A stretch of DNA of 64,000 nt. It comes from Callorhinchus milii (Eukaryota). Below the pieces are notes generated by a model. It was not told where the DNA came from. It worked only from the letters and a program-made list of their open reading frames with translations, and did no database searches. Numbering within the stretch: the first letter of the stretch is position 1; every line of letters starts with the position of its first letter. The DNA is taken from the NCBI RefSeq assembly GCF_018977255.1, contig NW_024704742.1:63490001-63554000 (forward strand), read 5' to 3'. Below are positions 1 to 64,000 of the stretch, piece by piece. Made by a program: the position numbers and the translations under genes.

Positions 1-306
1 TAGTCTCAAGGCCCCAGGAAACTTGTTTAGCAACAATAGAAATAATGGGAGTCAGGCAAGGCAGGCAGCTTCAAGCTCTTTCTTTCTTTAAGGGTTTGCA
101 ATGAATAAAAGGTTCTTCATGCGTGTTGTTTTTCTTTCTCTCTTTTGTATTGATGTTATTTGTGAGATCTGAAATGCCTCATTCCTATACTGGTCCTGGG
201 AGATAAGCCTCATTGCAGGCTGGCACCAGACCAGCTAGTAATCTCACTGACTATAATTGTACAACTATTGTACAACTTCAGTAAAAGTTCAAGTCTGACC
301 ATCAAG

Positions 307-870
307 TAACAACAACAAATTACATTTGAATAGCTCCTTTCACATCAGGACGACGTCCCAAGGCACTGGACAGTCAGGGATCCACACCCGTGGTTGGGAT
401 CAGGAGGGCGGGGTGGGTAGGTGTAGGAGGGTGACTGAAGGCACGGTTGAAGAGGACGGTCTTGAGGCGGGTCTTGAAGGAGGCAAGGGAGGGGGTGAGG
501 TGGAGGAACTGTGGAATGGAATTCCAGAGGGTGGGGGCAGAGAGGCTGAAGGCCTGCCCCCAATGGTGGGACGGGCAAGACAGGGGACGTAAAGCAGGCC
601 GGAGCCCGCTGAGTGGAGGGAGCAGGCAGGTTGGTAGGGGGTTAGGAGGTCACAGAGGTAGGAGCGAAGCCGTGGAGGGCTTTGAACTTGAGCACCAGGA
701 TCTTTAACTATCCTCTATGTGATGGGGAGCCAGTGGAGTCGAGTGAGGATGGAGTTGATAGGGTCGCACAGCCTGGTGCTGGAGAGGACACAGGCTACAG
801 AGTTCTGGATGATTTGCAGTTTGTGGAGGGAAGAGTTGGGGAAGCCGACAAGCAGGGAGTCCAACACACA
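307..870 (-). mobile_element. L2 LINE 3' fragment
   Basis: LLVGFPNSSLHKLQIIQNSVA...LHWLPIT; 3' hairpin and (CAA)n on the plus strand. Confidence 0.85.
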
Positions 871-1274
871 CTCTGGGGTCCTCAAGACTTGGCTCTTGTG
901 AGGATGCACCAAATATTCTCCAGAATGAGATAAGCATGATGTGTCCTTCCAGGAAGAGATTGCACATTCCATTCCAATGCATCAGACACTGACAAATAAA
1001 TGGAATTAGTATATGCAGAAAATTTAAGTTGTATTCCATCATGCTGTAACCTGTTGACTGGATTGTGAAATGTAAAGGGTTTATTTTTGGGCAGCCAGGT
1101 ATCTGACATGCAGAAACCCATCACCGTACTTCACAGTGTCACAACCAGATTAAGAGTTCCCCATATGTAGGTGTCAGTCCGGCTCAGAGTCAGAAAGTTT
1201 TAGGTTCAAGCCCCACATCAGGCCTTGGAGCTCACATTCTAGGCTGACATTGCTTTGCTGGGGAAGTGCTGCAT

Positions 1275-1490
1275 CCCCCAGTCACTCCGCCTCGCCCCCT
1301 CCTTAGCCTCCTTCAAGTCCCACCTCAAAACCCTCCTCTTCGACCATGCCATCGGCCACCCCCCTTCCCCTCCCCTCCCTTCTCCCTCCCTGACCCCAGC
1401 TCGGGTCTGAACTGCTGTACGCTGTCCAGAGCCTTGGGATGTCCTCCCGACGTGAAAGGCGCTATACAAATGTAATCTTGTTGTTGTTGT
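1275..1490 (+). mobile_element. L2 3' end inserted into a Deu-type SINE
   Basis: L2 tail with (TTG)n; flanking TGCAT duplication at 1270-1274 and 1491-1495. Confidence 0.85.
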
Positions 1491-2216
1491 TGCATTGTCT
1501 GGGGTGCCATTGTTTGGATGAGATGTTAAACTGAGGCCTCACCTGCCTGTTCAGTTAGGTGATAATAGTGCCTCTGGCACTATTCAAAGGGAGGAGTTTC
1601 TCCTGGTGTCCAATTCCCAGATAAAATTGATCATTTACTTCAGGGCTGTATGTAGGATGTTGCTGTGCACAAATTGGGTGCCGCATTCACCTATAAAATA
1701 CAGTCATTTCACTTATGTTTCACCCACAAAATATAGTGTCAATTCACTTTACAATATATTCTGTGAAGCACTTTGAGACGTCTCGAAGATGTGATAAGGC
1801 GCAATATCAAATGCAAGGGTTATTATTGTTATTAATTAGAGTGTTTCATGTGAAGCACTTTGTAACGTCCTCGCAATGTGAAAGGCACAATATCATATGT
1901 AGGGATCACCATTATCGTTATTTTATTTTTACCCTGGCTGACAATCCTCTAAATAAGTTAATCAGTCCTTGTGTGACTATTTGTAGGAGCCTTGCAATAG
2001 GAAAACTGGATGCAGAAAGAAAACGTTTCAGGTCAGTCTGTCCCTTTTTTGATATGAAACAACAATACACACAATCAGAAGCATAAGATATTATTGTGAT
2101 ATTATTATCCCTCCACCATGTCATAAATTCATTCGCCATCGCAGTTGCAGTGTAGCTGTTGCCCTAGGAACAAAGCAAAAAAAAATTTCAGTCAATAAAT
2201 AGAATATAATTTATAG

Positions 2217-2643
2217 TAATAATAATCCTTGCATTTAATGTGGTCCTTTATCAGATTTGAAGGACATCTTAAAGTGTTTCACAGAAATAACTGAAATGGA
2301 GTGACTGCGTGTTTTGTGGGTGAATACAGCAGCACTGCAATATCCTATAAACAGCCATGAAGTGAGTGACCAATTTTATTTGGGGAATTGTTGGCCAAGA
2401 CATCAGGAGAAACTCCCTTCTCTTTTCGAATAGTGCCCTGGGATCTTTAAAGTCCACCTGAACAGCCAGGTAGGACCCCGGTTTAATATCTCATCTGAAG
2501 GACAGCATCTCCGACAACGCAATACACCCCAGCACTGCATTGGAGTGTCAGCTTAGACAATAATTCCATGTCCCAACATGGGATTTGACCCCACATCCTT
2601 CTGACTCAAAAGCAAGAGTGCTGCTATTGAGGCAAGCTGACAC
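2217..2643 (-). mobile_element. Deu-domain SINE (family B)
   Basis: Reverse complement of the 23189-23632 type. Confidence 0.8.
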
Positions 2644-3106
2644 AAAATTTATATTTATACAGCACCTTTCACACCAGGATGATATCGCAAAACCCTTTAT
2701 GCTGCTGACTGGGCACTCGGGCCGGAGAGTGGGAACTGCAGTCAGTGAAGAGCGGAAAGATGACCGAAAGCTTGATCAAGAGCATAAGTTTTGAGGCAGC
2801 CTTTGAAAATGGGGAGGTGGGGGCTAGGGGAGAGTTGCGTTGGTATGTATTTACAGAGAGGTAAAAGGGGGAATGGAGGTCTGATTCTTGGCAGAATGGC
2901 ATCAAGTGCCTGGTTTTGTGGGGGCAGGTATTATCCTGGTCTTCAAAGGCTGAGAGGAAGATGTGGTTAAATGCTATAGTTGTGCTGATTTAAGGAGGTG
3001 ATCCTATGGAGACACAACTAGATCATAGCTTAGGCTAACACTCCAGTGAAGTGCTGGGGGCGTTCTGTATTGTTGGAGGTGCCGTCCTTCAGATGAGACA
3101 TTAAAC

Positions 3107-3357
3107 AACAATAACAACAAGATTCCATTTATAGAGCGCCTTTCACGTCGGGAGGACGTCCCAAGGCGCTGTACAGTTGGGTCAGGACCCGAGCAGGGGG
3201 GAAATGGTCAGGGTGAGGGGAGGGAAGGGAGGGAGCGAGGAGGGGGTAGAGAGTCAAGAGGGGAGCTGAAGGCACGGTCAAAGAGAAAGGTCTTGAGACC
3301 GGCCTTGAAGGAGGAAAGGGAGGAGGCAAGGCGAAGGCACTGGGGGATAGAGGGGGG
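3107..3357 (-). mobile_element. L2 3' end inserted into a Deu-type SINE
   Basis: Same 3' UTR as the 55424-57450 element; flanking ATTAAAC duplication at 3100-3106 and 3358-3364. Confidence 0.88.
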
Positions 3358-4405
3358 ATTAAACTGAGTTCTTGTCTGCCAGGTTGATGAAAGAGATGCC
3401 GTTGCACTATTTGAAAAAAGTTTCTCCGTGTCCTGGCCAACAATCCTGCAGAGAGAAAAAAAATTGGTCACTTCACAGCTATGCGCAAATTGGCTACCAC
3501 ATTCACCTACAAACACATTCAGTACACTTGACTGAAAAAACTCTGTGAGGTTCTTTGAGATATTTAAATTTGGTAAGATTATATCAAAATGTTAGGATTA
3601 TTATTTGATGGAAGAGCTCTTAGCAGTAAATCCTGTGAATTGCTTCAAGACGATCTCACAACGTGAAAGGCGCTTTATCAATTGCATAGATTTGGGGGTG
3701 GGGAGTTAAAAAACACTTTTAGACGTCACCCTACTCGAAAGATGTTCTATGAATATAAATTCTTGCTTTTGTTGCTTTGATCTGGCTGACAAACTGCATG
3801 AAGTTCCTGAAATAATAATAATCCTTGCATTTGTTGGGCAAGTTTTCTTACTCTACACGCCTCTGTTTACCTTGCAGTAACCTGGTTGTTAGTAAATTGG
3901 GGGATCGCTTTTCCGGGGATAATAATGATATAGTGCTTTATCACTTTGTTGCGATGTTTCAAAGCCCTTCACGGAATATACTATAAAGTGAATTGACTGT
4001 ATATTTTGTATTTTGGGGAGTTAAAAAGCATTTGGAGACTTCACCCTATTTGAAAGATGTTCTATGAATGATCAGCTCACCCTGCACATCAAGCTCATAA
4101 CATTAGGGCAGTGCGTCCTGATAGAAACTGCTTACTCCTGGCACCAGTCGTGCTTTCCTGATCAGCCACAATCTGTCAGACCGGTTTTGGCGCCTTTTTG
4201 TGAAAACAACAGAATTGCCCTTTACATTCCAAATAGCAAAGTGACAGCTTTAAAAAGGTCACTCTGATCATCAGAGAGACCTGGGGTGGTGGGGGAAGGT
4301 GGGAGAGGAAGAGATCAAACTGGGATGTTACCCCCTCATAAAAGATTGACCTGATACCAACTGGGAGGAAACAATAGGTCTGATTGTCCTCAGACTAGTG
4401 AAAAC

Positions 4406-4762
4406 AATAATAATCCTTGCACTTGATATAGCGCTTTATCATGTTATTGAGGCCTTCAAAGCGCTTCACAGATTATACTGTAAAAGTGAATTGACTGTAT
4501 AATCTATGGGTGAAAGGGGGCAGCCAATTGCGCAGAGCAGTGTCCCACAAACAGTCATGGATATTCTTATTATTTTGTTTTGAAGGGATTATTAGCTCCG
4601 GAAAGTGATCTGCCAATTGACTAACAACCAAGTTCCTACTTACTGCTAGGTAATCAGAGGGGTGTGGAGTAAGGAAATTTGCCTAAGGTTTCGTCCCGCC
4701 CAGGAATTCAACCCTGGTCGTCTCCGGAGGCGAGTGCTTTAACCAGTAAACTACAGGACTCC
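4406..4762 (-). mobile_element. SINE family A, long form
   Basis: Same head and tail plus internal ...TACCTAGCAGTAAGTAGGAAC... segment. Confidence 0.85.
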
Positions 4763-4967
4763 TTTCACAATTCCCCCACCCCACCTTACAGTGCATGTGG
4801 GGGCATATTCAAATAACTTTGCTGGTTAAATAAGCTGTAAAACTGACTGCCACATTTTGTGAGATTAAATGGCAGCATTGCTTGTCGGACATGAACTGCA
4901 AAGTGACAGCTGTAACAAAAATGAGGTTTAAAAGCATATGGGGACATCAGCAATTGCATAAGTGCAA

Positions 4968-5330
4968 CCACAACAACAATAACAAATTACGTTTATGTAG
5001 CACCTTCTACATCGGGAGGACATCCCAAGTCACTGGACAGTAAGGGGGATTTGGACCCGAGCTGTGGGTTGGGATCAGGTAGAATGGAGGGCAGGGAAGG
5101 AGTAGGAAGGTGACCGAAGGCGGGGTCGAAGAGGAGGGTTTTGAGATGAGCCTTGAAGGAGGCAAGGGAGGGGGCGAGCCAAAGGGACTGTGGGGTGGAG
5201 TTCCAAAGGATGGGGGCAGAAAGGTTGTAGCCCAACCACTGATGGTGGGGCGGGCTGGGCAAGAACATGGAGCAGGCCAGAGCCTGCTGAGCGGAGGGAG
5301 CGGGCAGGTCTATATGGAGTTAGCAGGTCA
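4968..5330 (-). mobile_element. L2 3' fragment
   Basis: APILWNS...ASFKAHLKTLLF and L2 tail. Confidence 0.85.
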
Positions 5331-7887
5331 CACACACACACACACACAGATGTTGTGTTAGGACAGGGTTAGGTGAGGCCGAGTTGGTAAATCACAGGCA
5401 AATAATTCTTACAAGCCCACTTGATTGATGACAATTCTTATCAGTGGGCGTGTAAGAATTGTTACTTGGGTTAGGTGCTGAAAGAGATCTCACAAAGGAG
5501 CAACACTGCAACATAAATCACTTCCCTCAATGGAAAGAACAGGAGGAAAGCTTACTATTGAGCTGCAAAATATTTTTTGACAGCCAGGTGTCTGACACTT
5601 ACAGAAACCCGGCAACATGCTGAAGAGTATCCAAATCTGACTGAAAGCTCTACATATATATGCCACCTACACATGGAAATGTTGCTGTGTCTGGAACAGA
5701 TGGGCGTCTCCTGCTTAGCTAATTCCTACAAATTAAAATTGGTCACTCACTCTTCAGCTATTTGTGTGACATGCGCGAATTGGCTGTTACGTTCACCCAA
5801 AAATTCACAGTCACATACTTTATAGTATAATGAAAGGATTATTATGAATCCAGATAGTATTGGGGCCTAATCCTGCAAGTCTTTCTGATGAGCCAGGCTG
5901 GCTGATCTGTCACCAGCAGTGCTTAGAGTACTGTGGACATGCCTTGCTCAGAAACCGGACAACCGAGATCACCACAGAGGACTGACTCAATTCCATCATC
6001 CATTGCTGGACAAGTCAGCTTGGAGCTAGCTCAGTTCAAAAGAGACCCATTTATTCCACTCCCAACCCCATCCCTCCTTGGAGGATTGTACGTACCAATA
6101 CAGACTGGTTTGAATAAGAATGCTACGTTAATGAGACAATGTGAGTTCAAGAACTTCAGCTACTGGACTATAAGATCAACTGTGATCAGGAAATAGATTC
6201 TGCCAACACTTATGGAAAGGATTTTCATTCAGCAGCTCTTTGTCAGTGTGTGGATGGTACAAATTATTCAAACAGCCCTCATAATGTAGGCATGTCACTT
6301 GAATGCCAATGAGAGTTAGTCTTGACATCTACAGTATTGGACTAGATGGTTCAGGTCTTTAAAGGATTGTCCGAGCTTTCTAAGTTGATCTGGCTCAGTT
6401 GGTAGCAATCTCCTCTAAATTCAGAAGACTGTGGAATGCAAGTTCTACATAGGGGCTTTGAGCTCAGTGCAGGTTGATACTCCAGTGCAGTGCTATGGGG
6501 GGCACTGCATTGTCAGAGGTGCCGTACTTCTGATGAGAACCGAAATCAAGCTTTCATCAGCATGCTCAGGTGGACATTAAAGATACTGTGGCACTATTCA
6601 AAAAGATAAGAGAGTATCTCCTGATCTCTTGGCCAACAATTCCCCCAGATAAAAATAAATAATAATAATCCTTGCATTTGATTTAGCTCCTTATCACGTC
6701 TTCGAGATGTCTCAAAGCACTTCACAGAATATACTATAAAGTGAATTGACTATATATTTTGTGGGCGAAAAATGCCATTCACTTACTTCATGGTTAATTA
6801 TGGGACATTGTTATGCACAAATTGATAAACAAATACACAGTTGCTACACCTTACAGAAAAACTCTATGCTATGCTTTAAGACGTTTTGATGTGATAGGGC
6901 ACTATATCAAGTGCTAGGATTATTCTTTTTAATGTGAAGGTGTTCAGCAGCATTCAGCCCTTGCCCTGTCCTATAGAAATGTAGACCAAGAAAAGTCTAT
7001 TTATCCCATCAAGCTGGCTTTTTTTCCATGCAATTTCTACCCTGTCTCTGGCTTCACACCAAACTCTCTATCCCCTGGGGAAAAATATTGTGAAACCTAC
7101 ATGTATTCTTGCAAAAACATACATTCACTCAGCCCAACATCTACAACTCAGACCTGGATTCTTTCCAGCACTATTCTCAACATGGGCAAAAAGGAATCAA
7201 CCCAACAGGGGAAACAGGGGAGTTTCTCCTGTTGTCCTGGCCAACAATCCCACTAATTAAAATTGGTTACTTACTTCATGGCTATTTGTGGGATATTGCT
7301 GTGCACAAATTGGCTGCTACAAAATACACAGTCCTGTAAAGTGTATTGTGTATTTTGAGATGTCTCCTGATGATATCAAATACAAGCATTATTACTGTAA
7401 TCCTAGTATCATAAACATCATGTAGTCTTTAGTCCAACCCAATTGAACCATCATGATGTGCAGTGACTAAGGTTGAATGAACAAAACACGTTTGATTAAA
7501 CACAGAAATACAGGCCATCATTCAATATCAGTAATTGCTTGATCGCGAGGCAAATGAACACAGGTTAAAACATGCCAGCAATGTAATTACAATGTTAGTC
7601 ATCTTTCAGCAGCTCCACCCTGCGAAAGGCTGTACAAAACAACTTGACTCAAGCAAGGCTACTGCTGCATTCAGTGTGTCATATGCAAGGAGCATTAACG
7701 TTTACTGATTTTCACCATATTTATCTAAGCTACAGGACTCCACAATGATTGGGAAGTACGATGTGATGGGACAGATCAGCCAAATTCTACCCTAAGGGGA
7801 TTAGAGGTGTGGTGCTTATTGAGAAGGGAGTGGGGTTAGAGATTTCTGTACCTGTCCAAGGAAGACCTCTTATTTCGTACTGTATTT

Positions 7888-8203
7888 GGAGTCCTGTACC
7901 TCAGTGGTTAGAGCACTCGCTTTGCAAGCGAGAGACCTGAGTTCAATTCCCGGCAGGGTGAAACCTTGGGCAAGTTTCCTTACTCCACACGCCTAATAAT
8001 AATCCCTTTAAAAAACAAACAATAATAAATTGGTCATTTTCAATCTACGACTTTTTCTGGGACATTGCTGTGCGCAATTGGCTGCCGCGTTCGCCCACAA
8101 ATATACAGTCAATTCACTTTACAGCATATTCTGTGAAGCGCTTTGGGATGTCCTCCCGACGTGAAAAGCGCTATATTAAATGCAAGGATTATTATTATTA
8201 TTA
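7888..8203 (+). mobile_element. tRNA(Ala)-like-headed SINE (family A), full-length short form
   Basis: Head GGAGTCCTGTA.CTCAGTGGTTAGAGCACTCGCTTTGCAAGCGAG...GTTCAATTCC with pol III A/B boxes; L2-like 3' hairpin; (ATT)n tail. Confidence 0.9.
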
Positions 8204-9329
8204 CCACCAAATACTTTACAGGTGCTCCTTCGCACTTCCCTAAATAAAATAAATTGAATGTAAGAGACTTTATTCCTGATAATAATAATAATCCTTGCAT
8301 TTGGTATAGCATCTGATCATGTCGTTGAGACGTTCGCAAAGCACTTCACAGAATATACTGTAATGTGGATTGACTGTGCATTTTGTGGACAAAACTCGGC
8401 AGCCAATTGCGCACATTAGTGTCCCGTAAATAGTCGTGGAATGAGTGACCAATTTTTTTTTGGAGGGATTATCATCCCCGGAAAGCAATCCGTCAATCGA
8501 TTAACAACCAAGTTCCTACTTATTGCTAGGTAACCAGAGACATCCAGGAAATGAACCCTAGTCCTCGCTAATCACTATACTACGGGACTGCATAATTTGA
8601 TGGTACCTACGTTGAAGCTGAAACAAGTGTGAAATTAATGTGGCTTGTCACATTGCTTTACTTACCTCCTACAGGGACTTGCTGTCTGGAGAGCTATTAT
8701 TCCACGACTAGCTGTTGACATCCTCAGGGCACACAGGAAGCCAGTTTTCTTTTGACATTGAAGAGTGAGTCATTCAATTTCTAATTCAGTTCATTTATTA
8801 CTCAACATTAAATCTATCCACACCTCATATCATCTGACACAGTGATCGTATCAATGGCTGCTTTCAGTAATAAGTAAAGAGCAATTTGTAAATTAGAACC
8901 AAGTTGAATAAAGAGCAGTGCTCAAGTTACAGCATGAACTGCAAGATATTTTCCTAGCGTGCACGGATATCTCTAGCGACACTTCTCTCACAACAACCAC
9001 TACAACCTCACGGGATAGAATTTGGTCTGATCTGTCTTTGAATCTTTTGAATCCTAATCGGTATTTACTTATGCTGGGTTCAAAGGATTAGCATTTCCCA
9101 CCCACCGCCCACCCCCCCCCACCGCACCCCCCCATACCCAACACCACCTACACCGACAACAAACAGCCCCAATAGGTGCAAACTTAGACAGAAACAAAAG
9201 GGATTTTAAATACAATACAAAATTACATTTGTATAGCGCCTTTCATGTCTGGAGGACATCCTAAGGGGGTGGACAGTCAGGGATTTGGATGCAAGCAAGT
9301 TGAGGGGGTGAGGGAATGGTTTGGACAGT

Positions 9330-9943
9330 CCTCATACACGCCTTCATTACATCGAGGCTCGACTATGCAAACTCACTGCTTGTCGGCCTCCCCAACTCCT
9401 CTCTCCACAGGCTGCAGATTATCCAGAACTTTGCAGCCCGTGTCCTCTGCCGCACCAGGCTCTGTGACCCTATCAACCCCATCCTTGCCAAACTTCACTG
9501 GCTTCCCATCACACAGAGGATACAGTTCAAGATCCTGGTCCTCACCTTCAAAGCCCTCCACGGTCTTGCTCCCCCCTACCTCTCCGACCTCCTAAACCCC
9601 TACCATCCAGTTCTCTCCCTCCGCTCAGCGGGCCCCAGCCTGCTTCACGTCCCCCGCCTTGCTCGCCCTACTATCGGCGGGCGGGCCTTCCGCCACTCTG
9701 CACCCACCCTCTGGAACTTCATCCTGGAGTCCCTCTGTCTCGCTCCCTCCCTCGCCACCTTCAAGACCCAGCTCAAGACCCTCCTCTTCGACTGTGATTT
9801 TGATCTCCCTGCTTCCTCCCTGCCCTTCCCCCTCCCCATCCTGACCCTCAGCTCGGGTCCAAAACTGTCTGTCCAGCACCTTGGGACGCCCTCCTGACCT
9901 GAAAGGCGCGATATAAATGTAATTTTGTTGTTGTTGTTGTTGT
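9330..9943 (+). mobile_element. L2 3' fragment nested antisense within another L2 copy (9215-9310 and 9944-10190, minus)
   Basis: Open ORF2 C-terminus HAFITSRLDYANSLL...LHWLPITQRIQFK...FKTQLKT with (TTG)n tail; flanked by the tail and body of a minus-strand copy. Confidence 0.85.
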
Positions 9944-11920
9944 AGGGAGGTTGTGATCATGGAGGGTAGGATGGGAGGGAGGGTAGGAGGGTGATCAAAT
10001 GCACGGTCGAAGAGGAGGGTCTTGAGACGGGCTTTAAAGGAGGCAAGGGAGGGAGCAGGGTGAAGGGACTGTGGAATGGAATTCCAACGGGTGGGGGCAG
10101 AGAGGCTGAAGTCTCGACCGCCGATGGTGGGGCAAGCCGGGTGGGGAATGTGGAGCAGACCAGAGCCTGCTGAGCGTACGGAGCGGACAGAAGCAAAATT
10201 GGCACCATTCAAAATGAAAAGAGAGTTTCCTTTGGTGCCCCGACCGACAATCCTCCAGATAAGCTGAGTCATTAATTTCTCAAATGACCAAGAACTAGTG
10301 CAAAGAAATTGAAGTGATTTTTGGCAGGAAACTGAATGGGATTCATGTACAATTTGGTTCATTGTCTCATTCAAAGGATGGCACTTGCGACATTGTGGAG
10401 CAGCACTCCTTGCACTGCACTGGAGTAGCAGCATAGAACATAGAATATATGGGTTCTAGGTCCTAATATGGGACTTGAATTCACAATCTTCTGACCCAGA
10501 AATGAGGGTGCTACCAATTGAGCCAGGCAAGCAGATGATGGCCTATCAGTTTTAGTACTAAAACAACAATGTTATCTCTGAGTTGTGGCCTGAACAGTAA
10601 GCAAATGTTACTTGCATATGAGTGATTATGGCCTTACATTTTCACAGGGGTATTCAATTAATTGAACACACGAGGGCTAGTCAAATCCCCAATGTGAAAG
10701 GCGCTATACAAATGTAATTTGATATTGGTGTTGGTCCAAATTCCACTATCTTAGCCTATCAGACCATTTTGTCTTCAAATTTCTAACTGTGCTGTAGTGT
10801 GGAATTTATCCAATATCAGTCTTAAATTGGAAGTTGAAAACAACTGGCTTCCAAATTAACACTGAATTTTTTAAAATATAATTCTGCTCTATCTTAAATT
10901 GTAAGGCCGATTTTTCTTATCGACTAAGACCAGGTCAAATTTGGGGCTTCTGGAGGCTAACATTGATCTAACTTTTTAATAAAAGCTTACTTTGTTTTGT
11001 TGCAACAGTGCAACAGTCCAAACCACTTCATTAAGCTGCTTGACACCAGTTCCTTATTGCAGTGTAATCATGGGAATCAAAGGACATCCACCATTTACGC
11101 TTTAGGGACAAGCCACCCACTGAGACAGAATTCAGGCTTTCCCGTTTGCATTATTTAAGAAATGATACAGAGAAGGCAGTGTGACACTATTCAATTTGAC
11201 AAAACACTGCTGAACACACAAACAGAGGATGTGAGGGAATATGCAGAACCATTAGGAAATTAAATCCACTTTCTGTTGCTTATCTTATAGTTCGAACGTA
11301 GATCATTATGTCATGTGGTGTAACCCACAGAGGCAACAAGCGGGGGAGATGTATTAGCCTCCTGCGACATACCTACAACTTCTTGGTACAAGTTACGGAG
11401 AAGCCTTAGATGGTTCGGTTATACCCTCTGCCCTGCCCTTGCTGTGCCTTTCAATTAGGGATAAATCCGCAAAATGGGAGAACCTATTCAACAGTGTATG
11501 AAATTATAGTACTGCTTGGACTCACACAGAGAATGACCATTTGGGCATGATACCAAAGGGCAACCAGAGCTAGTGGAACTGTACCTCGGTGTAGTGGTTC
11601 ACTTTTCGAGAGGTGCGTGGGGAAGGAAGTGGAGAAGAAAAGCAGGTTTTACATATATAAATTGACATATTTATAGATATGACTGTCTTTATAGAGTATT
11701 ACTAAATGTTGGGTCTGGGTTAGGGTTACTGTGCCAGTTTACGGTTTCACAAACCAGTTTTGTTTTCTGGGAATCTGTAAACTACACTTTTTTGTTATTC
11801 ACGATATAATAAAAAATAGATTGGTCATTTTAATCTATGGTTGTTCATGGGACACTGTTGTGTGCAATTGGCTGCTGCATTTCTCCCACAACATATACAG
11901 TCAAATTCAGTTTACAGTAT

Positions 11921-12167
11921 AAACAAAACGCAATATACTGCAGATGCTGGAAATCTGAGACAAAACCAGAAGTCGCTGGGAACACTCAGCAGGTCAGGCA
12001 GTATCTATGAAGAAAGGAAAGTGAGTCAACGTTTTGGGTCCATGATCCTTCGTCAGAATGCCCTTCAGTTCTGACAAAGGGTCATGAACCCGAAATGTTG
12101 ACTCATTTTCCTTTCTCCGTAGATGCTGCCTGACCTGCTGAGTGTCCCCAGCGACTTCTGCCTTTGT
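11921..12167. mobile_element. Palindromic element, probably Penelope-like inverted terminal repeat
   Basis: ~100-bp inverted arms (11960-12057 and 12068-12167); flanked by a 15-bp duplication ttca(g/c)tttacagtat inside a SINE tail. Confidence 0.7.
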
Positions 12168-13163
12168 TTCACTTTACAGTATGTTCTGTGAAGCGCTTTG
12201 AGATGTCTCGAAGATGTGAGAAGGCACTATATGAAATGCAAGAATTATTATTATATTATAATTATAATAATAATATTATTATTATATAATATTATTATTA
12301 TTATATTATGATTGATTATTCTAATATTGTACTGACTGGAAATTTGGTGGAACTCGGTCTCAGTACATTGTTTGTAATTTGGTTGCAAGTGACTCTTAAG
12401 TGTACTTTTGTCTTGTGCTTTCTTCTGTGATTGTTCATTGCCTGCAAGTCTCTCTTGTCTGGGAGGTGAGGAGAGTAGGTCACCAGCTCCTCCCAGACTA
12501 GCAGGTCAGTGCTAGATTTTCAGGTATTTAAGGCAATGTGTCAGGGGTGCAGGTGTCTCCTGGTTCAGGTAGCACTCTTGTCTATGAGTCAGAAGATTGT
12601 GTATTCATGACCAAGTCAGGACTTTGATCTCACAATCTAGGGGGACACTCCGGTGCAGTGCTGGTGGAGTACTGTACTGGAGACTGGAGGTGCCATACTT
12701 TGAATGTTACACCAAGATCCAATCTGTCTTTTCAGGTGCATATTAAAGATCTCATGACACTATTTGAAAAGAGAAGGGAGTTTCTCCTGGTTTCCTAGCC
12801 AAAAAAAACAGAATAAAATGATTATTGACTTCATGGCTGTTTTGGGGACATTGCTGTGTACAAATTGGCTGCCACATTTGGCCACAAATGCAGTCACTAC
12901 ACTTTACAGTAAAATCTTATGAAGCGCTTCGATGATGCGATATCAACACAACAAGTTGCATTTTCTAATGCCTTTCAGGTCGGAAGGACGTCCCAAGGAC
13001 TGACAAGGCACAGGGAAGGATGGAAGGATTAATTTCATATTATTATATCATAAGGAAATGTGCAATGAAAGGTGCATTCATAATTGAAAGGATAGGTCAG
13101 TGTTAGCCTCATGATGCCTCAACCTTGTGCTCTTAGCCTTAAGACATCTTGAGTATTGATCCA

Positions 13164-13793
13164 TGTCCTGATGCTTAGTGGTTAGAGAACTTGCCTCACA
13201 AGAGAGAGGACCTGGGTTCAATTCCCGGCAGGGGAAAATATTGGGCAAGTTTCCTTATTCCATACAGACAAGATAATAATCCCTCCAAAAAACAAAACAA
13301 TAATAAATTGGTCATTTTCAATCCACGACTGTTTGTGGGACACTGCTGTGCGCAATTGGCTTCCGCGTTCGCCCACAAATATACAGTCAATTCACTTTAC
13401 AGTATATTCTGTGAAGCGCTTTGGGACGTCTAGAAGACGTGAAAAGCGCTATATCAAATGCAAGGATTATTATTATTGTTATTTTTATTACTCCATACAT
13501 CTCTTTACCTAGCAGTAAGTAGGAACCCGGTTGTTAGTCGATTGCGGATCCCTTTTCTGGAGGTAAGAATCCCTCCCAAAAATATATATATATTTAAAAA
13601 TAATAATTTGGTCACTTAATTCATGTCTGTTTGTGGGACACTGCTGTGTTATTTGAAGCGAGCTCTCTTCATCTACAACAGTTTTGGTTCGTTCGCCCAC
13701 AAAACATACAGTCAATTTACAGTATATTCTGTGAAGCGCGTTGAGAAGTCTAGAAGATGTAATAAGGGGCTATATAAGATGCAAGGATTATTA
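13164..13793 (+). mobile_element. Two tandem SINE family A copies (short form, then headless long form)
   Basis: Similarity to 7888-8203 and 4406-4762. Confidence 0.85.
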
Positions 13794-15829
13794 TGATGTC
13801 GGTGCTAGTTTTTCAGTTAATAAATGAACAAAATTCGAGAGGTCAGAGTAAATAGCATTTATTTTGACACAAACCAAATACTTTGCTCTACACTTCAGCA
13901 ATGAACTAGATCTCAGTCACGTCGATATATTGCAGTCATCATTTATACACTCCATCTGACATTAGCACGGCGATTCATAAATCATTTAAATGTTGCAGGT
14001 GGGACATACTATACATTCAGATCGGGTTGCATAGGCATTCATTTATTTGCAGTGTGAATAATCTAAAGCAAGGCCAGCTTGCTTTTGTTTCAACAAACAA
14101 GATTGTAACATCAACCAGTCTTTACGAGACATTTTGATATAGATGTTTTACCTTTAGCGCTATTGTCGTGTCAACTATTGTTACAACATCATCCCCAAAG
14201 CAAAGTGAGACATTATCGGGAAAAACAATATCCTAAAAATGGATCACATAATTCACCTTTAATCTTCATTATCATTAAAATTTTAGCTCAGAATCTGTGA
14301 GTCCTTACATTTTTGACAACTGTTGCTAAAATACCTTTGTTTTATTCACAAAGGCGTTTTAGTTGACGGGAGTGTAATGAAAAGAAAATTTGGTGCAATT
14401 TCACCTGTCGACATGGACCACAATAATCGCTTTAACCCGTGAGGGTTTTCAAGAAAGACATGTTCCATGTCAGTCTAAAATGAGGAATGCACTCTCATGT
14501 CCACCAGTGGGGAAAACTGGAAAATAAGATTTTAAAAGGATTAAAAAACACCAACAGCATTGATAATAGACACATCTTCTTGAACGTAATAAATTACACT
14601 TTTATCCATTGAAGAGGTTTGAGAGGATTCTGTGTAATACTAGCACACTAACCATAGGCACTTCTATGGGAATACCAACATTGCATCTAGGAACACTATT
14701 TGTGCAAACTTATTGGCAAGGCATCTCTATGACCCTCTACAGACAGGGTAAAGTTAATTGATTTGGAACAACTGTTGATGATGTGCACAGAATTTGCAAA
14801 TAAAACTTGATAATGAAAGTGTACGAATGCTTTTCTTTAAAAAAAAGTAAACTTGCGCAAACACTACAGTAACACTACACGGCAGACAATTTACAAGTAC
14901 CTGAGAGATATATTTTAATGGTACTGCATTCATCTCATATACTGTTTACTTTTTTGTATAGACTGGGAAACATCCTTGCAAAATGCATTTTACTCATGAA
15001 AGTCTATTGAGATCTATTATCTGTCTTTTACATTGCTTTTCTCTGCCACTGATATTGGTGGCAAAACCACTAGAAAATATTGAACAGGAAATGTCATCCT
15101 AGGTCACATTAGATGTTCATAATACTCCTAGATAACTTGGAAGCCAGCACATCTGTAATATTACGAAGTTGGCTGGTGATAGGAAATTATGTGGTTAACT
15201 GAATGATATTAGGATAACTAGCATTTTGAATGCTATGGCCAAGAATGGCAGATGGATTTTAATGTAGATGTATTTATATGCAATGATTTGCATACTGTAA
15301 CACTCTAATCATTTACCACAGTAAAGGGGAGTCCATTAGATGCGGTGAAGAAGGAAAATAGCTTGGATGTGATCATTGGTCACTCACTGAAGGGGTCCAC
15401 TTAATGTGAAGCTAATGCCAACAAAGTGAATCATTCACATCTTTAAAGACACAAGTCAAAATCTTTTATATGATCTTGCCACAAAGTCCACTTATAAAAT
15501 CATGAGCAATTCATTATTGGAATCTTATAAGCAAAAGAGAGTTTTTTTTTATCTCTGTAAAAAGCCCATTGAAAGATTGGAGAGGGTTCAGAGAAAAGCA
15601 AAGATTTAGGGTCTAAGATCTCTAACTTGTCAGGAAAGACCGATAGAGCTGAACTTGCCCTCATTAGAAAAAAGCCTGAGATAGTAAATGATCCAGGTCT
15701 TTAAAATGAGAGGCAGATGTTCAGATCCAATTTACAATCTTCACACACAAGATTGTGATTTTTGTTTCCAAATATCTGAAAAGTGTCAATTCCACAACAT
15801 TCGCAAATTTCTTCACTGTGATTTTGGAT

Positions 15830-16195
15830 ATAATAATAATAATCCTTGCACTTGATATAGAGCCTTATCACATCTTCAAGACGGCTCAATGCGCTGCACA
15901 GAATATACTGTAAAGTGAATTGACTATATTTTGTGGGCAAAACGCTGCAGCCAATTGCTCACAGCAGCCTCCCACAAACAGACGTGGATTAAGTGACTAT
16001 TTATTTTTAAGGGACTATTACACCCAGAAAAGCAATCTACCAATCAACTAGCAACTCAACTGGGCTACTACTTACTGCTAGGAAAACAGAGGTGTGTGGA
16101 GTAAAGAAGCTTTCCCAAATTTCACCCTGCCAGGAATCAAACCCAGGTCTCTCGCTTGCAAGGCAAGTGCTCTAACCACTGAGCTACAGGACTCC
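15830..16195 (-). mobile_element. SINE family A, long form
   Basis: Head reads ...gagctacaggactcc on the plus strand; (TAA)n tail. Confidence 0.87.
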
Positions 16196-18068
16196 ACAAC
16201 GGAATGGCGATAAATTGTGGAAAACAGTTAAAGAAACCAATAGGTTGGATGAGATACACATCTTGGTTTACAAAGACATTTTTGTGTGCATAGCCTGTTT
16301 GTAAAATGTTGTGCCTATCGTGAAATTTATGGGGCTTATGATCGTTCAAGAAGAAGGAATCTTGACAGATTGGGGAATTATTCACTGGAAAGAGGTTGAT
16401 CCAAATGTTTAACTGCAGCATCCCACCCGGCTGCTGTCACCGGGCAGGGGGGATGAAGGACTTCTTTTTGGCTCCTCATAAACCTACAATAGATAGGATT
16501 GTTTTAGCTGGACAAGCATTGGCATCTGACTGGTGTATCATAGTGATAAAATAGACAGACTCAGCTGGATCAATTGTACCAATATCCTAATTCAGGCTTC
16601 AATTTCTTCAGCCATCCAGCACAATTATGACATCTGGATATAGATAAGTGTTAGAAGGAGGGTGGGAGAAGGACGTTAGCCAAAGGATGACATGTATGTG
16701 AAAAAAACTAACAACAGAGGCAGTGGAAAATGAACTGTCAAAACGACAAAGAAAAGTTCCTGGAAATTAAAATAATCAAGGGGTATAATGAGACAGATGT
16801 AAAAAACGATTTGGTCATTCAATCCACGACTGTTTGTGGGACACTGCCGTGTGCGTTTGGCCCACAAAATACACTTTACAATATATTCTGTGAAGCGCTT
16901 TGGGATGTCTCAACAATCTAATAAAGCGTTGGATTATTGTTATTATGCATCAAATGAATCTTTTGGGAAGTTGCGTAGATAGGCTGGATGAACCAATGGT
17001 AGACTCCTGATATTACTGTGTTACTTATAATCTTTCACAGTCGGTCAATTGTCTTAAGTCAGCGGTTTAATAGGTCACAATCCTCAGAACAAATCTCTGG
17101 CTTGAATAATGGAAGCCACTGCTTTGTGTAATGTGAAGCCTGAGTTTTAGCTTGTTATGTAGGGCTATTCATTTGATGCCCAACGAAGCAAGATGCAGAT
17201 GTAAAACTTGAACTTGATCTCTTTGTACAAAATGGTTGCCCATTCCCACTGGGCACACTTCCAAACCTGTCACAGCCCAGCTCTGATTAACTACTAAGCA
17301 GGACCAAATGTTTCTATCAGCATGGAATTAATGCGATGCCCCACTTCATTGAAAACAACAAACAACAGACAACAGAAAGAAAACCTTGTGGCGACAAGAG
17401 TGATATTCGTGAACCGGCACTGATACTTTTTGACGCAAGGAATGGCCAGACTGCCTTTTCTTTTCAACTGTGCTGCATTGCACCAAAGTTTCTTTCAAAA
17501 CTTGTTCCAAGCAGCTCCGGTTTCAACCAGTTGAGCAGTAATCTCCATGAATAGCTGAACAGAGATCTCTTAGTGCGCAAGACTTGAATTTAGGTCTCTT
17601 GCCAAAACAGCCTACTTTCATTTCAAGGGCATTTCGCCAACTCTCAGCACAGCTAAAATTTCTAACATTAATCCAGGTATAGAGGCAGAGCACTGCATAA
17701 TCAATATACAGTACCTTTCAATAATAATAAAAAAGTAATCCTTGCATTTGATATAAAGCCTTACTACATCATTGAGATGCCTCAAAGCGCTGTGTATTTG
17801 TGGGTGAAACGCATAAATATATTCAATTTAATTTTAATTTATTTAAAATTTTAAGTGTATTCAATCTAAAATTCAGCAAGATCCAGAGGGTGGACTGATA
17901 TCCATATCTTTTTCTAGATTTCTCTAAAGCCTCGATATTCTCTGGTTTTAGTCTACTGTCTTATAATTTAAGAATTTGGAAAATTTCTTCCAATTCAGTT
18001 TTAATTCAGAAGCCGCCCTCCTCTGTTCTTTTAGGATCAATCACAAAAGGCCAGAGAATATCTGGCTG

Positions 18069-18487
18069 GTATCGGCCTGGCTTGGTTAGTAGCATTCTGG
18101 CCTCTGAGTCAGAAGTTTGTGGGTTCAAGCTCCACACTGGAACTTCGAATTCACAGTCGATGCCGACACTCCAATGCAGTGGTGGGAGTGCACTGCATTG
18201 TAGGAGGTGTCATCCTTCAGATGAGACAGTAAATTAAAGTTCCGGCTGCCTGTTCAAGTGGATGGTAAAGATCTCATGACATTATTTGAAAAGAGAAGGG
18301 AGTTTCTTCCAAGGCCCTTGCCAAAATTTGCCCAGAAACAAATAGTCATTCATTCCAAGGCTGTTTGTAGGACATTTCAGTGTTGCAAATTGGCTGCCAC
18401 TTTTGACTGCAAAATACAGTCACTATAGTAAAATTCTGTGAAGTGTTTTCACATCTAAAGCTTCTGGATCAAATGCAAGGATTATAA
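18069..18487 (+). mobile_element. Deu-domain SINE (family B)
   Basis: Head, Deu-like core and tail. Confidence 0.8.
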
Positions 18488-21400
18488 CTAGAAAACTGGA
18501 TGATGGAACAGAACCAAACTGGTCAGCAAGTGTAACTGGGCCTGCCAGATCAGTAAACACTCTTCACCCCTCCCCACATCCTATCATGTCTCAAACTCAT
18601 ATACAAAAAGCAGCAGTAATGATAGAATGCCATAACCTTGAAAATATACAGTGTGTAATTGAATATGCAATATTCAAAAATATTCATAAGAAATTTAGGT
18701 TTTGATTTGGTTTTAAATCCCTGAGTGTGTTTTAAGCAATTTTTCATTTTGTTGGGGAATTTTATCTTTCAGAGTATTTTCTTTTTTGAGGGTGTGTGGC
18801 GGGTTCTGAACCACGTGTTCTGATCAATGAACTGGGCATGTCATCTGGTAACGCTGCTAGCAGCAAAAGCTTTAACTTACAAATAGATGGCAATATGTAA
18901 ACATAAAGCAATAATTGCTCAAACTGCAATGAAATAAACTTTCAGGGGAAAGCTAGACGTGCTATGCTAAATTTAATTGTTCTTGATGTTTCTATAAAAT
19001 GCTTAGGAAAATGGATAGATTTTTCAATGATAAATATAAAGTGTGTACTCTCAGAGGTTACAAGTATCACCTTTGTTGATGTGACCACTAATAGGATTTC
19101 TCTATGCAGAGTTTTACATAGCTCATACTTTGCAAACGTCATATTAAATGTATGGTCGCAACTGATACGATTTATGTAAGGTTACTGTAGATACAATTCA
19201 GTGTCAAACATTGATGAACAATCGGCATTTTTATCATGTTCTCCAGACCGACAAAAGTCAATTTTTAATTTTAACATTTTTTTTAAGACTTATAATAAAC
19301 AGTCACTTTCAAGTTATCAGATCGCCCAAGTTTCACTTTTGTGCAAGAGATGTGCCCTGCAAGTCAATAACACTTATTGCACAGAGCACGCACACCCAGT
19401 AAATGACGTCAGACAGATTTGCTGTACATTGCGCAAATTCACAGCATAAAGGAAGTGATATCAGTAGTGACCTGACAATCCTGAAGTCAGCCACTTTTTA
19501 AAGTTGAAAACACCAATAGAATTTTATTTTAAAAATCGAATCATTGTCAATGAAAATCAAAAAAAATCAATTTCCACCAACCCTAACTATTTTTTATGCT
19601 TCGTCTTGGCACATTGATAGTACTGTATCACATCTGAACCATTGACTCATCCAGATCCTTCTCAATATAAGCACCAAGTTCTATAAATATATCACACCTA
19701 TTGACTTGTCTCCTATTTGCATACCATTCATTATATACACTAAGTACATGTATACCATACAAAACTCGTCCTTTACAACAAGCACACTGTGCAGAGGTGT
19801 GGTGTGTGGTAAATCAGTAGCTAGTATTATGGTACACAGAAACATTCTCAAAACCTGAAAATCTACCTATTCTTATGATTTAAGACCATTTTGTCTTAAA
19901 ATGTAAGGTAATGCAGAATTGTAGAAATTTCTCAATTTCGGTCTTAATTTAAAACCTGTTTCTTTTTAAGAACTGCAGGAAATCCACTTGCAAATTAAGA
20001 TGAATTAGGATTGAAATAAATTTTCCACAATTCTGCCCAATCTTAAATTTTAAGACAAACAACTTGAGGGCTAAACGCTGCTAGGAATTTCAGGCCTCAG
20101 AAGTTCCATTTATTGACATTAATTAGGATTTGGTTCCAAATCACAGCTCTTCAAAATCAAAGTGACTGAGTAAACATGACTTTATTCCAATCCTGGAGCA
20201 GAGCAAAAGTCTTGACTTCTGGATATTGCTCTAAATCTGGCTCCATAGATTTTGTAAATCAATCCAGGTCTGATCACATCTTTCCTATTAAATATGAAAG
20301 AGTAGCACACAAGGTGGGCCGTGGTTTGATACAATCCAACACAAGAGTTTCCATCACAAGAGGGTGTCACTAAAAGGGATACCGTGACCAAGGTGTTGGA
20401 GAGAATTTGGGAAGAATTTGCCAATTCTTGAAACTGCTCAGTCAGCTTGGCTTTCAGTCATCTTGCCCCTATCCATTCAGTTTTGCGCCCCCCCCCCCGC
20501 CTCTTTCTCCCAACTCGGGCTCCCAGTCAGCTTTGTGAAGCGGTTTTAGACACCCTCTTGATGTGAATGGCACTACGTAAATGTAAATTGCTATGTTGTT
20601 TGGAGAACAAGATCAAATAAGCCAAAAGGGTCTTCTTCATCCAAACCACTCATGAGCTCACAAAGTCAATTCATGCCAGTAAATATGGAAAGTTAATGGA
20701 AGATGCCATACAGCCTGGCATGCAAACTTGTGTGATGACTGTTTTATCACTGTTTTTCCTCACATTATAATATGAAGAATGTACAGCCCCCAGATCAGCT
20801 ATGCAAATGTTATCAGATCACTGATCACACCATGTACCTCTCCATGAAATCCCCTGAACCAATTAATGACAAATCGTACAAGACAATTGATAGATTTTGG
20901 TAGGTCAGGGTATTAAGGAATATGGGGAGAAAGCGGGAAATTGGAATTGAAAGGATTAGTTGAGGTATAGATCAGCCATGATCTAATTAAACAGACTTGA
21001 AGGGCTCAACTGCCTCCTTCTGTTCCTATCTTCCTAATTACCCCAACAGCACTTCAGCCAGAGGACATAGACCAGTTGGCCTGAATCTACCATGTAAAAT
21101 GAGATAACAATTTGAGTGTAGGGAAACCTGAAGATGCTTGAATGTCACAAAAGTACACAGAGAATGCACTAAAATAAATCAAACATTTAAGCCATCAGGG
21201 TTAAACCCTGGGGTACAAGTGTGTACAAAGTAATTCCCAAAATGAGATTTAGCTATATACCATCTCACACACACACCCACAAAGAAAAGGAAAATGTCAA
21301 GACATTTTGAACATTTGTATCACCAGTGTCTGCAAAAGAGTCTATCACCAGATCACCGATCACCAGACACAGCTATCTGCCCACTACGTCTTTGTCAAGG

Positions 21401-22127
21401 GAAATCCTATTGTAAATACTCAACAAAATGTTCACGATTTTTAGTGGGCAGGATATGAAAGACCCAGATATCCTTAGCAACTGTGTATTTAGGATCAAAT
21501 GTTAAGAGGGTGGGCTCTTTAATGTCACAGATGGTCGTAAGCGAGGCCTATATCTCAGTTCTTGTGCATGAATATTTTCATCTGCAAAAGAAACTTACTT
21601 TCCAAAAAATGTAGGATATCTACCAAAATTGCTATGTCTCACTTCCAATCGTATTCTGTACAGATGGTGATGGTTCATATTTTGTTTGACTACTATTGCT
21701 TACTATTGCCTACTAATATTTAGGTGTTTACCTAAAATTAAAATGGTGATTTTTTTCATTGCTATAAATTGCCACATGGGACCCCATTAAACTCTTTAAT
21801 TGATGCCTACTTATTACGCGATGTCACCTTTATTTATACATGCCTCATGTTAATAACATTGAGGTTCTAGATTACATTTTATTGGTTTCAAAATCGTTTG
21901 GAAATATAATGAAATAGCAATTACTCAGATGTGATGTCAATAATAAATATGACCCAGAGTAGCCAAATGCAACAGAAAAACATTCATGCATTATCTGTTT
22001 CTGTCCTACAGGATTTGTTTTTCTGGTAAGGCTTTATCATTGGGAATTACGCGATGAAACCCCTCCCTCCCCACCCCCCACCTGATTTACCATGTGTGTG
22101 TGTGAAGTGCAGATGATTTCCTGTTAA

Positions 22128-23126
<999 letters not shown>

Positions 23127-23188
23127 TCAGAAGAAAAAATCATTTATCCACAGTAGCTCACATCAATCTTTTTTTTAAAAGCATGTGC

Positions 23189-23632
23189 GTCAGCCTGGCG
23201 CCGTGGTAGCACTTGCACCTGTGAGTCAGAAGGTTGTGGGTTCAAGGCCCACATTGGGACTGGGAATCACATAATCTAAGAGGACGCTCCAATGCAGAGA
23301 TAGAGGGTGTATTGCAATGTCGGAGGTGCCGTCCTTTGTATGAAACATTAAACCGAGATCTCGTCTACCTGTTCAGGCGGATGTTAAAGATCTCATGGTA
23401 CTATTCAAAAAGAGAAGGGGTTTTCTCCCGGTGTCCTGGCCAACAAGTCTCCACAAATAAAATTGGTGACCCATTCAGTGCCTGAACATTGTTGTGTGGA
23501 ACTTGTCGCTGCGTTTTGCTCACAAAATACACACTCAATCCACTTTACAGTATATCCTGTGAAACACTTTGAGACGTTTGTGGACGTGATAAGGCGATAA
23601 ATCAAATGTAATAATTATTATTATTATTATTA
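23189..23632 (+). mobile_element. Deu-domain SINE (family B, SacSINE1/AmnSINE1-like), full-length
   Basis: tRNA-like head GTCAGCCTGG...GAGTCAGAAGGTTGTGGGTTCAAG; Deu-like core GGAGGTGCCGTCCTT..GATGA..ATTAAACCGAG...AAAGATCYCATGG.ACTATT...GGTGTCCTGGCCAA; same 3' tail as family A. Other degenerate copies lie near 1173-1815, 3020-3605, 6390-6930, 10200-10527, 12555-12940, 32612-33242 and 43838-44180. Confidence 0.8.
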
Positions 23633-23849
23633 TATTTAGTTTTAATTTTTTTTCCAAAATCTCATATTCGGTTGGTGTTAGGAACAGGAGGAGGCCATTC
23701 TACTATCACACCAGTTATTAAATCATGGGTCATCTTTTAATCCCATTTTCCTGCTTCTTCTGCATGTTCTTTAATTTTATTTTGTGGATGAACGTACATT
23801 TTGTGGAATTTTATTTTGTGGATGAAAATAATTTTATTTTATGGATGAA

Positions 23850-24077
23850 ACCTCTGGAATTCCATCCCCCAGTCACTCCACCTCATCCCCTCCTTAGCCT
23901 CCTTCAAGTCCCACCTCAAAACCCTCCTCTTCAAACATGCCATCGGTCACCCCCATTCCTCTCCCCTCCCTTCTCCCCCCCAACCCCAGCTCGGGTCTGA
24001 AATGCTGTACACTGTCCAGCGCCTTGGGACATCCACCGGACGTGAAAGGCACTATACAAATGTAATCTTGTTGTTGT
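23850..24077 (+). mobile_element. L2 3' end
   Basis: Near-identical to the copy at 1275-1490. Confidence 0.85.
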
Positions 24078-24081
24078 AGTA

Positions 24082-24333
24082 CAGGGTCAAATGTGACCAT
24101 TTTATGCCATCTTCCTGAACCACACGCTTCTTGCTCACAACTTTTCTGAAGCCAACCTGTGCCGGTCGGTCATCAACTGAGCTGACGGACTCTATCCTGA
24201 AACGCAGAATGGTTCGATCACGAACATGTGCATACGAACATGTCACATACTCTAAATAGTTTAAGCAATTTAAAACTTTAGTACATGAAAATATCTTTTA
24301 AATGTATGAGTGAAGATGTCACATTTGACCCTG
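24082..24333. mobile_element. Tc1/mariner-type MITE, 16-bp perfect TIRs
   Basis: CAGGGTCAAATGTGAC at 24082-24097 and GTCACATTTGACCCTG at 24318-24333; TA on the left flank, CA on the right. Confidence 0.8.
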
Positions 24334-25952
24334 CATTCCAAATTTTACCTTTGAACTCCCATGTTACCAGCACCAAAAATTCATGATATCTCAAAGGTTT
24401 TGCAGTCGGTCATTCAATTATACAATATCATATTATGATAATTTGTATAAAAATGATATTTAAATTCAGTGAGATCTTTCCATATAAAACACTGTACCAC
24501 TTATTTTGCTGCCTTTTTATGAATTTAATTGATATAATTTTCACAACTTGTTATTTCCCCAGGATAGTTTTGACTTGAATATAATACAATGTATTTCACT
24601 GGCCAGCCTGCTCTACAGAAATACTCTTAGATGTACTTTGCTCGTTCCTTCTAAATGACTATTATAATATATTTAGCAGTGCCACAGACCCAACTAATTA
24701 CATACATTAAATCATATCACAAACATTCCCATATGAGGAATGCTTCCTTATTTTCACAGTAACTTGAAACTCTCTACATTTAGTATAATGAGGATTACTA
24801 TACTGAGGCAAATCATTCCAATCTACGACGAGATTATGTCTACCTTATGTAGATCACTTCACTCTATGCTCCCGTTCAACAACTGGATTTGATGCTTTTT
24901 GGTTACTTGCTTAGCAGTTGTAATCTGCTTCAAAATGGGAACACAATAATTTTAAGACATGAGGTCCAGAAGTAGTGGCATGATTACAAACCCAGTCTTA
25001 ATGGATGCACAAACTATAATATGGTTGTTTCAGTCAATATCAAGCACAAATCTCTTAGGGCCATGAATAAATCCTGATTCAGAAATACACGGTTTATCTG
25101 AGAGTAATAGATGATTTGGAACAATACAAATTGCTGGTGATGCTGTATAACAGCAAAAACGGATTAAAAAATAGAATTTATACAGAGCCTTTGAAATTGG
25201 ATTAATGTCTTAATGCACTTCTCCAAGACAAGGTAATAATAATAATCCTTGCATTTGATTTAGCACCTTATCATGTTGTCGAGACGTCTCAAACCACTTC
25301 ACAGGATATACAGTGAAGTGAATTGACTATATTTTCTGGGCAAAACGAGGCAGTCAGTTGCATACAGCAATGTCCCACAAACACCCATGGAATCAGTGAA
25401 CAATTTTATTTGGGGAATTTGTTGGGACAGGGAGAAAATACCTTGTCTATTCAAAATGTGCTGTGGGATCTTTAACATCTACCTGAACAGGCAGATGGGA
25501 CTGTGGTTTCACTTATAATAATAATCTTTGCATTTGATACAGCGCCTGATTACATCATCGACACATCGCAAAGCACTTCACAGAATATATGTGGGGCTCA
25601 AACCCGCAACCTTTTGATCCAGAGGTAAGAGGGCTGCCAACCGAAGGGCTGACAAATATTCTTATTAACTCTTCAGGGGTCCTGCAGCCAATTGCTGAAC
25701 CTCTTTGACCTCCCAGCTGAACCTGCAACCTTCCTCCTTTACGTGGCTCTGTTCTGTACTGGACTGTGGCTTTACAACTGGAGCCGGGGGGAACAAACTC
25801 AACATGTATTAATGAATAAAACATTGAAAGACATTCCCTTTATAGCATATCAATCCACTTTACAGTATATCCTATGAAGTGCTTTGAGATGTCTTGATGA
25901 TGTGATAAGGTGCTAAATCAAATGCATGGAATATTATTATTATAATAATAAT

Positions 25953-26297
25953 GGAGTCCTGTAGCACATTAGTTAGAGCACTCACCTTGCAAGCAAGGGG
26001 ACCTGGGTTTGATTCCCGTGCAGAATGGAACATTAGGCAAGTTTCCTTACTCCACACGCCTCTGTTTACCAACAATAACCTGGCACTTGGTTGTAAGTCA
26101 ACTGGTGGATCGCTTTCCGGGGGTAATAATTCAATTTAAAAAAATAATAATTTGGTCACTCATTCCACGATCGTTTGTGGGACACTTCTGTGCGCAATTG
26201 GTCACCGCGTTTCGCCTACAACATTTACAGTCAATTTGCTTTACAGTATATTCTGTGAAGTGCTTTGAGACGTCTCAAATGCAAGGATTATTATTAT
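25953..26297 (+). mobile_element. SINE family A, long form
   Basis: Head, body and tail all present. Confidence 0.87.
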
Positions 26298-26564
26298 AAC
26301 CCATTGGTTACTGTCCAAAAAATATTTGAGTGCTAGAATTCATTACAGGAGGATTGTAGCGAGGAGTTGCTATGGAAACTGAGACTGCTTTATGGTTTAA
26401 TATGGTCAAGGTCAGCAGTGTAAAATGTATTGAACGCTTCTTATCATTTGTCCAGTAGATGCAAGCAAGCGGGAGTGACAATAGTAGCTTTTACCACACA
26501 TAGCTGCCCTCAGACTATTTAAACCTATTTATACAAAGGTTCATCATACCTTCCCGACTTAACC

Positions 26565-27505
26565 TGTATGCTTTCGTAAGAGCTTTATCTGCCAGTCCTG
26601 CCACCTTCAAAGATTTACTGATATGAACCCCCAGGTCTCTCTGTTCCTTCACCTTCTTTAAGATTGTACCATCAGCTTATATTGCCTCTCCACATTCTTC
26701 CTCACAAAATGCATCACTTCACATTTCTCCACATTAAACTCCATCTGCCACATGTCTGCCCATTTTACCAGTCTGTCCATGTCCTCTTGCAGTCTGCTCC
26801 TATCCTCCTCACCGTTTACTACTTTTCCTAGTTTAGTATCATCTACAAACTTGGAAATTGTACTCCCTATCCCAAGTCCAGATCATTTATATAGATCAAA
26901 AAGAGCAGTGCTCCCAATACCGATACTGTGGCATTGGCTCCATCCTCTTCTTTTGTGAAGACAGATGCAAAGTACTCATTCAGTACATCAGCCATGCCCT
27001 CTGCCTCCACAAGAATATTTCCTCTTTGGTCCCTAATTGGAGCCTTTTAATCTTTATATGCTTATAAAATAGCTTAGGGTTCCCTTTTATGGTACCTGCT
27101 AATCTTTTCTCATACAAGCTCTTTGCCCCTCGTATTTCCTTTTTCAGTTCTCCTCTGTACTTTCTATATTCTATTTGACTAACTTCTCTATTTTGGACCT
27201 GACATTCATCATAAGCCTCCTTTTTCTGTTTTATTTTAATCCCAATTTCCTTAGTCATCTAAGGAGGTTGGATGCCCTACCTTTCCCCTTTGTGGGAATG
27301 CATTTGTGTTGTCCCTGAACTATCTCCTCCTTGAAGGCTTCCCATTAGTTGTTTTTCCTGGCTGGCTTTCTTTCCAGTCCACCTTGGCTAGGTCCTTTAT
27401 TTAAACTCACTGAAATTAACGCTCTTCCAGTTTAGTATCTTCACCTTTGATTGTTCCTTGTCCCTTTCCATAAGTACTCTAAACCTAATGATGTTGTGAT
27501 CGCTT
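26565..27505 (-). mobile_element. CR1 LINE fragment with internal deletion
   Basis: KKEIRGAKSLYEKRLAGTIKGNPKLFYKHI and MADVLNEYFASVFTKE are joined directly to the later RT segment that matches 49575-50030. Confidence 0.82.
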
Positions 27506-29264
27506 GGCCTGTAATTTGTTGGGTGGCTATAATCCTTCTAATCCTGGCATTTGAGAACCCTTTCATGTCAGAAGGATGTTTCAAAGCACTTTTTAAGATT
27601 CACTATTAAAATATATATTTTGTAGGTAAATGCAGTTAATTGGGTATCTTCCCTTCTTATTGTTATAGTTAGATTAGAATATAGTCAGTTCAATGAGAAT
27701 AATGTAAGAGAATTCACTGTGAAGAACATCCCTTGTGATCCCTTCCACTGGTGGGGAGAAAAAGAGGCTTATTCTCTTCACAGTGTGTGGCAGATGCTAG
27801 AATTAAGGAAATTGATCCCATTGTATATGTCAAAGTAGGATATCTCTTTCATCTTACATGACTAGGAAAGTTCAGCCCACAACCATACGTACATTCACTT
27901 GGATACAGGCATTGAGCAATAACATTTTCCAACTGATTGCTCTCAGGTTTAACTGAAGGCAAGTATCAACCAGGTGGCAAGGGTGTAAATGAATTGGTTT
28001 ACCAGCTAAAGAGGAAATGGGCATCAGCTATGAATCTAACAGCTGCAACCTTTTCACCAAGACAAATCTCTTGTCGTTGTAATTATTTTTCACTGACATT
28101 TTTAATAATACCAACAATAAATCCATGCATTTAAAGTGGCATCACATCAAAATGTCTCAAACCCCTCACTGGGAATTGCTATAAAGTATTTTGACTACAT
28201 CTGTAGGCAAACAATTTGCACTTGGCAATATCCCACAAGCAACCATGAAGTGAGCTATCTGGAGAACCATTGGCCAGGATACAGGGAGAAACTCTCTTCT
28301 GTTTACCAATAACTCAGCCACATTCACTGACATTTCAAATCAATTTTATTTTGTAAAGAACTTGGGGGAGGTGTATTTTACAAGAAAAGCATATGTATGG
28401 TTTTCTTGAAAAGTTTTGCCTCATTTAATTACAAATTCTTTACTGATGACGTTAATTCCGTCATTCTATACTTATGAAAAATAGACATAAATCGATACCG
28501 AACCCTTCACCAGACATGGATTATTAAGTGCCCTAAATATTAATTATCAATTGTTGCTCAGTGTTTGAAATGTAAATGAATTGGTTTACCAGCCAGCAAT
28601 GAAATATAATATCAATAATAATCATACTTTAATTTGATATAATGCCTTTTTACGTCTCAAAGCACTTCGCAGGAAATACTGTAGTATAGTGACTGGATAG
28701 ATATCACAGCTTTTTGGTCACTGTAGTTTAAATTTGTGTTTCAAACAGCACTAATGGGATTAAAATGCAGTTGTTGTCAGTCTAAAAGCTCAGCAGTTCA
28801 TATTAACTGATGGTCTGCTGAGCTTTTAGCTAAATGTGCCTTGTAACCCTAACCAGGACACCTTGTCTGAACAGAAGAAAAAAACTAAATAAAAATGTTG
28901 CTTCCCTTTTTTAATTTGGACCAATTCTGGAATTAGAGCCATTTTCAGCAAACAGTTATATTACAAGATTACGCAATTGGTTTGGAGGAAGGCCCTGCAC
29001 TTCAGTCCATTTGATCTTATCCTTCCAGAATACCCATCCTACCCTCTGCCCATCACGGGTTTTGTTAAAAGTCCAGCATCCAGGCCTTCTTGGTAACCTG
29101 GACCAGTTGTTATCTGAGTGAAGAATAACTCTTGATGCCTGTACTATACTGACATTACTCTTTGCAACCTTTTCTGCGGTCTTGTTCTGGGTTTATACAA
29201 TACAAAACTATTTGCATTTATATAGCGCCTTTCACATCAGCAAGATATCGCAAAGCACTTGACT

Positions 29265-29552
29265 AGCGCTTTTCATGTCGGGGGGACATCCCAAAGCGCT
29301 TCACAGAACACACTGTAAAGTGAATTGACTATATTTGTGGGCGAACGCGGCAGCCAATTGCGCACAGCAATATCCCACAAACAGTCGTAGATTGAAAATG
29401 ACCAATTTTATTATTGTTTTTGTTTTTTGGAGGGATTATTATTAGGCGTGTGGAGTGAGGAAACTTGCCCAAGGTTTCGCCCTCTGCCTGGAATTGAACT
29501 CAGGTCTCTCGTTTGCCAAGCGAGTGCTCTAACCACTGAGCTACAGGACTCC
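29265..29552 (-). mobile_element. SINE family A, short form
   Basis: Near-identical to 62049-62364. Confidence 0.87.
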
Positions 29553-31107
29553 AATGAATAATGGATCAGACCTCAGGTGGGAGCTGAGGAGGGTGGAGAG
29601 GGAAAGATGACTGAAAGAATGGTCAAAGAGGTACATGTTGAGACAACATTGAACAAGGTGAGAAAAGGAGTCAGAGGGAGTTCTAGAGAATGGAGGCAGA
29701 ATGGCTGAAATCCCGTCTGTCAATTGTGGGGCAGATAGGGCAGAGAATGTGAAGTAAGGTTTATTTTCTCAATCTCATTTAGAATCCTTTATATCTCTAT
29801 ATACATCTTCTGATGCATTTTCTTTCATGTCTGAAAAGACCTTGCTTGTAGGCCCTAGTTCTTGAAAAGCTTCAGCATCAGCCAGAATGCAGAGGAAAAC
29901 ATGACCTTCAAAATGTGCACTTGTACTATTGTTCCTGCTTCCAGTGGCAGAGACCAAGGTCATCATAGCACTATGGTGAAAATCAATCATGCAAGCTTGC
30001 TTCAAATAGGATTGTGCTGAGAATTGTGGTCAGAACAAAGACGAGTACATCTATCACATGTTACAAAAGAGTTTTGGAGTCTTTAATGCCATGAAAGTAC
30101 ATGACCACCAAGCAAGGAAAATACTTCAGGAATAAATGGTAGCGTTTAGACAGTTCAATATTTACTAAATATACAGGAGAAGGCTGCAATTGTTACAGCA
30201 AATTACCACTGTTCTTTCATGAGTGCAAAGAACCCAGGAATAACGGACTTTTCTCACAAGTGAAAGATGCTGGCAACAACCCTTTAGCCAATGCAATAAA
30301 TCTATTTATTCTGCAAACAGCAATCGGATGGCGATGAAACCACTCTGGAACATTGCTTACCGTAGTGAGTGTAAAGGTATATGCCTCTGTACTGTTTTTC
30401 GTTTCACCCTCAAAGACTTAAACTGAACACATATTCTATACGTTTAGGTGGATGTTAAAGATCCCATGGCACCATTTGAAAAGAGAAGAGAGTTTTTCCC
30501 AGTGCCCTAGACCAACAATCTCCCAAATAAATTGGTCACTCGATCAATGGCTGTTTGTGGGACATTACTGTGCACAAATTGGCTGCTGCTTTTGCCTACA
30601 AAATATACAATGACTACACTTTACAGTAAATCCTGGGAAGCACTTTGAAACATCTTCCCGATGTGAAAGGCACTAAATCAAATGTAAGGATGATTATATT
30701 ACAATATATTGTTGCAGTGTGCCAAGCTACTTTCCACCTCACTACCAATTCATACTGTGGTACTACCAGAAAAAGGCTACATTCTGCTTGTTAATAGGTT
30801 TACTAACTTTTGAGGTGGCCACTCATCAGGCGATTTTCCAAATATGAAAGAATGTCATCAACAAGCAGTGGAATATATCAGTCTAATAATAATAATCTTT
30901 GCATTTGATATAGCGCCTTATCACGTCTTTGAGATGTTTCAAAGCCTTTCACAGATTGTACTGTAAAGTGAATTGATTGTATATTTTGTGGACGAAACGC
31001 AGCAGCTAGTTACGCACAGCAGCATCCCACAAACAGTCGTGGATCGAGTGACCAAGTTATTATTATTGTAACTAAGAAAACACAAGAAGAGAGCAAAATT
31101 TAATCCT

Positions 31108-31445
31108 GGAGTCCTGTAGTTCAGTAGTAAGAGCACTCGCCTCACAAGCAAGAGGACCTGGGTTTGATTCCCGGGCAGGGTGAAACCTAAATTTCCTTAC
31201 TCCACACACCTCTGGTTACGTTGCAATATGTAGGAACCCAGTTGTTAGTCAATTGGTGGATTGCTTTCCAGGGGAATAGTCCTTTCAAAAAAAAATTAAT
31301 AATAATAATTTGCTCACTCAATCCATGACTGTTTGAGGGACCACTGCAGTGTGTAATTGACTGCCATGTTTCGCCCACCAAGTATACAGTCAGTTCACTT
31401 TACAGTACATTTTGTGACGTGCTTTGAAATTTCTCAACGACATGA
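31108..31445 (+). mobile_element. SINE family A, long form
   Basis: Head GGAGTCCTGTAG and long body. Confidence 0.82.
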
Positions 31446-32693
31446 TTTCTTTTGTGTTTGAGTTTTCATTTGGGCACACAAGATTCCAAATGGGATTGAG
31501 AGAGTAAATCCATAGGAATATTTTCAAATACACCAAGGCAGCAAAACAAGTGGGCACAGCGTAAGGGTTTCAAAAGGGTAAAGAGTACACGGAGGGTAAG
31601 TCAATAATTATTTAGAAAAAGGTTACCAGGAAGAGTGGTTAAAGCCAAAATGCCTGACTCATTTAAAAAGCAACTCCATTCTGTAATCGATGGATGGTAG
31701 GGTGGGTCATCTGAAAGGATAAGATCAAATGGGCTGAAGAGTCTTCTTCATTCAAACCTCTCTTCGACTTTGTGTGATCTCTTGTGATTTAGGCACCAAT
31801 TGAATGAACAACAAAGTGGGCTGTGGTACAAAGATGCCTGACTTTCAATAATCCTTGTTCCACCAAATTTTAAATCTCAAAAGATAATGGGGTCCAAAAG
31901 GCAATATTTGGATTTGCTGCATTAATTGGAACTTCTGGTTTGCCATTCACAATTTTTAAATTCAAAATTAAAGTAGATGTCACCATCACAGCCTTGGATA
32001 AAAATTCCTATTCAATACAATTTACATTTATATAGCATGTTGGGAGGATATCTCAAAATGCTTTATTCAACTGTCTTGACACATGAGCTAGGGGACAGGG
32101 AGCTGAAAGGATAGAGGAGAAGGGGGGGGCGAGAAAGACGACCAACAATGTAGTCAAAAAGGTAAATCTTGCTGCAGGAAAAGGCCAGAAAGCGAAGCCT
32201 TATCCGACATTCAGGATTCAAAAAACAGTGTTTTTTTTAATCTCAAAATCGTCAATCACAAAAGTGGTAAATTAACGTAATTGTAATTAACCCAAACAAA
32301 TTTGGTCTGCAAGTATTTTAAACCACCCATGATTCCCTGAAAATGCCAACAGATTAGCTTCAGTTATAAAACAACAGGAAATGCTAAGAACACAGGCTGT
32401 TTCCTGGTTCACGGTATTTCTAGTATACTGTACTACATCAACCAGTTAAAATAAACACATAAATGCAGGAAATTCACAGCAGGTCAATCAACTTTTGAAA
32501 GGAAAAACAGGTTAATGTTTTGGGTGACACCCTTCATTCATGTTTTTATTTCAGATTTCCGGCATTTTCTGTTTTGTTTTAATATCAACAAACTCTGCAA
32601 TTCACCTTAAGTGTCAGCCTGACTGTAGCACGACAAGTAAAAAATGCTTTGGGTTCAAGTTCCACACCAGATTTTTGAGCTTATGGCCTAGAC

Positions 32694-32929
32694 CAGGGTG
32701 GTCTAACCTTTTGGCTGCTGAGGGCCGAATGCCGGATTTGAGAAATGATTGTGGGCCTCATGAGCAACATTTTATCCTGTTTCTCCTGTCCTGTTGTCGA
32801 GACAGAGACAGAGTCCCCGGTGATCATCTCCTGATTGATTCGGAGCCTGCGAGTTGCTTGTCGGACAATGAAGTTGGAAATGGTTTGTGGGCCGGATGTG
32901 GCCCTCGGGCTGCCACAGTGACAATCCTG
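32694..32929. mobile_element. hAT/Charlie-like MITE inserted in a Deu-type SINE
   Basis: Starts CAGGGTGGTCTAACCTTTT, has subterminal GGGCCG motifs and ends ...ACAATCCTG; left flank gcctagac resembles the Charlie target preference; right target duplication is incomplete. Confidence 0.6.
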
Positions 32930-35900
32930 GCCACCTCTGGGCAGTACCAGGGGAGCACTACATTGTAAGCGGTTCTATTCTTCGGATGAGCCGTTCAACC
33001 GAGGTTCCGTCTGCCTGTTCAGGATCTTGTGGCACTACTCAAAAAGGGGAGTTTCTCCTGGTGTCCTGGCCAACAGTATCCCAGATAAATTGGCCATTTA
33101 CTTTATGGGATGCTGCCATGTACAAATTGACAACTATGTTTGCTTGCAAATGCACACTCACTACACTTTGCTGTGGATGCTGTGAAACATTTTGAGACAG
33201 AATGTGCTAAGGTGCTATATCAAATGTAAAGATTATTATTATAAACACTATCTTTATTGAATAGTCTGTGAGCTCCTTTTTTTCTGGGAAACAAAACTTC
33301 CATATCCTTCTAAATATCAGCTGCATTCTATGGAATGTGCTGTATTTTTAAAGCCATTTTCAAAGAAAATCACAGATCAATATGTCGCCAATGCAATTCT
33401 GATCCTTTGACAGTGTCCCTCACTTATGTATTGTACAATCAATAGCAAGACATTAAGTTCAGAATACACCTCCACAAGTACAGAGCAAAATTACATTGAT
33501 CTTGGATGCTAAATGAGGAATGCTTTAATGCCTTTTATGTCTGTGGGACACTATGTTCCAACAGCTTATCATAGAGCAAATTCTAATTTTAACTCCTACA
33601 ACCTATTGGCATTCTTAGGTCTGCACAAATGTAAATGTTATCAACATTGTCACACAGACTTGACACTAGCTTCCAGTAATAGAATACACTCTCTCTTCAC
33701 TTATTCTATCTCCACCCCGGGTATAATTACTTAGTTCCTACCCACCCCCCCCACACTCACACAAGCGCGCACACACATACACACAGACTCACACATATTG
33801 CTACGTTCAAAGTTTTTCATTTACTTAAAGTGCCAGTGAATCAGAGAATAGAATGCAACACAGAAATAGGCTATTCAGTCCAGCAAGTTTATTCTGGTGC
33901 CAGCTTCTCCACCGATGCTAACTGCAAGCCAAGGTTGTTTGAATAATCGCTGTATCCTTTCTGAAGTCCTTGATATTGTGTAGAACCCAGAACTGCACAC
34001 AGTACTCAACTGTAGCCTAAACAATATCTTGTATAAAGAAAGTTTCTTTTCTTTTACACACCCTAGGTCTGTACCTGGATCCTTCCATTCCTCAAAATCA
34101 TAAGAACATTGCCATTTAAGATAAACTTCTTTTCTTTTTGTTCCCCAAAAATTACTATTTCATATTCTACAACATTAAACTTCATCTGCCACGTATTTGC
34201 CCAAATAGTCAAGTCAGCCCCCATTTTTCTATGTTCTTCCTCAGTTTGCCATACTCCTCATTTAAAATCATTGCTAACCTTAGAAATTCTTCCTGTGCCT
34301 ATTTCCAAATTATTAATATAAATAGAAAACAACAACTTCTTGTATTTATATAATGCCTTCATGCTGGTAGTGCCTGGAATACTTAACCAATATTGGTCCC
34401 AGCACAGTTGCCTGGGGCACACCACTAACTACATCCAGTCAATCCGAGTAAAATACATTTGCTCCTTGTCTCTGCCTTCTAGCTTTGAGAGGTGTAATTG
34501 GATTTATTTAGAGACATTTTCAGGTTTATTATTAGAACCCTCTATCCATGACACCACTTTCTCTGCAAAACCATGTGCTTTAATGTTCTAATTCAGACTT
34601 TTATGGAGCATTTTATCAAAAGCCTTCTGAAAATCTATGTAAGCATCAACTGCATGCCCATTACCTGCACATTATGTGACACTTTGTGGATGTTTCGCCC
34701 CAAAAATATACAGTCAATTCACTTCACAGTATATTCTGTGAAGGGCTTTGGGATATCTCAACAACATGATAAGATGCTTTATCAAATGCAAGGATTATTA
34801 TTAAAACAAAATCCATTGAGTCAAGCATGACCTGGGAGTTACAAATGATTGTGACTTTCCCTGCGAATCAGAGACAGGAACTTGAATTACTTTTGCTGCA
34901 AATGATTAAACAAATCAGCACCTCGGGACGTCCTCCCGACATGAAAGGCGCTATAATAAATGCAATTAGTTGTTATTGTAAAAAGGCATCCAGAGCCTCC
35001 CAGAAAGTTGATGCAGAAGTAGAAAAACACTGATGGAGTGCAAATAAGACCTTTATATGAAACATCATAGTGTGCAGCCCCCCTTACCCCCCCCCTCTCC
35101 CGCCCCCCCACCCCCTCCCCCGACTCCTTCCAAAAACCATAGACAAAATACCTGGAAAGGATCCACTGGAGCAATATGGATTTCAGAAGAAACTAGATTT
35201 TAGATCAGATGATGAAAATTGTAGTTAAATATGCACAGAGAATTTTTTAAAGGACCCAGCTGTTGTAATCTGAATAAATTATGCTAGTAAAACATTTATA
35301 GAGCAAAACCATAGTGTGCAGCTCCCTCTCCCCCCCCCTCTAAAAGTCACACACTGTAAGATTGTAGAGAGTGAATACACATGATGCCTACTGCTCTAGA
35401 CTTGCAAGTGAGGTGAGCTGGGGTAGCTTCAAGACTGCGTCACTGTAAGCCTGGTGACAGACCAGAGATATTTATCGTGCAGCGAAGCTGGTCATGATAT
35501 ACTCTATTTATAACTCTCCAGCAACAGTTTCGGCTGCATTGGAGGAGGGACTGGATTTGATGCGTACTTTTGATGCTCTAGTTTTAAAAAGAGAAAGACT
35601 CTCCTTACATCAGCTGACTCTGCCTCTGGTGTCATTGAGATGTCCTATATTAATACAGCATCTAGTTTTTTTGTTTCATTCACGCTCTCCCACCCCACAC
35701 CTATATCCTCCCTCCCCTTTTTCAGGGTCACAGAGCAAGAACAATCTACTATAATTCACTATAAACTTTTTAAGTGACTTTCAGTTCATTTTAGTGCAGA
35801 TTTGGAGAACATTAAACATTAGCGGAATGTGATATATTCGCCCACAAAATACAGTCAATTCACTTTGCAGTATACTCTCTGAAGCGCTTTGAGACGTCTC

Positions 35901-36265
35901 AACAACATTCCTCCTAAAGAAAACACACCCTTGACCCCTCAAACCTTACAAATTACGATCCCATGTATAACCTGCCCTTCTCGTCAACGCCCTGGAACAA
36001 GTTATCCCTAACCAGCTTTGCTCACACCTCCCCTTTCTTGAGCCCCTCCCGCAGCAGAGTCAGGGTTTGTTAAGGTCACAAAAGACATCCTCCTCTCTCT
36101 GTGACCTGGGCTCCCTCTGCCTCCTCGTCCTCCTGGATCTCTCCTTTTAAGCGCTCCGGGACGCCACCCTGAGTAAAGCGCGCTACGTAAATGCCATTCG
36201 GCGCGGTATCAAATGCAAAGATTATTATTATTATTATTAAAACGACAAGTCAGTTGCTGACGTAC

Positions 36266-36539
36266 CTCCTTCATCCAGCAGATGTCCATTGGAGTTGTAC
36301 CACTGTATGTGTGGCAGAGGCTCCCCGCTCACATTGCAGTCGATGGAGGCGCTGGCTCCCTCTCTCACTATAATGTGATCCAGTCTCGTTGTCACGAAAG
36401 GCACAATTCCTGGTTTTTGCTCCGTCCCATTGAAAGCGGTGCGATCACTCACATCCTCAGCCACAGAGGCTCTCAGCACCCAACTCAGCGTCAGCAGCAA
36501 AAACCCGTGCGGATGATGGGTCGGGGACATGGTCATCAT
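36266..36539 (-). CDS. MFAP3L: MFAP3L first coding exon (signal peptide and start of Ig domain); exon extends upstream to acceptor at 36688
   Basis: ORF MMTMSPTHHPHGFLLLTLSWVLRASVA...HIIVREGASASIDCNVSGEPLPHIQWYNSNGHLLDEG. Donor G|GTACGT at 36265 joins in frame to 23116 (1263 nt, 420 aa). Acceptor ctccag|GT at 36690-36689 follows a (TC/TCTG)n tract. Which of three nearby ATGs is used is uncertain. Confidence 0.9.
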
Positions 36540-36690
36540 GTTAATGCACTAAACACTGATCATGGTGTTTGTTTTTTTTTTGGGGGGGGGGGATTGGGGA
36601 GGAAAAAAAACTGCTTTTCACTTCCCTGCTGATGCTTTTCAGTCCAGTCTGGAACTAAGTCCTGTATTTCCTGATAGCTTGGTACAACCT

Positions 36691-37030
36691 GGAGAGAGAG
36701 AGACAGACAGACAGAGAGACAGACAGACAGACAGACAGAGAGACAGAGAGACAGACAGACAGACAGAGAGAGGTGGAGAGGAGTGAAATCAAAAAGAAAT
36801 TACAAAAGAGCGTAGATCTGATTTCAGTTCACAAAAACTCAAAAGAGGCACTGACCTTGAATCCTAATATTGCTTTGGTTTCGCCAGAATTAAATAACAG
36901 GTCAAAGTCATATGTAGATATCTGCTGTATATAAACACACACACACACACACACACACATCTGTAAACCACACACATACACACACACACACACATCCGTA
37001 AACCACACACACACACACACACACACACAC
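36691..37030. repeat. (GACA/GA)n and (CA)n microsatellites
   Basis: 36691-36770 (GACA/GA)n; 36935-37030 interrupted (CA)n. Confidence 0.95.
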
Positions 37031-37088
37031 AGGCATTGCAATAAAACCTCAACAAATGCAGTAATGCAAAGGTGCGACGATGCTATCG

Positions 37089-37620
37089 ATCGGGGTTTGG
37101 TGTATATACCCCCTCACCCCCTCTCCCCTCACCCCCCCTCACCCCCTCTCCCCTCACCCCCTCTCCCCTCACCCCCTCACCCCCTCTCCCCCCTCTCCCC
37201 CCTTACCCCCTCTCCCCCCTCTCCCCTCACCCCCTCTCCCCCTTCTACCACTCTCCCCCCTCTCCCCTCACCCCTCTCCCCTCACCCCCTCTCCCCTCAC
37301 CCTCTCCCCTCACCCCCTCTCCCCTCACCCCCTCTCCCCCTTCTACCACTCTCCCCCCCTCTCCCCTCACCCCTCTCCCCTCACCCCCTCTCCCCTCACC
37401 CTCACCCCCTCTACCCTCCCCCTCTCCCTTCACCCCCTCACCCCCCTCACCCCTCACCCCCTCTCCCCTCACCCCCTCTCCCCTCACCCCTCACCCCCTC
37501 TACCCTCACCCCCTCTACCCTCACCCCCTCTCCCCCCTCTACCCCCCTCCCCTCTCCCCTCCCCCCTCCCCTCTCCCCCTCGCGCCTCTCCTCTCACCCC
37601 TTACCCCTCTCCCCGCCCCT
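37089..37620. repeat. Polypyrimidine/polypurine low-complexity tract (CCCCTCT/CCCCTCA)n in probable MFAP3L intron 1
   Basis: Directly visible C-rich tract; G-rich on the MFAP3L sense strand. Confidence 0.95.
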
Positions 37621-37759
37621 CAGCCTTTGTTACTGCAGCCGATGGCAAGACAAGGCAGGGCAGGGGAAGGGAAGGCAGGGGCAGGGGAAGGCAGGGCAGG
37701 GGATGGAGATACCCAGGGCCCGGGGCGAGGTGCAGTGTGTCAGTGTGAGTGCCACTCAC

Positions 37760-37900
37760 CAGCTGATCCCCGGAGTCCCTTTGGAGCTGAGCCGCAGCAC
37801 TGTCTGTCTGTGTCTCTGTGTCTCTGTGGCTCTGCACAGGTCGCACTGTGCACCGCAACCACAGAGCAGCCGGAGATGCTTTCAACAGGAGCTCCCCCCC
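37760..37900 (-). other. MFAP3L: Probable non-coding 5' exon of MFAP3L
   Basis: Strong donor CTG|GTGAGT at 37759 on the minus strand; TATAAA at 37932-37927 lies just upstream. The 5' boundary is inferred. Confidence 0.5.
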
Positions 37901-37926
37901 CCCCCCCCCCCCCCCCCGCCTCCAGC

Positions 37927-38460
37927 TTTATATTAATATATGTATAAATATACAGCACAGTGTATATGTATTATATATCATATATATTTGTTAATCCAAT
38001 ATAATTGCTGCACTGTCCCTGTTGTTATTATTATTATTTGCTGTTGTTGGATTGCACTTCTTTTCTGTTTGCACTTGTTTCCCCCAACCCCAGACCCTGG
38101 GCTGGTGAGCTGTTAGCAGCCGGGCTCTGCCTGCCTTGCCCTGCCTGCCCTGCCCGCCTTGCCCTGCCCGCCCTGCCCGCACTGCCACACAAGGTGCTGA
38201 CGAGACTGGACTGACAGCCACAGGGTCACTCGCCCGGGACCCTGTGTAAAAGGTGGCACCGGCCCCCGCAGCCCGAGTGAGGCGCGCGCGGCGCAGCCCG
38301 AGCGGAGGAGGGAAGGCAGAGGCCGAGCCACGGAACCTGGATAACTCAATCACCTCTCACACGCTCGCCTCTCCCGCCCGGGAATGTGGATCAGGCAGAA
38401 CCATCCCGCCCCCGAACCTGAGTAAATGCATACCCGCCCTCCACCTCTGCTCGCCAAGGA
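37927..38460 (-). promoter_or_regulatory. MFAP3L candidate promoter: TATA-like box and small CpG-rich island
   Basis: Minus-strand TATAAA at 37932-37927; CpG/GC-rich segment ~38100-38460 (ggcgcgcgcggcgc, cccgccc motifs) in an otherwise CpG-poor window. Confidence 0.5.
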
Positions 38461-40607
38461 CCCTGAATATAATAATAATAATAATAATAATACATGCATT
38501 TTATTAGGCACACATTGCCTAATAATAATCCCTCCAAAAAAACAAAAACAATAATAAATTGGTCATTTTCAATCTACGACTGTTTGTGGGACATTGCTGT
38601 GCGCAATTGGCTGCCGCGTTCGCCCACAAATATACAGTCAATTCACTTTACAGTGTGTTCTGTGAAGCGCTTTGGGACGTCCTCCCGACGTGAAAAGCAC
38701 TATATCAAATGCAAGGATTATTATTATTATTATTATTATAGCACCTTATCACATCGGAAGGACGTCTCAAAGAGCTTCACAGGAATTGCTGTGAAATGGA
38801 GTGACTGGGTATTTTGTAGCCAAACACAGCAGCACAACGGCATCCCATAAACCCATATTATTATTATTATTGTTATCCCATAAACATCTATGAAACAAGT
38901 GACCAATTTTATTTGGAGGATTGTTGGTCAGGACACCAGGAGAAACTCCCTTCTCTTTTTGAATAGTGCCACGGGATGTTGAACAACCACCCGAACACAC
39001 AAACGAGGGCCTCGGTTTAACGTCTCATTTAAATGATGGAAATTGAATAATGGAAATTCCTGTCAAATTTGTAACCAAAAGTTTTTTAAGCCATTTTGAC
39101 TTCAAGGTTGAAGAATTTTTGAGACGTCTCGAAAAGGTATGAATAGGTGCTATATCGAATGCAAGGATTATTATTATTATTAATAATTTATGGGATGGGG
39201 AGAAAAAGCTCTTCCAATTCTTGTCTTAATTTGGTAGAACGTTTTTATTTGAAGCATTGCATCCACCTACAAAATACACAGTCACTGCACTTTACAGTAA
39301 ATCCTGTGAAACGCTTTGAGACATGAAAAATGCTGTGTTCAAACGCAAGGTTGTTATTTGGACTATTAATTGTAAGAAACACTGATTTACTGCTAGCATT
39401 AATTAAGAAAATGTCTCAAATTCTGCACAATCTTCAGCTTTAAGACAGGTGTCTGAGACTGTGAGGTATTTTGAGTCTCTGAGTTCCATAGAGAGGTCAC
39501 AGAAGCTGTGACTGTTCCCATGAAAGAAGACAAGGCTCAAGGGAGATCTATTGAAGTACAGATAAATTCAAACCTAATAATACATTTAACTTGTTTAAAG
39601 AATCTAGAACGAGGGTATGTGAAATCAACTTAGAAGAAGGAAGGTGAATAGTTATCTCAAATTCAATTACGTTACACAATGTACGGCGGATTGTATCAGC
39701 AAATTCAAGAGGGAATTAGGTAACTATTTGTTAACAATTTAATTGAGAGATAAGAAAAACTTTACATTTGTTTTAACTGCTTTCACATCAGGAAGGCATC
39801 TCAAAGTGCTGCGAGCAATTACTTTAAAGTGTATGGACAGTATATTGTGTAGGCAAACGTAGCAGCTAATTTGACCTTTTCATCTTTTTTGATCCTCAAA
39901 TCCAAAGCCTGCATCAGATCTTAAATCAGGAATGAATCCAGTTCCCTTTGAATGCCTCATTTGTTAGTGTTTACTCTATTAGTTACCGTGTATTCCACAT
40001 GTTATTGACTGATCTTGAAGATTTTACTCCTTATGTTCCTCAGTTTGCAAATTATGTGCTATCCAGATCTCATATATTGGTGTTGTGCAAACTAACAATC
40101 CTTTGAAATAGCTGCTTATCACATCAACAAGACAGCTCAAAGCATTTTTGGGGATTTACTGTGTATTTTGTAGGGAAATGCAGCAGCCGATTTGCACACG
40201 GAGCAAGAGTGCTACCACCTGAGTCAAGCTGACATACTTGGGAATAGCATCAACATGGTTTGTTGGCTGCTCTGTTTTTTCATCCTCTCCTCAAGGGAAA
40301 CACCTTGCCACCACTCAGTTCTTGACCCAGGGGTTGTGTCTGACGGTGGGAACTCCCTGTGTGGAAAACCATAGCAGGAAACAACATCTGTACCTCAGTC
40401 AGGTTGTTCATCCAGTTCTCCTTGTTTCTGGCCTGCCTATGCAAAGACTTTGAAATAAACTGAACCTTATGATGGCTTCATAAGTTTGCAGGAATGTCCT
40501 AATCTCAGTACTCATGCCTGTTACTTAAAGGCTCGAGGGGTTGGATATTTAAGCCTTATGATTAGTGAATAGAATACATACAATGTATGTAGTACTGTAG
40601 ACATTCT

Positions 40608-40912
40608 GGAGTCCTATCACTCAGTGGTTAGAGCACTTGCCTCGCAAGCGAGAAACCTGGGTTCGATTCCCAGCAGGGCGAAACCTTACTTCACACGCCT
40701 GATAATAATCCCTCAAGAAAAAATAAACAATAATAAAATTGGTCACTTCAATCCACGAATGTTTGTGGGATACTGCAATGCCTAATTCGCTGCTGCATTT
40801 CGCCCACAAATATACAGTCAATTTACTTTACAGTATATTCTGTGAAGTGCTTTGAGACATCTAGAAGATGTGAAAAGCGCTATATCAAATGCAAGGATTA
40901 TTATTATTATTA
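40608..40912 (+). mobile_element. SINE family A
   Basis: Head, body and (ATT)n tail. Confidence 0.87.
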
Positions 40913-41786
40913 TACATATTTACAAACGAATATTCTTGTAGATGTCTGCTTCTGCTTGGTGGAATACATTCTCCTGGCAACAGGCAGGATTTTATGTGAT
41001 TAGTCATCATTGGAGTCTTGTGTGTTGGGCAAGTTTCCTTAGCAGTAAGTAGGAACCCGGTTGTTAGTCTATTGGTGGATCGCTTTTCCGGGGTAATAAT
41101 TCCTTAAAAAAAATAATAATAAATTGGTCACTTCAATCGACAACTGTTTGAGGGACACTGATATGTGCAATTGGCTGCCGCATTTCTCCCACAAAACATA
41201 TAGTCAATTCACTTTACAGTATAATCTGTGAAGCGCTGTGAAACATCTCAAAGACGTTATAAGGCACTATATCAAATGCAAGGATTATTATTATTATTTT
41301 AATAAGTATAGTACAATAAGGCAGGGGACGTTTATCAGCAATAAATCCAAAATTTGTTAAAAATATCCATATCAGAGATTTGGCTAAAATATTTCTAAAA
41401 TTTGGCTAAAATACCACAAGAACATTTTTTTAATATAAAAAAGTCGAATTGTAATATTTTCCTTTTTTCTGGTTCTGGTGATATATCCATTTCTTTTTTC
41501 CAAAATGTTGGCAGTTCTTATAGACCTGAACAGAATGCACTGAACTCCAAACTCTTAACAATTATTGCCAGTTGCACTACCAATAAAAACCTTTCTATTT
41601 GAGGATTGAACAGCATTGCTCAAATCCTATCCCCATATCCCACTATGTTCAGGCTCCCACTCTACCTCTATAAAGCACGTTGAGTCATTTTTTTTATGTG
41701 AAAGGTGCTGTACATAGCAAGTGCAAGATATTGTTGATAGACTGATATGTAAACAAACAGATATATATAAATATACACATGTGTTA

Positions 41787-42413
41787 ATAATAATAATAAT
41801 CCATGCATTTGATACAGCGCTTTTCACAACTTCGAGATATCTCAAAGTGCTTCACAGAATATACTGTGAAGTGAATGTATATGTGGGCGAAACACAGCAG
41901 CCAATTGTGCAAGGCAGAGTCCCACAAACAGTTGTGGATTGAGTGACCAAATTATTATTTTTTTTTCTTGAGGGATTATTATCAGACATATGGAGTAAGG
42001 AAACTTGCCCAAGTTTTCGCCCTGCCGGGAATCAAACCCAGGTCTCTCACTTGCGAGGCAAGTGCTCTAACCACCGAGCTACAGGATTCCAATTTAATAA
42101 TAATAATCCTTGCATTTGATATTGCGCTTTTCACGTCTTCTAGACGTCCCAAAGCGCTTCACAGAATATACTGTAAAGGGAATTGACTGTATATTTGTGG
42201 GCGAACGCGGCAGCCAATTGCGCACAGCAATGTCCCACAAACAGTTGTGGATTGAAAATGACCAATTTATTATTGTTTTTGGTTTTGGAGGGATTATTAT
42301 TAGGCTCTGTGTGGAGTAAGGAAACTTGCCCAAGGTTTCGCCCTCTGCCTGGAATTGAACTCAGGTCTCTCACTTGCAAAGCGAGTGCTCTAACCATTGA
42401 GCTACAGGACTCC
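41787..42413 (-). mobile_element. Two head-to-tail SINE family A copies
   Basis: Copies at 41787-42090 and 42096-42413. Confidence 0.88.
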
Positions 42414-45400
42414 ACATTTGAGTTGGAGTGAATCCAGTTCTCTTTGAATGCCTCATTTATCAGTATTTACTCTGTTGGGTCACAGTATATTCTGTATGTA
42501 AGTGATTGAGCATAAAGGTTTTACTCCTTATGTTCTATCATTCATGGTTTCCAAATAATGTGCTATCAGATCTTCTATATTGGTGGTGTACAATATAATA
42601 ATCCTTGTATTTGAAATAGCGCCTTATCAAGTCATCGAGACTCCCCATGATAAGGCAAATGCAGATATAAAGATTATGGTTATTATTATATACTATGAAA
42701 TGCTGTGACTGGATTTGTAGGTCAATGCGGCAGTTAATTTGTACACATTAAACCGAGGACCATCTGTCTATTCAGGTGGACATTAAAGATCCCATGGCAC
42801 TATTCAAAAAGAGAAGGGAGTTTCTTCTCGTGTCCTGCCAACAATCCTCCAGATAAAATTATTAACTTTGTGGCTGTTTATCAAATGCCATAATTATTAT
42901 TATTATTATTATTATAAATCACCTTATGTATTTATTTCATTAGTTAAAGTCCCTAACTATTTTTTTCTGGCAAGGCTGGGGACCCCAGAGTGTATGTTGG
43001 GCTGCTATTGGAGGTTAGCCAGCTAAAGCCACATTGCTTGCCATTGAAAGCACTATCTTGCAAGTTTCCCATAGCTTGTCCAGTTCGGATCAACCTAACC
43101 ATTGGGGCTTTGCTTGCAGGGTTAACAGAAGTGAGTGGAAAGAATCCTTGCTTCCAGGGACTGGTCTGTCCCTCTTAGATCCAGCAGATTAGACAGGCTG
43201 GCTGATCATTTAAAAATAGCTTGATGTAGTAATGGGGGAAACATAGGAACATTCAGTCCCTCAAGCCTGTTCTGCCATTCTAAAAGATCATGGCTGATCT
43301 GTACCTCAAATCTAAGGTAGGGTGGGTGTTCTGGAGCTATTAGATCAGATGGGCCGAAGTGTCTTCTTTATCCAGATCAATCTTGTGATCTTCACTAGGT
43401 GGTTGACTTATACCAGGAAGTCCAATGTGAGCTTCCTTGCTACCAAGTTAGTCAAAATGGTCTTACAGGCTAAGACTAAAGACATTTCAGTTCATTTGAC
43501 TTTTGTTCTGTTCCTCCAATAGTTTTCCTATTATAACAGATTTAGAATTCCTAAGATATCGTATCTTATATTCTTTTTAAAATGCAAACATGACTTCATC
43601 TATAACCTTATAATACTACCCACATATTTCCCATGAAACACTTTGAAACGTCCTCTCAATGTGAAAAGTGCTATATCAAATGCAAGGATTATTATATTAA
43701 ATGAGGTGCCACATCTGAACCTCCATTTCCTTTTAAGAATACTTTTAAGTGTTCTTGGATGCATTCCATCTGAGCCATTGCCATATATACTCACATAATC
43801 CTTCTGCTTGGCTTTGCTTGGATATTACCAAAACAGGTGTCAGCCTGGCTCAGTTGGAAGCACTCTCGTCTCAAGGTCAATAGATTGTGGGTTTGAACCC
43901 ATTTGGGAGTTTTATTCACAGCTTAAGCTAGCACTTCAGTCAAGTAGTCAGAATTTACTGTCTTGTCAAAGATTCTAACCTTCTAATCAGTCATTAAAGC
44001 AAGGTCCCATGTGCCTGTTTGTCAGGTGGATCTTTTTGGATACTGCTCTGAAAAGGGAATTTGCCCTATTTCTTTCTGACCAAAAATCCTCTCAAGATAA
44101 ATTTGCTATTCAAGGAGGGTTTTCACTGTGCACAAAATGGTTATTGCATTCGCTGAAAAATGCAGTCACTACACTTGGCAATTCAACCACAACTTGCTTT
44201 TATATATCACCCTTCATGCAGGTTAAAGTGACAGGGTTGGATGTAAAACAAGGAGAAAGAGGTTGCAGTCAAGAGGTATGTTTTGAGATGGAATTTAAAG
44301 ACAGATAGTGAGAGATTGAGGCGGATAGACACAGGGAGATTCAGAGGCATAGTGTCTGAAGGCTCAGGCGCTGCCTGATGATGGCACAGAGGGAGTGAGG
44401 GATATGCAGCAGGTCCATGTAAGCTGGGTTGAGAGGACGAGCGAGCAGTGAGGAGTGAGAAGATCAGAGAGCTAGGGAGGTGCTAGGCCATGAAAGGATT
44501 CATAAGTGGAGATTGGCACCTTGAAATCTATTACAATAATGAATGTAAAGCATTTTGAGACATTCTTACATTATAAGTGCTATTAAAAAATCAAGGTTAA
44601 CTGCTTCTTCTGGAAACATGAAGGAGAAAGACAAATAATCTCCAGTAGCGGTACTGAATTTCTGATATGTACAGCATTGTTACTGGAACGCAGGCTTGAA
44701 ACCTGACTGTAACAAACTGACCATCAGCACAGAAAGGATTCAACTGATCTTGTTTGGCACAGAAGAGATCTTCTGCATTTACAGTAAAATCACAGCAAAA
44801 TTCACAGTAAAATCCTGTGAAGTACTTTGAAATATCTCAATGGTGTGATAAGGTACTGTATCAAATGGAAGGATCGTGCTTTAGGTTATCTTTCTCCTTT
44901 CCCCCCGCCCCTCAGCTCCCACCCCCAGCTTGGGTGCCCACCAAGGACAGTGAAGAGCTTTGAAATCCCCTCCCGACATGCAAAGCGCTATAACAATTTT
45001 CGTTGTATCAGTATTATTCTATTTACTATCGCAACAATCTTGGGGGAATGCAGTACCACCTATGATATCAAAAGAATGGGGAGGGAAGAAGAAGAGAAAA
45101 AAAGAAATCAGAAATAAAGAAAGTTGAGAGGAAGTAAAGGAAAGAAAGTGTGAAGGGGTAAAAAAAAATAGATGTCAAGGCACAGTAAAGAAATTACAGT
45201 ACTCGTAAAAATAATTTTTAAAGAACGTGAGGGGGAAATAGTTCAACTTGAAAATCTGAATAGCTTTTGGCATAATTCCCAACAGTCGGTCAGTTGATAT
45301 TCACGTTTATTGGATCCCAACACTGTGAGCCGTGTATTAATTATACATGTGTTAGGGTTGAAGTACGTCAGCTGCTTTGTGTTGTCTTTATTTTGCTGCA

Positions 45401-46251
45401 TTTGAAATGAGGTCAGCTGTACACTTTGCGTACATTAGCCCCAGCCGGTCACAGTCCTGTGCCAAATTAAGGGGCTTTGGTAAAGCTCAGCGAAAAAAAA
45501 GCAGATGTCAGCTAAATCGCAACGTCCTTGATTTAACTCTTTGAGGACTGCAGTAGCACTTCTGTATCACTGCCTATCTAAAATTACGGTTCTCTTAGTT
45601 TAACAGTTGGGTATGAATTCTGCTGTTATGTTACTGAAATGGACTGATGTTGTTTATCCGCAGTTCTTCCAATGGACCACTACTGCAGTACAAGTGCTCT
45701 GGGACGCTACCCTGCTTGAGGGGCACTATATAAACGCAAGTTGTTGTTGTAGTGTTCCTGTGTGTCAGATGTAATTTACTTCCCTAACCCTGATTGGCAT
45801 CTACATTATATAATATTGCACCTTTGCAATACATGTCTCCTATTCATCTGTAGCGTATTACTCCAATAGTATAGACAGAAGAAAACATCAAGAGGAATTC
45901 CCAGAGACTTTCCTGTTGGAAAATGTAAATGTTTCCTATTTATTAATGGTCCCCTGTTGATAGAGAGCAAGCATATATCAAATGCAATTATTATTATGAA
46001 GCAAATAAGGGAAGGAGAGAAAGAGATTGGAAGGAAGTGAAACTCCGAGTAAAGAGCAAGTTTCAAGAGCTAGATGCAGAGAGTACTTACTGGACTCTAC
46101 ATTGGAAATTCCTTCCCTTCCAATTGCCGATAATAATTTCAGTTGAGGTTGAAAATAAGTTAATTGACGAGATAATATCTACTGAGCAATCTCTCATTCA
46201 AATAGCTTGAGACCAGAATGATCCCAAGTTAATTCTATGGGTTAGTAGGGC

Positions 46252-46424
46252 AACAACAACAACAACAACAAGATTGCGTTTATAGAGTGCCTTTCACGTC
46301 GGGAGGATGTCCCAAGGTGCTGGACAGTTGGGTCGGGACCCGAGCAGGGGGGAAATGGTCAGGGTGAGGGGAGGGAAGGGAGGGAGCGAGGAGGAGGTAG
46401 AGAGTCAAGAGGGGAGCTGAAGGC
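46252..46424 (-). mobile_element. L2 3' end
   Basis: Same 3' UTR as 3107-3357, with (CAA)n. Confidence 0.85.
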
Positions 46425-46742
46425 AGCAAAGGAGTGAGTGCCAACATTGGCCTTGGTGTCTATATGTTAGTGAAAGGAAAGGAAATCAGCCATGGTTCCT
46501 GTTCCAATTCCTCTGCAGTGTGGACCGGTGAGCCAGTAGTCAGGTAGCCTGTTACCACTCACTATCTGGGCTGATTCTGAAGAATGGGCATTTGGTCCTG
46601 GACACCTCAATGAATTAGGAAATGAATTGTACCCTCTGGTAAAGTGATTCAGAACAAGGAGCCATCACCTTAAAATTAGATGTAAGTCAATTGGGAGTGA
46701 TGATAGAAAATATTTCTTCACACAAAGGTTTGTGAGAACGCA

Positions 46743-47671
46743 CAGGGTGTCCACAAAGTTCTGTTATCCCCATTTTTTTTCTACTGTGCACTGACGAATA
46801 ACTGAAATATGTGGAAGAATGATGATAATTGTGATGATAATAATACTCCTTGCATTTGATGAATAGGACACATTAAATGCTCTGAGACGATACCCGGCAT
46901 AAGTATAAGTGCAAGTTGTTGCTGTTGCATTTGATATAGCGTTTTTCACATCTCAAAGAACTTCACAGAATAGACTTTTTTCACTCAGCGAGTTGTTTAA
47001 ATTTAGAATGATCTGCCTGAAAGGGCAGTGAAGTCCGATTCGATAACAGCTTTTAAGAGAGAACTGGATAGGTATCTGGGGAAGACAGGTTTGCAGGGTT
47101 ATGGGAAGAAAGCTGGTGGTTGGAGTTAGTGAAAGTGACTTGCTCTGTCAAAGAGCCGGCACAGACTCGATGGGCCGAATGGCCTCCTTCTGTGCCGTAA
47201 CATTCTATGAATCTATGACTGTATATTTATGGGTGAAACATGGCAGCCAATTGCTCACAGCAGTGTCCCACAAACATTCATGGATCGAAGTAACCAATAC
47301 TATTATTTTTTTTCTTGAGGGATTATTATTAGGCGTGTGGAATAAGGAAACTTGCCCAAGGTTTCGCTCTGCCGGGAATTGAACCCAGGTCTCTCGCTTG
47401 CGAGGCGAGTGCTCCAACCACTAAGCTACAGGAATTGTATTTAGAAGTACTTCATTGCATTCAATACAATGTTTAACTGTATTTAGACGTCCAGATGTCC
47501 AGAGGATCGTTTTCATGACAGATAATGATCTGTCGCCATGTTTGGTGTGACATCTTCCATAACATGATGGAATGACGAGGAGAAATGTATCTCTGACATT
47601 TGTTTCAGCTCCTCCGTAGTCTCATACCACTGTTTTGTAACAGGTGGTAACAGGACTTTGTGGACACCCTG
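46743..47671. mobile_element. Non-autonomous Tc1/mariner-type element with 24-bp TIRs
   Basis: CAGGGTGTCCACAAAGT(T/C)CTGTTA at 46743-46766 and inverted at 47648-47671; TA on the right flank, CA on the left. Confidence 0.85.
46973..47216 (+). mobile_element. CR1 3' end with (TCTATGA)n tail inserted in a SINE
   Basis: tttttcactcagcgagttg...gatgggccgaatggcctccttctgtgccgtaacattctatgaatctatga, a typical CR1 terminus. Confidence 0.85.
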
Positions 47672-49514
47672 TATTGTCTCAGAAGCTAAATTAATTTAGG
47701 CTGTTTAAAACGAAATAGATAGATAGAAATAAGTGTATAAAGGGATATGGAGAAAAGTGAGGACATTAAATAAAACTTGTGCCATGATCTAATGAAATGG
47801 TGGAACTGGCTAACCCTAACTCTAACCTCTTGTTCATATGAATCTAACTCCAATATGAGCTTCTCTGACTTCGTGGAATGAAAGGGAGGAAACGGGAGGA
47901 AAAGTTAAAGAAAATGACTCGATGTGAAGAATGCAGAAAAATGTTTGAATATTATTTCTGGAAACACAATACATGAAGTATTAGTCATGAGAGGAATGGT
48001 ATAATTCAAAACCTTTCTGCCACATCCCCCCACCTTCCTCAGCTCTCTTCCACAGCCTTCTCCCCACAGCTTGGGTGTCCAATCAACAAAACAAATTACA
48101 TTTGTATAGCGCCTTTCACATCAGAAGAACATCCCAAGGTGTTGGACAGTGAAGGTTTTGGATCAGCTGTATAAAAAGACATCCTCCCAAATATGAAAGG
48201 TGCTGCATAAATATGAATAGTGGTTGAAAATAACAACTGATATCCAAGCCAGCAGAAATTCTAAGGGAATTAATTGGGATATCTGACACAGGTGGATGAG
48301 TTTTTGCAGGTCATTACAGATGTTAAATGGTGAAATAAAACAAGAAAACAGTGACATTTGTTCACCTTTTAGTTTCTTTGTTCAAATCCAAGCCAGATTG
48401 ATAGGAGAAATAATCTGCTCTCTCTCTCTCTTTCTCTTCCGATATTAAGGGTATTTGTTATGTAAAATAATTCTATGTAAAATCCAGTTTCTAATCAGTG
48501 TAGACACACAGCACAATGTTGCCCACAAGATGGCACCAAACCACAAAGCTTAGTGATGGTTGGATAGAAAAGAGAGACAATATCACATCACTTTGACAAT
48601 ATCCTTGCATTTGATATTGCGCCTTTTCACATCTTCAAGACATCTCAAAGCACTTCACAGAATATACTGTAAAGTGAATTGACTGTATATTTTGTGGGTG
48701 AAACAAAGCAGCCATTTGCACACAGCAGTGTCTCACAAACAGTCGTGGATTGAGTGACCATATTCATATTTTTTTTTGAAGGGCTTATTACCCCCGGAAA
48801 AACGATCTGCCAATTGACTAACAACTGGGTTCCTACTTACTGCAATGTAAACAAAGCCATGTGGAGTAAGGAAACTTGCCCAACATTTTGCCCATGATGT
48901 TAGGGGACGGGATAGATCGGAGGGAGTTTAACCCTAGATCTCTTCGTGTTGTACCAGACATGGTATTGCACGCTGCCAAAGTAGAACACTTTTCAGTGAA
49001 CAATGTTTCACTGGCCCAATCCCAAAGTGATGACTACGAAACTGGTGTAACAGGCTGTGGTGGAAAGATTGAACATAGGTTGATACAAAAATTAACAAAG
49101 ATTTATAAAGGATATACAGCACCGAAACAGGCCAATCGGCCCAACCAGTCGTGCCAGTGTTTTATACTCCACACAAGTCTCCATCCATTCCTTATTCCCT
49201 TCAACACCCTCCTATTCTCCGATTCAATCTCACTATCCTCTACATAAAGCAATTCTTCCTAACTTCTCTTTTTGATTCCATATTTGCTATCTTATAACAA
49301 TAATAATAATACTAATAGTCATTGCATTTGATAAAGCATCTTATCACTTTGTCGAGGTACCTCAAAAAGCTTCACAGAATATACTGTAAAGTGGATTATC
49401 TGTATTTTGTGGGCAAACACAGCAGCCAGTTTGTATACAGCAATGTCCCACAAACAGCCATGGAGTGAGTGACCAATTTTTATTTGGGAAGTTTGTTGGC
49501 CAGGACATCAGCAG

Positions 49515-51145
49515 AGAGTGGTGCTGAACGGTTGTTTTTCTGACTGGAGGGAAGTGTGCAGTGGTGTCCCAGGGGTCAGTATTGGGACCACTGCTAATCT
49601 ATATAAATGATCTGGACTTAGGTATAGGGGGCACAATTTTCAAGTTTGCAGATGATACTAAGCTAGGAAAAGGAATAAATGGTGAGGAGCACAGTAGCAG
49701 ATTGCAAATGGACATAGGCAGACTGGTAAAATGGGCAGACGCGTGGCAGATGAAGGTTAATGCTGTTGAAATGCGGTTGAAATGCTGTACACTGTCCAGC
49801 GCCTTGGGATATCCTCCTGACGTGAAAGGCGCTGTACAAATGTAATCTTGTTGTTGTTGTAATGTGGAGAAACACAAAGTGATGCATTTTGGGAGGAAGA
49901 ATGAGGAGAGGCAATATAAGCTGATGGTACAATCTTAAAGGGGGCGAAGGAACAGAGAGACCTGGGGGTTCATATAAGTAAATCTTTGAAGGTGGCAGAA
50001 CTGGCAGATAAAGCTGTTAAAAAAGCATACGGGATACTGGGCTTTATAAAAAGTCAGGAAGCTCTGATGAACCTTTATAAAACACTGCTTAGGCCTCAGC
50101 TAGAGTACTGTGTTTAGTTCTGAGCTCCACACTTTAGGAAGGATGTCAAGGCATTAGAGAGGGTGCAAAGGAGATTTGCCAGGATGGTACCAGGGATGAG
50201 GGAGTTCAGTTATCAGGAGAGGCTAGAGAAGCTGGGATTATTCTCCTTCGAGCAGGGAAGGTTAAGAGGAGACTTAATAGAAGTTCTCAAAATTATGAGG
50301 GGATTCAATAGGGTGAATCAAGGAGAAACTATTTCCACTGGTGGGTGGGTCGGTAACCCAAGGACACAGATTTAAAATAGCTGTTAAAAGAAGCAACAAC
50401 AACAACAACAACAAGATTCCATTTATAAAGCGCCTTTCACGTCGGGAGGACGTCCCAAGGCGTTGCACAGTTGGGTCATGACCCGAGCATTGGGGGGGAA
50501 ATGGTCAGGGTGAGGGGAGGGAGGGAGGGAGCGAGGAGGGGGAAGAGAGTCGAGAGGGGAGCTGAAGGCACGGTCAAAGAGAAAGGTCTTGAGACCGGCC
50601 TTGAAGGAGGAAAGGGAGGAAGCGGCGAAGGCACTGGGGGATGGAGTTCCAGAGCCTCGGGGCTGAGAGGCTGAAGGCCGACCACCGATGGTAGGGCGGT
50701 TGGGGCGGGGGACGTGGAGCAGACCGGAGCCGGAGGAATGGAGGGTACGGGCAGGTAGGTAGGGGATAGTAGGTCGAGAGTAGGAGGGAGCGAGGCCGTG
50801 AATGGCCTTGTAGGTGAGGATGAGGATCTTGAATTCGATCCTCTGGGGGATGGGGAGCCAGTGGAGGCGAGCGAGGGAGGGAGTGATGTGGTCGCCGAGT
50901 CTGGTGCGGGACAGTACACGAGCTGCAGAGTTCTGAATGACCTGCAGCTTGTGGAGGGAGGTGGCGGGAAGGCCGGCGAGGAGAGAGTTCCCATAGTCCA
51001 TTGTTTGAAATGGTGGTGGAAGCCGATTCGATGACAACTTTTAAGAGAGAAGTAGATAATTATTTGGGGAGGACAAGTTTGCAGGGCTATGGGGAGAGAG
51101 CGGGGGAGTGAGATTGAATTGACTCTTTTCAAAGAGTTGGCACAG
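49515..51145 (+). mobile_element. CR1-clade LINE 3' portion interrupted by two L2 insertions
   Basis: QGSVLGPLLIYINDLD, KFADDTKL, QRRFARMVPGM...YQERLEKLGLFS...RLRGDLIEV. A mini L2 tail at 49763-49859 is flanked by a TAATG duplication. Confidence 0.88.
50395..51000 (-). mobile_element. Young L2 3' fragment inserted in CR1
   Basis: DYGNSLLAGLP...LHWLPIPQRIEFK; nearly identical to 56860-57450. Confidence 0.9.
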
Positions 51146-51249
51146 ACTATGTACTTCCAAGTCCAGACATGGGGCTTGAATCCACAACCTTCTGACACAG
51201 AAGCAAGAGTGCTACCACTGAGCCAGGAATTTATGTCTCCCAGTTATGA

Positions 51250-52560
51250 ATTTCCCAACCAGTGGAAACAGCCTATTTATATTTACCTTTTTGGGCCCTT
51301 TGATAATTTTAAACAATTCTATTAGGTCCCCCTTAAACATATCTTCTCTAGTGAATAAAGTCTCAACCTCTCCAGTCTATCCTGTAAGCAGTAAACTGTC
51401 AGCCCTGGTATATCCTTGTAAACCTACTCTATACTCTCGCCATCATTGCTGTATCCTTCCTAGAGTCTGGAGACCAGAATTGGATACAATACTCCAAATG
51501 TGGTCTAACCAAGATTTTGTATAAGTTCAACATCACGTCCTACTTTTATATTTTATCCTCTTGGGTTGTAAAATTCAAGATCCCATTTGCCCTTTTTTAC
51601 AGTTAAGCTACCTGTGTAGCTACTTTTAGAGATTTGTGGATCTGAATCCTTAGATCTCTTTGCTCCTCCCCTCCTCTTAGGTTCCTACCATCGAGATTAC
51701 GGACGGCTTCTTTATTTTTCCTCCTGAAGTGAATTACTTCACATTTCAATATGGAGTCCTGTAGCTCAGTGATTAGAGCACTCGCTTTGCAAGCGAGAGA
51801 CCTGAGTTCAATTCCAGACAGGGCAAAACCTTGGGCAAGTTTCCTTACTCCACACGCCTAATAATAATCCCTCCAAAAACCAAAAACAATAATAAATTGG
51901 TCATTTTCAATCTATGACTCTTTGTGGGACATTGCTGTGCGCAATTGGCTGCCGGGTTCGCACACAAATGTACAATCGATTCACTTCACAGTGTGTTCTG
52001 TGAAGCGCTTTGGGACATCCTCCCGACGTGAAAAGCGCTATATCAAATGCAAGGATTATTATTACTATTTTCCTACATTACACTTGATTCACCATCTATC
52101 TTTCCATTCTGCTGGCCTGTTCATGTCTTCCTGTAATCTTTGCAATACCTTTGGCCCTTGTTTTGTAAATCTCATTTCCTATTATAATTTTGAACCTAAT
52201 GGTCACTATCATCAAGATTCTACCCTACATTTAAATTCCTGACCTGCTCTCGATCATTGGCATTGCCCATAACTTGGTCAAGCAGTGCTTCTTCTCTTGT
52301 TGGAGTCTCTATATTGGAATAGAAAAGAGTCCAGCTCACATTGCAACAGCTCCAGCCCCAACTCACCTCCAGCTCCCTCTCTCTGCCAATCTGTCTGGGG
52401 ATAATTGAAATCCCACATAACTATTACTTTATTATTTTTGCTCATCTCCCTTATCTGCCTGCATATTTCTTCTACTTCTTTTCCGCTGTTGGTGTTCTGT
52501 AGTCCACCTCTGATAACTTGGCTAGTGCTTTTCTATCCTTTATTTCTAGCCAGATGGATT
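51250..52560 (-). mobile_element. Old CR1 fragments interrupted by a SINE
   Basis: Degenerate similarity to the CR1 at 49515-50390 (ccagaattggatacaatactccaaatgtggtctaacc). Confidence 0.6.
51753..52068 (+). mobile_element. SINE family A, short form, inserted in old CR1
   Basis: Full head to (ATT)n tail. Confidence 0.9.
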
Positions 52561-54262
52561 CAGTGTACCGTGAGTTACTACAAGGAGTTCTGTTAGTAAT
52601 CTCGTAATGGAAAAGCACTATTATTTGATTACACCACAGAGAAATTCACAACAGTTTACCTTCTTGACATTTTTGTGTGAGTTTCTTGACTTCCCTGAAA
52701 TGTACTCATTGGGCAAGAGTTCGAGCCATGTGTGTTGTACATGAACTGTGGATGGAATAATAGCATGACAACTTGACAGTGTATAGTACTGTAGGACAGC
52801 CTTGATGATAGCATCGCTTACTTATGGACTGGGAGTTCACTGATCCAAATCCTGTTGAGATTTTGAATCTTAGCTTGGGTTCCATGGACAAGTTGAATTA
52901 ACTCCAGTTTTCCACAGGGTTAGGGCAGGGGAAACCAGGCAGGGTTACTGTTCCTGCTCGTTCTACAACATTAACAACTTGCACTTATAGAGTATCCTTT
53001 ACTCGGGGTAGTATCTCGGAGTGCTCAACAGTGCCAGGCTTCACGCTGAGCTAGGGAGAGGGGGGAGGTGACTGTAGGAAGTTCTTCAGGTACAAACTGA
53101 AGACAGACAAGGAGAAGACACGGCAGAGGTATTGAGGTAAAGAATTCCAGAGTTTTTTTGGGGTTGTGGCTGAAAGTAGGTCGCCAATGGTGGAACAGAG
53201 GGGTAGTGTGTGTGTGTATGTGTGTGTGTGAGAGAGAGAGGGAGAGAGAGAGAGAGATAGCTGGATGAGGAAAGGTTAGGCTGGTTGTTATGCACTCTGC
53301 AGTTGCGTTTTCTGTCGATACTCAGACATGAATTGTGTCCACGGCGGATTCCAGAGGGCAACCAAGGCAACCAGTGCCCCAGCCATAGGAGGTTGGGGAC
53401 CAGGGGGCAGAAGCATTTGCCAATTGGTGAAAAAAATAGAAAAATAATTGGATACAAAATGAAGATGGTTAAATTTCACTTTTGTTAGGACTACCCTATT
53501 ATTTAAGAGCTTTGATTCATAGGGCTGAAATCAATTGTAAACCACTAAGTTCCATTCATCAGCCAGGAAACTGCTAATCTAACATCAATAGTACAAGAAC
53601 AACTTTTCCATTATATGTGACCATTCATTCAAAAGAACATCTAAACTATCGAATTACTTAATAAATTAACGCCCAATCTGAAAGTTACTATATAAATATA
53701 AATTTGTTCTAATCACCGCAGAACTGTCTGAATTTCCTTACACACTCCCACCCAACCTCCAGGAGATTGGTATTCTGCTGTGGAAGCAATGGGGTTGACT
53801 GGTATATAATAATAATAGTCCTTGCATTTGATATAACACATTATCACATCTTTGAGACATTTCAAAGCGCTTCACAGAATATACTGTAAAGTGAATTAAC
53901 CTTGTATTTTGTAGGCGAAACGCGGTAGCCAATTGCACATGGAGGATCCCACAAACAATCATGGATTGAGTGACCACATTTGTTAAAAAAATTTGACCAT
54001 TTCTCCTTACACATGGTCGTATATTTTGATAGGAATTTTTTTCACATCACCCAAAGTTTTTTTAAAAAAAATACATTTTTATTTGTTAATAATAACAATC
54101 CTTTGATTTCATATAAGATCTTCAAGATGCCCTCTTGACATAAAAGATGCTATATAAATGTCAATTATATTGTATACCACCTTTGACATCAGGAGAATGT
54201 CTCAAATTGCTTCACAGGATTTTACTGTAAAGGGTAGTGATTGTATTATTTATATATAAACA

Positions 54263-54502
54263 CACCACAACAACAACAACATTCCATTTATAGAGCACCT
54301 TTCACGTCGGGAGGACGTCCCAAGGCGCTGTACAGTTGGGTCAGGACCCGAGCAGGGGGGAAATGGTCAGGGTGAGGGGAGGGAAGGGAGGGAGTGAGGA
54401 GGGGATAGAGAGTCGAGAGGGGAGCTGAAGGCACGGTCAAAAAGAAAGGTCTTGAGACCGGCCTTGAAGGAGGAAAGGGAGGAGGCGGCGAAGGCACTGG
54501 GG
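54263..54502 (-). mobile_element. L2 3' end
   Basis: Same 3' UTR as 3107-3357. Confidence 0.85.
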
Positions 54503-54693
54503 ACACCAGCTGAATTGCACACCACAAATTGGAATAAAACAAGTTCAGAACTGTTGTGATTCATCTGGTATGAGAGAAGGTTTTTTGTGTATTATTCCTC
54601 TATACTTTGTTCATTTAGGTAAAATATATCAGATTGGTAAGAGCCGTATAATTGTGTTTGGTCTCTATGGCAGAGCTGGTGTAAGAGCTCCAA

Positions 54694-55423
54694 TTGAGTG
54701 TCAACAAAACTGAGGCCCTCTTGCTTGACTCCCGTCATCACCTCCATACCTCAGGACCTGACAGGATCAGCCTTCATGGATGCACTCTACATCTCATGGA
54801 GCCAGTATGGAACCTCAGCATCTTGTTCGACCCTCAACTGTCCTTCATCCTCCACATCCGTGCCATGAACCCCTCCACCTTTCCTCCCTTCCCAAACATT
54901 GCCTAGCTCTGCAACTGTCTCTCACCACAGGCCGCTGAAACCCTCATCCACACATTCATTACAACCAGGCTCGACTACACACGCACTCTGCTTGTCGGCC
55001 TCCCCAACTCCTCCCTCCACAGGCTGCAGATCATCCAGAACTCGGCAGCCCATGTCCTCCACCCTATCAACCCCATCCTTGCCCAACTTCACTGGCTCCC
55101 TATCCCCCAGAGGATAGAGTTCAACATCCTCGTCCTCACCCTCATGGTCCCCCACAGCCTTGCCCCTCCCTATCTCTGTGACCTCCTAACCCCCTACGAA
55201 CCTGACCACTCCCTCCGCTCAGCAGGCTCCAACCTGCTTCATGTCACCCGCCTTGCCCGCCCCACCATTAGCAGGCGGGCCTTCAGCCAATCTGCTAACA
55301 CACTTTGGAACTCCATCTCACAGTCCCTCCACTTCAGCCCCTCCCTTGCCTCCTTCAAGACCCATCTCAAGACCCTCATCTTTGACGGTGCCTTCGATCA
55401 CCCTCCTACCCCTACCCCTATCT
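54694..55423 (+). mobile_element. Older L2 3' fragment; its tail resumes at 57451-57567 after the nested younger L2
   Basis: Degenerate ORF2 C-terminus (LHWLPIPQR, RAFS, LWNS, FKTHLKT); 57451-57567 continues the same 3' UTR seen in the copy at 307-870. Confidence 0.8.
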
Positions 55424-57450
55424 AGCCTAACGGTCCACCGACAAATCTGGCTGGACCTCCTCAAAATCTACCGCTCCACTCTAGCCTCGGCCAAGTCGTC
55501 CTTCTATTCCAGGATAATCCTGGAGGCGAAGAACAGCCCCAGGCTTCTGTTCTCCACCACACCCCGACTCCTCCGTCCCCCCCGCCACCCCGCGCAGGTC
55601 ATCTCCTCCAACCTTCACTGCGAGGAGATGCTGGATTTCCTTGAATCCAAAATCAAGGGAATCCGCTCCGTGGTCACTGCCTCTCCAACTTCCACCCACC
55701 CCCCAACCCCTTCATTCCCACACTCCGACTCCTACCCATCCTCCCCTACAGACCTTCGAACCCGTTCCCCACCCTCTGTCACCAACCTCATCCTGTCCCT
55801 GAAATCCACCACCTGCTCCCTTGACCCCATCCCCACTCCACTCCTTATCTCTCAGCTCCACCTCCTTGTCCCACTTCTCACAGACATCATCAACCTGTCC
55901 CTCTCCTCTGGCTCTGTTCCCATTCCCCTAAAAACTGCCACCATCACTCCCACTTTGAAAAATCCCTCCCTTGATGCATCGCAGCTATCAAGCTACCGGT
56001 CCATCTCCAACCTTCCCTTCCTGTCCAAGGTCCTTGAAAGAGTTGTCGCCTCCCAACTGCGCTCTTTCCTCTCCACCCATTCATTATTCGAACCCTTCCA
56101 GTCGGGTTTCCGTGCTGCCCATAGCACAGAAACTGCTCTGGTCAAGGTCACCAATGACATCTTGACCAACTGCGACCAGGGCTCCCTCTGCCTCTTCGTC
56201 CTATCGGCCGCATTCGATACGGTCGACCACACTATCCTCCTCCACCTCTTATCCTCCCACCTCAACCTTCAAGGCCCTGTCCTTGAGTGGTTTAGGTCGT
56301 ACATCTCCCACCGTCTTCATTTTGTTTCCACAAACGGCTTTTCCTCCACCCCCGCCCTGTCTTGTGCGGTGTCCCTCAGGGCTCTGTCCTCAGTCCCCTC
56401 CTCTTCACCCTCTATATGCTCCCCTTGGTGACATCATCCGCAGACATGGGGTTAACTTCCACATGTATGCGGATGACACCCAACTCTACCTTTCCTCCTC
56501 TACCCTCAACTCCACGACCACCGATGTCCTGACAGCTGCCTGTCCGACATCGAGTCCTGGACGAGAGACAACTTTCTTCAGCTCAACGTGCGCAAAACCG
56601 AGGCCCTCCTGATTGGCTCACGTCAGCGCCTCCGCACCTCAGGCGCTGACACCATCAGCATCCAAGGCTGCACTCTCCACCTCTCAAAGCCAGTCAGGAA
56701 CCTCGGGGTTCTGTTCGACCCTGAGCTGTCCTTTCTCCCTCATATCCGCGCCACAACTGGCACCGCCTTCCATCACCTCCGGAACATCGCCAGACTACGG
56801 CACTACCTCACCCCTCACGCTGCTGAAACTCTGGTCCACGCCTTTATCACCTCAAGGCTGGACTATGGGAACTCTCTCCTCGCCGGCCTTCCCGCACCTC
56901 CCTCCACACTGCAGGTCATTCAGAACTCTGCAGCTCGTGTACTGTCCCGCACCAGGCTCGCGACCACATCACTCCCACCCTCGCTCGCCTCCACTGGCTC
57001 CCCATCCCCCAGAGGATCGAATTCAAGATCCTCATCCTCACCTACAAGGCCATTCACGGCCTCGCTCCCTCCTACCTCTCCGACCTACTATCCCCTACTT
57101 ACCTGCCCGTACCCTCCGTTCCTCTGGCTCCGGTCTGCTCCACATCCCCCGCCCCAACCGCCCTACCATCGGTGGCCGGGCCTTCAGCCTCTCAGCCCCG
57201 AGGCTCTGGAACTCTATCCCCCAGTGCCTTCGCCGCCTCCTCCCTTTCCTCCTTCAAGGCCGGTCTCAAGACCTTTCTCTTTGACCGTGCCTTCAGCTCC
57301 CCTCTCGACTACCTCCTCGCTCCCTCCCTTCCCTCCCCTCACCCTGACCATTTCCCCCCCAATGCTCGGGCCCCGACCCAACTGTACAGCGCCTTGGGAC
57401 GTCTCCCGACGTGAAAGGCGCTCTATAAATGATATCTTGTTGTTGTTGTT
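55424..57450 (+). mobile_element. 5'-truncated L2-clade LINE with reverse transcriptase region (frameshifted) and intact 3' tail
   Basis: Motifs YRSISNLPFLSKVLERVV, QSGFRAAHSTETAL, SAAFDTVDH, HMYADDTQLY, HAFITSRLDYGN; 3' stem-loop followed by (TTG)n. Confidence 0.93.
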
Positions 57451-57566
57451 CCCCACCCTCCACCCATTCTGGTCACAACCACCAGCTTAACTGCGAATCC
57501 CTGACTGTCCAGGGTCTTGGAATGTCCTCCTGACATGAAAGGCACTATACAAATCTAATTTGTTGT

Positions 57567-58502
57567 TGATTGGTCCCTGTGGCGGAGCTGTGTGATTGGT
57601 CCCTGTGGCGGAGCCGGTCTGATTGGTCCCTGTGGCGGAGCCGGTCTGATTGGTCCCTGTGGCGGATCTGGTGTGATTGGTCCCTGTGGCGGAGCTGGTG
57701 TGATTGGTCCCTGTGGCGGAGCTGTGTGATTGGTCCCTGTGGCGGAGCTGGTGTGAACGGTCCCTATGGCGGAGCTATGAGAAAGGTCCCTGTGGCGGAG
57801 CTGTGTGAATGGTCCCTGTGGCGGAGCTGTGTGATTGGTCCCTGTGGCGGAGCTGTGTGATTGGTCCCTGTGGCGGAGCTGTGTGATTGGTCCCTTTGGC
57901 GGAGCTGGTGTGATTGGTCCCTGTGGCGGAGCTGTATGAATGGTCCCTGTGGCGGAGCTGTGTGATTGGTCCCTGTGGTGGAGCTGTGTGATTGGTCCCT
58001 GTGGCGGAGCTGTATGAATGGTCCCTGTGGCGGAGCTGTGTGATTGGTCCCTGTGGCGGAGCTGTGTGATTGGTCCCTGTGGCGGAGCTGTGTGATTGGT
58101 CCCTGTGGCGGAGCTGTGTGATGGTCCCTGTGGCGGAGCTGTTGATGGTCCCTGTGGCGGAGCTGTGTGATTGGTCCCTGTGGCGGAGCTGTGTGATTGG
58201 TCCCTGTGGCGGAGCTGTGTGATTGGTCCCTGTGGCGGAGCTGTGTGATTGGTCCCTGTGGCGGAGCTGTGTGATTGGTCCCTGTGGCGGAGCTGTGTGA
58301 TTGGTCCCTGTGGCGGAGCTGTGTGATTGGTCCCTGTGGCGGAGCTGTGTGATTGGTCCCTGTGGCGGAGCTGTGTGATTGGTCCCTGTGGCGGAGCTGT
58401 GTGATTGGTCCCTGTGGCGGAGCTGTGTGATTGGTCCCTGTGGCGGAGCTGTGTGATTGGTCCCTGTGGCGGAGCTGTGTGATTGGTCCCTGTGGCGGAG
58501 CT
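57567..58502 (+). repeat. 26-bp minisatellite (GATTGGTCCCTGTGGCGGAGCTGTGT)n, ~36 copies, at the HPF1 promoter position
   Basis: Directly visible tandem unit; ends ~46 bp before the HPF1 ATG. Confidence 0.97.
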
Positions 58503-58548
58503 GAGCTGTTGTGCTGAGTCGGGAGCTGCGGTTTGGGCCACTTTGTCA

Positions 58549-58593
58549 ATGGGGGGACGCGGGAAAAGGAAAGCGGCGTTTAAACGCGGAGAG
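58549..58593 (+). CDS. HPF1: Histone PARylation factor 1, coding exon 1 (MGGRGKRKAAFKRGE); absent from ORF track
   Basis: ATG at 58549; basic N-terminus resembles human MVGGGGKRR; donor GAG|GTAACT in phase 0 matches the phase-0 acceptor at 61051. Confidence 0.8.
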
Positions 58594-58625
58594 GTAACTC
58601 CATCAAAACAACACACAGACTGATT

Positions 58626-59493
58626 GCCTGGTTTCTGCTTTATTTGCTGGGTGTCTGGGTGCCTGGTTTGCTGGGTGCCTGGTTTGCTGGGTGTCTGGGT
58701 GTCTGGTTTGCTGGGTGTCTGGGTGTCTGGTTTGCTGGGTGTCTGGGTGCCTGGTTTGCTGGGTGTCTGGGTGCCTGGTTTGCTGGGTGTCTGGGTGCCT
58801 GGTTTGCTGGGTGTCTGGGTGTCTGGTTTGCTGGGTGTCTGGGTGCCTGGTTTGCTGGGTGTCTGGGTGCCTGGTTTGCTGGGTGTCTGGGTGGTGCCTG
58901 GTTTGCTGGGTGTCTGGGTGTCTGGTTTGCTGGGTGTCTGGGTGCCTGGTTTGCTGGGTGTCTGGGTGCCTGGTTTGCTGGGTGTCTGGGTGCCTGGTTT
59001 GCTGGGTGCCTGGTTTGCTGGGTGTCTGGGTGCCTGGTTTGCTGGGTGTCTGGGTGCCTGGTTTGCTGGGTGTCTGGGTGCCTGGTTTGCTGGGTGTCTG
59101 GGTGCCTGGTTTGCTGGGTGTCTGGGTGCCTGGTTTGCTGGGTGTCTGGGTGCCTGGTTTGCTGGGTGTCTGGTTTGCTGGGTGTCTGGGTGCCTGGTTT
59201 GCTGGGTGTCTGGGTGCCTGGTTTGCTGGGTGTCTGGGTGCCTGGTTTGCTGGGTGTCTGGGTGCCTGGGTGCCTGGTTTGCTGGGTGTCTGGGTGCCTG
59301 GTTTGCTGGGTGCCTGGTTTGCTGGGTGTCTGGGTGCCTGGTTTGCTGGGTGTCTGGGTGCCTGGTTTGCTGGGTGTCTGGTTTGCTGGGTGTCTGGGTG
59401 CCTGGTTTGCTGGGTGTCTGGGTGCCTGGTTTGCTGGGTGTCTGGTTTGCTGGGTGTCTGGGTGCCTGGTTTGCTGGGTGTCTGGGTGTCTGG
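58626..59493 (+). repeat. 24-bp minisatellite (CTGGTTTG CTGGGTGT CTGGGTGC)n built from 8-bp subunits, HPF1 intron 1
   Basis: Directly visible; 16- and 24-bp unit variants occur. Confidence 0.97.
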
Positions 59494-61050
59494 TCACTCT
59501 CTCGCTGCTGTGTCTCTGGTGCAGTGATCAGGCGGTGTCGGTGTCGCTGCTGTTGGTGTAGCGGCTGCGGTTGGATTCCCTTGTGATACACTGTGTTCCT
59601 GGTGAATCCGCTGCTGATCATTGTCTGTGCAGAGAAACTCCAGTGTTTGAGGCTAAAAGCTGCGAAACCAGAGGGTTTTTGCAATAACAAAAACCATTGC
59701 CGCCGAGAGAGATGCTGTTTGACAAGGCCTCGCCTGATTTTGCTGAGCTCCTCTGTGTGTGTGTGTATATGTGTGTGTTTTGAGGCCTTTCCTTCTCTCT
59801 TCTCTCAAGTGGAGCAAAATATGATAATAATGATAATAATCCTTGAGCTCCTCTGTGTGTGTGTGTGTGTGTGTGTAATTTTTGGCCCTGCCTTTGGTTT
59901 GCTGTTCTCTCAAATCGTGCAAAATATGATGTTACTAATCCTTCCAATTGATGATAATAATAATAATAATAATCCTTGGATTTGATATAACACCTGATCA
60001 CATCGTCGAGACGTCTCAAAGCACTTCACGGGATATACTGTAAAATGGATCAACTGTATTCTGTGGGTGAAAAATGCACGACCCTCCCCCTCCCACACCG
60101 CTCAACACTTCGCTGCCTGTGGGGTTCTTGCAGCATTTATCTAACAAGACTGCTAAAAACAAACAATTCATATCTTAGGCTTCAGCACTGGTTTCACCGT
60201 GGCCACGAGTTTTGCATTTCAAATGCTAAAAACTCTGTTACACACAGTCACAGGCGGTGCGTAATGCAGTGACTGTATCTTTACTACTATTTTTGGAAGA
60301 ATTGATCCGTGTTGACATTGTGGATCGGAACACAATAGAGGCTTCTGTTTATTATAATAATAATAATAAACCTTGCATTTGATATAATGCCTTATCATGC
60401 CGTTGAGCCGTCTCAAAGTGCTTTGCAGGACATACTGTAAAGTGAATTGACTGTATTTTATGGGGGAACTCAGTTGCCGGAGGTGCCATCCTTTGGATGG
60501 AATATTTAAGCCGAGATATGATCTGCCTGTTCAGTTGAAAGTTAAAGACCTGTGAAACTAAAATAGAAGGGAGATCCTGCATTTGTCCCAGCCAATAATC
60601 CTTCAGATTGTTGTTTTTATGTTATAGATGCATTTGCACGTTATAGAACATAAGAAATAATAATAATAATCCTTGCATTTGATATAGCGCTTTTTACATC
60701 TTCTCGACGTCTCAAAGCGCTTCACAGAATATACTGTAAAGTGAATTGACCGTATATTTGTGGGCGAAACGCGGCAGCCAATTGCGCACAGTAGTGTCCC
60801 ACAAACAGTCGTGGATTAAAAATGATCAATTTATTATTGTTTTTGTTTTGATCTAGCCCCTTATTATGTTAAATGATAGATGAAAGAAGACCAAGCTCCA
60901 TCCAGTTCACCTTCCACCATCCTGGCAGTCACTTGCACGTCATGTCATGTACCAAACTATATACTGTATCCCACAATGTTATTCTAGATGCTTTATCAAA
61001 TGCAGTTTATTATTATTATTAATAATGTTTGCATTCCTCTTTGTCCTCAG

Positions 61051-61213
61051 TCTGTGAAGCCAGGCGATGATGCTAAGAAAAAGCGACCAGAGAAGGCTAC
61101 CTTCCCTGAGGAAATAAGAAAAGAGATTCACAGTCTCTACAAGCTCCCGATGCCTGAAGATTTTTATCACTTCTGGAAATTCTGTGAGGACTTGAATCCT
61201 GAGGATCCTTGTG
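61051..61213 (+). CDS. HPF1: HPF1 exon 2
   Basis: tcctcag|SVKPGDDAKKKRPEKATFPEEIRKEIHSLYKLPMPEDFYHFWKFCEDLNPEDPC; PEDFYHFWKFCE is an HPF1 signature; donor G|GTGTGT in phase 1. Confidence 0.92.
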
Positions 61214-61441
61214 GTGTGTTATTAACCCGTCTTGTGTAGCACTCACAGTGCCCAGTGCACCCATTATGCCTTTTAACGTGGAATGGCTCAAAAAAAAATG
61301 TATATCAACACTAGAAAAATGATGCAGCCATCAACCTCCATTAAGAGGATGATTTGGGTTATTAAGAATGTTACATTAAAAATCTCATGGTATTATTCGA
61401 AGAGAGAAGGGGATTATCCCCAGGGGCCTGGCCAACAGATC

Positions 61442-61858
61442 GTCAGTCTGGCTCAATGGTGGATCTCTCGCCTCTGGGTCAGAAGGTGGTGAGTTCAAGC
61501 CCTTTGAATCTTTGGACTTTGAACTCCCGTAATCCAGTCTGGCACCACAATGCAGTGCTGAGGGTGTGCTACATTGTTGGAGGTACAATCCTTGGGGTGA
61601 GATGTTAAACCAGAGTCCTGACTGCCTGTTTAGGTGGACTTTTCAAAATGTCACTGTTCAAAAAAAGTTTTCCCCCCAGTGCCCTGCCAACAATCCCCAA
61701 ATAAAATTGGTCATTCACTTCATGGCTGTTTGTGGGATATCGGTTGCCGCGTTTGCCTACAAAGCACACAGTCACTGCACTTTACAGTAAATTCTGTGAA
61801 GCACTTTGAGACATCTTCCAGACTTGAAAGGTTCTATATCAAATGTAAGGATTATTAT
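61442..61858 (+). mobile_element. Deu-domain SINE (family B) in HPF1 intron 2
   Basis: Head, Deu-like core and tail. Confidence 0.8.
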
Positions 61859-62048
61859 TTTGAACAGCCACGAAGTGAATGACCATTGTATAATAGTAAT
61901 CATCATTATCCTTGCATTTAATGTAGCACCTTATAACGTCACCAAGATGCCTTTCCATTGAAAGCACTTATCTAGCGAGCTTCCTGCTGCTCGTCCAGTC
62001 AGAACAGCCTCAGCTGTTGGAGCTTTGGCTTTCAAGGTTAACTGGAGC

Positions 62049-62364
62049 TAATAATAATAATAATAATCCTTGCATTTGATATAGCGCTTTTCACGTCGGG
62101 AGGACGTCCCAAAGCGCTTCACAGAATATACTGTAAAGTGAATTGACTGTATATTTGTGGGCGAACGCGGCAGCCAATTGCGCACAGCAATGTCTCACAA
62201 ACAGTCGTGGATTGAAAATGACCAATTTATTATTGTTTTGGAGGGATTATTATTAGGCTCTGTGTGGAGTAAGGAAACTTGCCCAAGGTTTCGCGCTGCC
62301 TGGAATTGAACTCAGGTCTCTCACTTGCAAAGCGAGTGCTCTAACCACTGAGCTACAGGACTCC
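62049..62364 (-). mobile_element. SINE family A, short form (young)
   Basis: Full-length, CpGs largely retained. Confidence 0.9.
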
Positions 62365-62963
62365 AAAGCTAAGCGGGAAGAATGTCTTCCCCCAGTGTAG
62401 TCTACCCCTACAATTCCTACTGACAGGCAAGCCGGGCTGGCTGCTCTGACATCATTGGTGCATTGGAGTACTGCACACCCGCCCAGATCACAACCCAGAT
62501 TGCCGAGATCGCCGCAGAGAGTTGACTTGAATCTGACATTCCACGACCAAGTATGTCGCCCTGGAGCCACTGCAGCTCCAAGGAGTTCCCTTTCTTTCCC
62601 TCTCCTTCATCCCAAGGAGGATTGTTTTACAATGTTCACACTGTAGGTCACATCCTGTTCAGCACACAAGGTTTGTGCATCCAGATAAATTGCTTGTTAT
62701 TAGTCGATAATAATCGGTTGTTAGTCGATTGGCAGATTGTTTTTCTTGGGGTAAAAAAATCTCTTCATAACTAAATAAATAATTTGGTCATTCAGTTCAC
62801 GACTGTTTGTGGGACGCTGCTTTGCGCAATTGGCTGCTGTGTTTCGCCCACAAAATATACATTAATCTACATTACAGTACATTCTGTGAAACGCTGCGAG
62901 ACGTCTGAACGACGTGATCAGGTGCTATATCAAGTGCAAGCATTATTATGTTTTTTTAAATAG

Positions 62964-63150
62964 AGGCTTTGAAGTCGAGCCTTGGGCTGCAGCTCGTTGG
63001 GCCTTATGATATCTTGGCAGGAAAACATAAAAGGACAAAAAACTCCGACCTAAACTATCATCTTCATTGGAGACACTTCTACGATCCACCAGAATTCCAG
63101 ACCGTCCTCATTGGTGATTCTGTCACGCAATTTCACCTCGGCTACTTCAG
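62964..63150 (+). CDS. HPF1: HPF1 exon 3
   Basis: aaatag|(E)[22 protein letters not shown]...[28 protein letters not shown]; donor AG|GTAATT in phase 2. Confidence 0.95.
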
Positions 63151-63264
63151 GTAATTGCAGCACACATTAAATATCAGGCGCGTTTAACCCTTTACTTAAC
63201 GTTCTGAACCATTCCGCCTAAGCCATTAAGGTCTCAGTAACCGCCCTGTATGTGGTGTTTGCAG

Positions 63265-63363
63265 GGATGTTCCAGATGAATTGCCAGTGTTCATAGGTGC
63301 CAATGAGGCAAAGAAGGGCTGCTCAGTTGTTCAGCTGGGAGACAATTTGTTTAGTGCAGTGAA
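63265..63363 (+). CDS. HPF1: HPF1 exon 4
   Basis: ttgcag|(R)[32 protein letters not shown]; donor AA|GTAAGT; 99 nt, phase 2-2. Confidence 0.93.
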
Positions 63364-63867
63364 GTAAGTTTTCTTTATGTGATTTGCCTTTTTTTAAATA
63401 TGTAGAGAGAAGCAAGTGGATGTGAAGTGATATATATACCAATTGTGGATGGATTACGACAATTTGTAGTGCAAGTTGTTGAGAAGTTTATAACTGGTAT
63501 TAACTAGGGTGTTCACTAAATTACTGACAAATGGGCAAGGAGTAAATAAATGTCATTAGATTCCAAATTGTATTATTTTTCAGCAATATTTTGAAAGGTC
63601 ACAATAGAAAATGTCTTTGCTCTGTTCAATTTCGGCAGAGTTTAATACAAACCCAAGTTTATGTTGTAAAGCACTTTTGCATTAGCACTGTTTCCCTTGT
63701 TGGAATTTGATACAATTTCTGTCGTTTTTCCTTTTTCTGGGTTTTGAATGAAAATTGCAATCGCACGTTTCTCAGTTTTGGCATTTTCTCTCTTTCTCTT
63801 CCTTCTCCTCCTCACCACCCACCCTGCCCCCCCCCCCCCACCCCCCAAAAAAACAACTTGTTCTCAG

Positions 63868-64000
63868 ACTCTTGTTGTCTAAGAGACTAAAGGAGATGAG
63901 CAATAAAAAAGAGATCCGTGTTTTGAAAGACCTTGATGCCCAGTTGATCGCATTAGCGGCAAAATTAGATTATTCTCTGGACCAAAGAACTAAAGAGATG
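63868..64000 (+). CDS. HPF1: HPF1 exon 5 (truncated by window end)
   Basis: ttctcag|(K)LLLSKRLKEMSNKKEIRVLKDLDAQLIALAAKLDYSLDQRTKEM; aligns by eye with human KLFLTKKLRE...LGYSLEQRTVKM. Confidence 0.9.

Follow-up and report, generated by a model that had tools for sequence, protein, structure and literature searches.

In Callorhinchus milii, the coding start of HPF1 is preceded by a minisatellite of 26-bp units that pair an inverted CCAAT box with a GC-box-like word, and this array is one member of a genome-wide class of CCAAT arrays. On balance we favour the reading that it is the HPF1 proximal promoter, grown from an ordinary NF-Y/Sp module, in which the last few units would work and the distal ones would saturate. 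Taken singly, the HPF1 locus is a further case of the known promoter minisatellites, and what is new is the repeated independent amplification. Positions are those of the window, the whole stretch of 64,000 nucleotides that was analysed (contig NW_024704742.1, positions 63,490,001 to 63,554,000).

Anatomy of the HPF1 array

Tandem Repeats Finder places the minisatellite at 57567-58503, with a period of 26, 35.9 copies, 95% matches and a score of 1666. Its head-to-tail units lie within the range of about 10-60 bp expected of a minisatellite. After division into 36 units by a hand-set anchor, the CCAAT box TGATTGGTC, whose minus-strand reading is GACCAATCA, is kept in 29 units, and GACCAATCAC is the reading in 26. 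The GC-box-like GGCGGAG is kept in 34 of the 36 and TGTGGCGGAGC in 32, in line with the array of about 36 CCAAT and GC-like units described before HPF1 by the initial annotation. The CCAAT box is damaged in 7 units versus 2 for the GC box. The sense strand is G/T-rich (A 0.09).

The NF-Y consensus is CCAAT with purines before it and CA(G/C) after it, and 29 of the 36 units conform to it. As for the double-CCAAT/Sp module, defined by a box-to-box distance of 24-28 or 35-37 bp and a GC-rich site in the interval, the array has this arrangement at 26 bp. When the letters of the unit were shuffled 200,000 times, in a chance test picked after the fact, the 9-base CCAAT motif arose in 0.13% of shuffles and both motifs together in 0.

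Unit comparison divides the array in two. The part from 57567 to 58146 is older and heterogeneous, with variants of 24-27 bp, and every damaged box of the array (7 CCAAT, 2 GC) falls within it, as does each of the 9 ATG triplets. The promoter-proximal block, from 58147 to 58503, is homogeneous: 13 identical units (23-35) and 19 further bases, without any ATG triplet. The last CCAAT box, GACCAATCA on the minus strand (58480-58488), has its ATTGG 67 bases 5' of the HPF1 ATG. The last GC-box-like word, GTGGCGGAGC on the plus strand (58492-58501), agrees at 9 of 10 positions with the Sp1 decamer and is a candidate site.

From the array end to the ATG there are 45 unique bases (58504-58548, plus strand), a transcribed leader or core promoter, in which we found no CCAAT word and no TATA word among those searched. 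The CpG observed/expected ratio is 1.26 for 58504-58593. Within the array, the CpG is kept in 35 of the 36 units, so the near-complete retention noted earlier is real. Retention was rejected as proof of non-methylation: it is weak evidence because the copies are young, with 13 units identical, and because the CpG ratio of the neighbouring L2 (56001-57000) is higher, 0.71 versus 0.49 in the array.

GGCGGAG had also been likened to a CDE site. A CHR word stands four bases after the CDE in cell-cycle promoters, and no such word follows the boxes here. A CDE/CHR promoter was rejected after six CHR-type words were sought in 57451-58650, with only TTTAAA at 58579 found, inside coding sequence.

An assembly artefact, for which the initial annotation had proposed a check, is unlikely, since a 56-nt contig of run X4, at a depth of 184, is a closed 26-bp cycle, that is, the array collapsed in contigs, and run X13 joins two array units to exon 1. 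The 36 copies are the figure of the assembly, where the locus is present in one copy. No LTR features were found around the array. A scan for bacterial promoters, irrelevant here, found nothing.

The HPF1 gene and its transcript

The gene had been named as HPF1, and two matches bear this out: Pfam PF10228 on exon 3 (62964-63150, E 4e-23) and the solved HPF1 protein on exon 2 (61051-61213, E 7.5e-14). Residue 8 of exon 2 falls on residue 23 of the solved protein. This register and an exon 1 of 15 codons (58549-58593, ending at a GT donor) make the ATG at 58549 residue 1, the orthologous start. Exon 4 (63265-63363) was assigned from the reading frame and splice sites, and exon 5 (63868-64000), which is cut by the window end, from the reading frame and one splice site. 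All exons are on the plus strand, and exons 1 and 2 are also supported by a contig of run X13.

This 493-nt contig, from a run guessed to be RNA, consists of 58477-58593 and 26 extra letters, followed by exon 2. It carries about 53 nt of array, which places its end inside the last two units, covers the 45 unique bases and leaves exon 1 at 58593. Exon 1 is real, and some RNA, if X13 is RNA as guessed, includes the last two array units. With its path from the last two units through exon 1 to exon 2, the contig upholds the earlier view that a promoter-type module was amplified at the HPF1 start. It comes from one of two RNA-type runs; the other, X10, has no contig on the stretch, and contigs of X20 and X4 cover parts of the stretch only.

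Contigs cannot show a start, and if transcripts began where this one does, about 53 nt inside the array, the boxes at 58352-58482 would stand approximately 40-120 bp upstream. A closed 26-bp cycle with 31-letter words requires 56 nt; the X13 contig has 3 fewer, which faintly suggests that few molecules extend any farther upstream.

Organism B matches 58547-58597 with 4 differences. A single-unit ancestor, which the initial annotation had proposed to look for in orthologous promoters, was not seen in the 30 bases upstream of exon 1 in this organism, which are unrelated. At position 61060, in exon 2, one X13 contig has T versus C in the window, by which the codon would differ.

DNA flanking the array

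The initial annotation had described an L2 tail, the array, about 46 bp of unique sequence and the ATG in direct succession. The array followed by 45 unique bases is as described, but the tail that touches it belongs to a second, short L2-type 3' end (57451-57568, plus strand), 77% alike over 66 bases to the first tail, and its TTG run enters the first CCAAT box. The longer element is a 5'-truncated L2-type LINE (55430-57450, plus strand, start approximate) with a frameshifted reverse-transcriptase frame (RVT_1 match, E 6e-11, frame 55190-56428) and a (TTG)n tail of its own that ends around 57450. We take it to be an L2, as did the initial annotation. An older, decayed L2-type 3' fragment precedes it (54680-55430, plus strand, approximate limits), with an ORF at 54907-55425 that resembles the C-terminus of L2 ORF2. 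Given these three pieces, about 2.9 kb upstream of the array is LINE-derived.

On the other side of exon 1, repeat finding shows an unrelated minisatellite of 24 bp x 37 (58643-59494), which starts 50 bases into HPF1 intron 1, has no A or CpG on the sense strand and is motif-free. HPF1 exon 1 lies between two arrays (57567-58503 and 58643-59494).

CCAAT arrays in the genome

A DNA search with the array end returned only the HPF1 locus and three weakly similar arrays (71-77%, other flanks), which is a lower bound. A similarity search led to a CCAAT array of 32 bp x 34.6 before a Caprin-2 exon. Searches by pattern gave a much larger set, with 729 matches for three boxes versus 186 for the reversed pattern. 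Sub-searches gave 268 versus 78 and, with a small excess at periods 20-25, 131 versus 79, while TGATTGGCY triplets at periods 25-28 had 215 matches versus 1. For loose GATTGG triplets the reversed control was far larger (36,953 versus 4,213), probably because the reversed word lies within telomere-type repeats; the test was therefore made with the 9-base pattern in place of the loose search.

Arrays were listed from 100 matches each of the 729, 268, 131, 215 and 186. TGATTGGTY arrays of period 26-27 were covered to C3:27 Mb and the other listings to C11-C15. Left out of the counts are L026 (a duplicate of L015), L011, L012 and L013 (reached via similarity), L043, L045 and L046 (looser pattern), and L040-L042. 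A hand count of the matches listed, from C1 to C9:22.97 Mb, gives at least 45 distinct CCAAT arrays versus 14 reversed-motif arrays. Spacers are mostly unrelated within the class, unit lengths range from 22 to 44 bp, and arrays have 3 to 72 boxes among the matches listed.

We scored proximity to promoters by a CpG rule (8 or more non-repeat CpG no farther than 150 bp from an array end), which 5% of single 150-bp windows of the window satisfy as background. Among the matches listed, 31 of 53 CCAAT arrays satisfy it (27/45 scored and 4/8 held out). The label "promoter-like", partly judged by eye and not blind, applies to 26 of 45 and to 5 of 8 held-out arrays among the same matches.

CCAAT arrays were found at the gene starts of TOMM5, MMUT, UPB1 and POGLUT2. 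The gene parts identified beside arrays are Tom5, Mab-21, methylmalonyl-CoA mutase, beta-ureidopropionase, POGLUT2 and an internal SCP2-thiolase exon. The distance from the last box to the ATG is 46-203 bases in five cases and 531 bases at Mab-21. Pfam had no match for 8 first-exon translations of array-adjacent genes, and the PDB had none for L058 and only one at E 0.23 for L067. We assume WDR35, SPAST, SELENOO, SRRM1, RAX, MED21, PI4KA and SNAP29 to be further array-adjacent genes.

Several loci deserve individual mention. L064 (C5:2733340-2734440) is a CCAAT array of 32 bp x 35. It stands directly 5' of the internal SCP2-thiolase exon (residues 380-411), and the short SCP2 transcript presumably starts there. 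The largest array (L100, L084 and L101, C11:2282600-2284650) spans about 2 kb, with a 26-bp unit, 72 CCAAT boxes and a canonical GC box; after it comes a short CpG-rich segment that has a GT donor. The TOMM5 start occurs twice with its array of 27 bp x 18.9 (L015 at C1:4004341 and L026 at C1:4019840), 15.5 kb apart and 96.8% alike over 3 kb, as a tandem duplicate or an assembly duplicate. L012 (C12, 4795-5199) is an array of 30 bp x 13.5 with CCAGT in place of CCAAT, running opposite to a neighbouring CpG-rich stretch with a GT donor. L059 and L110 are CCAAT arrays followed by CDE/CHR- or E2F-like words, as judged by eye.

NF-Y-like features and controls

The boxes of the class look like real NF-Y sites, measured against the consensus. 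C or G follows CCAATCA, at a base that was not part of the search pattern, in 25 of 26 promoter-like arrays versus 9 of 14 controls among the matches listed (p=0.014). Two places further, at another unimposed base, G is found in 17/26 versus 1/14 of the arrays listed (p=0.0004). GC-box-like cores are present in 11 of 26 promoter-like units and in 3 of 33 others among those listed (p=0.004). The 22 of 53 CCAAT arrays that are not promoter-like still show the extended flank in 12 of 19 cases among the matches listed.

Reversed-motif controls also adjoin promoters. By the CpG rule, 5 of 14 do so versus 31 of 53 CCAAT arrays among the matches listed (p=0.11); by eye, the figures among the same matches are 4 of 14 versus 31 of 53 (p=0.045). 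One promoter-adjacent control array contains ATTGG, and for four controls a flank was not reached.

The arrays have a polarity. In 20 of 25 decided cases among the matches listed, the side richer in CpG is the one downstream on the TGATTGG strand (p=0.004). Promoter-adjacent controls and the HPF1 intron array are likewise G/T-rich on the sense strand, and the polarity therefore points to mutational bias rather than to NF-Y.

The period of 26 bp, about 2.5 helical turns, had been read as placing neighbouring sites on opposite faces of the helix. In the available part of a human NF-Y ChIP study, double CCAAT boxes stand mainly 19, 26, 36 or 43 bp apart, with peaks at 24-27 and 36, and the 26 and 36 bp classes form a module of Sp1, Sp2, FOS, IRF3, RFX5 and PBX3 with E-box or GC-rich sites (PMC4889920). 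The HPF1 spacing fits this preference, and since 26 bp with a GC-rich site is preferred in the human data, it is not an oddity. Nor is the match specific: among the matches listed, 10 of 24 promoter-like arrays have a period of 24-28, and so do 5 of 12 controls. Period clustering at 24-28 as a signature of the class was ruled out, being no commoner than in controls.

Origin and possible function

The HPF1 array can be accounted for by the following course of events. An ancestral promoter may have had two CCAAT boxes about 26 bp apart. These boxes, as direct repeats of some 10 bases, would have given rise to slippage or unequal exchange in which precisely one interval from box to box was copied, and later turnover would have homogenised the gene-proximal array end. 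Diverged extra CCAAT boxes with different spacers, seen beside several arrays (L045, L059, L071, L079), are expected under such seeding. Growth itself would be due to the mutational process that appears to place G/T-rich minisatellites beside many promoters in this genome, with HPF1 having its second array in intron 1. We count for neutral growth both the 4 of 14 controls at promoters (by eye) and the CCAAT box being mutated more than the GC box.

In the present promoter, NF-Y and an Sp/KLF factor would occupy the three to five units nearest the gene and direct initiation to the array end. In mouse ESCs, NF-Y sits at a median of 94 bp upstream of the TSS (PMC6624317), and it activates from upstream of the TSS, while sites downstream can repress or block (PMC11269187); going by the accessible text of these two reports, distal units should therefore saturate. 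The distal units would be redundant and at most keep the region open beside the L2 copies, and copy number would be tolerated and would not act as a dial.

A dial is what the initial annotation had in mind, and we regard it as rather improbable. In this alternative, most units would bind NF-Y and Sp factors, animals would differ in array length, and HPF1 output or the extent of the open region would depend on that length, here or throughout the class. The 29 intact boxes speak for it, spaced above the minimum of 19 bp that the part of the human study available gives for two NF-Y (PMC4889920). So do the periods: among the matches listed, promoter-like arrays (period 20-45) lie under 22 in 0 of 24 cases versus 4 of 12 controls (p=0.008). 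Arrays also reach 35 boxes (L064) and 72 boxes (L084), and human promoter VNTRs are enriched near TSSs, some being eQTLs, according to the text at hand of one survey (PMC8096271). On the contrary, the position dependence and downstream repression of NF-Y (PMC11269187, in part) do not suit a dial of this length, damaged boxes concentrate in the distal array part, and the duplicated TOMM5 locus has 18.9 copies at both places. At ABO, transcript levels were normal from an allele that lacks three units, and the accessible portion of that report calls the effect controversial (PMC7187371).

A broader form of this thought would take in the whole class, and we would give it little credence. About 50 promoters, a rough extrapolation (729 matches at 7.7 per array give about 95 arrays, of which about 58% would be promoter-like), would independently have become runs of NF-Y or NF-Y and Sp sites with up to about 70 boxes, via a strand-biased process seeded by double CCAAT boxes. 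Such arrays would be polymorphic and occupied over their full length, and they would tune expression or restrain silencing from the neighbouring L2 copies, so that a slow-evolving genome would have fast-evolving housekeeping promoters.

It is quite unlikely that the motifs are incidental, with HPF1 driven by the 45 unique bases and exon 1, and the array a neutral G/T-rich minisatellite, methylated or nucleosomal and free of NF-Y. Control minisatellites that likewise adjoin promoters and the motif-free array on the other side of exon 1 agree with this reading, as do the array CpG ratio of just 0.49 and an HPF1 box that differs from the class consensus at two outer flank positions. It is opposed by the numbers, with CCAAT arrays at least three times as frequent as reversed-motif arrays among the matches listed, and by the unimposed NF-Y flanks across the class. 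At the locus, the 45 bases lack a CCAAT or TATA word, and the X13 contig, guessed to be RNA, covers the last two units.

Slightly less probable still is an origin in promoter-directed meiotic recombination after loss of PRDM9 function, where breaks default to promoters and breed minisatellites there. The polar homogenisation at the gene-proximal end of the HPF1 array would fit. In the available text of Baker et al., C. milii is listed with a KRAB-SET PRDM9 without SSXRD and without testis expression (PMC5519329), whereas Cavassim et al., equally as far as their accessible text goes, count it as complete (PMC8892340). SSXRD-like matches (21.8-23.8 bits, cut-off 23) were found on 7 small contigs, each followed on its own strand, 1-4 kb downstream, by PR/SET exon matches, and they disagree with the listing without SSXRD in the available part of PMC5519329. 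Double-strand breaks alone do not explain the strand bias either. The contigs with both matches are C969, C1143, C737, C1226, C668, C936 and C1362, with PR/SET only on C1096 and C1419; judged from sequence, those with SSXRD-like matches may represent a multi-copy PRDM9-like gene or redundant haplotigs.

Arrival of the unit in an LTR, a MITE or a LINE end with later exaptation is very improbable, even though the HPF1 array and likewise L057, L071 and L106 begin at an L2-type tail, L046 and L048 have common sequence and look MITE-borne by eye, and L012 and L011 have 13 and 15 bases in common with the HPF1 unit, for the array-end search reached nothing beyond the HPF1 locus and the three 71-77% arrays (a lower bound), class spacers are mostly unrelated, and the L2-type tail of 57451-57568 has 20 other matches within the window, at which no other CCAAT array was found. 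A transposon- or LTR-borne array, with unit and flanks as a dispersed element, was accordingly rejected within the limits of that search. L046 and L048 (C1:27770438 and 77538344) are short CCAAT arrays, and L046 lies between apparent transposon ends.

Relation to known systems

A close relative is the NF-Y minisatellite of human ABO, with 43-bp units, where tandem CCAAT units likewise lie upstream of a gene and action by copy number was proposed. Located about 3.7-3.9 kb upstream, it consists of 1 or 4 units, and both binding and polymorphism were shown, in the portion of the report available (PMC7187371). The HPF1 array differs in having 36 units of 26 bp as a candidate proximal promoter, with a GC-like box and within a class of dozens, and it is known from sequence.

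The human double-CCAAT module resembles the HPF1 array in its boxes 26 bp apart, the GC-rich site between them and the location at promoters; that module consists of box pairs with NF-Y bound, whereas the array is a long, near-identical run of predicted sites (PMC4889920, accessible part). NF-Y-bound LTR repeats (ERV1 with 19-bp double boxes; LTR12/ERV9) also bring multiple CCAAT boxes on a repeat, but they are dispersed copies of one element, while CCAAT arrays are locus-specific with mostly unrelated spacers (same part of PMC4889920).

Human promoter VNTRs with factor sites include the XRCC5 Sp1 repeats and TPMT (cited in PMC8096271). Human minisatellites are concentrated in CpG islands and less than 1 kb from genes, a setting comparable to that of the HPF1 array, and some affect expression; length variation was shown for them, and a CCAAT-specific class is not described in the available text of that survey (PMC8096271).

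Our literature search on species, gene and repeat type, with most subscription papers and supplements outside its reach, found no description of the HPF1 array or of the class; it turned up ABO and BORIS and nothing on fish. Promoter minisatellites that carry factor sites are known as isolated cases (ABO, XRCC5). The new element is that the same factor site was amplified independently at no fewer than 30 gene-start-like loci of one vertebrate genome. Such a series suits two questions. One is whether further NF-Y sites add to the effect of the few closest to the TSS; the other is whether minisatellites are born from paired factor sites. For the HPF1 locus by itself, little follows unless expression depends on array length.

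Other observations in the window

A CpG-rich patch at 38.0-38.4 kb lies beside C-rich tandem arrays (37108-38356) and may be where MFAP3L starts, on the minus strand. The MFAP3L exon within the window agrees at 100% with a Callorhinchus milii protein. The last MFAP3L exon contains a coding repeat of 21 bp x 5.1 (22225-22331), and the nearest relative, P0003, has 407 aa versus 420.
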